Part shown: positions 1-52,326 of the stretch, in pieces | Layout of the letters: every line of letters starts with the position of its first letter | Numbering within the stretch: the stretch's first letter is position 1 | Virus record (IMG/VR): IMGVR_UViG_3300042465_004150 | Location: 1-52,326 of that record | DNA from: a virus | Lineage: Duplodnaviria > Caudoviricetes | DNA: 52,326 bases | Reading direction: 5' to 3' (one strand) | Notes under the pieces: model-generated | What the model saw: only the letters and a program-made list of their open reading frames with translations | What the model was told of the DNA's origin: nothing | Databases searched by the model: none | Program-made: the position numbers and the translations under genes

Positions 1-167
1 ACACCGTGTCACTGGTGTGGTTTGAAGGCTCACGCAAGTGCAGCCAACAGGCTGACTACAGCGGTTGCTTCAAGCCAACCGTTGAACAGATCGAATACTC
101 GATCAACGCGAACGGCCGCTTGGCCGGGATCATGGACGTTGCTGAGGTGACGTTCGAAGCTGCCTAA
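1..167 (+). CDS. 3' part of a hypothetical early protein (truncated by window start)
   Basis: Open frame from the window edge, TVSLVWFEGSRK...EVTFEAA, TAA at 165-167; codon usage like neighbouring genes. Confidence 0.55.
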   Translation, partial: TVSLVWFEGSRKCSQQADYSGCFKPTVEQIEYSINANGRLAGIMDVAEVTFEAA

Positions 168-188
168 ACCGGCAGCTCCTACGGCGTA

Positions 189-217
189 GCCGGGCGGCCG
201 TAACTGCCCGGCATTTT
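189..217 (+). terminator. GC-rich hairpin followed by ATTTT (weak terminator or processing site)
   Basis: gccgggcgg-ccgtaa-ctgcccggc stem-loop between two genes. Confidence 0.4.
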
Positions 218-233
218 GACAAAGGAAATTATC

Positions 234-1190
234 ATGTCTCACGAACTCACCACCCGCGCCGATGGCCGTGTCGAATTTGCCTACTTGGCTTCTGACGGAA
301 CACCCTGGCACGGCTTGGGTCAAGCACTCGAAGATGGCACTAGCCTCGATGCTTGGCGCGAAGCCGCCGGGATGAACTGGAAAATCAAACGCGGCATCGT
401 TCGCTACAACACCGAATTCAACGGTGGCCAAGTTGAGTTGCCGGACCAGCACGTTCTGTTCCGCTCCGACAACAAGGCACCGCTCGGTGTCGTGTCCAAA
501 CGCTACCAGGTTGTGCAGCCGGGTGATGTCGTCGAATTCTTTCGCGACATCGCCAAGGCCGGTGGCTTGGAGCTGTCAGCAGCTGGCACGATCTACGGCG
601 GCAAACGCTTCTGGGCCACGGCCAAGATCGGCGAAGCGTCTCCGGCATCCCTGGCCGACAAGATCGGTGGCTACATCCTGATCAGCACCTCGGCTGACGG
701 TTCGCTGGCCACCGAGGTGCGTCGTACCACTGTTCGCACCGTGTGCAAGAACACTTTGCAAATGGCCATGGCCGACGCCAAGGCTTCGATCAAAGTCTCG
801 CACCGCTCGGTGTTTGACCCTGACTCAATCAAAGAGTTCATGGGCCTGAACAACGCGGCCTGGGACGCCTTCCGCCACACCGTGACCAAGCTGGCCAACG
901 TCGACATGATCGAAGAGGAGGCAGCCGACATGGCAGCCGCGATCTTTGGCAACACCGACAAGGTCCGCGAGACCGCCGGTTTCAAGAAGGTCCTGTCCTT
1001 GTTCAACGGCGAGGGCATGGGTGCAACGATGGACGGTGTGCTTGGCACGCGCTGGGGCTTGCTCAACGCTGTCACCGAATACGCTGACCACCACGTCCGC
1101 GCTCGTAGCGATGAGAACCGCTTCGTTGCATCCCAGTGGGGTGCAGGCGCTGACCTCAAGTCCCGCGCCTTGGACTTGTTGACCGCGTAA
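234..1190 (+). CDS. DUF932 family phage/plasmid protein (TIGR03299-like)
   Basis: PWHGLG, LGVVSKRYQVVQP, AGTIYGGKRFW, STSADGS, RTVCKNTL and WGLLNAVTEYADH motifs; RBS AAGGA before ATG 234. Confidence 0.88.
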   Translation: MSHELTTRADGRVEFAYLASDGTPWHGLGQALEDGTSLDAWREAAGMNWKIKRGIVRYNTEFNGGQVELPDQHVLFRSDNKAPLGVVSKRYQVVQPGDVVEFFRDIAKAGGLELSAAGTIYGGKRFWATAKIGEASPASLADKIGGYILISTSADGSLATEVRRTTVRTVCKNTLQMAMADAKASIKVSHRSVFDPDSIKEFMGLNNAAWDAFRHTVTKLANVDMIEEEAADMAAAIFGNTDKVRETAGFKKVLSLFNGEGMGATMDGVLGTRWGLLNAVTEYADHHVRARSDENRFVASQWGAGADLKSRALDLLTA

Positions 1191-1243
1191 GCACAGCGGT
1201 GCAGGGTATCCACCTGGGTGCCCTGACCAGTGCGCTTGCATTC
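1191..1243 (+). other. long interrupted stem-loop in the early intergenic region (possible RNA processing or regulatory site)
   Basis: gcac..ggt-g-cagggtatcc-acct-gggtgccctg-acc-a-gtgc pairing, with G-U pairs. Confidence 0.4.
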
Positions 1244-1277
1244 CGATCTGGCCGGTTGCCAGGATTTAGGAGGGTTT

Positions 1278-1541
1278 ATGAGAAACGTGATCATCAAAAA
1301 GGCCATGACGCTTGAGCTGACCGGCGACGACTGGGACCTGTACACCTGCGCAATGGATTGCGAACCGGCTGCAAAGGCCATCAACATCGAGGTCGCAGCC
1401 ATCATCAACACCGCGTCAAGCAAAGACAAGGCTTACTTTGAAGCATGCAAAGTCTTGGACCGGTACTCGGAATTCGGTGCTTCGGACAGCGAGCCCCGGT
1501 ATGTCTTGAGAAATGTTCTTGCTGAATTTTTTGGAGATTGA
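1278..1541 (+). CDS. hypothetical early protein
   Basis: AGGAGG RBS, ATG 1278 (MRNVIIKK...). Confidence 0.75.
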   Translation: MRNVIIKKAMTLELTGDDWDLYTCAMDCEPAAKAINIEVAAIINTASSKDKAYFEACKVLDRYSEFGASDSEPRYVLRNVLAEFFGD

Positions 1542-1542
1542 A

Positions 1543-1878
1543 ATGACCTATTGGAACCACGACGGCTTGCACGAAGACAAGCTAGAAAAGCTGCACTCGC
1601 TCATCCCCGCAATGGGCGAAGTACCCAACGGCAAAACCACCAACAAGAATTTGGAACGGTTTCGCAAAGCACAAAACTGCTACTACGATCTGTACAACAA
1701 CGGCCTGTGCAACCGGGCTCGTGAATTCAGTATGGTGTTTCGCATCCCTGGCGTGCCCAAGGAGATCAAAGCCCGCTACGGTTATGCCGACTTGATCTCC
1801 AAAGCCACCGAGGCTGCAATCGAAGCCAAGATGGATGAAATCATTCTTGCAGCATACGCTGAACAGGTGCCCGCATGA
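1543..1878 (+). CDS. hypothetical early protein
   Basis: GGAG RBS, ATG 1543 (MTYWNHDG...YYDLYNNGLCN). Confidence 0.8.
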   Translation: MTYWNHDGLHEDKLEKLHSLIPAMGEVPNGKTTNKNLERFRKAQNCYYDLYNNGLCNRAREFSMVFRIPGVPKEIKARYGYADLISKATEAAIEAKMDEIILAAYAEQVPA

Positions 1879-1955
1879 AAGCAGCCACCGCCCTTGTCTA
1901 CCTCGCGGCCTTGGCCGTGCTGGTTCTTGACCTTTTAATCTGGAGACCCTTATGA
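1875..1955 (+). CDS. 26-aa single-TM micropeptide
   Basis: MKAATALVYLAALAVLVLDLLIWRPL; ATGA overlaps at both ends fill the gap exactly. Confidence 0.65.
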   Translation: MKAATALVYLAALAVLVLDLLIWRPL

Positions 1956-2482
1956 ATGCCGCACGCTATTCAAATGCCGTGGCCTTGGCCGCCGCCGCTC
2001 ACTCCGGCGTATTCAGGAAAGGCACCACGGTGCCTTACATCTCGCACCCGCTTGCTGTCTCAGCAATCGCCATGGAATACGGGGCCGACGAAGACGTCGC
2101 CATTGCAGCCGTGCTCCACGATGTGGTTGAAGACGCTGGCCGGGAATTCATTGTCCCGATCAGAGAAGTATTTGGCACCCGCGTCGCTGACGTGGTGATG
2201 GCCGTCAGCAACATCAGCGCGGGCACCTGGAAAGAAAAGAAGATCGCTTACCTCGACCACTTGGCCAAGTCCAGCGACGACGTTCTTTTGGTTGCCGGTT
2301 CTGACAAGTTGCACAACGCCAGGGCTATCGTCTCCGACGGGCCTGCGGTGTTTGCAATATTCAAAGCGCCCAAGTCCGAAGTGATCTGGTACTACTCTGA
2401 GCTGGCCAAAATCTTTGAGTCCAGAGATGCACCGATGGCGTCCGCCTTTTCCGAAACCGTCAACAAAATGAAGGAGCTTTAA
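1952..2482 (+). CDS. HD-domain (p)ppGpp hydrolase, Mesh1/small alarmone hydrolase-like
   Basis: AAHSGVFRKG..PYISHP, AAVLHDVVED and SDKLHNAR motifs typical of SpoT/Mesh1 hydrolases. Confidence 0.88.
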   Translation: MNAARYSNAVALAAAAHSGVFRKGTTVPYISHPLAVSAIAMEYGADEDVAIAAVLHDVVEDAGREFIVPIREVFGTRVADVVMAVSNISAGTWKEKKIAYLDHLAKSSDDVLLVAGSDKLHNARAIVSDGPAVFAIFKAPKSEVIWYYSELAKIFESRDAPMASAFSETVNKMKEL

Positions 2483-2727
2483 TGCCTACTCTCTCGAACA
2501 CCAATCTGCTCGTCACGCTGCCCAGCGGCAACCGTGCCGTGTATTCGGTGCAGCCACAACACATCCCCCGTGAGGGCATCCTTGAGTCCGCTCGATGGCC
2601 AATCGACTACGGTCGCCAGATCGCACATGAGCTGGACGGTGTTTGGTACCGGCCAGACGGTTGGACCGTGGTCGATGACCCCAAGCTCGTCGCCCTGTTT
2701 GAAAGATGCCCGGAGGTGACGCCATGA
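2482..2727 (+). CDS. hypothetical protein
   Basis: TAATG coupling to the HD gene, AAGGAG RBS. Confidence 0.7.
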   Translation: MPTLSNTNLLVTLPSGNRAVYSVQPQHIPREGILESARWPIDYGRQIAHELDGVWYRPDGWTVVDDPKLVALFERCPEVTP

Positions 2728-2933
2728 AAGTGCGCACCTTCGTCGGTGCTGAGGCTGCTTACGCTTGCATTAGCACGCCCACCATTTCGTTGGACATCCG
2801 CTTAGAGCCTGGCCGGTCATCCGCCCAGGCTCTTCGTGAATGGGCTGCCGAACAACAAGAAAACTCTGCTCGCTTTGCACGCAAAGCAGCCCTTGCTCGG
2901 CAGGCTGCCGATATTTTGGAGAATGAAAAATGA
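2724..2933 (+). CDS. hypothetical protein
   Basis: GGAGG RBS, ATGA overlap, MKVRTFVG... Confidence 0.7.
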   Translation: MKVRTFVGAEAAYACISTPTISLDIRLEPGRSSAQALREWAAEQQENSARFARKAALARQAADILENEK

Positions 2934-3127
2934 TCGACGTATCCGAAGACTACAAACTGTGGATTACCGTCAAACCCACGCCCAGGTTTGACCAGTACCA
3001 CTTGAAGATTGAGTCCCAGTGGCTCGGTGCAAAGGACCCCACTGGCATGCAAGTGGCCTACTCGGTCACCCTGCCAAGGCACCAGCTCAAGGCAATCGCT
3101 GCCGCCATCTTGGAGGGCGTCGCATGA
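2930..3127 (+). CDS. hypothetical protein
   Basis: ATGA overlap, GGAG RBS. Confidence 0.7.
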   Translation: MIDVSEDYKLWITVKPTPRFDQYHLKIESQWLGAKDPTGMQVAYSVTLPRHQLKAIAAAILEGVA

Positions 3128-3549
3128 ACCTCATAACACTTGATGAGTTTTTGTACGACCTACCTTGGTCAGACAACGTGCGCGGCAAGCTACGCGTAAT
3201 GGCCGATCGAGATGAGTTGCGCTACCTCGTAGCCTGGGACAACGCTGGCAAACTGTCGTGCTCGGCATTCACTGAAAAGCCAAACGACTGGCCTGACAAC
3301 GCCATGGCCATCTGGTCCAAGCGCGGGGATGACCCGCGCCCCGGTGCCCAAGCTCAGACAATTTCAAAAACCATGCAAGCCGTTGCGCTTGTGCTCGACG
3401 AAGGATTAACAGTCTATGCAGCATCAAAACAAATCGGAATCAACGAATCAGCAGTGCACCGCGCCCTCAAGAGGCGTGACGGCAAAGACATCTGTCCTTG
3501 CTGCAACCAGGTGATCAGAGGTCAATCTGCATCGCCAGCTTCTGCATGA
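3124..3549 (+). CDS. HTH DNA-binding protein with C-terminal Cys cluster
   Basis: ATG 3124; AVALVLDEGLTVYAASKQIGINESAVHRALKR is HTH-like; ends ICPCCNQV. Confidence 0.7.
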   Translation: MNLITLDEFLYDLPWSDNVRGKLRVMADRDELRYLVAWDNAGKLSCSAFTEKPNDWPDNAMAIWSKRGDDPRPGAQAQTISKTMQAVALVLDEGLTVYAASKQIGINESAVHRALKRRDGKDICPCCNQVIRGQSASPASA

Positions 3550-3970
3550 TCTTGCGTGCCACGTCACGCTCTAAGCCCATGATCACTTCGACCAGGGCCC
3601 TTTCCCTTTCGCCTTCTAGAGGCTTTCGCCCCGTGCCCTGACATTCAACGCAAATGTTGTCTGTCAGGACCGGGGCATTTTTCATGGTCTCGAACCCTCG
3701 TCCATGACAACGATTACACACGTCGTTGGCCAGGTGCCTTAGCACCGACATCACCACATGCACATCGTGTCCCCTGTCCACCAGGCTGACCGCGATCTTG
3801 GCAGCTTCGCCCTGATCGCCTGCATACCTCCACCTCCATATCGACAGCCCAAGTGGGTTGCTCTGCCCAGCCATCCCACAAGCCCTGATGATGTCAATGT
3901 CGCCCATCTCGCCTGCTGGCTTTTCGCCAAGGTTTTTGCTGGTCTGTGCGCTTGAGATTTTTTCTTTCAT
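3515..3970 (-). CDS. antitermination protein Q-like zinc-finger regulator
   Basis: CNRCHGRG...CVECQGTG zinc finger; last gene of the helicase/VRR-NUC operon. Confidence 0.6.
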   Translation of the reverse strand: MKEKISSAQTSKNLGEKPAGEMGDIDIIRACGMAGQSNPLGLSIWRWRYAGDQGEAAKIAVSLVDRGHDVHVVMSVLRHLANDVCNRCHGRGFETMKNAPVLTDNICVECQGTGRKPLEGERERALVEVIMGLERDVARKIMQKLAMQIDL

Positions 3971-5298
3971 GGCATCCTCTTTTCGTTTACTGCGTCAATC
4001 AAAGCCTGCTGCATGTCGCCCTTGTTCTCAAGCACACGCATGATCCGTTCATCGATCGTGTTTAGTGCGACCAAGTGGTGCACCATGACCTGGTTCTTTT
4101 GTCCTGGCCTGTGAAGCCTTGCATTGGCCTGCTCGTACAAGTCCAAGCTGAAAGGCAAACCAAACCACACAGCCACGTTGCCACCCACCTGGAGACCGTC
4201 CACGCCGTGGCCCCCGCTGGCCGGGTGCATAAGCATCAAATTGATCTGGCCTGCCTGCCAGGCCGCCAGGCTGGTCTCGCCATCGAATTTGACCGCGTCC
4301 GCAAACCTGGCCTTGATCCTGTCCATGTCATGCACGTATGCGGTAAAGCAAAGCACCGGCTCGCCCTGCTCAACGATCTCGGCCAACGCGTCCAGCTTGG
4401 CGTCGTGGATGTAGTGCACGTCCTTTGTGTCGTCGTATACAGCGCCGTTGGCCATCTGCCCCAGCTTGCCCGCAAGCACTGCCGGGTTGACAGCCATGAC
4501 CGAACCGCTGACCTGGGTCGCCTCCATCTCGTCATACCTCTTGCGGTCGAATGTCACATGCACGATGTTGTCGATCCTCTGTGGCAGCTGTGTGTCGCTG
4601 TCGATGCTGACCATCACGTCCTTGACCAAACCCTGTATCTCATCCCTTGCACCCGGTCTCAACTTCCAGCTGTAAATGGTCTGGCCGTTTCGTTTGTCCG
4701 GTAAATACCACCGGTCCCGATACTTGGTGATCCCCGTACCCAAACGCCGACCCCCATCCAGAATGCTTATTTGGGCCCACAGGTCAAGCAAATCGCCGTT
4801 AGGGTCTGGGGTGCCAGTCAGGATATAAAGCCTCTCCACGGCCTTCCTGACGCGTCTCAGGGCCTGCCACGACTTGCTCGCTCGGTCCTTGAACCCCACG
4901 TTCTCATCGATTACCACGCACTCGAACGGCCAATCCTCTTTGCTTTCGTCAACCAGGTCGACAAGCCAGACAAAATTCTCACGATTGATAACATACACAT
5001 CCGCGTCCTGGGTCAGGCCCTTGATCCTTTGTTCCTTGGTCCCCAGGACCTTGGACACGCGAAGGTTGGCCAGGTGGTCCCACTTGGCAGCCTCCGTGTG
5101 CCACACCAGCTCGGCCACCCTCTTGGGTGCCACGACCAGGGTCTTGCTGACCTCGAACCTATCAAACATCAAGTCATGGACCGTGGTCAGGGTGGCCGCT
5201 GTCTTTCCCCCGCCCATGCGAAGGGCCACCAGCTGGTAAGGGTTTTCCAGCATTCTCTTGTGTGTCGCATCCTGCGCCGGTCTAGGCAAATAAATCAT
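3967..5298 (-). CDS. SNF2-family helicase
   Basis: MGGGKT (Walker A), VVIDE, LTGTP, HPASGGHGVDGLQ, QANARLHRPGQ; probable start ATG 5298. Confidence 0.92.
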   Translation of the reverse strand: MIYLPRPAQDATHKRMLENPYQLVALRMGGGKTAATLTTVHDLMFDRFEVSKTLVVAPKRVAELVWHTEAAKWDHLANLRVSKVLGTKEQRIKGLTQDADVYVINRENFVWLVDLVDESKEDWPFECVVIDENVGFKDRASKSWQALRRVRKAVERLYILTGTPDPNGDLLDLWAQISILDGGRRLGTGITKYRDRWYLPDKRNGQTIYSWKLRPGARDEIQGLVKDVMVSIDSDTQLPQRIDNIVHVTFDRKRYDEMEATQVSGSVMAVNPAVLAGKLGQMANGAVYDDTKDVHYIHDAKLDALAEIVEQGEPVLCFTAYVHDMDRIKARFADAVKFDGETSLAAWQAGQINLMLMHPASGGHGVDGLQVGGNVAVWFGLPFSLDLYEQANARLHRPGQKNQVMVHHLVALNTIDERIMRVLENKGDMQQALIDAVNEKRMP

Positions 5299-5548
5299 CG
5301 ACTGCTTTCTTTGAATCAATCACTCTGACATCCGCACCCAGGTCAGTCAGCATTTTGGTAACCCTGATTTGGATCGGGGTCTGCCTTTGTCCGGGTGCCT
5401 TCAATTCCACAAACACAATCCGCCCGCCAGGGAAAAACACGATCCGATCTGGCACCCCGGCCATCGCCGGTGCGACCCACTTGATGGCCAATCCGCCGTT
5501 TTCACGGGCCCTTTGGACCAGGTGGCGTTCAATATTTTTCTCAAGCAT
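5282..5548 (-). CDS. VRR-NUC domain nuclease
   Basis: EKNIE, GVPDRIV, FVELKAPG, Q motifs. Confidence 0.9.
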   Translation of the reverse strand: MLEKNIERHLVQRARENGGLAIKWVAPAMAGVPDRIVFFPGGRIVFVELKAPGQRQTPIQIRVTKMLTDLGADVRVIDSKKAVDDLFA

Positions 5549-5549
5549 T

Positions 5550-5762
5550 CAGGGTAATAGGGTAAAGGGCATTAGGGGTTAAAAACTCTATCCCCTTATT
5601 GGGGGATATTTTTTTAATATTCAATTTAATTCTCCTCCCCTTTTATACTCTTATTTCTATTACCCTAATACCCTTAAAGGTAAAAAGAGTAGAGAAATCA
5701 TAGACTTTTTTAAGGGTATTAGGACAGGGTAGTAGTCTCATCACTAATGCCCTTTACCCTAA
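5550..5762. repeat. AT-rich region with nested inverted repeats; putative replication origin
   Basis: 18-bp perfect IR tagggtaaagggcattag (5558-5575 / 5744-5761); 15-bp IR (5664-5678 / 5709-5723); AGGGTA iterations; directly downstream of the primase-helicase gene. Confidence 0.65.
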
Positions 5763-8072
5763 AAAATCGTTGATTGAAGACGGAATTGCAAAAAGTACCT
5801 TCCCGTTTGACTTTTTCCTTTGCCCTGCGTTCAATCTCTTGATCACGCGAGATGCCGTGATCGTTTGATGCTTCGACGGGTCTTTGATCCCAATCTTCAT
5901 CAGCACGTCGGTCGCAGTCAACCACTCCCAAACGGCCACCTCCCCACCCCACGCAAACCCCCCGGCAATCCGCTCATCAATCGGATCGGTCACGGTGTAG
6001 TCTTCGTTGTGCTCGTTCAGGCGCGCGGTCTCGGCCATGGTCAGGTACCAACGCTCGCCCGCTTTCCACAGCTCAAGCACCTCCGCCCACAGCTGCTGCA
6101 TGTCCAAAGCCGCCACCCCATCCAGGTCAAAGCTCACGGCCGGGATCGTCCAAAAACGCCGGTTGCCGGTTGGATCGGCCAAGAAGATGTCGTCGTTGAC
6201 CGAGGCCCCAAAGACCGTGCGACGACCGTAGGTCGACTCGGTCATGGCATAAGGCCGCCTGATATTGTCCAAAGCCTGGGTCGCCCAAGCCTTCAGTGCT
6301 GACACGTCAGACTTCCGAAAAGTGGCGTCGATCTCGCCCAGCTCCACGATCCAATACTTCAGCGCGATCAGCTGGCTGTCCTTGGACCTCACGTCCAGGG
6401 TGTGGCCTGTATATACAAGGTTCAGCTCTTCGGGTGCAAGCCGTTTGAACCAGGTGGTCTTGCCGATGTTCTGCGGTCCGCTGAAAGTCAGGATGCCCTG
6501 GGCCGCTATGCCGTCAGGCTCAAATGCTGCGCCAATCGCCTGGATCAGCCACTTGCGCATGAGCAGTTCCTTCAGCCCCTGGTCCATCTGGCCACCGCAG
6601 TCGACCGTTGCATAGAACCTGGCCAACCTGCTGACACCATCCCAAGCACTCGACTCCACCCACGTCTGCACCGGGTTGTACAGGTTCATGTCCGCGAGCA
6701 TCAGCAGAAACTGCGGCACAAACTTGGTCGACATGCGCGCCTTTTCGCACTCACTCAGCACGTACCCGATCGACACGTTGTCTTTGTTGTCACGGCTGTA
6801 TGCCGAGTCTGGGATCAGAATCTCGACAGCCTTGGCAATCACGTTGTATCGCACCGTCACACCCAGCCTGGCCATCAGCACCTCAAGGTTCTCGATCGTG
6901 CACAGTGGATGCCCGTCGTCGTTCAGGTGCGGGAACGATGCCTTCACACGCGGCCTGAGCCAGCCACGCACCGTTGCGATCTCCAGCTTGACACCAAGCC
7001 CGCGCGCCCGCAGCTGGATGGCCTGAGCAAACTGTGCTCTCTCCACGTCACTGTAGTCTGCGTTGTGCGCGATGGCTGCTGCGATCTTCTCTTGCAGGTC
7101 ACGAGCATCGGTCACCGCGTCGACCCTGGCCAAGAGGTCGGCCATCAGCTGGTCACGCTCACTTCGCGCAGCCGCTTCGCGTTTCTCTTTGGTCTTCTTC
7201 AGAAGCGAGGCCAGAGTCACTGCGCCACGCCCGACCCCACGCTGTTCGCTAAAGCTGCCCCACTTGTCAGCGCACACGCCCTCGACCCACTTGCCAGACA
7301 GTGCTGACCAGTTGTCCCAGGCGTCCAGCCATTCGGGGTCACCACCGCCTTGGTGGTGCAGCGCAGCGCCCACTTTGAGCCAGTCCTCATACCCGCCGTC
7401 AGGGTCCAGGTGTGGGAGAACTTCAGTCATCACACGATCTAATTCCCAGTCTTCGAGCTGGGGCTTGTACAGAGCCAGGGCCATCTCACCGGCATCGGCC
7501 AGCGCACCCCCACCGGCCCCACCGGCCAAGCTCTCACCCCACACCCGCTCCACGAACCAGCCCAGGTCTTGGGTCTCAGCACTCATGTTGGCATGCCCGT
7601 TGATCTGGTGGCCCGTGACTGTGAAGTAGCGGCCGTCCTTGTAAAGCTCAACACCCAATTCTTTTTTGGTACGCGATCCGTCGATGTTGGTCTTGGCGAA
7701 TATCTTGATCCCGGTCCCACTTGGCGACACCTCAGCGTAACCATCGACACGATCAAGCACCTCTGTGGCCAGGTCAGACAGCCCGCCGCTTGCCGGGTCT
7801 CGGCAGTCATCCAAGTCGATGCCTTGCACGTCAGCGCCAAGCACCAAGCCGATGCCGTCGAACCCCTCGCCCATGATCAGGGCGTCGCACACTTCGTCGT
7901 ATGTGGTCCAGGTGTTGGGGTCTGTTGAGCTGGCTGCGCGTCCGTCGACTGTCAGGGGCATCTTCGTCCAGCGACCTTTGCGCTGCACGAGCTGCCACAT
8001 CACCCACCTGTCGATCGTTTTAAGCTCGGTCGGTATTCCATCCAGTTGCACTGGCAATGCTGTTGGTTTCAT
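5754..8072 (-). CDS. primase-polymerase (AEP, NrS-1-like) + PriCT-2 + VapE-type helicase
   Basis: GIDLDDC, EVSPSGTG, ELYKDGRYFTVTG; YEDWLKVGAALH; GPQNIGKT, ELGEID, DPTGNRRFW. Confidence 0.9.
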   Translation of the reverse strand: MKPTALPVQLDGIPTELKTIDRWVMWQLVQRKGRWTKMPLTVDGRAASSTDPNTWTTYDEVCDALIMGEGFDGIGLVLGADVQGIDLDDCRDPASGGLSDLATEVLDRVDGYAEVSPSGTGIKIFAKTNIDGSRTKKELGVELYKDGRYFTVTGHQINGHANMSAETQDLGWFVERVWGESLAGGAGGGALADAGEMALALYKPQLEDWELDRVMTEVLPHLDPDGGYEDWLKVGAALHHQGGGDPEWLDAWDNWSALSGKWVEGVCADKWGSFSEQRGVGRGAVTLASLLKKTKEKREAAARSERDQLMADLLARVDAVTDARDLQEKIAAAIAHNADYSDVERAQFAQAIQLRARGLGVKLEIATVRGWLRPRVKASFPHLNDDGHPLCTIENLEVLMARLGVTVRYNVIAKAVEILIPDSAYSRDNKDNVSIGYVLSECEKARMSTKFVPQFLLMLADMNLYNPVQTWVESSAWDGVSRLARFYATVDCGGQMDQGLKELLMRKWLIQAIGAAFEPDGIAAQGILTFSGPQNIGKTTWFKRLAPEELNLVYTGHTLDVRSKDSQLIALKYWIVELGEIDATFRKSDVSALKAWATQALDNIRRPYAMTESTYGRRTVFGASVNDDIFLADPTGNRRFWTIPAVSFDLDGVAALDMQQLWAEVLELWKAGERWYLTMAETARLNEHNEDYTVTDPIDERIAGGFAWGGEVAVWEWLTATDVLMKIGIKDPSKHQTITASRVIKRLNAGQRKKSNGKVLFAIPSSINDFLG

Positions 8073-8082
8073 GCTTACCCCC

Positions 8083-8283
8083 TCAGACTTGACGGGGTGG
8101 GTATGACAGTGTCGGCCGCAGCGAGTCTATTTGGAGCAGGGCCTTTCGCAGGCCGTTGTAACTGTCCGAGAGAACCAAGGCGGCGATCACCGCGCCCATG
8201 TCCTCGTTATCTATCTCGGCCTGCCTGGCTGCGATGACGCAGTCCTCAAGCAGGTCCCTGAAATATTCTGTTCTTGAAAGCAT
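8083..8283 (-). CDS. hypothetical protein
   Basis: AAGGAG RBS; 66-aa ORF in operon. Confidence 0.7.
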   Translation of the reverse strand: MLSRTEYFRDLLEDCVIAARQAEIDNEDMGAVIAALVLSDSYNGLRKALLQIDSLRPTLSYPPRQV

Positions 8284-8332
8284 GAAGGCTCCTTAAATAC
8301 ACACTGCAATCCGTGCAGATCGGTTTTGTTTT

Positions 8333-8527
8333 TCAGTTAATTGATGGGTGAGCTGGCAGGAATTCAAGCATCGATTTTCTGATCTGGTCGCGAAAGGTTA
8401 GCACAGCTTTTTCATCGCATGTCATCACTACTCTCACGCCGTCTTCTTCAATGTCAAACACTATCTCGTCCCCGTTGAGCAATGAATGAATTGCTTCAAT
8501 TGACAGAATCATTTTGAGTTCAGTCAT
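8333..8527 (-). CDS. hypothetical protein
   Basis: ATGA overlap with the Cro-like gene. Confidence 0.65.
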   Translation of the reverse strand: MTELKMILSIEAIHSLLNGDEIVFDIEEDGVRVVMTCDEKAVLTFRDQIRKSMLEFLPAHPSIN

Positions 8528-8736
8528 TTCAAAGCAGCCCAGTCAATGTCTGGCCTGACCTGCTCAGCCCTCAGCTGCGTGCGTTGCTTCTTGGCCAAGC
8601 GCAAAACGCCAGGCACCCGATCCACCGGCACACGGCCCAAGCGAATCCAATGGCTGACGGCCTGGCCACGAATGCCCAGGTATCGCCCGACAACTGCTGG
8701 TCCCCCGAGGGAACGAATGATTTGTTCGACTGTCAT
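8524..8736 (-). CDS. Cro/YdaS-like HTH transcriptional regulator
   Basis: IIRSLGGPAVVGRYLGIRGQAVSHW...RPDIDW pattern; start probably ATG 8736, possibly leaderless. Confidence 0.82.
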   Translation of the reverse strand: MTVEQIIRSLGGPAVVGRYLGIRGQAVSHWIRLGRVPVDRVPGVLRLAKKQRTQLRAEQVRPDIDWAALK

Positions 8737-8743
8737 GGGGGCG

Positions 8744-8788
8744 GATGATAGCATTACTTGCACACGATTCGTAAGCTGTGCTATCATC
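8744..8788. promoter_or_regulatory. symmetric divergent sigma70-like promoter pair
   Basis: + strand TTGCAC-18-(TGc)TATCAT; - strand TTACGA-18-(TGc)TATCAT; 10-bp IR gatgatagca/tgctatcatc. Confidence 0.65.
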
Positions 8789-8821
8789 GCGTCCACCAAA
8801 ACAGCAAACAAGGAAAACAGC

Positions 8822-9037
8822 ATGCAGAAATATCCCATCCCAGCAAATGCCACAAGGTGTTTGCCAACGGTTCCGGCATCGGACCCGAATTTCAAATGGA
8901 CCAGCGGGTCAGATGTCCAGGCAACCTGGATGCGCCTGACCACATGGCGTCCCATCTACACCAACCAACCGCCCAAGTACATCGAGCCGAAAGAAACATT
9001 CGTCACGGTATTGGCCGAGCGTCGGAGGTCCAAGTGA
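8822..9037 (+). CDS. hypothetical protein
   Basis: AAGGA RBS, ATG 8822 (MQKYPIP...SDVQATW). Confidence 0.65.
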   Translation: MQKYPIPANATRCLPTVPASDPNFKWTSGSDVQATWMRLTTWRPIYTNQPPKYIEPKETFVTVLAERRRSK

Positions 9038-9264
9038 AACCACGCAAAGACCCCCGCATTGCAGCATACATGCGCAAACGCCGCGAAGAGCAGAACGATC
9101 CGGAACGGCGAATCTTCCCCGAGGTCGGCACCTTTTGCAGCACCAAGGAGTACGTTGAAAAATACTACGCCATGAACGGCTTGACAAATGGGTCGAGCAA
9201 AACGACCGAGCAATATGTGTCCGATCTTTTCGGAGCACTGTCCACTGAACCTGTAACCCTGTAA
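9034..9264 (+). CDS. hypothetical protein
   Basis: GGAGG RBS, GTGA overlap (MKPRKDPRI...). Confidence 0.65.
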   Translation: MKPRKDPRIAAYMRKRREEQNDPERRIFPEVGTFCSTKEYVEKYYAMNGLTNGSSKTTEQYVSDLFGALSTEPVTL

Positions 9265-9277
9265 ACCCAAAAGAGAG

Positions 9278-9643
9278 ATGGCAATGATTCAAATTACATT
9301 CACACCAGAGACCCCTGACCAAACGGCCGCAGTTGCCGAAGCGATGGTCAAGTACATGGCAGCTACCGCACCCGGCGGCACTGTTGCCGAGGTAAAGGAG
9401 CCCGCCACGCTTGAGATGCCAAAGCTCCGGCGCAAGGCCGCGTCAGCAGCCGAGCCAACACCTGCACCCGAAGAGGCAGCATCCATAACGCTTGAAGACA
9501 TTCGTGGCGTGTTGGCCAAGTTGAGCCAGGGCGGCAAAGCTGCTGAGGTCAAGGGCTTGATCGCCAAATTCAATGCAGCCAAGCTGACTGAAATCTCGGC
9601 CGACAAGTACGCCGAAGTCCTGGCCGCCGCAAAGGAGCTGTGA
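9278..9643 (+). CDS. phage protein of the APSE-like replication module
   Basis: C-terminal ITLEDIRGVLAKL..GKAAEVKGLIAKFNAAKLTEI typical of genes preceding DUF2800. Confidence 0.75.
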   Translation: MAMIQITFTPETPDQTAAVAEAMVKYMAATAPGGTVAEVKEPATLEMPKLRRKAASAAEPTPAPEEAASITLEDIRGVLAKLSQGGKAAEVKGLIAKFNAAKLTEISADKYAEVLAAAKEL

Positions 9644-9852
9644 TGACCATAGCAACACTCATCATCAAAGATGCACCTGACCATCAGTTCACCGTCGAGG
9701 GCACGCTTGACAGGCCAGAGGCGCTTGACGAGCCGCCCACACCTGCGCTGATCATCGCAAGCTACATCAGCGCAAACGCGAAGAAGGTATCCGACGACGC
9801 GATCGCTTGGTACAACGGCATGGACCCCGAGATTGAAGGCGCGCCGGTGTGA
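9643..9852 (+). CDS. hypothetical protein
   Basis: TGATG coupling, AAGGAG RBS. Confidence 0.65.
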   Translation: MTIATLIIKDAPDHQFTVEGTLDRPEALDEPPTPALIIASYISANAKKVSDDAIAWYNGMDPEIEGAPV

Positions 9853-10001
9853 TTGAGCTGGTCCGCACCTGGCAGATGCGCGAGTCGGGCAACCGCACGA
9901 AAGTGACGGTTGGCCAGGTGTGGCGTTGCACTGACTGCAACACCTATTTCCAAAACAAAGCACAAGCTCAAGAGCACAAGTGCAAAGAAGGCAACCAATG
10001 A
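9849..10001 (+). CDS. 50-aa zinc-finger-like protein
   Basis: MIELVRTW...WRCTDCNTYFQNKAQAQEHKC; overlaps both neighbours by 4 nt; below the ORF-track cutoff. Confidence 0.6.
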   Translation: MIELVRTWQMRESGNRTKVTVGQVWRCTDCNTYFQNKAQAQEHKCKEGNQ

Positions 10002-11167
10002 CAGCACACGCAAAGCTATCGGCATCAGGCAGCGAGAAGTGGATGACTTGCACGCCCAGCGCAACCCTGGAGTCGCAGTTTGCCGACGAGGGCAGTGACT
10101 TTGCACGCGAAGGGACCTTTGCACACGCGGTCTTTGAGCAGGAGATGCTGACGTACCTAGGCCGTTCTATCGAGCCGCTACCCGCAGACCTCATGCACTT
10201 CGACAGCCAAGAGCTGCGAGACCATGTGGCCACGTCTGTGGACTATGCCATCGAGCGGATCGAGGACGCGAGGGCGCACTGCAAAGACCCGGTCATCATG
10301 GTCGAGCGTCGTCTTGACTTCAGCCTGTGGGTGCCGGAAGGCTTCGGCACTGGCGACTTGGTGATCGTCACCGACGGCAGCGTCGAGGTGATGGACCTGA
10401 AGTACGGCAAGGGCATCTACGTTGACCCGATCAAGAACAGCCAGCTGCGCTTGTACGGGCTTGGCGCGTTTAATGAGCTGTGCCATCTGTACGACATCTT
10501 CCGTGTGCGCATGACCGTGTTGCAGCCCAGGCTCAACAACTTTGGCACCGAAGAGTTGCCCATCGAGGAGCTGCTTGACTGGGCCACATACGAGGTCAAG
10601 CCCTTGGCCAAGCTGGCATGGGAGGGTAAGGGCGAGTTCGTTGCAGGAGACCACTGCACCAGCTGCTTTTGCAAGGCACGTTACACATGCCCAGCCCGCG
10701 CAGAGCAGGCTATCGCAGTGGCCCAGGCTGAGTTTGGCCAGATCGAAGATGCCAAGCCACCGCTGCCGCAGTCGTTGTCGGTCGAGCGCATTGCGCAGCT
10801 GCTGCCCAAAGCGGACATGGTGATCGATTGGTTCAACGATCTGAAGACATACGCACTTGAGCAAGCGACCAAGCACAACAACGTGGTGCCCGGCTTCAAG
10901 CTGGTCGAGGGTCGAAGCAATCGCAAATACAGTGACCAGGATGCAGTGGCTGCCAAGCTCAAGGCTGCGGGCATACCTGATCAGATCATGTTCGAGCGCA
11001 GTCTTCTTGGCATCACTGCCATGGAGAAAGCGATCGGCAAGAAGGTGTTCATCGAGGTGCTGGGCGGTCTAATCGTCAAGCCCGAAGGTAAACCCACGCT
11101 CGTACCGGAGAGCGATAAAAGACCGGCACTCGCTTCGGCTGCGTCAGCAGCTGAGGATTTTTCGTAA
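9998..11167 (+). CDS. DUF2800 family PD-(D/E)XK (Cas4-like) nuclease
   Basis: HAKLSASGSEKWMTCTPS, EGTFAH, GFGTGD, DLKYGKG, QLRLYGLG, CFCKARYTCPAR, GFKLVEGRSNR. Confidence 0.9.
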   Translation: MTAHAKLSASGSEKWMTCTPSATLESQFADEGSDFAREGTFAHAVFEQEMLTYLGRSIEPLPADLMHFDSQELRDHVATSVDYAIERIEDARAHCKDPVIMVERRLDFSLWVPEGFGTGDLVIVTDGSVEVMDLKYGKGIYVDPIKNSQLRLYGLGAFNELCHLYDIFRVRMTVLQPRLNNFGTEELPIEELLDWATYEVKPLAKLAWEGKGEFVAGDHCTSCFCKARYTCPARAEQAIAVAQAEFGQIEDAKPPLPQSLSVERIAQLLPKADMVIDWFNDLKTYALEQATKHNNVVPGFKLVEGRSNRKYSDQDAVAAKLKAAGIPDQIMFERSLLGITAMEKAIGKKVFIEVLGGLIVKPEGKPTLVPESDKRPALASAASAAEDFS

Positions 11168-11190
11168 ATCAGTAAATAAGGAAACCAGAA

Positions 11191-11733
11191 ATGGCTACTA
11201 CCACCAATGCGACCAAGGTCATCACCGGCAAAGTGCGTTTGTCATACGTCAGCGTTTTTGAGATGAACGACAAGGGCAAGTACAGCACCGCGATCTTGAT
11301 CCCCAAGTCTGACAAAGCAACCCTTGACAAAATCAAGGCCGCGATTGAGGCAGTGAAGACTGACCCCAAAGCATCGACGACCTGGGGCGGCAAGTTCTTG
11401 TCCAGCTTCAAGACGCCGCTGCGTGATGGCGACACGGACCGTGACGTTGAGAAAAGCCCTGAGTACAAGGGTCACTTCTTTGTCAACTGCAACAGCGGCC
11501 AAAAGCCAGGGGTTGTAGATGCGCAATTGAACCCCATCATGGATAAGTCCGAGGTGTACAGCGGCTGCTATGCGCGAGTGTCAATCAACTTGTATGCGTA
11601 CAGCGTTGACGGCAACAAGGGCATTGCTGCTGGCTTGAACAACGTGCAAAAATTGGCAGACGGAGATTCGCTGTCTGGCCGCGCCCGTGCCGAAGACGAC
11701 TTCACCGCAGTCGAAGACGACTTCCTCGCTTAA
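11191..11733 (+). CDS. DUF2815 family ssDNA-binding protein
   Basis: VRLSY, KYSTAILIPK, PLRDGD, VYSGCYAR, GNKGIAAGLNNVQK; acidic tail EDDFLA. Confidence 0.9.
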   Translation: MATTTNATKVITGKVRLSYVSVFEMNDKGKYSTAILIPKSDKATLDKIKAAIEAVKTDPKASTTWGGKFLSSFKTPLRDGDTDRDVEKSPEYKGHFFVNCNSGQKPGVVDAQLNPIMDKSEVYSGCYARVSINLYAYSVDGNKGIAAGLNNVQKLADGDSLSGRARAEDDFTAVEDDFLA

Positions 11734-11752
11734 CCACTCTTTGGAGAAAACC

Positions 11753-11965
11753 ATGACTGAACAAGTCCAACCCATCGTGAACATCAAGTTCACACCCGCC
11801 GGTGCTGAGCTGGTGATCGGCGCACTGCGCAAGCTCCCGCATGAGCAAGTGCATGATCTGGTCGAGCAAACCTTTGCCCAGTACAAGCAAGAGATCGAAC
11901 GCTTGCAGGCTGAGGCGCAAGCAGCTCAACCCGTGACTGACGTGGAGCCTAAACAGCCCGAGTGA
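11753..11965 (+). CDS. hypothetical protein
   Basis: GGAG RBS; ALRKLPHEQVHDLV helix. Confidence 0.75.
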   Translation: MTEQVQPIVNIKFTPAGAELVIGALRKLPHEQVHDLVEQTFAQYKQEIERLQAEAQAAQPVTDVEPKQPE

Positions 11966-11977
11966 GTTTCGCAACAC

Positions 11978-12029
11978 CCGGTGTTATGAGCACCGGCGCG
12001 ATGACACCCCGGAAAGACGGGGGCTTTTT
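11978..12029 (+). terminator. two tandem hairpins ending in a T tract (terminator or structured RNA)
   Basis: ccggtgtt-atg-agcaccgg and ccccg-gaaaga-cgggg followed by cttttt. Confidence 0.5.
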
Positions 12030-12072
12030 GGTGAGGGACCACTTTCACCAAACAGTAAACCAGGAGAACAGA

Positions 12073-12165
12073 ATGCCGGAGGCAGACCTATGGATTTTGA
12101 TACGCCATTACGAAGCGTTGATCGTCAAGCTACTCGAAAGGTTGGATCAACATGACAACTCGTGA
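12073..12165 (+). CDS. 30-aa hypothetical protein
   Basis: AGGAG RBS, MPEADLWILIRHYEALIVKLLERLDQHDNS. Confidence 0.55.
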   Translation: MPEADLWILIRHYEALIVKLLERLDQHDNS

Positions 12166-12412
12166 ACGGATCATGGACGAGATGGAGAACGCGATCTTTT
12201 TGGAACCCAAAGATTTCGATGAAGCCATCATCGGCGTAACCTATAGGTTTGGCATGGACCCGGTGGTTGCCTACGACCGCACCATCGTGATCGACATTCT
12301 GGCGCGAGACATGTCCCGCGAAGACGCCGAAGAGTTCTTCGAGTTCAACACGATCGGTGCCTGGATGGGTGACTTGACCCCGGTGTTCATCGACACGAGG
12401 CCAGCTGAATGA
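12152..12412 (+). CDS. conserved phage hypothetical protein
   Basis: FDEAIIG..VVAYD..EDAEEFFEFNTIGAWMG..TPVFI pattern. Confidence 0.8.
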   Translation: MTTRERIMDEMENAIFLEPKDFDEAIIGVTYRFGMDPVVAYDRTIVIDILARDMSREDAEEFFEFNTIGAWMGDLTPVFIDTRPAE

Positions 12413-12627
12413 CCATGACTGAAGACCTTCCGACCTTCAGTGTGCACAAGCACATGGTCACCTACGAAAACCCCAAGGTGATCACCGACGGCCTTGTGCT
12501 GTACAAAGAAGCCACCATTGAGATCGACACCACCAACATGCGGCAGGACTTCCTGACGCATTTGATGTACTACCTTGGCGAGGGCCAAATCCGCGTGAAG
12601 GTCGCGCGCACGAAAGAACAGGCATGA
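12409..12627 (+). CDS. hypothetical protein
   Basis: ATGA overlaps at both ends. Confidence 0.65.
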   Translation: MTMTEDLPTFSVHKHMVTYENPKVITDGLVLYKEATIEIDTTNMRQDFLTHLMYYLGEGQIRVKVARTKEQA

Positions 12628-14642
12628 CCATCCTCCGCATTGACTTGGAGACCTACAGCAGCGTCGACTTGAAGAAGTGCGGCGTGCACAAGTACGCCGA
12701 GAGCGATGACTTTCAAATCATGCTGTTTGGCTTCAAGTACGGCAGCGGCCAGGTGCACGTTGTTGACCTGATAGCCGGAGAGAAAATCCCGCCACACATC
12801 TTGGAAGCAATTGACGACCCGACCATTCAAAAGACCGCATACAACGCAGCATTCGAGCTGGCATGTTTGAACCGGCACCTGGGCCGCGCGCTTGACGTGA
12901 CCCAGTGGAAGTGCACCAGCGTGCACGCCTTGTACCTGGGCATGCCGGGCAACCTCGCAGACGTGGGCCGCGTCGTGGGCCTGCCGCCCGAGAAGCAAAA
13001 GATGTCGATCGGCTGGTCACTCATCCGGTACTTCTGCTTGCCTTGCAAACCGACCAAGGTCAACGGCGGGCGCACACGCAACCACGCACACCATGACCCG
13101 GCCAAGTGGCAGCTGTTCAAGGACTACTGCGCGGCCGACGTGGAGAGCGAACACGCCATCGCTGAAAGGCTGGCCAAGTTCCCGGTGCCTGAGTCTGAGT
13201 GGAAACTGTGGCACCTTGACCACCGCATGATGACCAAGGGCGTGAAGCTGGACCGCGAGCTGGTCGAGGCTGCCATCGAGTGCGATGCGATCGTGCGCCA
13301 GCGCACATTGGCCGAAGCCGAACGCCTCACCGGCTTGGACAATCCCAACTCACGCAACCAGCTCTTGAAGTGGCTGCAAGAAGAGGAGGACGACACGACC
13401 ATCGTGGACCTGACCAAGAAGACCGTGCCCACCCTGCTTGCCAACACCGACAGCAGCGTGGTCAAGCGGGTCCTAGAGCTGCGACAAGAGCTGGCCAAGA
13501 CCTCGGTGTCCAAGTACCACGCCATGGCCAGGGCGATGTGCATCGACGACTGCGTGCGCGGGCTGACCCAGTTCTACGGTGCCAACCGCACCGGCCGGTG
13601 GGCTGGCCGGATCGTGCAGGTGCAGAACCTGCCGCAGAACAAGCTCAAGGACATCGCCTTGGCTCGTGACTTGTTGAAAGCGCGAGACTACGAAACGCTG
13701 GAGATGTTGTTCGGGAATGTGCCTGACACGCTCTCACAGCTCATCAGGACGGCTTTTATTGCACGGCCAGGGGCTAGGCTTATCCCGGTCGATTTCAGCG
13801 CCATTGAGGCCCGTGTGATCGCTTGGCTGGCCTGGTGCGTGTGGAGGCTTGAGGTGTTCAACACCCACGGCAAAATCTACGAAGCCTCGGCCGAACAAAT
13901 GTTCAAGCTGACACCCGGATCGGTGGGCAAGAAGTCACCCTACCGGCAAAAGGGCAAGATCGCTGAGCTGGCTTTGGGTTACCAGGGCGGGGTCGGCGCT
14001 TTGAAGACCATGGGCGCTTTGGCCATGGGCCTGACAGAGGAGGAGCTGGACCCCATCAAGGTGGCCTGGCGCGAAGCCAACCCCGAGATCGTGAAGCTGT
14101 GGTACGCGGTCGAGGAGAAGGCCAAGCAGGCAGTGCGCCGACGCACGAGTGAGGTGCTGTTGATCGCAGGCGGCCGCACTGAGCTGCGCTTTACTTGGGA
14201 GTCTGGGTTCCTGACGATCCGTCTGCCGTCAGGGCGCGAGTTGTTCTACGTGAAGCCACGCATCGAAGCCCAGGACCTGATGCGCGAGACCAGCACGGGC
14301 GGGCAGTTTGTTGTGGCAAGCCAGGGGTCCTTGACATACGAGGGCATGGACCAAAAGACCAAGCAGTGGACCAGGCTGGCCACCTATGGCGGCAAGCTGG
14401 TGGAGAACATCACTCAGGCGATTGCGCGTGACTGCTTGGCAGAGGCGATGCTGGCGCTGGACGAAGCGGGTATCGAGCAGCTGTTCACTGTGCATGATGA
14501 GGACGTGACCGAGGTGCCGTATGGCCAGGGCACATTGCAGCAAGTTGAGGAGATCATGGGCCGCAGCATGGGCTGGGCACCGGGCTTGCCTTTGAGGGGC
14601 GATGGGTTTGAGACCCCCTACTACATGAAGGAGATTGATTGA
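12624..14642 (+). CDS. DNA polymerase family A (APSE-type) with 3'-5' exonuclease
   Basis: DLETY, AYNAAFE, RTGRWAG, DFSAIEAR, RQKGKIAELALGY, VHDE. Confidence 0.95.
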   Translation: MTILRIDLETYSSVDLKKCGVHKYAESDDFQIMLFGFKYGSGQVHVVDLIAGEKIPPHILEAIDDPTIQKTAYNAAFELACLNRHLGRALDVTQWKCTSVHALYLGMPGNLADVGRVVGLPPEKQKMSIGWSLIRYFCLPCKPTKVNGGRTRNHAHHDPAKWQLFKDYCAADVESEHAIAERLAKFPVPESEWKLWHLDHRMMTKGVKLDRELVEAAIECDAIVRQRTLAEAERLTGLDNPNSRNQLLKWLQEEEDDTTIVDLTKKTVPTLLANTDSSVVKRVLELRQELAKTSVSKYHAMARAMCIDDCVRGLTQFYGANRTGRWAGRIVQVQNLPQNKLKDIALARDLLKARDYETLEMLFGNVPDTLSQLIRTAFIARPGARLIPVDFSAIEARVIAWLAWCVWRLEVFNTHGKIYEASAEQMFKLTPGSVGKKSPYRQKGKIAELALGYQGGVGALKTMGALAMGLTEEELDPIKVAWREANPEIVKLWYAVEEKAKQAVRRRTSEVLLIAGGRTELRFTWESGFLTIRLPSGRELFYVKPRIEAQDLMRETSTGGQFVVASQGSLTYEGMDQKTKQWTRLATYGGKLVENITQAIARDCLAEAMLALDEAGIEQLFTVHDEDVTEVPYGQGTLQQVEEIMGRSMGWAPGLPLRGDGFETPYYMKEID

Positions 14643-14941
14643 TGGATGACGCGATAGATAAAAGTTGGGTGGGCGTGAAGTTCGACGGCGACAAGCGCGA
14701 CTTCACATTGCTGCCTTGGGACTCGGTCGAAGAGATCGTGAAGGTGTTGGAGTTCGGCGCGGCCAAGTACGCGCGAGACAACTGGAAGCATGTTGCTGCT
14801 GACCGTTACGTGAAGGCAGCATTCCGCCACCTGGTTGCGTACAGCCAGGGCGAAGCGAATGACCAGGAAAGCGGCCTGCCCCACCTGGCCCACCTCGGCT
14901 GCTGTGTTTTGTTTCTGTTGAGCCTGGAGAAATCAGAATGA
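14642..14941 (+). CDS. dATP/dGTP diphosphohydrolase domain protein (DUF5664-like)
   Basis: GVKFDGDK..LLP..VLEFGAAKY..NW..AAFRHL..DQESGLPHLAH. Confidence 0.85.
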   Translation: MDDAIDKSWVGVKFDGDKRDFTLLPWDSVEEIVKVLEFGAAKYARDNWKHVAADRYVKAAFRHLVAYSQGEANDQESGLPHLAHLGCCVLFLLSLEKSE

Positions 14942-15135
14942 AAAACCTACAGGCATTTCCAAATCCACATCGCACCGACATTACGGGCATGACCCTGCGC
15001 GATTACTTTGCAGCCAAGGCGATGCAAGCGTTAATTATTGCTAATGGCCCTGCACCACAAGGCGGTTGGCCCACTTATGCAGAACGCACCGCATATCTTG
15101 TGGCAGACGCAATGCTGAAAGCGAGGGAAGCATGA
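14938..15135 (+). CDS. conserved phage protein (GMTLRDYFAAKAMQ family)
   Basis: AFP...GMTLRDYFAAKAMQ...AYLVADAMLKAR. Confidence 0.85.
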   Translation: MKNLQAFPNPHRTDITGMTLRDYFAAKAMQALIIANGPAPQGGWPTYAERTAYLVADAMLKAREA

Positions 15136-15227
15136 CCGCCATTGAATTTTTGGAGTCCCATTTCTGGGCGTTGTGGTGGCTGGTTGTTTGGCTGGGTATC
15201 TGCTTTGCCAACCTTGGGAGAAGATGA
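15132..15227 (+). CDS. 31-aa Trp-rich membrane peptide
   Basis: MTAIEFLESHFWALWWLVVWLGICFANLGRR; ATGA overlaps at both ends. Confidence 0.6.
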   Translation: MTAIEFLESHFWALWWLVVWLGICFANLGRR

Positions 15228-15385
15228 TGACACCAACAACAAGGTTTAGATTTATTGAGCGCCAAGACTTTACAGAAGATGTAGCCAACCCCCGAACCGT
15301 ACGCACCCTCCAGCAATACTGGGGGATTGAAGAAGACCTCTCGATTGGCGAATGGCGCGACATACCTCTTGAGGAAGAGACATGA
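15224..15385 (+). CDS. hypothetical protein
   Basis: MMTPTTRFRFIER...LQQYW...GEWRDIPLE. Confidence 0.7.
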   Translation: MMTPTTRFRFIERQDFTEDVANPRTVRTLQQYWGIEEDLSIGEWRDIPLEEET

Positions 15386-15762
15386 CTAAAGACGTACTGA
15401 AATATCTTCAACCCTACGCAGCAGTACCCATTGATATGGAGACCACAATTGCGCTGGTCAATGCGCTTAAAGATGCTTATGCAGAGCAAGAGCCTGTGGC
15501 GTGGGGTGTTGATTGGGGCAAAGCTGGCGATATTCCTTGCGTGAGCATCATCAAGCGTTTGCACGGTGGTGGCATTGAAGTTGTTGCTGTTGAGTATGCG
15601 CCATATAGCAACGCCCACCCACCACAGCGCACATGGGTAGAGTTAGCAGAAGAAAAAATAAAAGAAATTTGGCTGAAAGGCAAAGACCACGGCGATGACT
15701 GGCAAGATGTTTTGGCACTGGCTAGAGCGTTCGAGGCCGAGCTTAAAAAGGTAAACACATGA
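15382..15762 (+). CDS. hypothetical protein with EPVAW / PPQRTWV motifs
   Basis: ATGA overlap; motifs common in phage accessory proteins. Confidence 0.7.
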   Translation: MTKDVLKYLQPYAAVPIDMETTIALVNALKDAYAEQEPVAWGVDWGKAGDIPCVSIIKRLHGGGIEVVAVEYAPYSNAHPPQRTWVELAEEKIKEIWLKGKDHGDDWQDVLALARAFEAELKKVNT

Positions 15763-15926
15763 AGTGTCCAGAATGCGGAACGTGGACCATCGTAAAAGAA
15801 TCTCGCAAGCGCGAAGACAACACAACGAGACGGCGATATGAATGCGCCAACATGCATCGGTTTAATACAGTTGAACGAGTCGAAGAGTGCAAGCTCGGAG
15901 GCTCACGAACAAGGAAAAAGAAATGA
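15759..15926 (+). CDS. zinc-ribbon protein (NrdR N-terminal/Ogr-like)
   Basis: MKCPECG..T.VKESR...RRRYECANMHRFNTVE; 55 aa, below the ORF-track cutoff. Confidence 0.75.
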   Translation: MKCPECGTWTIVKESRKREDNTTRRRYECANMHRFNTVERVEECKLGGSRTRKKK

Positions 15927-16564
15927 ATTTTGTTTGCCCACTACCCCCAGTCAAAGTGCTCGTGCGCCCCGAGTACCTCTACGACTTCCAGTGCCCTGCC
16001 GACGCGCCGCTGGTCGAAGGCATCTGGTGCAGCGTCAAGTCAATTAAGGGCGAAGCCTTTCGCTTTGAGACATACCTGCCCCAGTACGGCGCGCTCTATG
16101 ACAAGCTGCCGATCAGCGCGTTCAAGCACAGCACATGCGAATTGTGTGACTTGCCACTGGACGTGCTGCAAATTTGGGACGCGTTGAGCTACCACGTCAC
16201 CGTGGTTGACAAGCCCTTGCTCAAGGGCCTGCGCGCTGAGTTCTTTGCCAAGGACAAAAAGACCTACGGCGGCGAGTACATGTTCACGCTTGATACTTGC
16301 AGCCCCGACCCGCGCATACCTGACTTTGGTTTCAGCGAAACGGTTGACGAGCACAAGAGCTACAACCTATTGAAGCTCGACAATGGCCAGTTCGCATTGC
16401 AGCCAAACAACCGTTGTCGGTTCTACGACCCAGCGTTCAACCCGGCCGAGATGAAGTTCCCCGACTTCAAAGTGGCCACGCAAAAGTACCGAGTCGAGCA
16501 GCACGCGAAGTGGCGGCTGGGCGACACGTCCAACTTCACATACGACATAGGAGAGGCGAAATGA
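15923..16564 (+). CDS. conserved phage hypothetical protein
   Basis: ATG 15923; LPPVKVLVRPEYLYD, GALYDKLPISAF, GQFALQPNNR. Confidence 0.8.
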   Translation: MNFVCPLPPVKVLVRPEYLYDFQCPADAPLVEGIWCSVKSIKGEAFRFETYLPQYGALYDKLPISAFKHSTCELCDLPLDVLQIWDALSYHVTVVDKPLLKGLRAEFFAKDKKTYGGEYMFTLDTCSPDPRIPDFGFSETVDEHKSYNLLKLDNGQFALQPNNRCRFYDPAFNPAEMKFPDFKVATQKYRVEQHAKWRLGDTSNFTYDIGEAK

Positions 16565-16776
16565 TTGACGACCCTGAAGAAGAAGCCTGGAAAGAGATCG
16601 AGGCCAAGCAGTCTCAGACCAATCTCTTTGTCATACGCCGGGAGCCTACCATTGCCGTGATTAGCATCGGACCCGACGGCCGTTTATTTTGGCACGGCCG
16701 TGAAGTCGAAACCGATGACGATTTTCGCGGGGCCATGATGGACCTCGCGGCCGCGTTTCGCAACACCAGGATTTAG
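16561..16776 (+). CDS. hypothetical protein
   Basis: GGAGAGG RBS, MIDDPEEEAW...; last + strand gene, converges on the late region. Confidence 0.65.
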   Translation: MIDDPEEEAWKEIEAKQSQTNLFVIRREPTIAVISIGPDGRLFWHGREVETDDDFRGAMMDLAAAFRNTRI

Positions 16777-19700
16777 TCCTTCTCTTCGCCGGTGACGGTG
16801 AGGCCCTGGCGCAGATTGCTGCGCTTTTCGCGCAGCTTTTCTTTCTCGCGTTCGGACGCCTCGCTGGTGATTGCGCCCTTGGACTCCAGGCGTGTGAGCT
16901 TTCTGATCTCAAGCTCAAGCTCGCGGATCATGGCCTTGGTCTGAGACGCTTGAATCTTCTCTGACGTGTCCAGGTCGATCGGGCGAGCCTTGATACCCAC
17001 GGTCTGCATAGCTGCATACTTGGGCTGGATGGGCAAGCCATCTGCACCGATGCCGGTGTACTCGGCCAGGCCCACGTTGACAGGCTGGCCGGTGCTGTTG
17101 GCAACCACGTTCATGGCACGCTCGAAGTGGGTGTTGCCCACGGCGATCGCAGGGCTGGCCTGCTTCCACATCCAAGCCGCACGTTTCTTTGCAGCCTCTT
17201 CGGCGGTGTCGCTCTTGAGGACGATGTCCTTGTTGCGGAACGTGTCCTTGTTGAACAGCATTGCTGCGGCCGTTGTGAGCACCGGGTTGTTGGGCGTGAG
17301 CGGAGCCAACAGCGGGATGCCGCCAGCGTTGTTGTGTGCGTCGAACAGATCGCCGCCTGGGAAGACGCGGCTCACGTCCAAGAACACCGGCAGGTTGGTC
17401 AGGTCGTCTGTCCCCAAGCGGATCGCCTTCTCGGTGCCCAATGACAGGCTTGCGCCCTTCATCCATTCGGGCAAGGATTTGCGCTCTTGCTTTTCCATGT
17501 CTTTGACACGGGCACGGAATTCGTCATCGGTCACGTACCGGCGAACGATGGTCCACCAGTCCTCATCATCGCCACCGCCCAGGCTGGCAGCGATCGAGTA
17601 CATGATCGCGTTGACCGTGTACAAGGCAACCGCTGGAGCAGCGTATCGGAACGGGTGCTCCAGTGCTGTGTTGGCCAAGGCCGGAATGGCTTTGAACGTG
17701 TAGCTAAAGAACGGCAAACCCACCGGCATGTCGCGGATGATGCGCGCGGTCTTTGGCAGATCGTCGTATGTGAAGATGTACTTCTGTGCATAGTCGACCG
17801 AGTCGTCCACACCCAGGCCACGGCCGCGAGCGTCGCGGTAGATCAGGTATCGGAAGAATTGATCTTCTGCATCGTATGCCACGCCCATGGGCTTGCGCAA
17901 GAACAAGGACAAAGCATTCCACACCCGGTCCACGTTTTTGCCAATCGGTGACTCGGTCATCTGGGCCATGGCTCGCAGCTCTTCAGGCATCGCCTTGATC
18001 AGCTCGGAACGGTTGAACGTACCACCAAACAAGCCAGCATCTTTGGCTTCGTCGACCATCGCGTCACCCTTGACCAGGTCTTTGATGGAGCCGATGTACT
18101 TGTGCGCGTCCCAGTAAGACACGCCAGCAAAGTGGGCCATCGTCAAGTTCGACAGCACGTTGTTCGCGTGGGCCACTGGGTTGAGAACGGTCTTGCCCTC
18201 TTTCCACATCGACAGACCTTTGAGGTACATCTTGGTCAAGTCGTTTTGCATGGACGAGTCAAACGCGCTGAGTTGGTCAAGCACTTCTTTGGGCACCCAC
18301 TTACCGGCGATCTTGCCGTAGCGGGGGACCATGGTGTCTTCGATCTTGGTGTCAGGCACCTTGACATAGCCAGGCTGCTCTGTGCGGCTGGCGTAATTGG
18401 TGGCCAGGCTTTCGTACAAGCGGCCCAGTGCAATGTCGCGCTGGCTCTTGTTGTAGCCCATGACAAAGCGGAACATGGAGTCGCGAATCTCGCCCATGTC
18501 GTCGCGTTCGTCGCGGGTGTAGTCGCGCCACACTGTGATGGTGTCGTTGACTGCCGGGTCGAAGTCCGGGTCGCGCACTTCCCAGCCTTCGCTTTCCCAA
18601 TCAGCCAGGTCATCGACCGGCACGGTCTCAAACATGCCGCGAGCTTTTAGGCTGCTGCCGCCAATGCCTTGCATGGTCTTCTTGCGGCCGAGCAAATTCT
18701 TGACCGCTTTCATCCAGGCTTTGGTTTCGTCTCCGAGCTTTTGTTCGTAGAAGCGCGGCAGGTACTTGCCGTCCCAGCGGCCAGCGGCCTCGGGTGAAAG
18801 CATGCCCAGGCGCACCAGCTCTGCCGTCTGTTCGGACATGATCGACTGCATCGATGCTGCCAGGTCAAGCACATGCTTGGGCGGTTTGGACCCGCGCTTG
18901 AGTTCGCCCTCGATCACATCGCTGATCATCTGGCGCTCTTGTTCAGGCAGGTCTTTGAGATTCTTGGCCACGTCAACCGTGAGGTTCTGGGCCTTCTCGA
19001 TTTCCATCTTCATCTTGCGCAAGGCGCGCGACAGCTCAGGGCTGACAGGCTTCAAGTTGATGGCACCGAGCACGGTGTTGGCCACGTCTGCTGCGTATCG
19101 ATAGGCTTTCGCACCTGCGCCGAATCGGAAGCGGCCCAGCTCATCGCGGCTGAATATCCAGCCCTCGGTCTCTTTGCCAACCGGCTGACGCTGGGCCAAG
19201 CGGATGTCCGGGTTGTTCTCATCGAATGCGCCGGTGTTGTCAATGGCAGATTTGATCTGAGTGGGTTTGAAAACCACGTACTCGGAAGGATTTACAGAGT
19301 CGCCGTCAAAGATGACCCCGTCATGCTCTGGCGTAAGCACCTCTAAAGCGCGGCGCTTGGCATCGCCAAACGACAGGCCTTGCCTGCGGTATTTCTTAAT
19401 CGCGGCGGTGGTATTGAGTGGATTCTCGATTCTTAAATACGCTTGAGTAACGTCACCCCGTGGAGTTCGGATGCTTGCACCAAACGCCCTGGTGTAGCCC
19501 ATTGCTGCTTGCGCGTCGCCGGTAAAGTAAGTGCCAGCCAGATCGCCCTTGGCGCTACGGGTGGTAACGCGGGAAGTATCAAAAACCGTCACGCCTTTGG
19601 ACAAACTCCCGTGATACACCACCAACGGTTCGCCTTGGTCATCCACCACCTTGCTGTCGCCAAACCAGCGTTTGAATTCTGGTGTCTCGGTCTGACGTTT

Positions 19701-22064
19701 CTGGAACATCATCTCGGCTGGGTTCTCTTCGCGCCACTGTGTAGCGGCTTCGATAAACTTGTCGTAATCTTTGTCGACGAATTCGTCGATGGTTTTATAC
19801 CCGGCGTCCTCGGCCTTTTGCTGGAGGAACACCTCTTGGCGCGCAGCGTCGTCCGCAATCTGGACGATCTCTTCGCGCTTGCTAAAGGCTAAAGGGGCAC
19901 CAGTAATATCGACGTCCTCGCTGTATCTAGGGTTCTTGGCCAGGACCAGGGGGCCGATCTGGATCACCTCATCTGCTTCAACGACCGGCTGCATGCTGTC
20001 GCGGTTGTAGAAGTAACTGTGGCGGAATGGGTCCATGCCCACCTGCACCCAGTTTGGATCGTTCAGCGCCGCGTCAGCGCGGGCCTTGGCGTCTGCTTTG
20101 CTGACGGGTGACCACTTGCCAAGCATGGTGGCAATCGTGCCCTTGGACGTGCCCTGGGCGATCTTGGTTGCGGCCCTTTGGTTCATGCCAAAGGTCACGT
20201 CTGTCAATGCAGCCACGGACTCATAGCCCAATCTGGTGCCAGCGTCGTATGCCGCTTGCACTTCCCGGTTGGTGGACTTGGGTGTGTGCACAGTCACCAC
20301 CCAGGTGTCGTGCAATTGATAGGACGGAATGTCCAAGCGCAGTTGCGCCCAATCGCCACGCTTCAAGTTCATGGACGGAACACCGTACTGGGCCGCCTTC
20401 TCTGGGCTTTGCCCCTTGCCTGTTGCCAGGGCATAGCGTGCGTCTTTGGGCGTCGTGATGGCTGGCACCTTGGCGTAGGGGTAGACCGGGCGCAGCTCGT
20501 CGACCATGCGGTTGTATTCGGTGCGTGTGATCTTGCCGTCTTGCAAGTCGGTGACGGCTTGCTGAAGCTGTTCGGTGCGCTTGAACCGGTCGGCATCGGT
20601 GTTGGCCACGCGGCTGGCTTCGGCGTTCTTCTGCTCTCGTCGACTGAAGCTAGGTGCAATTACTTTACGGGCTACGATACCCAGGCCAACGTCTCGCTCA
20701 GTCTCATAACGCACAGGGTTTTCCAGGGGGTACAAATATTTGACGCCCCCTGGAGCGATGTCAAACTTGGAGTCTTTGGGCACCAGGCTTTGGTCGCGGT
20801 ATTGGTCAAACTGTTTTTGTGTGGTGACTTTGATAGGCTCGCCAATCGTCACCGCGCCAATTGCTTTGGCCGGACCGTCTCCGGTACGCACAATGGCGAC
20901 CCGTTTTCCAACATAGGGGCGGAGCGAATCCGACGCCCTGGTTTCAAGTGTCTTTTCTCCGTCAACAATTTTGTCAGCATATCGGTTTTCTCCGTCCTGA
21001 TTGACGTTGATACCAATGCTTTCGGGTATACTTGGAGATATGGCCTTCGACTTCAAATCCCTGCCACCCGGAACCCGGTTCTTTGACTGGTCAGATATTC
21101 CTGTGACCGTCTCTTCCGGCTGGCGTTCGGCCACGGCTTGGACACCAGGCCCCTCGCCGCGCAACCCCTCCGATGTGCGAGAAAACGCAAGCGAAATTTC
21201 TGAAGCTGCCTTCGAGACTTTGTTCAACGAGGTCTCAAGCCTGCGCAAGAAGAACCCATACCCCTCAGAATAAATCTTCATCTGAAGGTCGACCATCTTG
21301 GTCTTCAAAGCCCCTGGCGGCATCTCACGTTCAAACGCGTAAATCTCGTGGCCCAAGTTTTTGGCGGCCAGCATCTCTGGCGTGTTGATCTGAATCTCAG
21401 CGATAGTGCCGTCAGGCAAAACCACGTTTGTCAGTATGTCTTGGTACCCAGTCTCCAGGGGTTTGCCAGGTAGGACTTCCCCGTCCGGCGTATCGATGTC
21501 TTCGGCAAGCCGGTTCTTGATTCGATCGAATTTGTAGACCTGGCCGATCTTGTTGATCACTTGCTGGGCTTCTTCAATGCTGCTGACAGCTATGGTCCCG
21601 CGAAGCAGGTCACGCATTGTGTCGGCCAACCAGTCTTGCTCTTTGACCAATTTGGTGACGGCGCGGTATGGCTTTTTGATGCCAGGCTTTTTGGCGTACC
21701 CGTTGACTTCCTCAGCGATCCGGTCAAGCTCAGCATCAAAAGATGCTTTGTTGCGCCTTGCAGCCTCGAACATGGGCGCGAGCATTTCCCCGCCCATGGC
21801 GCGTTCCTCTGGCGTGAGCGGGTCGACCGGCTCGGGCTTCTTGTATTTGGCAATCGCGGCCTTGGCCTCGGCGATTGTTTCGGGATCGAGGATGTCTTCA
21901 GGCGTCAGGCTGGGCAAACGCTCACGCATGCTTAGCGCCACCTTGGGGCTGGGCAACAGGTGTTGCAAGCCGCCGTCAACTAGGTACGCTTTAAACGCGG
22001 CTTGGCCTTCGATAACGCGCTCATTGCCGTCCGCGTCGGTGAACCGATACGTGCAGTTGGCCAT
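16773..22064 (-). CDS. large polyvalent (probably ejected) protein: RelA/SpoT-like synthetase, ASCH, unknown domain, ART-PolyVal, C-terminal LPD38-like region
   Basis: KKPYRAVTK, DLLRGTI, GYQD, AEIQINT, GHEIY (~21260-21745); YADKIVDGEKTLETR ASCH (~20660-21020); FKRWFGDSKVVD..PLVVYHGS..YFT..HDGVI..EYVVF..QIKS (~19200-19695). Confidence 0.85.
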   Translation of the reverse strand: MANCTYRFTDADGNERVIEGQAAFKAYLVDGGLQHLLPSPKVALSMRERLPSLTPEDILDPETIAEAKAAIAKYKKPEPVDPLTPEERAMGGEMLAPMFEAARRNKASFDAELDRIAEEVNGYAKKPGIKKPYRAVTKLVKEQDWLADTMRDLLRGTIAVSSIEEAQQVINKIGQVYKFDRIKNRLAEDIDTPDGEVLPGKPLETGYQDILTNVVLPDGTIAEIQINTPEMLAAKNLGHEIYAFEREMPPGALKTKMVDLQMKIYSEGYGFFLRRLETSLNKVSKAASEISLAFSRTSEGLRGEGPGVQAVAERQPEETVTGISDQSKNRVPGGRDLKSKAISPSIPESIGINVNQDGENRYADKIVDGEKTLETRASDSLRPYVGKRVAIVRTGDGPAKAIGAVTIGEPIKVTTQKQFDQYRDQSLVPKDSKFDIAPGGVKYLYPLENPVRYETERDVGLGIVARKVIAPSFSRREQKNAEASRVANTDADRFKRTEQLQQAVTDLQDGKITRTEYNRMVDELRPVYPYAKVPAITTPKDARYALATGKGQSPEKAAQYGVPSMNLKRGDWAQLRLDIPSYQLHDTWVVTVHTPKSTNREVQAAYDAGTRLGYESVAALTDVTFGMNQRAATKIAQGTSKGTIATMLGKWSPVSKADAKARADAALNDPNWVQVGMDPFRHSYFYNRDSMQPVVEADEVIQIGPLVLAKNPRYSEDVDITGAPLAFSKREEIVQIADDAARQEVFLQQKAEDAGYKTIDEFVDKDYDKFIEAATQWREENPAEMMFQKRQTETPEFKRWFGDSKVVDDQGEPLVVYHGSLSKGVTVFDTSRVTTRSAKGDLAGTYFTGDAQAAMGYTRAFGASIRTPRGDVTQAYLRIENPLNTTAAIKKYRRQGLSFGDAKRRALEVLTPEHDGVIFDGDSVNPSEYVVFKPTQIKSAIDNTGAFDENNPDIRLAQRQPVGKETEGWIFSRDELGRFRFGAGAKAYRYAADVANTVLGAINLKPVSPELSRALRKMKMEIEKAQNLTVDVAKNLKDLPEQERQMISDVIEGELKRGSKPPKHVLDLAASMQSIMSEQTAELVRLGMLSPEAAGRWDGKYLPRFYEQKLGDETKAWMKAVKNLLGRKKTMQGIGGSSLKARGMFETVPVDDLADWESEGWEVRDPDFDPAVNDTITVWRDYTRDERDDMGEIRDSMFRFVMGYNKSQRDIALGRLYESLATNYASRTEQPGYVKVPDTKIEDTMVPRYGKIAGKWVPKEVLDQLSAFDSSMQNDLTKMYLKGLSMWKEGKTVLNPVAHANNVLSNLTMAHFAGVSYWDAHKYIGSIKDLVKGDAMVDEAKDAGLFGGTFNRSELIKAMPEELRAMAQMTESPIGKNVDRVWNALSLFLRKPMGVAYDAEDQFFRYLIYRDARGRGLGVDDSVDYAQKYIFTYDDLPKTARIIRDMPVGLPFFSYTFKAIPALANTALEHPFRYAAPAVALYTVNAIMYSIAASLGGGDDEDWWTIVRRYVTDDEFRARVKDMEKQERKSLPEWMKGASLSLGTEKAIRLGTDDLTNLPVFLDVSRVFPGGDLFDAHNNAGGIPLLAPLTPNNPVLTTAAAMLFNKDTFRNKDIVLKSDTAEEAAKKRAAWMWKQASPAIAVGNTHFERAMNVVANSTGQPVNVGLAEYTGIGADGLPIQPKYAAMQTVGIKARPIDLDTSEKIQASQTKAMIRELELEIRKLTRLESKGAITSEASEREKEKLREKRSNLRQGLTVTGEEKD
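21040..21273 (+). CDS. nested antisense 77-aa ORF, candidate antitoxin for the RelA-like domain
   Basis: GGAG and TATACT just before ATG; MAFDFKSLPPGTRFFDWSDIPV...ASEISEAAFETLF is globular-looking while the host frame here reads like a shadow. Confidence 0.6.
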   Translation: MAFDFKSLPPGTRFFDWSDIPVTVSSGWRSATAWTPGPSPRNPSDVRENASEISEAAFETLFNEVSSLRKKNPYPSE

Positions 22065-22068
22065 GTGA

Positions 22069-22560
22069 TTAACCGCCTAATTCTTGATCGATCAAAAGCA
22101 TGCCCGCTTTGTCGCCATCCATCAGCTGGATGCGAGACAACAAGTCGCCGTACTCGCCGACACTGGTGCGTTGGAATTCCAAAAACTGCAATAGGAATTG
22201 CTGAACAACGGGGTCCTCGCTGGTCTGGCCGTACCACTTCTTGTAGTCGTTGTACAACTCCAGCTCGGTCTCGTACCCGGTCTCGATCGCATCGCTCAAG
22301 CTCTTGATCGGGTCGTTCATGGCCTCGATCATCGGGACCTTGGCCACGGTGCCCACGTCGTTTTGGAATTCAACGTGCAGCTGGTAATGCACCAGCTCGT
22401 CGGCGCTTTCTTTCAAAAAGAATTTGGTTGCGCCGAAATAACCAAGGCGTTGCAGCTCGTTGGCGACGTGCTTGTAGAGATTTGACGCATAGAGTTCTGA
22501 ATGAACGGCGTCGTCCAGCATGTCTTTGCACTCTTGGGAGATGATCATTTTGGGCAACAT
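22069..22560 (-). CDS. ferritin-like protein
   Basis: ELYASNLY, GATKFF..ESADELVH, YETE, QFLLQFLEFQ match the four-helix ferritin pattern. Confidence 0.85.
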   Translation of the reverse strand: MLPKMIISQECKDMLDDAVHSELYASNLYKHVANELQRLGYFGATKFFLKESADELVHYQLHVEFQNDVGTVAKVPMIEAMNDPIKSLSDAIETGYETELELYNDYKKWYGQTSEDPVVQQFLLQFLEFQRTSVGEYGDLLSRIQLMDGDKAGMLLIDQELGG

Positions 22561-22569
22561 GGCGAATCC

Positions 22570-25500
22570 TTATTTGCAGTTAATCTTAACCAGGCCAGAG
22601 TCATCCAGCTCTGACAGAATGTCGAGCCAATTATCCTGGATGTATTTGATTTGAGGGCCGTCTGGCCGTGCGGTGTATGCAACCTCGGCCTTGGTCTTTG
22701 CCAGGCCCCGTTTGTCCAGGGCCTGGAATATGTCTTCGAGAGACTGGCCTACTACTTCGTCGGCTCGGACTCGGTAAGTTCGTTGCTCGATAAAAGTTTG
22801 CCGGTCTGCTCCGCCAAGCGGGCCGCTTGGGCTGCTCGGCTGGCCAGCCTGCTTATTTGCTCCCGCGACCGACTTGCCAGCCACTTGTCGTGCTGGTCCT
22901 GGTCCAGATTTGGCTGCTGCGCTGATTCGTTTTCCATCAAAACCTTCTTTCGTGAGGAGCGATTTTGCCGCACCTGCGTAGTCTTGGCTAGTGACTCGCA
23001 GCTTTACGCCCAACTTTTTGTAAAGCTCTTGTTCTGGATACCAGATTAAAGCCTGCAAAGCTGCGGGCGGTACGCGTTTGCCGGTCTCTGCTTCGACCTT
23101 GTCCACCATCTGGCGGACCACATCTCTCAGAAGTTGGCGCTCGCCACCGCTTTTGGGGGCGTCTTTTGGCTTCTCGGCAGACTTGATGATTGCACCAGCC
23201 GCGCCAACCAGGGCGGTCTTCTTGCGAGCGCCGGAGTCAAACGCGGCACGTTCCTTGATGAATTGGCGGTTGTGCAGGCTGTTAACCTGTCGCGCCAAAG
23301 CAACGGCACCCGCGTCGGTCTTCATCGCTTCGTCGACTATGGCCTTGTCAAACTGGTCAGCGTACAAGCCCACGGATGCTGGCCCAGTCTCGGCCAGGGC
23401 AGCGCGCAGCTTGGCCACTTGCTTGGGGAACAGGACCGGGTCAAACGCTGGCAGCGTACCGGCCAGGCGGCCGACGGTGCGCATGAACCACATGTCCATG
23501 GTGACCGGTTCAAAGTTGCCGGTGAGGTTCGAGTAAAAGCCAAAGCCGATCTTGGGTCCAAAGATCGCAGACCCCAGCATCTTCTCGTCCATCGATTCGC
23601 CGCCGATCGGAAAGCCCATGGTCTCCAGGTCGCGCTTGGTGAATTCGGTTTGCAAGAATCTGCGCAACAGGTCAGGACCCATCTCGGCCAACACGTCGTT
23701 GGCCAAAGCAAAGTTGTTCCCCATCGCTGGCGCGGATTTGCCGGTGCCCACCTCTGGGAATTTGCTTACGCCCTGCGCATTTACCGAGGCCCTGTAAGCC
23801 TCGTACTGCTTGGACGCATAGCGCAAGTTGTCCTCGACGTTCATCGTCTGGGACGATATGGCCACGGCCATCAAAAACGCATTGCGTGCGGCTGGGTCGG
23901 TGTTCAGCTCTGGGTATTTGACCGCCATGATCCGCAGCGTTTTTGCCACGGTCTCGTCGTACCACTCGACCGCATTGCCTGCGCTGCGGATTGCAGCAAC
24001 AGCTTCGGCCGACAACAGTTTGGCCAGGACCTCGCGGTCTTCCGGCTTCTTGATGTCGAGGATGGGCAAACCAGATTCAGCGCGCCTTGCGTCCAGCCAC
24101 TGGACAACCTCTGGCACGCCCCCGATTCGAGGGGCCTGGAATGTCTGGTCCTTGGTCAGGCCGGTCATCATCGGCAAGGCCGATGCGTTGTACTCAGCAT
24201 CTGACATCTTGAGGCTCTTGGCCACGTCTTGGTAAACACCAAAGTCTTTGGGCACTGGCGGACCAACGAACGGGGCTTGTTGCTTCTTGGCAAAGCGCAC
24301 GTCGCTGCCGATCCGCTCCAGCTCGGTGTTGGCTGCCTCGGCCTGATCGGCCGGGATTTCCAAGTTGCCCATGCGAACCTGAGCGCCAGGGATTTTGGTC
24401 ACGTCGATTGCGTTTGCTTCGCGTGACAGCAAGCCCTTGGTCAGCTTGGTAGGCGCGGCAGCTTCAGGTGCGGCCGCCGAGGGAACCTGGCCAAGCGCGC
24501 GCACAGGCACGGCCTTGTGCTTCATGCCCAGCAGCACGACGGCTGACTGGTTGTTTCCAAACGGCGCAATGTAGCCGTCGAAGCCCGCGTTGATTACCGC
24601 TGACTCGAACGCGTTGGCGTCCGCTTGCGGCTTGATCAGTCGCGTTTCGGGGTCGTAGATGTTTTGGAGGTTGACTTCGTGGGCGATTCCACCGACTCCG
24701 CTTTCGGGGCGGATGCCTGCCCCCTTGTCAACATAGAAGTAAATCCGGTTTTTGAGCCTCGGATCAGGGCTGCTGTCCAAGCGATTGCGTTCTGCACCTT
24801 TGAGACCACGGCCATAATATGCTCCACTTAAAACTTGACGGGGGGCCGTTGAGTAATGTCGGCCGATAACGGAGACTGCGCCTTGGCGGGCTGTTCCGTA
24901 GCTAGGGGCCGGACCGCCCCCACCTTCCTCAGATAGTTGTCCAATTGCGCCTGCAACGCTTGGTTGGATTTCACTTCTTGCAATGCCATCGATTCGTTGT
25001 CCATTTACTGCTCCCAGTGCGCCCTTGTTGTACGCCACCAAGGCGTCACGGGCGACCATCTTAGCGCGATTCAAATCGCGAATGTACTTGTCGACCTTGG
25101 CCGATTCTTTTCGCCCCTGGTCCTTTGACCCGCGCAAAGTTTGCAGCAGGTTGTCGATGATGCCAACCCACTTACTGACAAAGCCCTTGAACCCTTGCGG
25201 ATCAGCCTTGGCCACGTCGGCCCAGAATGCCTTGTCAGTTGCTCGGTTGCCCAAGAAGTCGGCGGTCATCTCCGACTTCAAGTTGTCGCTGGTCAAAAGC
25301 TGCTGCACCCGCTGCTCGCGCGCAGCTGGGTCGGCAATTTTGATCAGCTCATCGCGGTGCAAGAAGTTCTCGACATAGGCGCGCTTGCCCTCGTCGGTCA
25401 TGTCATCGAAAACGCTGTCGATGCTGGCCGTGAATTTCTGGGCCGGTGTGTCGGTCAGGCCAGCTGAAGTCTCGGCTGCTGCGATCTGTTCGACCGTGTG

Positions 25501-28086
25501 CTTGAATTCATGCAGCCCAGTGCGCAAGACGTTGACATCTCCAGCCGTATTGACAAACGCGGTCCCGCCAATTGCGACCCCGTTGATGGACATGGGACTG
25601 GGGTCGGTAAACGCGACAAGACGTCCACCAAACTGGCTGTTCAAAGCACTGGCGATCTCGTTGACCGCAGCCTCCTGCGCGGGCGCGGGAGCGTTGAGCT
25701 GGGGCGCTTCTACACCATTGGAAGAAGCCCATCTGTCGAGAGTTGTTTGTGCAGCTGCTCTCGCTCTGTTGGCGTCAGGGAGTCCTGCCACTGTCGGAGC
25801 TGCGGCGTCAGACACTGCCTGTGTTTCAGGGATGGAGACGAACCCGCCTGCAACAGGCGCGGCACCTGGGGCGGCCGCTTGGGCAGCGGGCTTGGGGGTA
25901 AAAGTAACTGAGCCATCTTGGTTCTCCACCTGATCAAACTGCTGGGACAAAGTGCGCCGGTCACCCAAACGCAACTTGCCAAGCTCCTCGGGAGTGTAAG
26001 TCCTGCTTTCGATAGGAGCCCCTACAACGGGCTGAGCGGCTTGGTCAGGGGTAGCTAAGGGCGCGCCCGCGATCGGGGCTTGCTGGGCCGTTTGCTCAGC
26101 CTGGCGGGCCGTTATCTCGATGGCAGCACTGCGCCTGGTGATGGCTGGCACGGTTTCGTCACCGGCAATGGTTGTCAGCTGGTCGTCAGTAAGGTTGGCA
26201 GCAGGTTCGCCCTGGATGCGCTGGGGGCGCGGGGCGTTCAGGCGGAGTTTGTCCAGGCCGAATTGCTGCTCCACCTGGGCGTTGACCGGCGGCAGATCGA
26301 TACCTGGGATCGGCTCAACGCGGCCAGGGATTGGGGCCAACAGATCGCCTGTCAGGGTTGGCTCGACGCGGCCAGGCACCGGCGGCAGCTCGCCTGTCAA
26401 GGTTGGCTCGATGCGCGGCAGCGGCGTCATGGCGGTGCCTGGGACCAGAAGCTCATCTACTGAGCCTGCCAGGTTTTCGGCAGCGGCCACTGCGTCAGCC
26501 GCAGTGCTGGCTTGGCCAAGGTCTTGCTGAGCCTGGGCGATCTTGGCTGTCTGGGTGGGGCTGATGATGTTGTCGTCGTAGGACTGGACATCGAGAGCGC
26601 GCCGGGCAAGGGTGTCGCCAACAATGTCAAACGGTGCGGCTGGGCGGTTTAAAGCGTCCCGCACTTGCTGGCCAACAGCAACGGCTGAGAACGGGGCCGA
26701 GGTAACGGCGGCCGTGGCCATCGCTTCAGGCACGCCCTCTAAGAGCTTTTGTTTTTTGTTAACCGTTTGCGCGATGATGTTAGCGCCCAGCTGGGTGCCG
26801 CCCTCTTCAAACTGTTCACCGATAAGTTCTTTGCCAAACAGCTTTGCCGCACCCCTGGGAGTGGCCACGCTGGTCAAGGCTTTGCCTGCGCCCCTGGCGA
26901 CTATGGCTGCTTCGGCACCCATGAAACCAAGAACGCCCAGAGGGGCAGTGATGATTGCGGCCAAGCGCGCTTTGGCTGTGGCAATCTCGTCGATCGCTTC
27001 CGCAGGCGTCTTGCCTTCTGCAATCAGTTTTTGGTAGTCTGGGTTTTCTTGCCAAACGCTAGGCGGCGTTTGCTTAGGGTCGATCAGCTTCTCGTAGACG
27101 TTGCCAGCAGCATCGCCAGCGGTCATCACCGTGGCGGCTGTCAAACCACCAGCGGTTGCGCCAGCGGCCCGAGCACCCGCCTGAAGCGCGCCGCCACTGA
27201 TGGCTTCGCTGAGCGCAACGGCTGGGCTGACTCTGGTGGCCACGCCAACGCCGCCACCGGCAATGGCAGTGCCGACCTTAGCCAAGCCCATAATGCCCAA
27301 GAAGTTGGGCACCTGTTTGGCTGCTTCAGAAAGGCCAAGCGCGGGGTTGGTCACCAGGCTTTCAATTGTTGAAAGGTACTTGCCAAAGAAGCCCTCTTCG
27401 CTTTGAACGCGTTCGCGCATCTGATCGCGCTGGGCTTTCATCACATCTGATTCTTGCGCTTGCAATTCTTTTTGCGTCTCGCGCAAAGTCTGGGCCAGCG
27501 AGCTGCCAGGAGCGACGATGTTGGTCGGAAGTTGGACCAGGCTTACTGCGCCTTGGGCCAAGGGTCCTGCCAATTGGTCAATTGTCCATTCGCCAAATGT
27601 GCGGAATTCATCGGCCTTGGCGTCTCGCGCAGCCCGCACGTTGACCGGGTTGTTTGCGCGCTCAATCAGATCAGCAAAAGAAGGGGCCTTTTTTTCGGCC
27701 ATTCCGGCTGCCGTCTTTCGGACCGTCTTGTCTTCAGTGGTCAGGATGCCGCTGCGCAAAAGGTCAGCTTTTGCTGCGGTCCCTTGGCTGATTGGTCCTG
27801 CGCCATACGACAACCGACGATCGATTTCGGATTGCTTTTCTTGCGGTGTAAACGCCACGGTTTCCAGCACGCTCTTAGATTCCGGTTTGAGGAAATCGCC
27901 AACGCGCTGGATGAGGCCCCGATTATCGATAGCCGGTGGATTTACAAAACCTCGACCGCCCCCTGCCTCAGAAGGGCGAACGCCCTCCGGCAATTCACGC
28001 TTCCCCGTGTCTAACTCGCCCGTGAAAAGGGTATAGCCGGGGCTTTCTTCGTCGTCCAGCTGGCCGTTAAAAAGTTGATAGGCCAT
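22570..28086 (-). CDS. large polyvalent (probably ejected) protein: N-terminal helical region, HExxH metallopeptidase, ART-like domain, HhH-glycosylase-like domain
   Basis: GLHEFKH...EMTAD (~25030-25680); RHYS..RIYFY..E..GFDGY (~24500-24880); WYD..AISSQ..GPKIG.GFYSNL..VTMDMW..LQALIW (~22970-24130). Confidence 0.8.
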   Translation of the reverse strand: MAYQLFNGQLDDEESPGYTLFTGELDTGKRELPEGVRPSEAGGGRGFVNPPAIDNRGLIQRVGDFLKPESKSVLETVAFTPQEKQSEIDRRLSYGAGPISQGTAAKADLLRSGILTTEDKTVRKTAAGMAEKKAPSFADLIERANNPVNVRAARDAKADEFRTFGEWTIDQLAGPLAQGAVSLVQLPTNIVAPGSSLAQTLRETQKELQAQESDVMKAQRDQMRERVQSEEGFFGKYLSTIESLVTNPALGLSEAAKQVPNFLGIMGLAKVGTAIAGGGVGVATRVSPAVALSEAISGGALQAGARAAGATAGGLTAATVMTAGDAAGNVYEKLIDPKQTPPSVWQENPDYQKLIAEGKTPAEAIDEIATAKARLAAIITAPLGVLGFMGAEAAIVARGAGKALTSVATPRGAAKLFGKELIGEQFEEGGTQLGANIIAQTVNKKQKLLEGVPEAMATAAVTSAPFSAVAVGQQVRDALNRPAAPFDIVGDTLARRALDVQSYDDNIISPTQTAKIAQAQQDLGQASTAADAVAAAENLAGSVDELLVPGTAMTPLPRIEPTLTGELPPVPGRVEPTLTGDLLAPIPGRVEPIPGIDLPPVNAQVEQQFGLDKLRLNAPRPQRIQGEPAANLTDDQLTTIAGDETVPAITRRSAAIEITARQAEQTAQQAPIAGAPLATPDQAAQPVVGAPIESRTYTPEELGKLRLGDRRTLSQQFDQVENQDGSVTFTPKPAAQAAAPGAAPVAGGFVSIPETQAVSDAAAPTVAGLPDANRARAAAQTTLDRWASSNGVEAPQLNAPAPAQEAAVNEIASALNSQFGGRLVAFTDPSPMSINGVAIGGTAFVNTAGDVNVLRTGLHEFKHTVEQIAAAETSAGLTDTPAQKFTASIDSVFDDMTDEGKRAYVENFLHRDELIKIADPAAREQRVQQLLTSDNLKSEMTADFLGNRATDKAFWADVAKADPQGFKGFVSKWVGIIDNLLQTLRGSKDQGRKESAKVDKYIRDLNRAKMVARDALVAYNKGALGAVNGQRIDGIARSEIQPSVAGAIGQLSEEGGGGPAPSYGTARQGAVSVIGRHYSTAPRQVLSGAYYGRGLKGAERNRLDSSPDPRLKNRIYFYVDKGAGIRPESGVGGIAHEVNLQNIYDPETRLIKPQADANAFESAVINAGFDGYIAPFGNNQSAVVLLGMKHKAVPVRALGQVPSAAAPEAAAPTKLTKGLLSREANAIDVTKIPGAQVRMGNLEIPADQAEAANTELERIGSDVRFAKKQQAPFVGPPVPKDFGVYQDVAKSLKMSDAEYNASALPMMTGLTKDQTFQAPRIGGVPEVVQWLDARRAESGLPILDIKKPEDREVLAKLLSAEAVAAIRSAGNAVEWYDETVAKTLRIMAVKYPELNTDPAARNAFLMAVAISSQTMNVEDNLRYASKQYEAYRASVNAQGVSKFPEVGTGKSAPAMGNNFALANDVLAEMGPDLLRRFLQTEFTKRDLETMGFPIGGESMDEKMLGSAIFGPKIGFGFYSNLTGNFEPVTMDMWFMRTVGRLAGTLPAFDPVLFPKQVAKLRAALAETGPASVGLYADQFDKAIVDEAMKTDAGAVALARQVNSLHNRQFIKERAAFDSGARKKTALVGAAGAIIKSAEKPKDAPKSGGERQLLRDVVRQMVDKVEAETGKRVPPAALQALIWYPEQELYKKLGVKLRVTSQDYAGAAKSLLTKEGFDGKRISAAAKSGPGPARQVAGKSVAGANKQAGQPSSPSGPLGGADRQTFIEQRTYRVRADEVVGQSLEDIFQALDKRGLAKTKAEVAYTARPDGPQIKYIQDNWLDILSELDDSGLVKINCK
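22752..22937 (-). CDS. nested +1-frame 61-aa ORF (MENESAQQPNLDQDQHDKWLASRSREQISRL...)
   Basis: AAAGAAGG-ttttg-ATG; starts right after the HhH-like domain; amphipathic helical sequence. Confidence 0.45.
   Translation of the reverse strand: MENESAQQPNLDQDQHDKWLASRSREQISRLASRAAQAARLAEQTGKLLSSNELTESEPTK
24828..25004 (-). CDS. nested +1-frame 58-aa ORF (MDNESMALQEVKSNQALQAQLDNYLRKVGAV...)
   Basis: GGGAG-cagtaa-ATG; spans the linker into the ART-like domain; below the ORF-track cutoff. Confidence 0.5.
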   Translation of the reverse strand: MDNESMALQEVKSNQALQAQLDNYLRKVGAVRPLATEQPAKAQSPLSADITQRPPVKF

Positions 28087-29249
28087 TATCTTTGGATGTA
28101 TCTTGTGCCGTCAGGCAATGCATACACATTCTTTCCGTTGCTCTTTCCAATAAGAGTTGCGCCAGCGGGTAAGGTTTTAACTGTGGGCGCTGCCTCGGCT
28201 TTGGGCGCACCAGGCTCAGGCTTGGGCTTGGGCGTACCCTTCTCGTCTATCTGCCCTTTGAGCAAAGACATCGCCTTGTCGCGCAAAACAACGGCGTCGT
28301 CATACTGACGCTGCCATTCGGCCTTGGCCTCGGGCGTGCTGCCCTTGCTGCCCTCTTGCAACGACTTGATCGTGGTGTTGGCAGAGTTGACCATGGTCGT
28401 CAACCGATCAGCGCCTTTGCGGTTGAACATGCCGCTTTCAATCTCGGCCGCGATCTTGGTAATTTCTGCGTTGTACTTTTTGGCCAATGCGCCTTGAGCG
28501 CCAGCTTGCGCCACGTTCTCGGTGATCTGCGATTGACCGACAGGCGTGACCTTGCTTGTGCCGGTGTACTGGTTAAATTGCATGCCGTCTTTGACTTCGA
28601 CCAAAGGCTTGCCGCCTATGACCGCAACGGCTTGGCCGCCGACGGGCGCAGTTTCTGGGCTCGTGTACGCCTTTTCCCCAATGCTGGTTATGAGGCCAGT
28701 CTGACGACCCTTTTGGACATCATCAAAAGCTGGGCCTAATGCGTAGGACTCGATGATTGCACCGATCTGTTTGCGCTTTGCATCGGCGTACTCTTTGAAT
28801 TGCGGCGGCAACCTTGAGACCGTAGACTCTTCTCCAGAAGGGCCAATGTCAATCTCGTCTTTCATAAACGGGGTGAAATCGCCGGTCGTGTCTGCCTTGC
28901 GAAATCTTTGATATTCCGGCAAAGTCATGCCGGAATTCATGGCAATTATGCTTTCGGCTTTACCCCCTGGACTCAAATCTTCCAAAGCAATACCACCCTT
29001 GCCGCCGCCGCCGCTACTGCTGCCGCCGCCTGCGCCGACAGCCTTTTTGTAAAGCGCGTTTTGGCTTTCGCGAAATTCACGATTGGCCAAGTCGTTCGCT
29101 TCACGATAGGCCAACTCCTCGCGGCGAAGTGTCATCCGAGCTTCGCGATCTTCTCTGGCCGTCTCGGCCTTCATCAGAAAGCTGGCCATGGTTGATCCCG
29201 CATCGGCAAGCCCTTTGCCGAAACCGGCCCACATCAATGCGTCAGACAT
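28086..29249 (-). CDS. putative internal virion/ejection protein
   Basis: AGFGKGLA N-terminus, Gly-rich linker, C-terminal VYALPDG; position in the ejection cluster. Confidence 0.7.
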   Translation of the reverse strand: MSDALMWAGFGKGLADAGSTMASFLMKAETAREDREARMTLRREELAYREANDLANREFRESQNALYKKAVGAGGGSSSGGGGKGGIALEDLSPGGKAESIIAMNSGMTLPEYQRFRKADTTGDFTPFMKDEIDIGPSGEESTVSRLPPQFKEYADAKRKQIGAIIESYALGPAFDDVQKGRQTGLITSIGEKAYTSPETAPVGGQAVAVIGGKPLVEVKDGMQFNQYTGTSKVTPVGQSQITENVAQAGAQGALAKKYNAEITKIAAEIESGMFNRKGADRLTTMVNSANTTIKSLQEGSKGSTPEAKAEWQRQYDDAVVLRDKAMSLLKGQIDEKGTPKPKPEPGAPKAEAAPTVKTLPAGATLIGKSNGKNVYALPDGTRYIQR

Positions 29250-29260
29250 GTTCTCGCTCC

Positions 29261-29719
29261 TTATTGGGTAAAGACGGCAGGATCAATTTGGTCCATGCCT
29301 TGCTGCAACTGGGTCGTGTCAACACCGTTCTCGCCAAGGTAGCGCAGCAGCATGTCTTTGAATGCTCCAGCAGCTTCTTCCGGTCTGATGTCCATCTTTG
29401 CAGCCTGGCCAATGTCCATCACTTCTTTCAAGATGGCCATGGCCAGCAAAGCAACAAGCTCACGGGGAACCTTGCCACCGGTGCGTTCGTCCACCACGCT
29501 GGTGATCTCGTAAGCAATAGTGGCCAGGCCCTCTTGCTTGTCGGGAGATGTGCGCAGCTGCTCGGCAATGTCTTTTGCAGCGCCTTCCTTGTACATCACC
29601 TGCAAAGCAAACTTCATCGCTTGAAGAAACTGAGGATTGTTTTCGTCTGCTTGAGATTCGTCACCGCCCTGGTCGGCCATTTGGCCAGTGGGGATTTGCT
29701 TTGAAATTATTCCGTCCAT
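29261..29719 (-). CDS. hypothetical virion-associated protein
   Basis: AAGGA RBS; acidic helical 152 aa. Confidence 0.75.
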   Translation of the reverse strand: MDGIISKQIPTGQMADQGGDESQADENNPQFLQAMKFALQVMYKEGAAKDIAEQLRTSPDKQEGLATIAYEITSVVDERTGGKVPRELVALLAMAILKEVMDIGQAAKMDIRPEEAAGAFKDMLLRYLGENGVDTTQLQQGMDQIDPAVFTQ

Positions 29720-29734
29720 GATGTGTCCTTTTGA

Positions 29735-29992
29735 TTATTTGGTGAGCTGCATCGTTTTTGAAATCAAACCTTTTTGGCCCGACTGCTGATAGGTGTTAGT
29801 TGTTACTGCCCTAGGTTGCGGGCGATCCCCGGTTTGCTGCTCGGCAGTCAACCCGCCCGTGGTTGGCTTTCCCGGACTTTGGCCTGTTTGCACGCCAGCC
29901 ACGTTCATCGAGTTGGTGCCAGAAGACAAATCCATTGCTGGCGTTGGAGCCATTGATCTAACCGCTGATGGGTCGATGCCGGGGCGTTGCAT
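29735..29992 (-). CDS. small low-complexity protein
   Basis: tightly packed ORF; C-terminal KGLISKTM. Confidence 0.6.
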   Translation of the reverse strand: MQRPGIDPSAVRSMAPTPAMDLSSGTNSMNVAGVQTGQSPGKPTTGGLTAEQQTGDRPQPRAVTTNTYQQSGQKGLISKTMQLTK

Positions 29993-29995
29993 GTT

Positions 29996-30292
29996 TCAGT
30001 ACCCGCGAATGTTGTTGCTGATCAAACCTTTCGGCTCCGGTGGTTTCCACCAAGCCGTGCCCGAGTCCATGTCTTGAAGCATGGGCGGGGGCGCGTAGCT
30101 GCGGTTAGTCTTTGCAGTGCCAGCGGCTTGAGGGGGCGGTTCGGTTGCGGTTGCGTTTGCATTTACAGCCGTGGGTTTGTCCCACAAACGCGCGTAGGGC
30201 GCGTCTTTCTTGGCTTGAGCCGCAGCAGCCGCAGCAGCCGCAGCAGCGGCTTCTTCCTCTGCGGCTACACGTATGATTTTTTTATAGGCCAT
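29996..30292 (-). CDS. small Ala-rich protein, paralog of 30296-30562
   Basis: shares PYxRLW, PPPMxQDMDxGxAWW and GLI motifs. Confidence 0.7.
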   Translation of the reverse strand: MAYKKIIRVAAEEEAAAAAAAAAAAQAKKDAPYARLWDKPTAVNANATATEPPPQAAGTAKTNRSYAPPPMLQDMDSGTAWWKPPEPKGLISNNIRGY

Positions 30293-30295
30293 GGC

Positions 30296-30562
30296 TTACC
30301 CCTGGATGGTGGTGGAAGGCATGCGCCCAACACCGCGCCCCGGTGTTGCTAGGGCCATGTTGCGATTGATTAAACCGTTTGATGCTTGAGGATTCCACCA
30401 GGCAGCACCGGCGTCCATGTCCTGAACCATGGGTGGGGGCGTGTTTTGGCCCCACAAACGCTCGTAGGGTTCAGCTTTTTTGGCTTCAGCCGCAGCGGCG
30501 TCGGCAGCCTGTTGCGACGCCAACATCTCTCTGGCGCGCTCTATGAAAGGCTTGAAGTCCAT
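30296..30562 (-). CDS. small protein, paralog of 29996-30292
   Basis: PYERLW, PPPMVQDMDAGAAWW, NGLINRNM. Confidence 0.7.
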   Translation of the reverse strand: MDFKPFIERAREMLASQQAADAAAAEAKKAEPYERLWGQNTPPPMVQDMDAGAAWWNPQASNGLINRNMALATPGRGVGRMPSTTIQG

Positions 30563-30572
30563 GGCTTACCCC

Positions 30573-31577
30573 TTATGCGTAGCCGGGTGGCAGACGGCCG
30601 ACACCGTACCCTGGGGGCATCTGCGGCATCTGAGCGGTCGGCATGTTGCGGTTGATCAGGCCAGTGGGCTGAGGTTGAGCCTGTTGCGCCCAATACGGTG
30701 TGTAGCCTTGGGATCGTTGTGGGTTCCACAAGGACCCACCGACGTTGGTGTTGTATCGGTCGTAAGCCTCTTGGCGCAAACGCGCTTGGGTCTCAGCCTC
30801 ATACTGGCGCTGATCTTCCATAGCCTTTTGCTGGTTTGCGCCAGCGATCATGCCGCCGACCACTTGCGTGCCACCTGCGATAGCGCCGTACTGGACCAAG
30901 GGGTTGGCAAACATGCCGCCAGCAGCAGCGGGTGCGCCTGCCCCCGCTCCTCCGACATAGACAGACGGGATTTTGCTGCCAATGCCAGCGCCAAGCCCAG
31001 ACGTGCTTCCAACTCCTGCTCCTGCACCACCGCCCGTGCCCATGGTCAGACCCTGAGCAGCTCCAGTGCCCCCAGGTGCCGCAATGACCCCGCCGGGTGC
31101 CGCGCCTGCGCCTGCGCCTGCGCCTGCGCCTGCGCCTGCGCCCGCGCCCGCGCCTGCGCCCGTACCAGCTCCGCCACTCAGTACTGCGCTGCCTGTAGTC
31201 ATCGCTGCCGGAGCAACGGTCGCTCCGCCAGCAGCGCCAGCAGCGCCAAAGGTGTTGCCAATAGTGCTGGCAGCTTGGCCAAAGTTACCGGCCATGGTGG
31301 CGCTCCAGGCGGTGGATAGCCCTGACGCCGCGCTACTGACCCCGGCCCCCATGCCCGAGAGGAAACTCCCTCCCGCAGCAGATGAGCCAAAGCCCCCGGC
31401 CAGAGCCGCGCCTCCAAAGTAAACAGCCGCCGCAATGACGACGGCTTTGCCCAGGGGCGATTTGCCGATCTCGCTGGCCAAGTTGCTCACGCCCTTGGCG
31501 GCATTGCTGATGGCGTTGACAGCGCCCTTGACGACGCCGCCAATGGCGTCGCCGACTCCTTGAACTGCTTTTGACAT
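30573..31577 (-). CDS. Gly/Ala-rich ejection or pilot-like protein
   Basis: amphipathic N-terminus, hydrophobic VVIAAAVYFGGAAL, (GA)n tract, QQKAMEDQRQ coil. Confidence 0.75.
   Translation of the reverse strand: MSKAVQGVGDAIGGVVKGAVNAISNAAKGVSNLASEIGKSPLGKAVVIAAAVYFGGAALAGGFGSSAAGGSFLSGMGAGVSSAASGLSTAWSATMAGNFGQAASTIGNTFGAAGAAGGATVAPAAMTTGSAVLSGGAGTGAGAGAGAGAGAGAGAGAGAAPGGVIAAPGGTGAAQGLTMGTGGGAGAGVGSTSGLGAGIGSKIPSVYVGGAGAGAPAAAGGMFANPLVQYGAIAGGTQVVGGMIAGANQQKAMEDQRQYEAETQARLRQEAYDRYNTNVGGSLWNPQRSQGYTPYWAQQAQPQPTGLINRNMPTAQMPQMPPGYGVGRLPPGYA
31102..31161. repeat. hexanucleotide microsatellite (GCGCCY)x10 encoding (GA)10
   Basis: counted directly from the sequence. Confidence 0.9.
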
Positions 31578-31579
31578 GA

Positions 31580-32020
31580 TTAGATTCCTCGCACGTAACA
31601 GAGATTTACGGATTCCCTGGCAAAGCCAAGGCGTTTAAAAAGACGGATCAGGCGTGGGTCCACTTCTGGCTCCAGGGTAAGAGTCGCGACCTTGATGGCG
31701 GACCGGCCTTTGAGCCAATTTGCGAATTCACGGATCAAGCGAATGCCTGCACCCTTAACCAGCGAATAGTACAAAAGCACAGAGCACTGCATCTTGTCGT
31801 ACCAAAAGCTCTTTTGCACGCATGCGCCAAACACAGCCACGACTTTGCCATTCTCGTCTTCCGCCACCCAGGCAAAGTGCGCTGGGTTGATACACGCCTG
31901 GGCCATCCGTGCCATCGCTTCGCGGTCTATCTTGACCGGCAAAGGATTGTTTGACACCGAGATCACGGCTATTTCTACGATGGCCGGGATGTCTTGGAAT
32001 TTGGCTTTGCGATAGATCAT
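31580..32020 (-). CDS. GNAT-fold acetyltransferase-like protein of the virion module
   Basis: IYRKAKFQDIPAI, WVAEDENGKVV, GAGIRLIREF, LFKRLGF. Confidence 0.75.
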   Translation of the reverse strand: MIYRKAKFQDIPAIVEIAVISVSNNPLPVKIDREAMARMAQACINPAHFAWVAEDENGKVVAVFGACVQKSFWYDKMQCSVLLYYSLVKGAGIRLIREFANWLKGRSAIKVATLTLEPEVDPRLIRLFKRLGFARESVNLCYVRGI

Positions 32021-33786
32021 TTCGGCGTAGTCATCTCAGGGATGGTTGTGCTGTAAAACGTGTTTGCCCATTTGATCTGAGCATTGGCGTAGTCGACCGC
32101 GTTTTGGATCGCCCGGCTTTTGGGGCTTGTTCCAGTTGCGTCTTTTACCGCGCTAAGGGTGGAATCTGCGATCAGGGTGTTCACTTTGTCCAGGGTAACT
32201 GTGCTGATATTGGCAGCATAGGTCTTGGGCAGGTTTGCCGTGTTAAGCGTGTTCTGCAAATTCGTGATCGCCGTCTGTTGTGTGCGGTCAAGCGAAGATT
32301 GCAAGGATTGAAATGTTTGCTGGTTTGTGGCCAGAGTCTTTTGCGCTTCAATGTTCTTGTCCGCAATAGCAGTCTGCTGTGTACGGTCAAGTTCAGACTG
32401 AGCTTTTTGGAAAGTCTGCTGAGCATCTTGCAAAGCCTTTTGAGCAAGGACGCTCTTATCCGTAATTGCAGTTTGCTGCTTACGGTCAAGATCAGCTTGA
32501 GCCGATTGGAAAGTCTGTTGAGCCGTTTGCAAAGCTGTTTGCTGAGTACGTGCAGTTGCAGCCTCGGTTTTTTCAAACGCCTGTTGATTGGCTTGAAACG
32601 TGTTTTGCTGACTGCGGTCAAGCACTGCCTGCGCTTCTTGAAACTTCTGCTGGGCCGTTTGCAAGTTGGCTTGAGCGGTGACGCTCTTGTCAGCAAGCGC
32701 CGTTTGTTGAGCGCGGTCAAGATCAGATTGGGCCTGGGTAAAGGTCTGCTGAGCCGTTTGCAAAGCAGTTTGCTGATTACGATCAAGGGTAGATTGAGCT
32801 GCTTGAAAAGCCTGTTGAGCCGTTTGCAAGGCTGTTTGAGCGGCAACGCTCTTGTCGGCAAGCGCCGTCTGCTGCGCGCGGTCCAGGTTGGACTGAGCTT
32901 GCGTAAAGGTTTGTTGAGCCGTTTGCAGAGCAGTCTGCGCTTCGATGTTCTTGTCGGCAATCGATGTCTGCTGGGCGCGATCAAGAGTAGCTTGAGCCGC
33001 CTGGAAATTCTGACGAGCGATCTCCAGGTTTCTTGTGGCCTCAACACTTTTATCAGCCAAAGATATTTGGGTTGCGCGATCAAGCTCAGACTCAGCTTTT
33101 GTAAACGCTTGCTGAGCCAGCTGTGTGCTGGTTTGAAAGACCTGTTCGCTTTTCTGCAACTCGGTTTGTTGAGTACGGTTCAAAGCGTTTTGAGCCGAGT
33201 CAAAATTCTGCTGGGCCTTTTGCAAATTGGCCGTAGCCTCAACGCTCTTGTCCGACAAAGACGTTTGCTGGGCACGGTCAAGCTGGGCTTGGGCAGCTTG
33301 AAAATTCTGGGTGAGTTGGTTTTGTTCGGCAGTGAATTTTTGGCCGCTCATCTCCAGGCCAAATTTGTTTTGCTCGCCGACGTTGAATTGGCCGCCGGTA
33401 TTGAATGCGGCCTGGTTGGCCGTGGCCCGATTGGCATAGATGGCCGCATCAGCCGCTGCAATTGGGGTGGCTTTCTCCAGCATGGCGGCCACACCTGCAC
33501 CCTGGCTCATCGAGCTGTTGATCAAGCCCCTTTGGGCCATGCCCTGGGTGGCCTGCGTCCTGGCCAGCTGCATGAGCGGGCTGTCCTTGGACAGAATGGA
33601 CTGCAATTGCCCAGCCGTGGTCTCGGTACCGGGCTTGACTTCGCGCTCTTGTGCGCCAAATTGAGCCGCAGTGGACATGGTCCCAGGGACCGTGGTGCCG
33701 GGAGCTGGAGGCGTGGCGGGGCCTGTCAGGGCTGCGCCGGTAGTGTTACCGGTTTGAATGTCAAAAGGATTTGCAGCTGTCGCCAT
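32017..33786 (-). CDS. Gln/Ala/Thr-rich repetitive coiled-coil ejection (DNA pilot) protein
   Basis: GGAG RBS before ATG 33786; RGLINSSM; 11/22/33-residue repeats QQTALQTAQQTFQxAQxxLDR. Confidence 0.8.
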   Translation of the reverse strand: MATAANPFDIQTGNTTGAALTGPATPPAPGTTVPGTMSTAAQFGAQEREVKPGTETTAGQLQSILSKDSPLMQLARTQATQGMAQRGLINSSMSQGAGVAAMLEKATPIAAADAAIYANRATANQAAFNTGGQFNVGEQNKFGLEMSGQKFTAEQNQLTQNFQAAQAQLDRAQQTSLSDKSVEATANLQKAQQNFDSAQNALNRTQQTELQKSEQVFQTSTQLAQQAFTKAESELDRATQISLADKSVEATRNLEIARQNFQAAQATLDRAQQTSIADKNIEAQTALQTAQQTFTQAQSNLDRAQQTALADKSVAAQTALQTAQQAFQAAQSTLDRNQQTALQTAQQTFTQAQSDLDRAQQTALADKSVTAQANLQTAQQKFQEAQAVLDRSQQNTFQANQQAFEKTEAATARTQQTALQTAQQTFQSAQADLDRKQQTAITDKSVLAQKALQDAQQTFQKAQSELDRTQQTAIADKNIEAQKTLATNQQTFQSLQSSLDRTQQTAITNLQNTLNTANLPKTYAANISTVTLDKVNTLIADSTLSAVKDATGTSPKSRAIQNAVDYANAQIKWANTFYSTTIPEMTTPK

Positions 33787-33803
33787 TGATTGCTCCACTT
33801 GTG

Positions 33804-33828
33804 AAAAAGCCGCTAAGAAGCGGCTTTC
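33804..33828 (-). terminator. intrinsic terminator in the leader of the ejection operon
   Basis: AAAGCCGCT-tctt-AGCGGCTTT followed by TT on the - strand. Confidence 0.65.
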
Positions 33829-33850
33829 TGCGGGCGCACTGGCCCCGCAG

Positions 33851-33882
33851 AGATTTTATGCCAAGAAGGGCTTACCCGGCAA
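33851..33882 (-). promoter_or_regulatory. putative late promoter A
   Basis: TTGCCG-18-TAAAAT inside TTGGCATAAAATCT; matches 47569-47600. Confidence 0.6.
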
Positions 33883-33893
33883 GCCCTTTGTTT

Positions 33894-34493
33894 TTACCCA
33901 CCCAAGACCGCCAAGGCGTGAGCAATGTGGGCTTTCCTGTCCTCCAAACCGATCGTCCCGCCGTTAATCCGTTTCGTCATGGTGACGTAGTCCTGGGAAT
34001 CCGCAAAAGCGTTGAGCTTGTGGGTATCCCAAAAAAAGCCAGCAGTCAAGGCCGCGTATTTGGGCATGGCCACCAAGTCTGGCTGCATTACGAAGTCGGC
34101 ACCCAGGGCCTGGCCAGCGTGGAAATACGCGCTATGCCCGGTGGTTTGGATGCATCCGCGCCCGCGAAAACGGTACCCATCCCCACTTGCTTCGTCCCGG
34201 TTTCCCATACGATTGGCGTACACGTTGTTGGCCAAAGCCTTCGGATTGCGCGCGTATCGCTGGGCGATTTCCATGGTGGGGAAACGCCTTGGCCAAATCT
34301 TTATCAGGCGGTCGGCGGCGTAGCTCAAACCCTCTTCCAGCTTTGTGAAGTTGCCGCACTCGTGGGAGCACTGGCCGATAAACGCGGCTTGCTGTTTGGG
34401 GGTGTTGATGCCAAACCTTTCAAAGGTCTCGTTCAAAGGGTCGACCCACTGCGTCCCAATGTGAAGCCGGGTCAGCTGATCACTGTTTAGCAT
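33894..34493 (-). CDS. endolysin, glycoside hydrolase family 19
   Basis: AAFIGQCSHEC, LEEGLSY, GDGYRFRGRGCIQTTG, TKRINGGTIGLEDR. Confidence 0.92.
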   Translation of the reverse strand: MLNSDQLTRLHIGTQWVDPLNETFERFGINTPKQQAAFIGQCSHECGNFTKLEEGLSYAADRLIKIWPRRFPTMEIAQRYARNPKALANNVYANRMGNRDEASGDGYRFRGRGCIQTTGHSAYFHAGQALGADFVMQPDLVAMPKYAALTAGFFWDTHKLNAFADSQDYVTMTKRINGGTIGLEDRKAHIAHALAVLGG

Positions 34494-34983
34494 TGAGCTG
34501 GCTCCTTACTTGGTTGTATGCGTCGATGCAGGCGTTGAGCTGGTTGACGGCGCGGTCACCGTCGGCGGCAATTTGAGCGATGAGTCGGAGGGTTTCTCGC
34601 TCTGCATCAGAAGGCGGGTCAATCGGTCGGTCAGGTTGGGTTCGCGCTTCAACCCGATCTCCGGTGGGAGCGGGGGTATTTGGGGCGGCTTGTACACAAC
34701 CGGGGGCCGGGAGGCGCACCCGACCAGCACTGATAGCGCGATCAAGAGCAGACTGCTTTTCATTGACAACATTGTTGACCTCCGATAGTTTTGTGGATGT
34801 TGCGTTAATTTCTTCAGTAAGTTTCTGTTCAGTTTGGCGAGCTTCGTCGTTCTTCTTGGCGATCTCGACTTGCATCTCCATGTCGCGCTCGTTCCACCCT
34901 CGATGATGGCCCGTGAAGTACACGCCAAGGGCCACTACGGCCGCGCCAAGGATCAGGTAGGGTGAAGGTATGCCAAACATCAT
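34480..34983 (-). CDS. Rz: Rz-like inner-membrane spanin
   Basis: N-terminal TM, coiled coil, AGRVRL, QLNACIDAY. Confidence 0.8.
   Translation of the reverse strand: MMFGIPSPYLILGAAVVALGVYFTGHHRGWNERDMEMQVEIAKKNDEARQTEQKLTEEINATSTKLSEVNNVVNEKQSALDRAISAGRVRLPAPGCVQAAPNTPAPTGDRVEARTQPDRPIDPPSDAERETLRLIAQIAADGDRAVNQLNACIDAYNQVRSQLNAKQ
34506..34772 (-). CDS. Rz1: Rz1-like outer-membrane lipoprotein spanin nested in Rz
   Basis: GGAGG RBS; signal peptide with lipobox LVGC; Pro-rich mature part; alternate frame inside Rz. Confidence 0.8.
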   Translation of the reverse strand: MLSMKSSLLLIALSVLVGCASRPPVVYKPPQIPPLPPEIGLKREPNLTDRLTRLLMQSEKPSDSSLKLPPTVTAPSTSSTPASTHTTK

Positions 34984-35507
34984 TCGGCCTCTTTACGGGC
35001 TCGGGTGAGGGCATCGCGCTCGTGATCCGGCTCTTGGTGATCGGGCGGTGTGGTGGGTGGGGGCGGGGGTGTCCAGCTCTCGTCCAGGTCTGGGTTCTTG
35101 TAACCCATGAAGTTCCAGTCCGGGGTGGTGGGCGACGGCGCTGGAGCAGGTGCCGGGGGTATCGGGGGTACGGGCGGCGGCGCAGGCGCAGGCGTGAGCA
35201 CGGAAGCAGTTTTATTGGCGATCATCTCCGACGCCTTCTTGGCCACGCGCATACCTATGAGGGTGGTAATGGACCCTGTCATAAGTAATACTATATCATT
35301 AAGCATCTTCGTATAGGCCATGTCGATTGGTGCCATAGTTTTAATTGGCTGCTGCACGAACGTGACCGAATAGAGCATGGTAAAAACCAGGCCGCCGAAA
35401 ACGATCATCACAATGCAGACCACGAAGGCCCACACCATGATCTCGCAAAATGCGATGAGTTCGTCAGTTGTTTGGAACAGTGCTCTGCGCGGGCTGAATG
35501 GATTCAA
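34980..35507 (-). CDS. two-TM membrane protein (holin candidate) with Pro-rich tail
   Basis: hydrophobic segments IMVWAFVVCIVMIVFGGLVFTMLY and IVLLMTGSITTLIG; next to the lysis genes. Confidence 0.65.
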   Translation of the reverse strand: MNPFSPRRALFQTTDELIAFCEIMVWAFVVCIVMIVFGGLVFTMLYSVTFVQQPIKTMAPIDMAYTKMLNDIVLLMTGSITTLIGMRVAKKASEMIANKTASVLTPAPAPPPVPPIPPAPAPAPSPTTPDWNFMGYKNPDLDESWTPPPPPTTPPDHQEPDHERDALTRARKEAE

Positions 35508-35673
35508 CTTTTTTCTCCAAAATAGGTGCTACCAAATACTCGGGGCAGTCTTGCGAAAACTGACAGTCGGGCTTTTGACAACGCTTGGCCTGAAAATTGT
35601 TGGGGTTCTGACAGAAGTACCGATACCGGTCCTCGCACCCAACAAGCAGCATTAACAAAAGCAGATACTTCAT
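35464..35673 (-). CDS. small Cys-rich lipoprotein
   Basis: MKYLLLLMLLVGC lipobox; EDRYRYFCQNP...C..P.C.....CPEYL. Confidence 0.75.
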   Translation of the reverse strand: MKYLLLLMLLVGCEDRYRYFCQNPNNFQAKRCQKPDCQFSQDCPEYLVAPILEKKVESIQPAQSTVPNN

Positions 35674-35894
35674 TCTGATGAATCCTTTTTTGATTCCCTC
35701 TCAAGCCTCTCACGTTGCAAGGCTTTGCGCTCCCTGACCACTTTGGTCAACTCCTCGCTAACCATAAGCCGAATGGCCAGCATGTCGATGTACATGAAGG
35801 CCGTTATGGGCAGCACGATGGTGAGCAACAACGACACAATCACGAGGACGATAAGAAGCCCTTTAGATTCGTCCGATGTAGACTTATTGACCAT
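35670..35894 (-). CDS. single-TM membrane protein
   Basis: MVNKS...LLIVLVIVSLLLTIVLPITAFMY; ATGA overlap downstream. Confidence 0.6.
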   Translation of the reverse strand: MVNKSTSDESKGLLIVLVIVSLLLTIVLPITAFMYIDMLAIRLMVSEELTKVVRERKALQRERLERESKKDSSE

Positions 35895-36541
35895 GCGAGT
35901 CCCCAGAAATACAAGGCAACCAAAATTGTCGCAGCAATCACACCGACTTTGTCGTGCCAACGGTCTATTCCCTGTCGGCGTTGCCAGGCTTTTGCTGCAT
36001 CTTCTCTGACCTGTATTGCTCGAGCCTCCTTTTGTTCTTCGGCAATCTGCGCGCGCATCTTCTCAAACCTGGTCCACAAATCGCCAAGCTCAGCTGGAGC
36101 GTTATAGACCATGGTTTCGCGCAAATCCTTCTCCATCTTTTCCAGGCGGGTCCTGATCAGCACTCGCTGCAAAGCCCGTTTGCCAAGCGACTCGTCGCCC
36201 GTGTAGACCTCTTTGGATTTGCGCTCTTCTTCCCAAAACAGGTCTTCGATCTTGCTGAACGAATCGAAGAAGGTGCCAAGCTGTTCGCCGACCTGAGAGA
36301 TCACGTCATTGGGGTCGCTGGCCGATACCTGCTTGACCCGGTCGCGCTCTTCGTTGTACTGCTTGACTGCTTCCTTGGAAGGGGGCTTGTCTTTGTGCTG
36401 TTTCTTGAATTGCGATTCAAGGTCGGTTAAAACCTCGTTGACATTTCCAACGGCACCCTTGATGTCTTTGTAAAGCTGGCAGCCCTTCTTAACTGCTGCA
36501 ACGGCCGCGTTGGCCATCGCAAGGATGGTCAGCGGGTCCAT
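35840..36541 (-). CDS. coiled-coil protein with C-terminal TM (lysis-module associated)
   Basis: MDPLTILAMA..AVKKG N-terminus; C-terminal VIAATILVALYFWGL. Confidence 0.75.
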   Translation of the reverse strand: MDPLTILAMANAAVAAVKKGCQLYKDIKGAVGNVNEVLTDLESQFKKQHKDKPPSKEAVKQYNEERDRVKQVSASDPNDVISQVGEQLGTFFDSFSKIEDLFWEEERKSKEVYTGDESLGKRALQRVLIRTRLEKMEKDLRETMVYNAPAELGDLWTRFEKMRAQIAEEQKEARAIQVREDAAKAWQRRQGIDRWHDKVGVIAATILVALYFWGLAWSISLHRTNLKGFLSSS

Positions 36542-36544
36542 GCT

Positions 36545-36766
36545 TCATTTGTCGGCCTTGCCGTCCAGCTTGTCAAAAATCTGCTTCAGGATCGATTTGA
36601 TTTCGGCGATGTCGGTCCGGTAATCATCCTTGGCCACATACGAATGCGGCAGCTCGTTGACTTTGTCTTCGAGCTTTTGAATCTGCCGGGTCAAGGTGTT
36701 GATAACATAGACCGCCAAAAACCCAGCAATCGCAACGATGATGTTGAAGAGTTGCTGGGTGTCCAT
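36545..36766 (-). CDS. small TM + coiled-coil protein (XhlA/holin-like)
   Basis: FNIIVAIAGFLAVYVI then LPHSYVAKDDY..IFDKLDGKADK. Confidence 0.75.
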   Translation of the reverse strand: MDTQQLFNIIVAIAGFLAVYVINTLTRQIQKLEDKVNELPHSYVAKDDYRTDIAEIKSILKQIFDKLDGKADK

Positions 36767-37083
36767 CAGGTGCTCCAAGGCAAAGGCGTGTTCTGTGGAC
36801 TGACAGGCGGCGTGATCATGCTGTCGATCTGGCCCTGTATACAGGCTTGTGCGCTTGCCATGGCAAACTCTGGAATCCAGCCAATGACGATAGCTTGGGT
36901 AAGCTGGTCATAGGGGATGAATGTCTCTGGCGCTTGGCTTGAGTCAAAGGTGGTGTTGCCACCGATGCTGGCAGTGTATTCCCCGTCCACGCCCGTGACT
37001 TCCCACAGCACATTGACCACATAGTCTGGGTCAGGCTGTTGCATAGTCCACATTGCATTGATGGTGGTGGTAAAAGTTGTCAT
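36766..37083 (-). CDS. tail fibre-associated protein
   Basis: FIPYDQLTQAIVIGW...PLPW; directly after the tail fibre. Confidence 0.75.
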   Translation of the reverse strand: MTTFTTTINAMWTMQQPDPDYVVNVLWEVTGVDGEYTASIGGNTTFDSSQAPETFIPYDQLTQAIVIGWIPEFAMASAQACIQGQIDSMITPPVSPQNTPLPWST

Positions 37084-37086
37084 GGT

Positions 37087-40000
37087 TTATGCTCCGTTGA
37101 GTTGAGATTTGAGGCTGTCAACCTCTGCTTTGAGTTCTTTAATTGCGTTGATCATGTACCAAGTCAAATTGTCGGCATCAACTGACATAACGCCAGAAGA
37201 TTCTGTTTTTACGCACTCAGGCAATACCTGTTGCAGTTCCTGCGAAATTACACCAAGCTGAACACCAGCTTTGTTGATCGCATCAGTTGACTTGAGTTCT
37301 GCATCCACCTCTTCTGGCAAACGATATTCAAAGTTCCGCACTTGGATGGCGGCAATCTTCTCAAGGCCAACATTGTTGTCAACAATATTTTTCTTTAAAC
37401 GCTGGTCTGAAGTGGTTGCCCATGTAGTGGTGTTTGCGCCGTTGTAAATGCCCCCAGCGCCGCCAGCAGAGATAAAGCCAGTAGATGAACCTTTGCCCGA
37501 AGCTGATGTATTGGTGGTGCAAATAACCATTTCATAGCTATTACTTACAGCCCCAGCCTGAGAACCAAAGCCAACATATAAATTATAATCACCCGTTTGT
37601 AAATTAGACCCTGCGAGAAGACCATAAAATGTATTAGCGCCGCCTGATGTAAGACCAAGACCCGCCTGATAACCTACAGCAGTGTTGTTTGAGCTGGATA
37701 GGGAGCTTGCTGTAAGCGCCTGATACCCAACTGCGGTATTGTTGCTTCCAGTTACATTGCCTAAAGCAGAATCCCCCACACCAGTGTTTTTTGAGCCAGA
37801 GCTTGTGTTGTACATAACACCTTGCCCAACGCCAGTGTTGCTTGAGCCTGTAATATTTGCTAAAGCATTTGCGCCAATAGCAGTGTTATTACTGCTTGTC
37901 GTATTTTGATACAGGGCGGAAGCACCAAAAGCAACATTGCTTGTGCCAGATATATTGCTATATGCGGCTGTGTACCCTACAGCCGTGTTGCTTGAAGCTG
38001 TATTTTTAGCAAGTGCCGCCGAACCTACAGCGGTGTTGTAGTTACCAGCGGTGTTAACACCTAGAACAGCATCTCCACCAGAGGGTTGATAACTACCAAC
38101 AGCCACATTTCCTACGCCCGTTTGATTTGCCGACAATGCTTCATTGCCGATGGCAATATTTCGATTGCCGCTTGTATTTTGGGCAAGTGCAGAGTTGCCA
38201 ATTGCCGTGTTGTACGAGCCAGTGTTTGGGCCGCCTGTAGTGCCGCCCATTGCTCGGGAGCCAATTGCAATACTGAATGCTCCACTGCTTAAATTTTCTC
38301 CAGCAAAATAACCAAAGGCAGTTGCGTCCGTTCCAGTTGAGTTTGCCAAAGCACTGATACCTACCGCAGTGCTGGTGGCGCTTGCGCTTCCATTGCCAAG
38401 ACCTACAGTGAGTCCTTGAATGGATGCCCCAGCGGCTACAGTAAATAAGCCTGCGGTGGAAATTGAGGCTTTAACAGTTCCACTACCATTTGTGTAAAAC
38501 TTTAACGAACTGCCAGTGTCTGCAAAAACAGCTACATCGGAACTTGTGTTTCCTTGTATAGCGCCATCAACAGAAAAAGCGCCGTATTGAGTCCCATTTT
38601 GTCTTACAGAAAATGAACCGCCGCCAGTTGTGCCTGTATTGTCCGCAGCAACAGTCCCATAAGCGCCAGTTGATTTAAAACTAGCAATTGTGCCGCTGGT
38701 TGCCGAAGATAAAGTTAGCGTTCCAGTGACTGCAAGGCCAGTGGAGGACACGGTGGCGTAGTTTGTTACTTGGTTATCACCAAATAATCGTAGCTTTCCA
38801 GTGGCAAAAGTGTCAGTGTCAGAGGATGTGCCAACGCCAGATATGGCTACAGAAGAACCTAAATAAGTTTTAGGCGTTCCACTAAGTTGTATTTGCAAAA
38901 ATGTGCCGTTGACATTGGTCGTATTAACAATTGCCGTAGCACTTGCCAAAGTGCTTGTAGCAGTCAGCGTTCCAGTGACTGCAAGGCCAGTGGAGGAGAA
39001 GGTTCCCGCAGTAACCTGATTATTTGGTCGTATTATTACCGACTGTCCAGCCGATGCATCCAAATATAGGCTTGACGCTGTAGCCCATACTTGAGCTGAA
39101 CTACCACCTGTAAAATCTAAACGGCCTGCGGCATTACTGTTTGTTATATTCCCCGTAGTACTCAGCGTAGTAAACGCCCCAGCCAGCGGATTTGTTGTGC
39201 CAATGATGACGTTGTTGATCTGATTGCCGCCGCCTGCTACGGTCCCGCCAAGGGTGAACGCACCAATGGTGTTAGCGGTCAACGTGGTGCCGTTGAATGT
39301 CAGATTGGCTGAATCGGTTTGAAGCCCGGCAGTGGTGCTATATGGGACACGGCCAGAGGTGAGGCCAGAATTGGTGATGGAGGTGGATGCGGTTATGGTA
39401 GTAAACGCCCCAGCCAGCGGATTTGTTGTGCCAATGATGATGTTGTTGATCTGGTTACCGCCGCCTGCCACGGTCCCGCCAAGGGTGAACGCACCAATGG
39501 TGTTGGCGGTCAACGTGGTGCCGTTAAATGTCAAGTTGGCTGAATCGGTTTGAAGCCCAGCAGTGGTGCTATATGGGACACGACCAGAAGTGAGGCCGGT
39601 GTTAGTCAATGCGCTTACGGTCAACGCGCCGACCGAGCTTGCGAATGTCACCGCCCCACCAAAGTACGAAGCACCAGCGGCCACATACAAAGAGTACGCG
39701 TTGGTGATCGTTGCGCTACCGCCTGCGACCGGAGCGTTGGCAAGGTACAGCGTTGCAGCAGTGGCATACGTGGTCACGTTGGATGTAGACAACGTAGGCT
39801 GGGCCAAGCTGTAGAACGTCGCAATTGGGGTCAGCGGACCGGACGAAGAGGTGTCGGTGTAAGTCGAAGCCACGCCATACAAGAACGCCGGGTTTGTGGG
39901 GGTTAGCGCAGCAGCGGCAGAACGGTTTGCAGAGGGAATCCTTACCAGTCCCGTGGTGCTAAGGTCGGTGAACGTGCCAGCCAACGGATTCGAGGTGCCG

Positions 40001-40986
40001 ATGATCACGTTGTTGATCTGGTTACCGCCGCCGGAGACAGTGCCGCTGATCGTGAAAGCACCCAGGGTCTTGTTGGTAAGTGTGTCGGTGGTCGCACGGC
40101 CAACCAAGGTGTCGGTGCTGGTGGGCAGCGTCAGCGTACCAGTGTTGACGATGGTTCCGATGACAGGCGATGTCAGCGTCTTATTGGTCAAAGTGTCGGT
40201 GGTCGCACGGCCAACCAAGGTGTCGGTGCTGGTGGGCAGTGTCAAGGTCCCGGTGTTGACGATAGTCCCGATGACAGGCGATGTCAGCGTTTTGTTGGTC
40301 AACGTGTCAGTGGTCGCACGGCCAACCAGGGTGTCGGTGCTGGTAGGCAGAGTCAAGGTCCCGGTGTTGACGATGGTCCCGATGACGGGCGAAGTCAAAG
40401 TCTTATTGGTCAGAGTGTCGGTGGTCGCCCGACCAACCAGTGTGTCGGTGCTGGTGGGCAGTGTCAATGTGCCGGTGTTGACGATCGTGCCAATGACCGG
40501 GCTGGTCAAAGTCTTGTTTGTCAACGTGTCGGTGGTCGCACGGCCAACCAAAGTGTCGGTGCTGGTGGGCAGAGACAGCGATCCGGTGTTAACGATGGAC
40601 GAAATAACGGGCGCGGTCAGGGTCTTGTTGGTCAGGGTCTGTGTGGTGTCAGTGCCAACCAGGGTCGTGTTGGCATCAGGCACCGAATAGATGCGAGTGG
40701 CCCCAGGCGTGACCGTGCCTGCGTTGAATTGAAACTTGCGCGTGTTGTCGCCGTCGTCTTGGACCGTGAAGTCGGTGTCAGTGACCGTGAACGAGGGCAG
40801 CGTGGAAGTCTGGGTCAGAGCAGTGCCGGTGCTGTTGACAACCACAAATTTATTTGCGTTGCCCGACAGCGTGGGCATTTTGTCAAAGCCTGCTGCGACG
40901 AGGTCCAGCTCGGCTCGCATTGAAGCCGAAGTTGCTGCCGACCCGGTCGAGGGAAATGCACCGTGGTTGTAGAAAGAATTGCTCAT
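37087..40986 (-). CDS. tail fibre with C-terminal intramolecular chaperone (peptidase S74-like)
   Basis: TLTNKT repeats, NTAVGxxAL repeats, TSDQRLKKNI...GVISQEL...AIKELKAEVDSLK. Confidence 0.9.
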   Translation of the reverse strand: MSNSFYNHGAFPSTGSAATSASMRAELDLVAAGFDKMPTLSGNANKFVVVNSTGTALTQTSTLPSFTVTDTDFTVQDDGDNTRKFQFNAGTVTPGATRIYSVPDANTTLVGTDTTQTLTNKTLTAPVISSIVNTGSLSLPTSTDTLVGRATTDTLTNKTLTSPVIGTIVNTGTLTLPTSTDTLVGRATTDTLTNKTLTSPVIGTIVNTGTLTLPTSTDTLVGRATTDTLTNKTLTSPVIGTIVNTGTLTLPTSTDTLVGRATTDTLTNKTLTSPVIGTIVNTGTLTLPTSTDTLVGRATTDTLTNKTLGAFTISGTVSGGGNQINNVIIGTSNPLAGTFTDLSTTGLVRIPSANRSAAAALTPTNPAFLYGVASTYTDTSSSGPLTPIATFYSLAQPTLSTSNVTTYATAATLYLANAPVAGGSATITNAYSLYVAAGASYFGGAVTFASSVGALTVSALTNTGLTSGRVPYSTTAGLQTDSANLTFNGTTLTANTIGAFTLGGTVAGGGNQINNIIIGTTNPLAGAFTTITASTSITNSGLTSGRVPYSTTAGLQTDSANLTFNGTTLTANTIGAFTLGGTVAGGGNQINNVIIGTTNPLAGAFTTLSTTGNITNSNAAGRLDFTGGSSAQVWATASSLYLDASAGQSVIIRPNNQVTAGTFSSTGLAVTGTLTATSTLASATAIVNTTNVNGTFLQIQLSGTPKTYLGSSVAISGVGTSSDTDTFATGKLRLFGDNQVTNYATVSSTGLAVTGTLTLSSATSGTIASFKSTGAYGTVAADNTGTTGGGSFSVRQNGTQYGAFSVDGAIQGNTSSDVAVFADTGSSLKFYTNGSGTVKASISTAGLFTVAAGASIQGLTVGLGNGSASATSTAVGISALANSTGTDATAFGYFAGENLSSGAFSIAIGSRAMGGTTGGPNTGSYNTAIGNSALAQNTSGNRNIAIGNEALSANQTGVGNVAVGSYQPSGGDAVLGVNTAGNYNTAVGSAALAKNTASSNTAVGYTAAYSNISGTSNVAFGASALYQNTTSSNNTAIGANALANITGSSNTGVGQGVMYNTSSGSKNTGVGDSALGNVTGSNNTAVGYQALTASSLSSSNNTAVGYQAGLGLTSGGANTFYGLLAGSNLQTGDYNLYVGFGSQAGAVSNSYEMVICTTNTSASGKGSSTGFISAGGAGGIYNGANTTTWATTSDQRLKKNIVDNNVGLEKIAAIQVRNFEYRLPEEVDAELKSTDAINKAGVQLGVISQELQQVLPECVKTESSGVMSVDADNLTWYMINAIKELKAEVDSLKSQLNGA
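39168..39606 (-). repeat. tandem 231-bp (77-aa) duplication in the tail fibre
   Basis: gaatcggtttgaagccc at 39311 and 39542; GLTSGRVPYSTTAGLQTDSANLTFNG occurs twice. Confidence 0.85.
40063..40646 (-). repeat. about 5.3 copies of a 111-bp (37-aa) tandem repeat in the tail fibre
   Basis: TTDTLTNKTLTSPVIGTIVNTGTLTLPTSTDTLVGRA; copies differ mostly at synonymous sites. Confidence 0.9.
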
Positions 40987-43031
40987 CTGAGTCCTCTGCG
41001 CATGCTGTAGTGCAAGATGGTTGAGTTGATGGTGAACTGTGCGTAGATGTCCGAGATTGACGCAATGCGTACTGCGATGTTTTCAGCAGTTCCGCAAACC
41101 TCAACTTCGGACGGCGCAAGAGTGCGTCCATCCCAAACGAAAGTATCCCAAGAAGCCGAATCCCAATAGCTGGAAATCAAGTTGCTGGAATACTGCCCGC
41201 CAATGTCCTGGCCAATATCTGTTGACGAATAGCCCAGGTCATAACTGAAAGTGAATTCGGCGTAGCTGGTGCCGGTGATCTCCATTGACCCCTTGCGGTA
41301 TCTTTTCAAGACCCGAGGGCTTTTGATGGCGTTGAACACCAGGGTCACGCTGGCTGAAATCTCAGTGCCGTCAAAAGACGTGCCTGCATCCAATCGGTAC
41401 ACATACCCGTTGGTCGAACCAAAGAACGATGTCTCAGCGCCATCGGGCGATTCGCCCGCGCATATCACAGTCACCGCGTTGGGGAACTGGACGGGCATGG
41501 CACCCATCATTTGGTTGTTGGAGACAGTCATGTACAGCGCATAGCTGTCGCTGAAAAAGACCCGGTACTGGGCCTTCTCGCGGTTCAGGCTGCTGCCGGT
41601 GGCCAGATTGCGCCTCTGCTGAATGAACGGCCGAATGTTCAGCGTCAAGGCCGCTGAATCGAAGTTGCCGTAATTCAACGTGGTTTGCAAGTTGATGATG
41701 CCCCGGTCGTCGAACACGTAGCTTTGCGACATGTTCTGCGCGGTGTAGGGCTTGGCTCCGGTGCCCACGTTGTACGACACCAAGTTCCAGTTGGCCGAGC
41801 TTGTCCCATACAAAATGTATGTGTCGCTGTCGGTGTAGATGGCCATGGCCCCGGTCGATTGATCGCCAGGCTGGACCAAGAAGTTGGTAATGTCTTCGGT
41901 CAGCGCGATTTCGCCTGCACCGAGTACGGGATTCCACTGGTAGGGTAAACCCAAAGCGGAAAATTGGATTGAGTGGCCATACGCAAAAAACAGGTGCTGC
42001 TTGTGAAAAGCCACTTTGGTTGGCACGTCTGTGGGCATGCCGGTGCGAACGGACACATAGACCGTGCCATCGAATTCAAAGCCCTTGTTGACCCCGTCAC
42101 ACCCGTAGATGCGTGTCTGGTTGCTGTTGCCACCAAAGTTGCCCGTGGCTGTCTCAACGCGGCCATTGGGTGCCAGGGTGATGGCCGTCTGCGCGCCAAC
42201 AGCCTGGGCGTAGGTAGTGCCGCTCACCCTGATGTTTTCGCCAGCCTGGAAGGTTCCGGTAATCGTGGCAAAAACCAGATACCCTGCCGCGTCGTTGCCG
42301 GTCCAAGTGCCCGAGGCTTGCACCACTCGCTTGATCGTGCCGGTCGCCCCGCTGGTCTGGCCAGTGACGATGTTGCCCTCAGCAAATTCAATCGAGCCAG
42401 TGTTAAACGCCAGCTCAAAGCCCAGGGGCACCAGGGTCCAGCCGCTGGTGGTGGACTTGTAGATGGCCATGGCCGTGCCGCCTGCATTGTTGCGCCAGGC
42501 ATAAACGGTTCCGTTGAAGTAAACAACACCGCGAATTTGGCCAGAACCTGGCACGACAGTAATGTCCGCGCGGTAGGCGTCGGCAGCCAAGTTGAGGTAC
42601 TCGGCGGCCTGTTTGCTGGTGGTGGTTGTGGCTGCGCCCAGGGCGGTCAGCGTGCCCTTGGAGACTCCGCCCACCGTGAGGGTTTCGCCCACAGTAAATG
42701 AGCCCGTGCCCTTGGTGTAGACCAGCTGGTTGGTGGATGTGGAAATCACGTAGCCCGTTGCGGCGGAGGTAACACCGACGATCGTGTCGCCCACGTTCAC
42801 GGCGGCACTCAGGTTAACCGTGAGGATGCCGTACAAAGCGTCAGACGGGTTTGGGCGGCCATCAAACCGCTCGTACCCGGCGATCCTGGTGTACCCGCCG
42901 GTGATGGACGCCTCAAAATTTAAAGCGTCCCGTGCGGTACCTGGAGCCAGCGACAAGGTAGGCGTGACCAGGTCGAGGCCACCCGCCATGCGGATCAAGT
43001 CGTATTTGACTGGGGCCATTCCTTGTGCCAT
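40983..43031 (-). CDS. tail tubular protein B / nozzle-like protein
   Basis: GGLDLVTP N-terminus, beta-rich, position after the adaptor. Confidence 0.75.
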   Translation of the reverse strand: MAQGMAPVKYDLIRMAGGLDLVTPTLSLAPGTARDALNFEASITGGYTRIAGYERFDGRPNPSDALYGILTVNLSAAVNVGDTIVGVTSAATGYVISTSTNQLVYTKGTGSFTVGETLTVGGVSKGTLTALGAATTTTSKQAAEYLNLAADAYRADITVVPGSGQIRGVVYFNGTVYAWRNNAGGTAMAIYKSTTSGWTLVPLGFELAFNTGSIEFAEGNIVTGQTSGATGTIKRVVQASGTWTGNDAAGYLVFATITGTFQAGENIRVSGTTYAQAVGAQTAITLAPNGRVETATGNFGGNSNQTRIYGCDGVNKGFEFDGTVYVSVRTGMPTDVPTKVAFHKQHLFFAYGHSIQFSALGLPYQWNPVLGAGEIALTEDITNFLVQPGDQSTGAMAIYTDSDTYILYGTSSANWNLVSYNVGTGAKPYTAQNMSQSYVFDDRGIINLQTTLNYGNFDSAALTLNIRPFIQQRRNLATGSSLNREKAQYRVFFSDSYALYMTVSNNQMMGAMPVQFPNAVTVICAGESPDGAETSFFGSTNGYVYRLDAGTSFDGTEISASVTLVFNAIKSPRVLKRYRKGSMEITGTSYAEFTFSYDLGYSSTDIGQDIGGQYSSNLISSYWDSASWDTFVWDGRTLAPSEVEVCGTAENIAVRIASISDIYAQFTINSTILHYSMRRGLR

Positions 43032-43040
43032 GGTTTCCCT

Positions 43041-43721
43041 TTAAGCCAGCGGGGGTCCGCTGACGATGGTTGGCAGCTGATCGATCTCCATGCGAGAGTA
43101 CAAACGTCGGTACTCGTAGTCGCCGCGCGCCAATACTTCAGGCGCGGCCTCGTATCCGGCGTAATACATCATGGCTCGGTACACAATGACCATGTGGAAT
43201 CGAGCGGGTATATCAGGACTGTCACTGTCAGCGGTGAGACTGAGAGGTTGTGTGTAGTATTCGCCATCGATTACATACGCTTGATCGGGCGTTGAGCCAA
43301 ACGCCAAATCTTTGTCAGGCGTGATTGAAACAACCACAGGTCGCGCGTAGGTGTTGCGCATGTTGGCGTACCGGTACAGGTTCCTGTACGTGCTCCAATC
43401 CATGTAATTCAACAGCTGTTCATCTCGGTACGAGTTGCCGACCGATGAAGCGCGGAAGCTGTCTCGCTTCCAATTGCCAAAGTTGGTCAACGCGCAGTCA
43501 GTGACTGCGTTGTACTGAAACTGCTGCGTGACCGTGTTAAAAGTAAAGGGCTGGCGCAAGAAGAGCCAATCTTCTTTCGATGTTTGCACATCGATCCAAG
43601 CCTGCTGAACCCACGCCGTCATCCGCGCCGATTCGCCGGTCACGCCCTGCACTGTTGATAGCGAAGGGCCTGACACGCCGCATTCGACGCGAGCTTGGTT
43701 TGTAAGTTGAAGCAGGTTCAT
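43041..43721 (-). CDS. head-tail adaptor / tail tubular protein A-like
   Basis: MNLLQLTN..., PDQAYVI..Y...L..DSDSPDIPARFH..IVY.A. Confidence 0.75.
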   Translation of the reverse strand: MNLLQLTNQARVECGVSGPSLSTVQGVTGESARMTAWVQQAWIDVQTSKEDWLFLRQPFTFNTVTQQFQYNAVTDCALTNFGNWKRDSFRASSVGNSYRDEQLLNYMDWSTYRNLYRYANMRNTYARPVVVSITPDKDLAFGSTPDQAYVIDGEYYTQPLSLTADSDSPDIPARFHMVIVYRAMMYYAGYEAAPEVLARGDYEYRRLYSRMEIDQLPTIVSGPPLA

Positions 43722-43736
43722 GCGCAGCCCTTGGCT

Positions 43737-44165
43737 TTAAGCGGGTTCAGCCAACACGTTTTGCAGCCATGCACGGCCGCGAGAGTTGTTGTCTTCAACC
43801 AAATCAAACGGGTAGCTCAAACCGTGACGTGCAATCATGTCGATCTGGTCAGGTGCTGCCGGATTGCGGGTCACCTGGCTGTACTTGGTCTCTTTCATGC
43901 GGGCCAAGATTTCGACGTATTTGCGCTTCACGGTTGTGGGGATACCACGCATGATGGGCTGGTTCATGCCGTTGCAGTTGACAACGACATGGTTGGGTTG
44001 ATTCTCATCAGTGGTCGAGTGGACCATGACCGTCACAAGTTCATTCATAAAAGCCTCGTCTGAGGCCAGCTTGCTGAAATCTCGGGATTCAGCGACGGTA
44101 TCAATAACCGGTGCGTCGTCCAGAATTTCCATGCCTTGGACAGTGTTCTTTTTAGTTGCCATCAT
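43737..44165 (-). CDS. conserved virion-morphogenesis hypothetical protein
   Basis: GGAG RBS; AFMNELVTV, NG...RG..VKRKYVEILAR. Confidence 0.75.
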   Translation of the reverse strand: MMATKKNTVQGMEILDDAPVIDTVAESRDFSKLASDEAFMNELVTVMVHSTTDENQPNHVVVNCNGMNQPIMRGIPTTVKRKYVEILARMKETKYSQVTRNPAAPDQIDMIARHGLSYPFDLVEDNNSRGRAWLQNVLAEPA

Positions 44166-44196
44166 TTTCTCCAGGGGTTGATAAAAGGGGATTGCC

Positions 44197-44225
44197 AAAA
44201 AGCTGGGGACCCGAAGGCCCCCAGC
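44197..44225 (-). terminator. intrinsic terminator after the capsid/decoration genes
   Basis: GCTGGGG..UUCG loop..CCCCAGC followed by TTTTT on the - strand. Confidence 0.75.
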
Positions 44226-44253
44226 AAAACTCTTCTAGGAAGAGGATGGCAAC

Positions 44254-44691
44254 TTACAGGGCCGAGCCGGGCATGTCCATGCAGTCGTAGAACACGTCGG
44301 TGATGCCGGACGCGCTGAGGTCGGTAGTGGCTGGGGTGAAGGTGGTGGACGAGTCCGTAGTGACCTTGATCAGACCGACCAGCGTGACGTTAGCGGTCGA
44401 CTGGGTAGGTACGGGGCAAGGATCGCCAGCGGCAACGATAGGACCTTGTGTGGTCGTCACGGTGCCGGAAGCGTTGATCCACACAGCGAACAAACAAGCC
44501 TGGCTTGCAGCCAAGGCAGTGCCCGTGCTGAATGCCAAGTTGTCGGTTGCAGCCTTAGACTTGAACACACCGTTGTTGGTGAAGGTCAAGGTGTTGACGG
44601 TTTTGAAAGTGGCACTGTTGGTGCCTTCAGCCAAACCGGCAGCGGTCAGCGAGAGAAAGCCACTATTGGCTTGTTCGATGTTGTATGACAT
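44254..44691 (-). CDS. putative capsid decoration / minor head protein
   Basis: AAGGA RBS; Thr/Ala-rich beta protein after the MCP. Confidence 0.65.
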   Translation of the reverse strand: MSYNIEQANSGFLSLTAAGLAEGTNSATFKTVNTLTFTNNGVFKSKAATDNLAFSTGTALAASQACLFAVWINASGTVTTTQGPIVAAGDPCPVPTQSTANVTLVGLIKVTTDSSTTFTPATTDLSASGITDVFYDCMDMPGSAL

Positions 44692-44712
44692 GGTGAAATT
44701 CCTTAAAAAAGA

Positions 44713-45213
44713 TTAGGAGACGGTTGCCGAGAACGGAGTTGCTTCCGTACCGGTGGCTTTGGTGTGTACCTGGACCAGATAAGTACCGGCGATCGCGTCG
44801 ATGATTTCAACGAGGTCACCAGCAAATCCGCCTGTCGTGCTGCCGTCAAAAGTGATGGTGTCAGAAGAGGCAGCAGTGGCATAGCCAAGTACCGCAGCTG
44901 AGTTATCGCTGATCACGTATGCGCGGCCAGACATCACGTCAGTAGCATTGTTCACCTTGATGGTGGTGCTGTTTGAAGTAATGGTTGTGCCGATCATAAA
45001 TCGATACACCGAACCAGTGCCGGTCGCGTTTGGCAGTGTGACTGCACAACCTGCGGCTGCATTGATAACGATAGTTCGACCGCCGTGGACATCACGGGTG
45101 CAAGTCAGGGTTGCGCCGGAAGCTGCAACAGGTTCGGTGGCAAGCACCGCGCCAATCACGTTACCGGTCAGTCTCCCATCATTGACAAGGCTATAAAAAG
45201 CTCGATTGCTCAT
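44713..45213 (-). CDS. putative head fibre / decoration protein
   Basis: HGGRTIVINAAAGCAVTLPNATGTG, TEATPFSATV; directly after the MCP. Confidence 0.65.
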   Translation of the reverse strand: MSNRAFYSLVNDGRLTGNVIGAVLATEPVAASGATLTCTRDVHGGRTIVINAAAGCAVTLPNATGTGSVYRFMIGTTITSNSTTIKVNNATDVMSGRAYVISDNSAAVLGYATAASSDTITFDGSTTGGFAGDLVEIIDAIAGTYLVQVHTKATGTEATPFSATVS

Positions 45214-45262
45214 GGTGTATTCCTTTGGTTAGACGGGGCCAGGTTGCCCTGGCCCCTCGTCA

Positions 45263-46324
45263 TTACAGAGCGGTCACACCGGCTTCGATACGGGCCATGA
45301 ATGCGTCGTTCAAACGCACAGTGGCAAACCATGTCGAAGCGCCCACGTAGCCGAATTGGCCCAGTGGGTTAGCGTGGTTGGTCTGGGATGCTTTCAACAC
45401 CACAGGCTTGATGGCAGACATGCCCTTCAACGCAACCTGGCCCCAGCAGTCTTCACCGATAACGATGAAGGGGTACACGTCGACGTTGGCAGCGCCAACA
45501 GACAACATGCCGCTAGAACCAACAGAAGCACCGGCAGCCAAGAAGGACTTCAACAGCGGGGAGCTGATGAAGCGGAAGTCTTCACAGGCACCGATCTCGC
45601 GATCGTGGATGGGCTTGAATGAACCGTACTCTTCCACGCGGGTGAAGCCAGGCAGGTTACGGATGTCGCTGACGGCGTCGGTATGGCAGAACACCACGTA
45701 GGCGGGCTGCACAGCACGAGTGCCGAAGTTGACGCCAGGAGCCAGGCGGCTGGTCACGCGACGAGCGCGGTTGGATTCCAGGGTACGAGCGGCTTTACGG
45801 ATTGCGTTCAAGCTGATCGGGGTGCTGATCGAAGCGCGGCTGGAGCCGTTTGCGTAGATCACAGTCGAACCGGCCTTCAACACGCCGTAACGAACCAACT
45901 CCATCACCTCGGCCAGGGTCTCGCCAGTCAGCTTGACCATCTCGCCGGGGATGTCGTCTTCGTACAGTTGCTCGGTTTTCGAGCTGTACTTGAACAACAC
46001 ACCGTACTGCTGGAGCTGAACGGACACGTCCTGAAAGGAAATGGTGTTTGAGTTGGGGGTAACACCCTCGGCCAACACGAAGTTGGAAGCGGTGATGTCA
46101 GGAGTACCGACGTAGCGAGTGGAGTTCTCAATCGTGGTGCCCACAGTCGATGCGCCGAAAGGCAGAGTACGACGGAACACCAGGGTGTCTGTCGAATTCT
46201 GGGGCATCTCGCGTTGAGTACCGAAGTCACCAAGAACGGTGATGGGTTGAGCGTGTTCCAGCATGCCTTGGGCGGCACGGATCAAGTTCCGTGATGCTAC
46301 GGTGCCGTAATTTTGAATAGCCAT
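45263..46324 (-). CDS. major capsid protein, N4-gp56 family
   Basis: LAEGVTP, LQQYG, EIGACEDFRFI, DVYPFIVIG, NPLGQFGYVG. Confidence 0.92.
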   Translation of the reverse strand: MAIQNYGTVASRNLIRAAQGMLEHAQPITVLGDFGTQREMPQNSTDTLVFRRTLPFGASTVGTTIENSTRYVGTPDITASNFVLAEGVTPNSNTISFQDVSVQLQQYGVLFKYSSKTEQLYEDDIPGEMVKLTGETLAEVMELVRYGVLKAGSTVIYANGSSRASISTPISLNAIRKAARTLESNRARRVTSRLAPGVNFGTRAVQPAYVVFCHTDAVSDIRNLPGFTRVEEYGSFKPIHDREIGACEDFRFISSPLLKSFLAAGASVGSSGMLSVGAANVDVYPFIVIGEDCWGQVALKGMSAIKPVVLKASQTNHANPLGQFGYVGASTWFATVRLNDAFMARIEAGVTAL

Positions 46325-46348
46325 GATGGCGTCCTTTCAGGTGGTGAG

Positions 46349-47248
46349 TTAATAGCCTCTTTGCGCTTTTGTTTTTTCGCGCTGGGAGGCTTCGTAGTTC
46401 CAAAGTTCTTCCGGTGACAAGTCGTCCAATGTCTTGGGCGGCGGTGTCTGTCCGGGTCGAGTTGTCGCGGCCGCAGCGAGACGCTGGCTGCGCTCTTGCC
46501 TGATGTCCACACTCGATCTGCCCTTCACGTTGTGGAACATGTCCAACATCTTGATGGCGTCACGAGCAGCGGGGCTGTCGGCCAAGGCACGTACTTCATT
46601 GGGTTGAATAGCGAGCCACTGTGCAAAATCCGGCGTGTTCACCGTATCCCGCCAATCCTCGTATTTACCTTCGACTCGTGCCTCTTCGAGAAGGGTACGC
46701 ATCTGCTCACGCTCAGTAGCAAGCTGGGCCTGCACGTAGTCCACGACATGGGTAGCCTGGACGCCGTTTGGCTGTTGCATGTTGCTGAGCTTAGCGCCGA
46801 CGTATTCCTCCATCGCACCGGCCCACTCTGGGAAATCCTGCTTGAGCTGCTCCCACTTCTCGGGGTTCTTAGCCGCCGCAGCCATTTGTCCCTGCGAAGG
46901 CGCTTCATTTGCATCGACCGAAGCCGTTGCTTGACGCGCCTGCTGGAACTCACGCTGCATGGCAGCCACGCGACCCTCGGCAGTCTTTACGTGGTGCAGC
47001 AGTTGAGCATTGGCTTGCTCCAGTTGAGTGATCTTGCCCAGGGCTTGCTTCACTTCTTCCGGTAGGCCCGCCAGTGGATCAGCCACCGATTCAGGTTGAG
47101 ATGCGATCTGGACTTCAGGTTCTTGCGGCGTTTCCGGCGCAATGCTTTGAGCTTCAAATGCGGGTGAGGATTCACCGACATCTAACTTTGCAGCTTCTTC
47201 GTTCCAGAGTTTCTGTGTCTCAGCCTGAGACAGTTGGGTTTCTTCCAC
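46349..47248 (-). CDS. capsid scaffolding protein
   Basis: acidic N-terminus, coiled coil, LKQDFPEW; directly before the MCP; GTG 47248 with GGAG RBS. Confidence 0.75.
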   Translation of the reverse strand: MEETQLSQAETQKLWNEEAAKLDVGESSPAFEAQSIAPETPQEPEVQIASQPESVADPLAGLPEEVKQALGKITQLEQANAQLLHHVKTAEGRVAAMQREFQQARQATASVDANEAPSQGQMAAAAKNPEKWEQLKQDFPEWAGAMEEYVGAKLSNMQQPNGVQATHVVDYVQAQLATEREQMRTLLEEARVEGKYEDWRDTVNTPDFAQWLAIQPNEVRALADSPAARDAIKMLDMFHNVKGRSSVDIRQERSQRLAAAATTRPGQTPPPKTLDDLSPEELWNYEASQREKTKAQRGY

Positions 47249-47260
47249 TTTGCTCTCCAA

Positions 47261-47282
47261 TAAAAAACCGCCCGAAGGCGGT
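47261..47282 (-). terminator. intrinsic terminator-like hairpin upstream of the scaffold gene
   Basis: ACCGCC-TTCG-GGCGGT followed by TTTTT on the - strand. Confidence 0.7.
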
Positions 47283-47304
47283 CCACTCAAAAGGCCAAGC
47301 GGGA

Positions 47305-47508
47305 TTATTCATCCGACTCAACCACCACACCCCGAGTTGCCGCTTGCGGCAAGTCGAGAAATCTTTTGAGCATCCTGATCTCGCCCCTCAACGCGGCCGT
47401 CTCGTTGTCGGAGAGTCCGACGGCATCGTTTTTGACACGCGCGCTTTCGAGCTGGGTCTCAGCCCATTTGCGCAGCAGGTGCCAAGTTGGAGAGGTGAAA
47501 TCGTTCAT
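47305..47508 (-). CDS. small head-morphogenesis protein (Bbp19-like position)
   Basis: W..LRKWAE...TAALRGEIRMLKRFLDLP; lies between portal and scaffold. Confidence 0.75.
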   Translation of the reverse strand: MNDFTSPTWHLLRKWAETQLESARVKNDAVGLSDNETAALRGEIRMLKRFLDLPQAATRGVVVESDE

Positions 47509-47514
47509 GCCATC

Positions 47515-47539
47515 AAAAAGCCAGGTCAGTGCCTGGCTT
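47515..47539 (-). terminator. leader terminator downstream of late promoter B
   Basis: AAGCCAGG-cactga-CCTGGCTT followed by TTT on the - strand. Confidence 0.6.
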
Positions 47540-47568
47540 GAGTTATTTTGGACGCGGGGTCCCTGTCA

Positions 47569-47600
47569 AGATTCTATGCCAAACAGGGGTCGGTGCGCAA
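47569..47600 (-). promoter_or_regulatory. putative late promoter B
   Basis: TTGCGC-18-TAGAAT inside TTGGCATAGAATCT. Confidence 0.6.
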
Positions 47601-47604
47601 GTGC

Positions 47605-47970
47605 TCAATATGGAGCCTTGGCGTAGCGTGCGTGGATGGCCAAAGTGCAATCAATTGCAACGCTTGTGCCGCCGGTAACCGCTGGGCGAATCCAGGCTGG
47701 ATTCTCGTTGGCGGTGTGGACTGCGGCAGCGGTGTAAGCCATGTTGGTTGTGCCGCCCCGCTGGGTCATCGGATGCCAATTGACGTTGTCGTTGGAGCCT
47801 TGCCACGTAACCGTGCCGCCGCCAAAAGTGCCTGATACCTGGCAACTCAGGTCGGCAGCGTAGGGGATAGGCACGCCACCGCCCACGTCGTTGGTGGCCA
47901 AGTCAGCCCAAGAAACAAGGACCGCGCCGGGTACGGTGTTGCGGTCGACGGTTGCGTTGATAGTTGCCAT
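47605..47970 (-). CDS. hypothetical beta-rich virion protein
   Basis: QVSGTFGGGTVTWQGSNDNVNW, WIRPAVTGG. Confidence 0.75.
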   Translation of the reverse strand: MATINATVDRNTVPGAVLVSWADLATNDVGGGVPIPYAADLSCQVSGTFGGGTVTWQGSNDNVNWHPMTQRGGTTNMAYTAAAVHTANENPAWIRPAVTGGTSVAIDCTLAIHARYAKAPY

Positions 47971-47994
47971 GGTGGTTCCCTTTCAGTGGTTGGG

Positions 47995-50223
47995 TCAGAT
48001 GCCTGAACCCGTGGTCATTTTCAAATTCTGCTCGGCGGCGTAGATTTCCTTCTTGCCCCGCTCGCGCATTGCGGTATCGGCCAGCTTGGCCTTGATCTGT
48101 TCGAGTGTAAGGTTCTGGACGTTGGCCATCTTCAGCATCTCGATCTCGCGCTGCATGGCCAGCTCCTCCATGCGTTGCTGGTAGCTCAGCTGGGCCAGCT
48201 TCTCGCGTGTTTGCAGCTCGGCCATGTCGCCCTGGTTCTGGGCCTGCACCTTGGCAATGTCGGTTTCTGCACGAATCTTGGCTGCCTCGATGCGGGGGTC
48301 GGCCTGCTGGGCCTGGGGTTGTTGCTGCTGCTCTTTGATCTTTTCGAGTTCTTCCTCGGACTTGAAGACCTCGGCCGGGTCGATGTGCTGGGCTTGCAGC
48401 GCCTTCTCGAACAGCTTCTGGGTGTCCAGGTAAACGCCATAAACCGGGTTGGCCCCGGCCGCCAGCAGGTTCAAGAACGCCTGGTTCTGGATGTCGCGCA
48501 CCAACAAGGCAGACGAGCCGCGAGCGTTAACGGTGAAGTCGCCCTTGATCTCTTCGTTCTCGTTGTACAGCATGTTGTAGTCGTAGTACCGGCGGATGTG
48601 CGGCTTGGTGACCATGTCATCAAACTGTTTAACGATCCGGCGCAGCACCACGTTGGCGCTGTTCATCAGCATCTGCATGCCACCGACAGTATCTGGCGCT
48701 GCACCCTTCTCGCCCTGGGTGATCATGGGCACGCCGGTCTCTTGGTCTGCCAGCTCCATGGCCATCTTGATGATGTTGGCCAGCTCGCCTTGGTAGCTGT
48801 TGAATTCGACGGCGGTGAAGGCTTTGCGCACGTCGTCCACGTCGTCGGTGGCCCACCAAATCTTTCGAGCTGAGAGCTGCCACTGCTTGTCGGCAGGCTG
48901 GATCGAGCCAGCCTTGACGATGATCTGGGGGCCTGAGCTGACGCCAGCGTTGTCCATCATCTGACGCCATGCCGCATTGAGCACCCGCTGCTGGGCGCGC
49001 ATGAGGTATGGAATGCCGTATCCCCACACGCTGTCAGAGACCTTCTCCCAAACGAAGAAGTCGTAGGGGATGTCGCCGCCGTCCAGGGGATTGACGTAAG
49101 CCTTGACGATGGTGCTGTTGATCATCACCACGCATGCGCTCATGGTGCGCAGCTCGTCCTTGTCGCCGACGTTGACGCCTGCGGCTTCGAGGTCCTCGTA
49201 GTCGACCTCGCCCCAGTACGTCCACATCTCGTAGGTATCGCGGGCCAGGTCGCGCTGGTCTTCGTCTTTCAGCTCTTGAAAAGTGGCCGACTTCTTGGGG
49301 CCTTCTTCCAGCACCTTGCGAAGCTGGTCCTTCATAAACCCTGGCTGCTTGGCAAGGTCACGCACTTGGCGCACGGTGATGCGCTCGCGCTCGTACAGCC
49401 CCTTGCCTGCGTGGACGTTGTCGCCGCAGCCTGGGTCAGGCCAGCAGTTGCGTGGGTCGACGCTGAACGAGGCAGGACTCATCTCCTGCACGATCTCGAT
49501 CTGGTGGATTTGGTTGCCCTGCATGTCCTTGTATGGCTGCCAGGCTTTGCGTGTGCGGCTGGTGACCACTGGGCCTTTGATCACTCCGGTGCCCAGGCGA
49601 GCTGCGTTGTGCAGCATCTTGCGCACTTCGGCGTTGTAGTCGCACTCGACCAGCTGGTCATCCATCTCGGTCTGCATGGCCTTGGCTTTTTCGCGCGCCA
49701 CCTGCATGGCAGCTCGGGCGATGTCCTTCATGCTCAGCGGCTCTTGGGTCTCCGGGTTCATCATCGGCTGGCCAGTATCGCGGTCTGCGGCCATGCGGTC
49801 GTCACGACTTGCGCCCATGACATCGGGTTTGGGCGTGGGCTGGATGCCCCAGTTGCGGTCATCCGTGGGCAACAAAATGTCAGCCAGGCGGGCCTCGGCC
49901 GCGTTGGTCTTTTGACGGGTCAGGCCGATGTAAACAGTGGAGCGGTGCGGCTTGGCCATCTGCGTGGTCACCGGGTAACCCTGCTCCACCGAGGTCATCA
50001 TCTGGCTTGCCTGCTTGGCGATGTTGTCCTTGGCGTTGTACTGGTCCTCGTCTTCGAGCCAACGCTTGTCGACGCCGTAGCTGTAACGGAGGCGAATCCA
50101 CTCATCGCGCTGTTGAGCCATGTTGTAGCCAAAAGCCTGCAAACGCTCCTCGACCTTCCGGCGTTGATCGGCTTCGTCTACAACTTCTACTTCAACATCG
50201 ATTTGCTGGGGTTGAGCTTGCAT
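47995..50223 (-). CDS. portal protein (P22-like podovirus type)
   Basis: follows TerL; LGTGVIKGP, WGYGIP..R..Q..LN, long C-terminal helical barrel. Confidence 0.9.
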   Translation of the reverse strand: MQAQPQQIDVEVEVVDEADQRRKVEERLQAFGYNMAQQRDEWIRLRYSYGVDKRWLEDEDQYNAKDNIAKQASQMMTSVEQGYPVTTQMAKPHRSTVYIGLTRQKTNAAEARLADILLPTDDRNWGIQPTPKPDVMGASRDDRMAADRDTGQPMMNPETQEPLSMKDIARAAMQVAREKAKAMQTEMDDQLVECDYNAEVRKMLHNAARLGTGVIKGPVVTSRTRKAWQPYKDMQGNQIHQIEIVQEMSPASFSVDPRNCWPDPGCGDNVHAGKGLYERERITVRQVRDLAKQPGFMKDQLRKVLEEGPKKSATFQELKDEDQRDLARDTYEMWTYWGEVDYEDLEAAGVNVGDKDELRTMSACVVMINSTIVKAYVNPLDGGDIPYDFFVWEKVSDSVWGYGIPYLMRAQQRVLNAAWRQMMDNAGVSSGPQIIVKAGSIQPADKQWQLSARKIWWATDDVDDVRKAFTAVEFNSYQGELANIIKMAMELADQETGVPMITQGEKGAAPDTVGGMQMLMNSANVVLRRIVKQFDDMVTKPHIRRYYDYNMLYNENEEIKGDFTVNARGSSALLVRDIQNQAFLNLLAAGANPVYGVYLDTQKLFEKALQAQHIDPAEVFKSEEELEKIKEQQQQPQAQQADPRIEAAKIRAETDIAKVQAQNQGDMAELQTREKLAQLSYQQRMEELAMQREIEMLKMANVQNLTLEQIKAKLADTAMRERGKKEIYAAEQNLKMTTGSGI

Positions 50224-50245
50224 GGGATTTTCCTGTTGTTGCGGG

Positions 50246-51724
50246 TCAATACCCGGCTACTTGGTCGAATACGTCAAACGCTGGGACGTTGGGCATGCGA
50301 TTGCCGCGAAGGCGCGTCTCGGCCTCTTCCTGCGTTTTGGCTTTGCGGCGCATCATCATGGCGTATCGCGTGGCCGACAAGATGTCGTCGTTGAGTTTAA
50401 CAATGATGCCGTCTTTGCGGTGGTACAAACGAAACTCCTCGAACCACTCTTCCAGGTGGGAGAAGACCTTCAAGCGCATGGTCTGCATGCGCGTGAGCAT
50501 CTCGGCCACACCGGCCTCCAAGCCGTTGCTGCCGTCCTCGAACGTGGCACGGTCGATCAGCATGTTGACGCCCTGGTCCTTGTACTGTTTGGCCAGCTGT
50601 TCACCTGAGCCCTTATCGTGCTGCAAGCCGTCATGCGGCCAGGCCACTGGGCACCACTCGCCTCGCGCCCTGATCGCGGCAGCGTGGATGGCCACGCTGG
50701 CCTCCTTCATCCGGTAGCAGTCGGTCACGTAAAGCGTGTCGGCATCGCGGTCCCATGCCAGCCAGACCACGGCGGTTGGGTGGCCCCAGCCAAAGTCAAT
50801 GCCCACGATCCGTGGCCAATGTGGCGGGACGGGGAATGGCTTGGCCTTGATCGCATCCTCGGCAACCGGGAACACGCGGCCGCTGCCCAAGATCGGAACA
50901 CCCTTGGCTCGTGCATCGCGCTCGTGCTCAGGGTATGCGTTGATGATGGATTCGCGTTGCTCGGGCGTGTAGTGCTCGGCGTCGTTGATCGTCATGTTGA
51001 TGACGTTGGTGCCTACGGGCTTCTCGATCAGGAACCGCTTGACCACTTCGGACATGCCAAGCAAAGGCGTGAAGGTCACGCACACCTGGCCGCCCACAGC
51101 CTGGGTGCGGGTCAGGCCCTCAGAGTAAACGCCAAGCGGCGGCTCCTCGTCGAACCACACCCAATTGACCGTGTCGGCCTGCCACTTGGTGCGGCCTTGG
51201 TCGTATGAGTTGAATTGGATCACGCTGTCTTCGCCACACTCGTGACGCACGACGACGCTGGACACTGCGTCCGGCACGCCTTGCTTCATGCTCGTGTCGC
51301 GGATGCAGTCGTAAGGTATCGAGCCGGTGCCCCACTCGTCTCGCACTTCAGGCGGACCAAGCAGCAAACGCTGCACGCCCTTGCGTGTCAGCTCGGCAGA
51401 CTCGGACCCGACCATTGCGCGGATAGCGTAAGGGAATCGGGTGCCGGTCCACCAGCTGGGGTATCGGCCGGTCAAGTGCATGGCGGTCTCAAACGCGCCA
51501 GCCCAGGTCTTGCCAAGCTGGTTGCCTGCCATGAACAAGCGTTCACGGAACGACGAACCGGCAGCGTGGAATTCGACCTGCTTGGCGTATGGCTTGTAGG
51601 TCGCAAGGCGATTGCGCTTGGCGCGAATGTCCCGCAAGCGCAACAACTCGTAGACCTGCACCTTTTCCTCATGCGTCAAGGCGCTGAGGTTGAGCTTGCT
51701 GAGGTCCAGGTCGTCGATCTTCAT
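50246..51724 (-). CDS. terL: terminase large subunit
   Basis: MAGNQLGKT, WFDEEPP, TFTPLLG, GIDFGWGHP, DDILSATRYA. Confidence 0.95.
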   Translation of the reverse strand: MKIDDLDLSKLNLSALTHEEKVQVYELLRLRDIRAKRNRLATYKPYAKQVEFHAAGSSFRERLFMAGNQLGKTWAGAFETAMHLTGRYPSWWTGTRFPYAIRAMVGSESAELTRKGVQRLLLGPPEVRDEWGTGSIPYDCIRDTSMKQGVPDAVSSVVVRHECGEDSVIQFNSYDQGRTKWQADTVNWVWFDEEPPLGVYSEGLTRTQAVGGQVCVTFTPLLGMSEVVKRFLIEKPVGTNVINMTINDAEHYTPEQRESIINAYPEHERDARAKGVPILGSGRVFPVAEDAIKAKPFPVPPHWPRIVGIDFGWGHPTAVVWLAWDRDADTLYVTDCYRMKEASVAIHAAAIRARGEWCPVAWPHDGLQHDKGSGEQLAKQYKDQGVNMLIDRATFEDGSNGLEAGVAEMLTRMQTMRLKVFSHLEEWFEEFRLYHRKDGIIVKLNDDILSATRYAMMMRRKAKTQEEAETRLRGNRMPNVPAFDVFDQVAGY

Positions 51725-52185
51725 TTGCTGACAGCCCTCGATAGCAGCATGGTCAAGCGGCTGTCCAGCTGTTCATTGGTCAGCTCAAGCTGGCCAGAGA
51801 CTTTCATCTCGACGGACTTGAGCTTGGGTTGCGTGTATTGCAGCATCTCGTTGAGCATGCGCAGCTTGGTGTCTGCGTCAATGGCGTCGGCCATCAGCGG
51901 CTTTTTGGTGGTGGGGTCCACGCGCGGCTTGCCGTTTACGTCACGAACCGGCACCTGCTTTTGCAGGATGTTGATGATCTCCACCGCTGGGTCCATGCCT
52001 GCGTCGACCAGGGCCTCGGCCACGGCCTTGAGGTTGATGCCCATTGGCTTCTTGCTGCTGCGCTGTTTGGCGTGAGCACTGGCGTGCGGAACCCCGGCAG
52101 CTTGCAAATCATCTACGGTGGCCATTCTGGGCGGCGCACCGGCCAGCTCAGCCAGGCGCTTTGCCCCGTTCTTTGTTGCTGCCAT
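51721..52185 (-). CDS. putative terminase small subunit
   Basis: directly upstream of TerL; LQYTQPKLKSVE..ELTNEQL. Confidence 0.65.
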   Translation of the reverse strand: MAATKNGAKRLAELAGAPPRMATVDDLQAAGVPHASAHAKQRSSKKPMGINLKAVAEALVDAGMDPAVEIINILQKQVPVRDVNGKPRVDPTTKKPLMADAIDADTKLRMLNEMLQYTQPKLKSVEMKVSGQLELTNEQLDSRLTMLLSRAVSK

Positions 52186-52186
52186 G

Positions 52187-52326
52187 TCAGCCTTTCATTG
52201 CTTTGCGCACTAGGCCCTGTTTGTTTCGGCCACTGATCGCTTGGGCCTTTGCCTTGGCGTCTGCTTTGCTCGATGCGCCCCAGGCGTTGAGGCTCTTGAG
52301 CAAACGGGTTGGCTCGCCGCCCTTGC
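52187..52326 (-). CDS. 3' part of a basic phage protein (DUF6321-like), truncated by window end
   Basis: GEPTRLLKSLNAWGASSKADAKAKAQAISGRN; TGA at 52187-52189. Confidence 0.6.
   Translation of the reverse strand, partial: KGGEPTRLLKSLNAWGASSKADAKAKAQAISGRNKQGLVRKAMKG

Follow-up and report, generated by a model that had tools for sequence, protein, structure and literature searches.

The 52,326-nt stretch of Caudoviricetes DNA analysed here (IMG/VR record IMGVR_UViG_3300042465_004150, hereafter the window) contains, judging from its sequence and that of its relatives, a genuine antisense gene embedded in a giant phage gene, which makes the stretch in question dual-coding. The nested gene (21040–21273, + strand) encodes 77 aa plus a stop codon and lies opposite host residues ~264–342 of a 1763-aa polyvalent protein (16773–22064, − strand; assigned from the ORF list, the translation and Pfam). 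We consider it most likely, with a probability of roughly 0.65, that the small protein is the cognate structural immunity protein, of the Tis1-like kind, of the Tas1/Apk-like domain encoded next to it. The reality of long antisense genes embedded in bacterial and phage genes is the subject of a long-running dispute. The present case is unusually clean: it combines homologues that do not overlap another gene, selection on the specific frame as judged against an internal control, conservation of the start signals and an obvious functional partner.

The nested gene, its toxin domain and its family

The host protein consists of an N-terminal leader, a RelA/SpoT-like toxin domain, ASCH-like, L5_gp82-like and ART-PolyVal domains and a long C-terminal part; Pfam retrieves ART-PolyVal at 5.3e-23 and also RelA_SpoT, ASCH and Phage_L5_gp82. 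Runs listed as containing the window's DNA comprise 20 DNA runs from freshwater and lake metagenomes and no RNA run. The toxin domain (21270–21767, − strand, host residues ~100–265) is predicted to be a Tas1/Apk-like RelA-SpoT-homologue nucleotide pyrophosphokinase of the toxSAS type. On the isolated domain, Pfam RelA_SpoT (PF04607) scores 28.3 bits (cut-off 27), and 9 of 10 homologues match it as well; on the whole host protein the score is 22.8 bits, under the same cut-off. A profile built from ten homologues of the domain finds Tas1 (6ox6_A) as the best PDB entry (E 1.7e-7, Tas1 residues 256–374), the best RelA reaching 0.0086, and a stretch E-I-Q-(I/V)-N-(T/S)-P-E-M is common to the sense domain and Tas1. 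By these comparisons the domain is closer to Tas1 than to housekeeping RelA/SpoT, and we predict it to be a toxin of the (p)ppApp-synthetase type. The toxin module, including the nested gene and its −10-like box, borders on the ASCH module at 21021–21026 (− strand, host residues 347/348): In L019–L022 the N-terminal leader is fused straight to residue 348, and L013, L016, L017, L027, L031, L034, L036 and L038 match no further than about residue 347 and diverge beyond it. The early/replication block of the genome encodes a small alarmone hydrolase of 176 aa with an HD_4 domain (1952–2482, + strand; PF13328 69 bits, cut-off 27.2, in a profile search of the genome; Pfam HD_4 4.3e-19), which matches 7qoe_A (3.8e-35) and the (p)ppApp hydrolase 7smg_A (2.4e-4) in the PDB and is possibly a second, enzymatic safeguard.

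The initial annotation had described a 77-aa + strand ORF inside the 1763-aa gene, covering the linker between the RelA-like and ASCH domains, and both its position and its placement are borne out: the ATG is found at 21040, the stop codon at 21271–21273, and the ORF sits between the Pfam limits of RelA_SpoT (host residues 129–239) and ASCH (360–407). TTG 21001 and ATG 21016 are further in-frame starts, and the third codon positions of the ORF coincide with those of the host frame. The small gene adjoins the toxin domain on the opposite strand in 23 of 23 main-lineage sequences, and in eight further toxin lineages with 30–57% identity the opposite strand encodes a family member immediately behind the toxin domain. 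In seven of them (L075/81, L082, L076/77, L078, L079, L080 and L089) a member of 70–80 aa is nested in the same relative frame, opposite host frames that run open for 860–2165 codons; in the eighth (L083–L088) the member is convergent to a 303-aa toxin gene. The ORFs of L075 and L076 aligned weakly with the family profile in a first hhalign comparison (E 0.048 and 0.0017) and were placed in the family only by iterated profiles. In the divergent RelA-like modules of L018 and L023 the antisense frame is open and three HMMs detect no family member, and family membership is likewise not detectable for the 69-aa ORF behind the toxin of Bordetella phage PHB04. The layout differs from the co-directional one of a classical type II toxin-antitoxin operon, the small gene being on the opposite strand in all nine lineages, and six loci with polyvalent genes that lack the toxin module gave 0 family matches in 554 open frames. 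This constant company of a putatively toxic alarmone-synthetase domain makes an antidote, which would protect the phage's host cell from the toxin, the most likely role of the small gene.

A phmmer search with the small protein against 1.84 billion representatives returned 13 matches, including proteins of 81–89 aa that share the start M and others in which the domain is repeated in tandem, the two copies having diverged; some family members are fused to other domains. Standalone homologues, for which the initial annotation had suggested a search, do exist: In L028 the family domain lies within a 235-aa ORF that has no long gene on the other strand, in L052 the member is a 116-aa gene adjoining an integrase, and in L088 it is a mostly intergenic gene of 66–71 aa. 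On these matches, the 77-aa protein belongs to an unnamed small-protein family that includes ordinary non-overlapping genes; its relatives have 66–80 aa, the Tis1 chain 6ox6_B 76 aa. Pfam, PHROG and NCBIfam gave no family match for the small protein and its relatives, a sub-threshold VMAP-M15 on P0005 being the one exception. Searches with tblastn yielded chance-level rows only for the 77-aa protein against phages (E at least 2) and none for the relative P0006 against plasmids; window positions 20000–22064 found no match in the phage collection at the DNA level, and the ESM Atlas gave no usable match to the small protein.

AlphaFold predicts a confident fold for the small protein (pLDDT 84.8 and 85.8, pTM 0.71) with a disordered C-terminal tail. 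Tis1 (6ox6_B, 76 aa) is first-ranked in four of four structure searches, which are not mutually independent. The match as such is weak: Foldseek gives E 0.47–0.48 and TM 0.43–0.44, below the reliable level, and VIA-align gives Z 3.6–3.7 and an rmsd of 5.5 over 60 residues, where a Z below 8 may reflect merely a common arrangement. The remaining rows of these searches are SH3-like folds, and a fold search of BFVD retrieves uncharacterised small phage proteins only (best four: E 0.055–0.1, TM 0.54–0.67). Family profiles run against all PDB sequences up to E 10 do not retrieve 6ox6_B; the rows that they return (ribosomal protein uL4, picornavirus VP1, pyruvate kinase) were rejected as chance level. 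Complex prediction for the toxin domain and the small protein gave no answer (0.00 in two runs, controls not folded) and speaks neither for nor against an interaction.

Given this weak fold match and the lack of a detectable sequence link between the family and Tis1, the nested gene might be translated and yet serve a purpose other than synthetase immunity: it might assist the packaging or folding of the polyvalent protein, act in regulation, or counter defence as a mere passenger of the module. The family members that are fused to other domains or tandemly repeated would suit such a role, as would the free-standing members in integrase-linked islands of two bacterial genomes, neither of which shows a toxin-domain match (0 of 2, both incomplete MAGs). 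We nevertheless consider it unlikely in view of the strict adjacency to the toxin in nine lineages, whose toxins are as little as 30% identical, the absence of the family where the toxin module is missing, and the first rank of Tis1 among 48,161 representative chains; moreover, Tas1-type toxins are described as always accompanied by small immunity genes (PMC10083569).

Start signals and selection on the two frames

Upstream of the small gene, the −10-like hexamer TATACT that had been noted about 7 nt ahead of the ATG is present (21027–21032, + strand; TATAAT in most relatives). It ends seven bases 5′ of the start codon, a spacing that corresponds to leaderless-mRNA geometry. The GGAG reported directly upstream is also there (21034–21037, + strand), but its supposed role as a Shine–Dalgarno site does not hold because only two bases separate it from the ATG; it is probably the remnant of a GGAGG Shine–Dalgarno site seen in the relatives. 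The arrangement TATAAT (or TATACT)–6 nt–GGAGG–5 nt–ATG occurs in 15 of 22 close relatives, even with a different neighbouring module, and in the seven distant nested lineages GGAGG or GGAG precedes the ATG by 6–9 nt, often with a TAnAnT hexamer ahead of it. Among 878 ATGs on the small-gene strand of 13 loci, 14 have GGAGG at −14 to −5, and 13 of these 14 are the start of the small gene. The −10-like hexamer contains two doubly synonymous sites, and neither varies among the 22 sequences, compared with variation in 93% of the third-position columns of the ORF. ATA, on which the hexamer is built, is a rare codon that accounts for 6 of the 87 Ile codons of the 1763-aa gene. A well-spaced −35 element is not seen, in agreement with the initial annotation, and a simple sigma-70 scan with a two-hexamer rule found no + strand promoter in 20500–21600 either.

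In the subclade of the window (7 of 22 sequences) the region is 9 nt shorter and reads TATACT–7 nt–ATG, the GGAGG with its 5-nt spacer having been lost through a 9-nt deletion; for the window we predict a start of leaderless-like geometry. The loss of the properly spaced GGAGG in these seven sequences, together with four subclade members that terminate 7 codons early, could mean that the small gene is functional in the relatives and decaying or silent in this phage. We regard this as quite improbable: The truncations spare everything but the tail, which the model shows as disordered, no member of the subclade (~67–75% host-protein identity) has lost the ORF, the ATG or a family-conserved residue, and the −10 box keeps the distance from the ATG that is expected of a leaderless message.

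The length of the ORF is no more than chance because the 1763-aa gene harbours 11 antisense ORFs of at least 90 aa (with ATG, GTG or TTG starts), and with so many longer ORFs we rejected length as evidence for a gene; ATG-started antisense ORFs of at least 77 aa number five. The longest antisense ORF, of 302 aa, was rejected as another gene because 10 of the 17 homologues with coverage of it interrupt the frame. Instead, it is conservation and selection that lift the 77-aa ORF above chance. Frequent stops in the antisense frame of homologues, which the initial annotation had named as speaking against a gene, are not what we found: The frame is open across the first 62 codons and the ATG is kept in 22 of 22 close homologues, and stops are confined to the C-terminal tail (5 of 22). 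Over the RelA region, the same antisense frame has 3–6 stops per 143 codons.

The codon-level comparison of both frames that had been proposed used Fitch counts and a 23-sequence tree, with the doubly synonymous rate as the expectation and bootstrap confidence intervals. L018 and L023 were excluded from the counts as too divergent; L002, which is near-identical to the window, was excluded from the column-variability count and retained in the tree; and 68 of the 143 codon columns of the RelA control region were usable, L031 being partial. In the overlap, 20 changes that are synonymous in the host frame and nonsynonymous in the antisense frame were observed against 65.2 expected (ratio 0.31, CI 0.15–0.53), whereas the same class of changes in the RelA-domain control amounts to 60 against 50.3 expected (ratio 1.19, CI 0.83–1.69). 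By host codon position, the fraction of variable columns is.41/.52/.93 for the overlap and.47/.31/.93 for the control; the former is the normal pattern for the antisense frame. The antisense frame is under purifying selection that is specific to the embedded frame. Since the host frame is constrained in the overlap as well (ratio 0.44), the earlier view of it as an S/A-rich shadow fails with regard to a passive shadow. That the antisense ORF is unexpressed and its openness a side effect of constraint on the host protein or the DNA, such as a conserved recombination joint between modules, is very improbable: Antisense ORFs are common in this gene of 57% G+C, shared third positions cause most changes to affect both frames alike and the host frame is itself constrained, but host-sparing, antisense-altering changes are three-fold depleted only in the overlap, the freely varying third positions speak against a freeze of the DNA itself, homologues without an overlap are known, the start codon, GGAGG and −10 box are conserved at doubly synonymous sites, and the model of the small protein is confidently folded.

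Proposed mechanism and relation to known systems

An overprinted, independent antitoxin to the adjacent synthetase, as the initial annotation had envisaged, fits the selection, the start signals, the free-standing homologues, the coupling to the toxin and the weak Tis1 match. We infer the transcription, translation and timing of the small gene as well as binding and neutralisation by its product along the following lines. The gene would be driven by its own start signals, that is, by the −10-like box and, in most relatives, GGAGG, and the small protein would bind the synthetase domain and thereby block the acceptor-nucleotide site. The toxin would be made in order to be packaged, and the antidote would spare the producing cell during synthesis of the giant protein; alternatively, injected toxin may be switched off once the incoming genome is expressed. 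With regard to polyvalent proteins, the nested gene would explain why a phage that produces a giant protein loaded with toxic enzymes does not kill its producing cell too early. Because the small gene lies within the toxin module's own DNA, toxin and antidote would stay linked during module shuffling between polyvalent genes.

We tentatively extend this to a joint scenario of overprinting as a linkage device, early antidote expression, a brief alarmone pulse and captured orphan copies in bacteria, which is possible but, taken as a whole, rather doubtful. Each polyvalent module would then move between phages as a self-contained toxin-immunity cassette, and shortly after injection the small gene would be transcribed by host RNA polymerase, using the −10 box of the gene itself. 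The synthetase delivered by the virion would yield only a short alarmone pulse before being shut off, with the hydrolase clearing the product, and bacterial islands with a free-standing copy would have captured an orphan immunity gene, which blunts the phage weapon. The same principle may extend to other enzymatic domains of polyvalent proteins. The nested gene also suggests where more antidotes may lie, namely on the opposite strand of inter-domain linkers, where they are never reported by gene callers.

This kind of toxin-immunity pair is already known; the opposite-strand arrangement is new. Tas1 (Apk1)–Tis1 of Pseudomonas aeruginosa and the phage MuF-Apk2/BcTis1/Aph1 clusters (PDB 6OX6; PMC10083569; PMC11782079) likewise comprise a RelA-SpoT-homologue toxin domain, Tas1 being the closest solved relative of the window domain, and an adjoining partner of ~76 aa, with Tis1 as the first-ranked, weak structural match of the window protein. 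Further shared traits are that the phage genome also encodes a small alarmone hydrolase and that the toxin is fused to a virion protein. Tis1-like domains are reported to neutralise (pp)pApp-producing toxSAS, and the known Tis1-like proteins are very diverse, their comparison being structural (PMC11782079); between the small protein and Tis1, sequence similarity is not detectable. In these systems the immunity gene is located downstream on the same strand and the toxin domain is C-terminal, whereas in the window the candidate immunity gene is nested on the opposite strand (convergent in one lineage) and the toxin domain is internal to the 1763-aa multi-domain protein. The window hydrolase, unlike that of the MuF-Apk2/BcTis1/Aph1 clusters, lies 19 kb away in the early block. 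The toxSAS type II modules (FaRel/ATfaRel, CapRel; PMC11782079) are similar in that a toxic small alarmone synthetase fold is checked by a small structured domain, but the window pair is neither a co-directional two-gene operon nor a fused C-terminal antitoxin, and it resides in a lytic-type phage structural module instead of a chromosomal TA locus.

With the polyvalent proteins (Iyer et al. 2017, PMC5512222) the host protein shares its giant, multi-domain and virion-associated character, the ART-PolyVal, RelA/SpoT and ASCH domains and the shuffling of modules. In the searched passages of PMC5512222 the terms 'immunity protein' and 'overlapping' have 0 occurrences and no self-protection gene is described, whereas the window has a candidate one in a linker. 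For alarmone-synthetase or polyvalent toxins, literature searches outside supplementary files yielded no immunity gene in a nested or antisense position. The embedded antisense genes of E. coli O157 and P. aeruginosa (PMC9927249, PMC8850804) resemble the present one in being opposite-strand ORFs wholly inside a gene and under purifying selection; they are reported to be evolutionarily young and of unknown function. Unlike them, the window gene has non-overlapping relatives, is conserved alongside toxins of as little as 30% identity and finds an evident partner in its host gene. It would add an unnamed immunity-type family and a concrete candidate toxin-antidote pair to the alarmone-toxin field.

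The antisense ORF and the mobile module that contains it

The virus record is about 94% complete at 52,326 bp, with a G+C content ranging from 50 to 61%, and is organized in two parts: replication genes on the plus strand extend up to about 16.5 kb (DUF932, HD_4 hydrolase, SNF2 helicase, primase, family A DNA polymerase), and the minus strand holds a structural block in which a ferritin gene sits between two giant genes, with an SU10-type portal and a tail-fibre chaperone domain encoded there as well. The lineage is a freshwater one whose hosts probably belong to the Burkholderiales. The first giant gene, which we call the host gene (16773–22064, minus strand), encodes 1763 residues with Pfam matches to ART-PolyVal (5.3e-23), ASCH (residues 360–407), L5_gp82 and, weakly, RelA_SpoT (129–239); its product is a polyvalent protein as defined by Iyer et al. 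2017 (PMC5512222). The ferritin-like gene noted between the giant genes in the initial annotation is borne out by Pfam Ferritin (1.5e-14) at 22069–22560 (minus strand), whereas Pfam returns nothing at E ≤ 0.001 for the second giant gene (22570–28086, minus strand, 1838 aa).

Opposite host residues of about 264–342 lies the nested ORF of 77 codons on the plus strand, with its ATG at 21040 and its stop at 21271–21273. It is preceded by TATACT (21027–21032) and GGAG (21034–21037), and further in-frame starts are found at 21001 and 21016. Both frames share their third codon positions. The initial annotation had noticed this hidden antisense ORF together with its two upstream elements, and its observation is confirmed: all of them are present in the sequence where it had placed them, and the antisense frame is open, with the ATG kept, in all close homologues. 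ORF length was rejected as evidence for a gene, as the host gene contains 11 antisense ORFs of at least 90 aa. The longest (302 aa, 20178–21086, plus strand) extends over the start region of the nested ORF in a different frame; since it is not intact in 10 of 17 homologues, it was judged a chance ORF.

Viral contigs were scanned with host residues 1–480 as the query, which yielded 25 loci, and later scans added further ones; combined, they provide 25 distinct sequences spanning host residues 120–347, the window included. In four loci (L019–L022) the N-terminal 45 residues are fused straight to residue 348 so that the toxin module is absent, and eight loci agree with the host protein up to about residue 347 and carry different modules thereafter. 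For this reason, residues of about 49–347 constitute a single mobile module, within which the antisense ORF lies entirely. The boundaries in the polyvalent gene are sharp, at host residues of about 48/49 and 347/348 (21021–21026), and are seen in L013, L016, L017, L019–L022, L027, L031, L034, L036, and L038.

Conservation, selection, and start signals

Among the close homologues, stops in the antisense frame occur only in the C-terminal tail, where five sequences end after 70–73 instead of 75–77 residues; the same antisense frame opposite the RelA region, which served as a control, contains 3–6 stops per 143 codons. Because third positions coincide, most changes strike both frames, and only single-frame changes were counted, by Fitch reconstruction on a tree that FastTree built from 23 sequences; the counts were scaled by opportunity and by how fast doubly synonymous sites change. 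In the overlap (75 columns), 20 antisense-only changes were observed where 65.2 were expected, a ratio of 0.31 (95% CI 0.15–0.53), and the sense-only ratio was 0.44 (95% CI 0.15–0.77). In the RelA-domain control (68 usable codon columns), the corresponding antisense-only numbers were 60 and 50.3 (ratio 1.19, 95% CI 0.83–1.69), and the sense-only ratio was 0.28. Given the two ratios in the overlap, purifying selection acts on both frames there, and the codon-level conservation that the initial annotation had proposed to look for is found across these homologues. Sorted by host codon position, the fraction of columns that vary is.41/.52/.93 in the overlap versus.47/.31/.93 in the control; the pattern flips between the first two positions, and with third positions variable in 93% of the columns the DNA as such is not frozen. 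An invariant host stretch, F-S-R-T-S-E-G-L-R-G (residues of about 295–304, window positions of about 21150–21180), lies exactly opposite P-R-N-P-S-D-V-R, the most conserved motif of the small-protein family. The stretch also fits the junction motif F/L-S/A-x-R/K, which had been proposed as a cleavage site in the initial annotation, so that this spot may be under two constraints.

The start signals fall into two geometries. In 15 of 22 sequences, TATAAT (TATACT in one of them) is followed by 6 nt, GGAGG, 5 nt, and the ATG, and these elements persist even beside an unrelated adjoining module. In the other seven, including the window, this stretch is shorter by 9 nt and runs TATACT, 7 nt, ATG, a spacing that suggests a leaderless mRNA. 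No well-spaced −35 element was seen upstream of the nested ORF. Doubly synonymous sites within the −10-like hexamer do not vary; the hexamer uses the rare isoleucine codon ATA (6 of the 87 Ile codons of the host gene), and three of these six ATA codons fall in or just before the nested ORF. Across 13 loci, GGAGG at positions −14 to −5 precedes just 14 of 878 ATGs on the strand of the small gene, and 13 of these 14 are the small gene start itself. We regard it as highly probable that the nested ORF is a real gene.

Coupling of the small gene to a Tas1-like toxin domain

With the profile of the sense domain, the best solved relative is Tas1 (6ox6_A, E 1.7e-7), followed by RelA at 0.0086, and the domain taken by itself clears the Pfam RelA_SpoT cut-off. 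When the toxin-domain alignment and two distant homologues were used to search, further lineages with 30–57% toxin-domain identity came to light. The host frame runs without a stop over 860–2165 codons in L075/L081, L082, L076/L077, L078, L079, L080, and L089, and directly after the toxin domain each carries, on the opposite strand and in the same relative frame, an ORF of 70–80 aa with GGAGG or GGAG upstream. The first family HMM recognises the small ORF of L089 directly (3e-8); those of the other nested lineages enter the family via iterated profiles, and no other open frame there scores below 0.16.

The standalone homologues near the toxin domain that the initial annotation had suggested searching for exist in a phage of 33% G+C (L083–L088): The toxin is a separate 303-aa gene, and the family member, matched directly by the first family HMM (1.7e-5), is a mostly intergenic gene of 66–71 aa, convergent to the toxin with a 49-nt 3′ overlap (L088 1060–2138). 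Here the pair is un-nested, and read-through fusion of such a convergent pair could have given the nested form. In six loci with polyvalent genes devoid of the toxin module, no family member was found. In L018 and L023, which carry divergent RelA-like modules (28% domain identity in L018), an antisense frame of about 76 codons is open opposite the linker but is recognised by no family HMM; it may be open by chance or encode an unrelated partner.

Outside the pair, an exhaustive phmmer search with the small protein returned 13 proteins, four of which were dismissed as repeat-protein false positives. The remainder include proteins of 80–89 aa beginning at the same methionine and longer ones with the family domain at one end; three contain the domain twice in tandem, in diverged copies. 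All of them are without a Pfam or NCBIfam name. On a beta-proteobacterial contig (L028), the family domain forms the end of a 235-aa ORF with short ORFs only on the opposite strand, and in another genome (L052) a 116-aa member adjoins a P4-type integrase; from these contexts it follows that the family is read in the frame of the nested ORF elsewhere. Two adjacent genes of L028 (3088–3498 and 3551–4258) have a common N-terminal domain, and the family domain occurs only at the C-terminus of the second.

Fold of the small protein and comparison with known systems

AlphaFold predicts, from the family alignment, a compact strand-plus-helix domain (pLDDT 84.8; 85.8 with a wider alignment; pTM 0.71). 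For both models the first-ranked match is the immunity protein Tis1 (6ox6_B, 76 aa), whose structure comes from the crystal that also gave Tas1, in Foldseek as well as in an independent all-against-representatives aligner, with weak scores in each case (E 0.47–0.48 and TM 0.43–0.44; Z 3.6–3.7 and rmsd 5.5 over 60 residues); the other hits are SH3-like folds. As the scores are weak and the family sequence profiles do not reach Tis1, the models suggest a Tis1 fold and we grade it no higher. Tis1-like domains are reported to occlude the acceptor site of toxSAS that produce (pp)pApp and thereby to neutralise them (PMC11782079). Because of the coupling, this analogy, and the weak fold match, the best-supported reading, to which we assign a probability of roughly 0.65, is that the small protein is the cognate immunity protein of the Tas1-like domain.

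The cultured relative Bordetella phage PHB04 displays the classical layout of toxin and small ORF: genes for a portal, a toxin-domain protein of 493 aa, a small ORF of 69 aa, a phosphohydrolase, and a phosphatase lie on one strand. Family membership of the 69-aa ORF is not detectable. In PHB04 (L091 3052–4531), the cluster of toxin, small ORF, and hydrolase is followed by a gene for a calcineurin-like (NinI-like) phosphoesterase, and in the island L028 of a bacterium (3088–5208) such a gene comes after the family member. The early block of the present phage contains a small alarmone hydrolase of 176 aa (1952–2482, plus strand; HD_4 69 bits; best PDB match 7qoe_A, 3.8e-35), and its synthetase domain, nested gene, and hydrolase resemble the Apk2/BcTis1/Aph1 triad. 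In contrast to the classical layout, the small gene is antisense and embedded, an arrangement for which our search of article texts found no published description. Among embedded antisense genes of phages, the nested ORF is one of the better supported, and the toxin–immunity pair is of a known kind but newly arranged.

Follow-up and report, generated by a model that had tools for sequence, protein, structure and literature searches.

The window analysed here, a stretch of 52,326 nucleotides from a virus of the class Caudoviricetes, carries on its minus strand the gene of a very large multi-domain protein of the polyvalent type. Towards the 3' end of this gene lie an all-α domain with a predicted DNA-glycosylase-like fold and, directly after it and in another reading frame, a small open reading frame (ORF) that is the subject of this study (Table 1). 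Polyvalent proteins are giant, virion-delivered multi-domain proteins, which carry modules such as ART-PolyVal, RelA/SpoT-type and LPD domains (Iyer et al. 2017, PMC5512222). No family was found for the whole enclosing protein in Pfam or PHROG, and the region had no blastn match among phage records, whereas the viral structure models closest to the protein are named polyvalent, LPD, RelA/SpoT or ART-PolyVal proteins.

Table 1. Positions of the nested frames, the enclosing gene and associated features in the window
Feature	Position	Strand	Description
Enclosing gene	22570..28086	-	1838-aa multi-domain (polyvalent-type) phage protein
Upstream domain	22924..24129	-	402 aa, all-α, residues 1320-1721; predicted HhH-GPD DNA-glycosylase-like fold; pLDDT 90.7
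Shine-Dalgarno-like sequence	22943..22950	-	AAAGAAGG, 5 nt 5' of the nested ATG; equals the main-frame K-E-G codons
Nested gene, +1 frame (predicted)	22752..22937	-	61 codons and TAG stop; product MENESAQQPNLDQDQHDKWL...
C-terminal part of enclosing protein	22573..22751	-	Small; downstream of the overlap; ordinary main-frame substitution pattern
Second nested gene, +1 frame (predicted)	24828..25004	-	58 aa, MDNES...; same enclosing gene, ~690 codons upstream
HD_4 gene	1952..2482	+	SpoT/RelA hydrolase-like; 51% identity to the HD_4 preceding a free-standing homologue

The nested frame runs on the minus strand from an ATG at 22937-22935 to a TAG stop at 22754-22752. It lies in the +1 phase relative to the 1838-residue frame 28086..22570 (offset 5149; 5149 mod 3 = 1) and overlaps residues 1717-1779 of the enclosing protein. 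A TTTTG spacer (22942-22938) separates the ATG from the Shine-Dalgarno-like AAAGAAGG, and the 61-residue frame is in these respects just as the initial annotation had described it. The same annotation correctly placed it in one phase with a second small frame that starts at 25004 (offsets 5149 and 3082), as well as at the end of the glycosylase-like domain, where the main frame reads ...VTSQDYAGAAKSLLTKEGFDGK. Nineteen ORFs with an ATG start are found in the +1 frame of the enclosing gene, the longest having 68, 61, 59 and 58 residues; an argument for significance from length alone was rejected, as +1 frames of 58-68 residues are common in this gene. A sigma-70-like promoter was looked for near the nested gene and none was found, so that its expression would depend on internal initiation within a translated gene.

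The 61-residue product has neither a cysteine nor a signal-like segment. Its N-terminus bears a conserved polar/acidic motif, QQPNLDQDxHDxWL, and the predicted structure consists of two helices (residues 11-22 and 25-44) and a disordered tail (residues 52-61).

Conservation and coding signature of the nested frames

Conservation of the frame downstream of homologous domains had been named in the initial annotation as a check on its claim, and the comparison with relatives bears the claim out. Eighty loci were taken from relatives whose enclosing proteins span 39-99% identity, and 78 of them are informative, the other two ending before the nested site. A start codon is kept at the homologous site in 77 of the 78 (ATG in 71 and GTG in 6); the remaining locus (L069) has neither ATG nor GTG, yet retains a homologous peptide in frame. 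Each of the 64 distinct nested copies has a Shine-Dalgarno-like core 4-10 nt upstream of its start. The copies are 47-118 residues long, with a median of 61, and an additional motif at the C-terminus (...GLT..E.A.E.A..FGF) is conserved in the longer variants. Of 70 distinct loci, 99-100% have a +1 frame that stays open over 45 codons or more at aligned residues 394-400, whereas elsewhere among the 469 scanned positions openness reaches a maximum of 48% in the +1 frame and 30% in the +2 frame.

The substitutions carry the period of the nested frame. Among 33 close sequences, the difference at main-frame third positions is 0.188 in the overlap, compared to 0.44-0.47 in the domain, and within the overlap the main-frame first positions, which are the third positions of the nested frame, vary most (0.334). 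A sliding codon-phase scan over residues 300-1838 flags only the 22937 ORF and the 25004 ORF, and no region was flagged when the same scan was applied, as a control, to the neighbouring giant gene over ~840 codons. At the amino-acid level, identity in the overlap is 0.70 for the +1 frame versus 0.56 for the main frame; in the domain, for comparison, the values are 0.49 and 0.84, respectively. Within the overlap, the nested frame is by these sequence comparisons the more constrained of the two. The conserved start codon, Shine-Dalgarno-like core and open frame, the nested-frame codon pattern and the free-standing homologues described below together argue very strongly that the 22937 ORF is a real, conserved overlapping protein-coding gene. 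Of the two readings, that of the main-frame “linker” is probably the younger and arose by read-through of a once separate small gene.

The region of the 25004 ORF is the sole other stretch, in the scan of residues 300-1838, where the main-frame third positions vary least. Its start, preceded by an AAGGAG-type Shine-Dalgarno sequence, and its peptide are conserved in the relatives that hold the module, and on this pattern we regard it as a second real overlapping gene. The two frames had also been thought to share a beginning of the form M(D/E)NES. This resemblance is found only in the window and in a twin of 99% identity (L003), and relatives of the 25004 ORF begin with MHRP.., MDQPT.. or VKQIS..; as a common signature of both ORFs it was rejected as coincidental.

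The upstream domain and its predicted complex with the nested product

Structural comparison of the modelled domain by VIA-align against 48,161 chains revealed 3n0u_A as the best match, with a rmsd of 3.8 over 196 aligned residues and a Z of 11.6, a value to be read in the knowledge that helical models can reach a Z of ~13 from arrangement alone. Ranks 1-23 are all of the HhH-GPD type, including NTHL1, MagIII, ROS1, MutY, EndoIII, AGOG, OGG1, AlkA, DUF2419 and PaMx11 gp46, and the next row has a Z of 5.5. The domain has an invariant stretch, F190-G191-P192-K193-I-G195-F-G197 ... G204..P208.T210.D212, which resembles what we take to be the pattern of a helix-hairpin-helix with a Gly/Pro-rich loop and a catalytic Asp.

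Searches at the sequence level gave a different picture from the fold. PF00730 is absent from the Pfam matches of the window's protein, nor is it among the 25 most-matched of the 39 Pfam families recorded for 56 domain members at E<=1. The alignment of the domain against six bacterial HhH-GPD proteins by hhalign yielded a probability of 0.45%, the PDB sequence searches were empty, Foldseek against the PDB returned no match below E 0.1, and searches of PHROGs, PADLOC and NCBIfam provided nothing usable. Weak matches to DUF7178 (7 of the 56 members, best E 0.0028) and to PADLOC PDC-M42C (E 0.0077) were regarded as noise. The description “glycosylase-like domain” in the initial annotation thus holds at the level of the fold, through the Z of the best match and the top 23 rows, and lacks a counterpart in any sequence-level HhH-GPD match. 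On the strength of the model, we assign an HhH-GPD DNA-glycosylase-like fold to the 402-residue domain.

Prediction of the complex between the nested peptide and the domain gave scores of 0.83, 0.85 and 0.83, versus 0.08 for the best of three controls; these scores express model confidence and are only roughly calibrated, the alignments being our own. Among solved complexes, 116 of 157 attained the score mark, as did 2 of 215 mismatched pairs. Contact agreement among the runs is at least 82%, and the pLDDT of the partner is at least 74. The predicted interface spans residues 4-50 of the peptide and the conserved cleft of the domain, where invariant residues make up 17 of the 57 at the interface, compared to 8.2 expected (hypergeometric P 9e-4). 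The invariant residues in the predicted interface include G191-P192-K193, T210-D212-F215, D323 and W363. From these models, binding of the nested peptide to the upstream HhH-GPD-like domain appears somewhat probable.

Homologues outside the nested context and alternative readings

With a profile of the peptide, 88 predicted proteins were retrieved at a threshold of E<=1e-3, of which 30 reached <=1e-10. The small protein has no Pfam, PHROG, PADLOC or NCBIfam family, and a Protein Atlas search gave no usable match. None of the 43 database homologues, most of which are nameless, is named beyond “hypothetical protein” or has a Pfam domain, and some of them (P0010, P0016 and P0052) are fusions of the module with unrelated segments. 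The strict peptide motif occurs at 50 loci in viral contigs, all in the nested context: 42 are on contigs of already known relatives, and at each of the eight on contigs outside the relatives' set the domain was located directly upstream by tblastn. Free-standing forms were sought in viral contigs with the queries P0028 and P0052, and nothing was found. In the cultured Limnohabitans phage DC33, a 71-residue version of the peptide follows a domain of 30% identity, its ORF being located on the complementary strand at 27781..27566 of PQ492659.1.

Free-standing copies are present in Comamonadaceae chromosomes, with 79% identity over 42 residues. They are nested in no long frame, begin near the same motif as the nested copies and display a normal coding pattern (0.17/0.17/0.37). 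The bacterial copies always lie directly downstream of an HD_4 gene, their start overlapping its end (L134, L135, L141 and L147-149). Between this bacterial islet and the phage, no synteny was found beyond the HD_4 and the small gene. The profile of the domain had no match in three incomplete Comamonadaceae MAGs, and found nothing in 14 metagenome loci of 1.3-10 kb, which extend no further than 5 kb to either side of the match. In the peptide tree, calculated from 62 columns, a supported branch separates the nine bacterial copies and the most divergent phage group, which sits on a long branch, from the remaining sequences. The HD_4 context without the domain suggests that a different partner, or a broader function, is possible for the peptide.

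These results bear on the initial description of the peptide as a cognate inhibitor that protects phage DNA during late expression. A conserved gene that is very probably real, a partner with an HhH-GPD-like fold and the predicted position of the peptide on a conserved cleft speak for the description; a purely cognate role is disfavoured by the bacterial homologues, which adjoin HD_4 in incomplete genomes where no domain was detected. The best alternative, which we regard as rather unlikely though to be taken seriously, is a real overlapping gene whose product acts independently of the upstream domain. It might serve anti-defence or the takeover of the host, working with or on an HD_4 alarmone-hydrolase-type enzyme or on a target in the host, and the position in the linker would then be only a by-product of gene-cassette fusion. 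The invariable place of the bacterial homologue after HD_4, with overlapping start and stop, would be expected, as would the phage's own, 51% identical HD_4 gene, the three incomplete MAGs in which no HhH-like domain was found, and the fusions of the module to unrelated segments. However, the domain stands directly upstream at all eight viral motif loci checked, the other 42 being on relatives' contigs, the nested gene still accompanies the domain where identity has fallen to 30%, and the complex prediction beats its controls by a large margin and falls on the domain's invariant surface.

The same binding prediction would equally fit a peptide that binds the domain as a folding chaperone, a packaging adaptor or an activating subunit instead of an inhibitor. 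Ejected virion proteins often need helpers, and the extra C-terminal motif of the longer variants could dock elsewhere. Nevertheless, the predicted footprint covers the invariant cleft, the expected substrate site, which would fit occlusion better, and we consider such a helper role improbable.

Much less probable still is programmed +1 frameshifting, by which a truncated polyprotein would end in the peptide as a fold-back tail and no separate protein would be made. In the window, the +1 frame indeed contains no stop in the 22 codons that precede the ATG, and a tethered tail could fill the same cleft; yet the start codon is kept at 77 of 78 loci, with GTG in place of a lost ATG, the Shine-Dalgarno-like core is found in 64 of 64 copies, the free-standing homologues start near the same motif, and the sequence surrounding the site differs among loci (GGTTTTGATG, GGCTTCGATG and GGATACGATG), so that no slippery run is conserved. 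A chance open frame, or conservation owing to RNA structure or main-frame constraint alone, is the least credible reading of all, for although +1 ORFs of ~60 codons are common in this 57% G+C gene and the Shine-Dalgarno-like bases double as conserved main-frame K-E-G codons, the substitutions are three-periodic in the nested phase with higher +1 amino-acid identity, the frame is open in 99-100% of distinct loci only at the nested site, the non-overlapped bacterial homologues vary in a coding-type manner and the control gene is without signal.

Proposed role and comparison with known systems

We propose that the nested gene, which occupies the +1 frame of a linker between domains in the giant gene of a polyvalent virion protein, would be expressed without an mRNA of its own: ribosomes would initiate internally on the late mRNA of the enclosing gene, at the Shine-Dalgarno sequence and ATG of the nested gene. 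The product of ~60 residues, composed of the N-terminal motif, two helices and a disordered tail, would bind the conserved cleft of the adjacent domain encoded upstream. Its most likely role would be that of a neutraliser, which silences the DNA-directed domain in the producing cell while the phage DNA is replicated; the domain would be freed once the polyprotein has been unfolded and ejected into the next host. For the proposal as a whole, from the real nested gene through internal initiation and cleft binding to the neutraliser role, we see about even chances. The inhibitory role toward the domain, which builds on the modelled complex, is put forward tentatively.

If the peptide neutralises the domain, this would explain how DNA-directed weapons are safely produced late beside the phage's own DNA. 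It would also provide a rule for finding hidden partners of uncharacterised domains in polyvalent proteins, and suggest that effector polyproteins grow by reading through a neighbouring small gene while the small gene is kept. A broader and decidedly speculative idea, which we think unlikely, is that polyvalent proteins carry antidotes in alternative frames of their linkers and that Comamonadaceae captured a pair of these as an anti-effector operon. On this view, each “linker” would be the fossil of a small gene that came to be read in a different frame as effector cassettes fused, and there are two such genes in this one polyprotein gene. The captured pair would consist of HD_4, directed against a RelA/SpoT/Tas1-like domain, and the small protein, directed against the HhH-GPD-like domain; together they would represent a new kind of anti-phage immunity, in which stolen neutralisers disarm injected phage effectors. 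The free-standing bacterial copies in any case suggest a testable idea, namely that phage neutralisers are turned to defence by the hosts.

Genes nested in frame-shifted linkers are missed by gene callers, and in phage DC33 the homologous ORF is unannotated, within a single CDS for a “hypothetical protein”. A limited literature search, including the text of PMC5512222 and PMC12195039, found no description of such nested genes; the text of PMC5512222 contains none of the words “glycosylase”, “overlapping” and “frameshift”, and out-of-frame linker genes are not described in it. Limnohabitans phage DC33 and its host, Limnohabitans sp. DCL3, form a cultured pair, in which these questions are open to experiment.

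The upstream domain is found again in other proteins of the polyvalent class, which is known from phages and conjugative elements. The arrangement of the nested gene can be compared with several known systems. In the Rz/Rz1 spanins, a small phage gene likewise lies wholly inside another in the +1 frame and the enclosing and embedded products bind each other, as is predicted here. Rz1 is embedded in Rz with its own start; its product, which has a signal peptide and a lipobox Cys, is a lipoprotein that acts in lysis. By contrast, the nested peptide has no Cys or signal-like segment, is encoded in the linker of a virion polyprotein, and is predicted to sit on an enzyme-like cleft. It was ruled out as an embedded o-spanin of the Rz1 type, there being no lipobox Cys in its 61 residues. 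A separate Rz-like spanin gene is located in the window at 34480-34983.

A bacterial parallel is provided by comS of Bacillus subtilis, which encodes a regulator of 46 residues out of frame within srfAB, the giant gene of a multi-domain NRPS. The two cases share an out-of-frame small gene in a very large multi-domain gene and internal initiation on the same mRNA, which is proposed here. However, ComS acts on MecA/ComK and not on the product of its enclosing gene, and the system belongs to a bacterium and not to a phage.

With regard to the proposed function, Ugi of phage PBS2 and p56 of phi29 are likewise small, partly acidic phage proteins placed on the DNA-binding face of a glycosylase-type enzyme, as is proposed for the nested peptide. 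Both are the products of free-standing genes and target the family-1 uracil-DNA glycosylase of the host, an enzyme of another fold, whereas the predicted target of the nested peptide is the phage's own HhH-GPD-like domain; the comparison is one of description only. Effector-immunity and toxin-antitoxin pairs such as toxSAS, in which toxins are paired with small alarmone hydrolase antitoxins, share with the present case the genetic linkage between an enzyme domain that may be harmful and its small cognate binder, predicted as such here. The phage itself likewise combines the HD_4 hydrolase gene with a weak RelA/SpoT (Tas1-like) domain, which is part of the neighbouring polyprotein. Compared to toxSAS-type pairs, in which the two genes are adjacent, the putative neutraliser gene is overprinted inside the gene of the effector polyprotein.

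Start, frame and selection of the nested ORF

The viral record, with an estimated completeness of ~94% (52,326 bp), has a podovirus-like layout, in which terminase, portal, capsid, tail and lysis genes are followed by several very large minus-strand genes. One of these encodes the 1838-aa polyvalent-type protein that wholly encloses the nested ORF at an offset of +1. A 5-nt spacer separates the nested ATG from AAAGAAGG upstream of it; start, length, upstream motif and frame were all found as the initial annotation had described them, which makes its account of this 61-codon ORF accurate. Its length alone means little, since the +1 frame of the enclosing gene (57% G+C) contains 19 ATG ORFs, the longest of 68, 61, 59 and 58 aa. 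No promoter-like site was found near the nested ORF, so that the peptide would come from the mRNA of the polyprotein.

Positions of the nested genes and associated features (window coordinates unless another record or locus is named)
Feature	Position	Strand	Remark
Enclosing gene, 1838 aa	28086..22570	-	polyvalent-type protein
Nested ORF, 61 codons	ATG at 22937, TAG 22754-22752	-	sequence reading
Upstream domain, 402 aa	22924..24129	-	residues 1320-1721 of enclosing protein
25004 ORF (MDNES), 58 aa	24828-25004	-	residues 1021-1069 of enclosing protein
HEFKH (HExxH-type) motif	25498-25512	-	residue 859 of enclosing protein
Ferritin-like/rubrerythrin-type gene, 163 aa	22069-22560	-	between the two giant polyprotein genes
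Neighbouring polyprotein, 1763 aa	16773-22064	-	ART-PolyVal, E 5e-23
Phage HD_4 (SpoT-hydrolase-like) gene	1952-2482	+	51% identical to Comamonadaceae HD_4
ORF following phage HD_4, 81 aa	2482-2727		unrelated
Rz-like spanin gene	34480-34983	-	
Alternative-frame ORF, 140 aa	34506-34928		inside the spanin gene
DC33 CDS with the domain	PQ492659.1, 22242..31619		annotated 'hypothetical protein'
DC33 +1-frame ORF, 71 aa	L161:2663-2878		
Bacterial HD_4 with coupled homologue	L135:900-1686; L141:4382-5162; L147-L149		

When viral contigs were searched with the C-terminal 519 aa of the enclosing protein, 111 related stretches were confirmed; the best 80 loci (39-99% identity) were kept, and two of these stop short of the nested-start site, leaving 78 informative loci. 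In 71 of these an ATG lies at the homologous position or at most one codon away, six have a GTG there, and the single locus with neither (L069) still holds the homologous peptide in an open +1 frame (locus L053 is cut by the contig end). All 64 distinct nested copies, 60 starting with ATG and four with GTG, have a Shine-Dalgarno (SD)-like core 4-10 nt upstream of the start, and the complete ORFs span 47-118 aa with a median of 61. At every aligned position of the query's 469 N-terminal residues, we also scored the fraction of distinct loci in which a frame remains open over 45 codons or more. The +1 frame is open in 0.99-1.00 of distinct loci at residues 394-400 (n=70), compared to maxima of 0.48 (+1) and 0.30 (+2) outside these residues. 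Frame conservation after homologous domains, which the initial annotation had named as a check, is thus found, and by this measure the observation is confirmed far beyond chance.

Pairwise differences among 33 close sequences at main-frame codon positions 1, 2 and 3 are about 0.15, 0.08 and 0.46 in the domain, and 0.334, 0.228 and 0.188 in the overlap. The least variable sites of the overlap are therefore main third positions, equivalent to nested second positions, and the most variable are main first positions, equivalent to nested third positions; the same flip is seen in two more divergent sequence groups. Amino-acid identity in the overlap is 0.70 in the +1 frame versus 0.56 in the main frame, compared to 0.49 versus 0.84 in the domain, and the overlap read in the main frame is a low-complexity linker rich in G/A/P/S/Q. 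A sliding codon-position scan, run on 34 sequences and covering enclosing-protein residues 300-1838, marked two regions only, the nested ORF (residues 1717-1777) and the 25004 ORF, a second +1 ORF in the same gene. As a negative control, 17 sequences of the neighbouring giant gene were scanned in the same way over its first ~840 codons, and no region was marked. These substitution patterns and the start signals mark the nested ORF as a conserved overlapping gene that has start signals of its own and whose frame is more constrained than the main frame.

In the relatives that hold the module, the 25004 ORF retains both its peptide, E[VI]K[TA]YQ..Q..D..L.K.GA[VI]RP, and an SD of the AAGGAG type; the same kind of evidence makes it a second genuine overlapping gene in the +1 frame. 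In the window, it has no evident similarity to the nested peptide past residue five. Elsewhere in the enclosing protein, the region of the HEFKH motif is a possible metallopeptidase module, with polyprotein processing as a potential role, and it has no family match. The 140-aa ORF inside the Rz-like spanin gene may be an embedded Rz1-type gene.

Homologues of the nested peptide

A profile built from 61 nested peptides and searched against 1.84 billion representative proteins gave 88 matches at E<=1e-3 and 30 at <=1e-10, most of them 47-120 aa long; in some, the peptide module is joined to other segments, such as the motif MP[VI]R..T.EE.E..FG.G.V.FG. Among 43 homologues in a second database, the only name that occurs is 'hypothetical protein', and Pfam domains are absent. 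A strict DNA motif of the nested gene occurs in 50 viral-contig loci, 42 of them on contigs of the original relatives; in all eight loci on other contigs the domain lies directly upstream. Longer variants of 83-118 aa (L075, L076, L088, L089, L050, L054, L045) end in ...GLT..E.A.E.A..FGF (or LGF, GWM).

Loci L133-L144 and three Comamonadaceae MAGs (L147-L149) also carry the module as a free-standing gene of 57-72 aa, without any long enclosing frame; one such homologue (P0094) shares 79% identity with the window's peptide across 42 aa. This gene lies directly 3' of a 193-aa HD_4 (SpoT/RelA hydrolase-like) gene, the end of which its start overlaps, amid ordinary chromosomal neighbours (photolyases, NiFe hydrogenase, histidine kinase, TetR regulator, acyl-CoA dehydrogenase). 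Across codon positions 1/2/3, nine distinct free-standing copies vary by 0.17/0.17/0.37, as ordinary coding sequence does. At the level of sequence, these HD_4-plus-peptide pairs prove that the peptide is a real protein. Taken together, frame and start conservation, codon pattern and homologues outside the overlap identify the nested frame, in comparative terms, as the coding sequence of a real protein family. Of the two readings it is probably the older, and the polyprotein linker would be a read-through of it.

Among cultured phages, Limnohabitans phage DC33 (PQ492659.1) encodes the domain at 30% identity within one CDS, directly followed by a GAAGGAG motif and an unannotated +1-frame ORF that is recognised by the peptide profile (E 4e-5, small search) and whose C-terminus reads ...GLT..E..EMAEKFGF, the motif of the longer variants. 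MW202722 has a 62-aa +1 ORF with an AGGAGG motif at the equivalent place, the similarity of which is not significant. The taxonomy line of PQ492659.1 reads Inoviridae, probably a record error; the DC33 paper, in the passages searched, describes an icosahedral head and a short tail, assigns the phage to Caudoviricetes, and makes no mention there of polyvalent proteins, overlapping genes or glycosylases.

Upstream domain and predicted partners

The upstream domain was modelled with high confidence as all-alpha (pLDDT 90.7) and had no match by sequence methods or by Foldseek against the PDB. Exhaustive structural comparison placed only HhH-GPD-type structures at ranks 1-23, namely Tm1821 8-oxoguanine glycosylase (Z 11.6, rmsd 3.8, 196 aligned residues), NTHL1 (Z 9.3), the queuine-salvage enzyme DUF2419 (Z 9.2) and MagIII (Z 9.0), with ROS1, MutY, EndoIII, AGOG, OGG1, AlkA and the 5-PmdU glycinyltransferase gp46 of phage PaMx11 among them, before a first unrelated row at Z 5.5; since helical models may reach such values by arrangement alone, this supports an HhH-GPD-like domain at the fold level only. 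The HhH-glycosylase-like domain of the initial annotation holds for the fold but not for the sequence: profiles of the domain and of six bacterial HhH-GPD proteins did not match (probability 0.45%). An invariant stretch, GPK-x-G-x-G ... P..T.D, presumably resembles the HhH-GPD hairpin-plus-Asp signature. In addition, the domain recurs among viral structure models in proteins named polyvalent, LPD, RelA/SpoT or ART-PolyVal.

The domain and peptide alignments folded together scored 0.83, 0.85 and 0.83, compared to 0.08 for the best of three controls; 116 of 157 solved complexes attain the mark for such scores, as do 2 of 215 mismatched pairs, a calibration that is only rough because analysis-specific alignments were the input. 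The runs showed at least 82% contact agreement, with a partner pLDDT of at least 74. The predicted footprint involves peptide residues 4-50, comprising the conserved motif and both helices, and 57 domain residues, 17 of them invariant against 8.2 expected (P 9e-4), including S93, Q94, N101, G191-K193, T210-F215 with D212, D323 and W363. It is predicted to cover the conserved cleft of the domain, and the model supports binding of the nested product to this cleft. The peptide, made from the polyprotein's mRNA, might neutralise a DNA-directed activity while the polyprotein is produced late in infection, and the polyprotein would shed it on unfolding for ejection.

The bacterial pairs suggest another partner or a wider role; no HhH-like domain was found in the incomplete bacterial genomes that hold them. 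Unlike the phage HD_4 gene, the Comamonadaceae HD_4 gene is translationally coupled to the peptide homologue. Residues ~105-240 of the neighbouring 1763-aa polyprotein give two weak signals, one for RelA/SpoT (Pfam E 1e-4, below cut-off) and one that is Tas1-like (PDB 6ox6, E 0.009). Given these signals and the phage HD_4 gene, the bacterial operon can speculatively be read as two candidate antidotes directed against two injected domains. The cognate inhibitor suggested by the initial annotation is partly supported, by a real conserved gene with predicted cleft binding; the bacterial pairs hint that the domain may not be its only partner.

Comparison with known overlapping genes and inhibitors

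A limited literature search found no description of such a nested gene, and the words 'glycosylase', 'overlapping' and 'frameshift' do not occur in the text of a polyvalent-protein survey (PMC5512222). The nested gene has parallels in three known arrangements. In the Rz/Rz1 spanins, the product of an embedded +1 gene binds that of the enclosing gene; comS is a small gene hidden within the giant multi-domain gene srfAB; and Ugi and p56 are small phage inhibitors of glycosylases. The nested peptide differs from Rz1 in having no lipobox Cys, and from all of these in that its gene sits in the linker of a virion polyprotein, its predicted target is the phage's own adjacent domain, and it has free-standing bacterial homologues.
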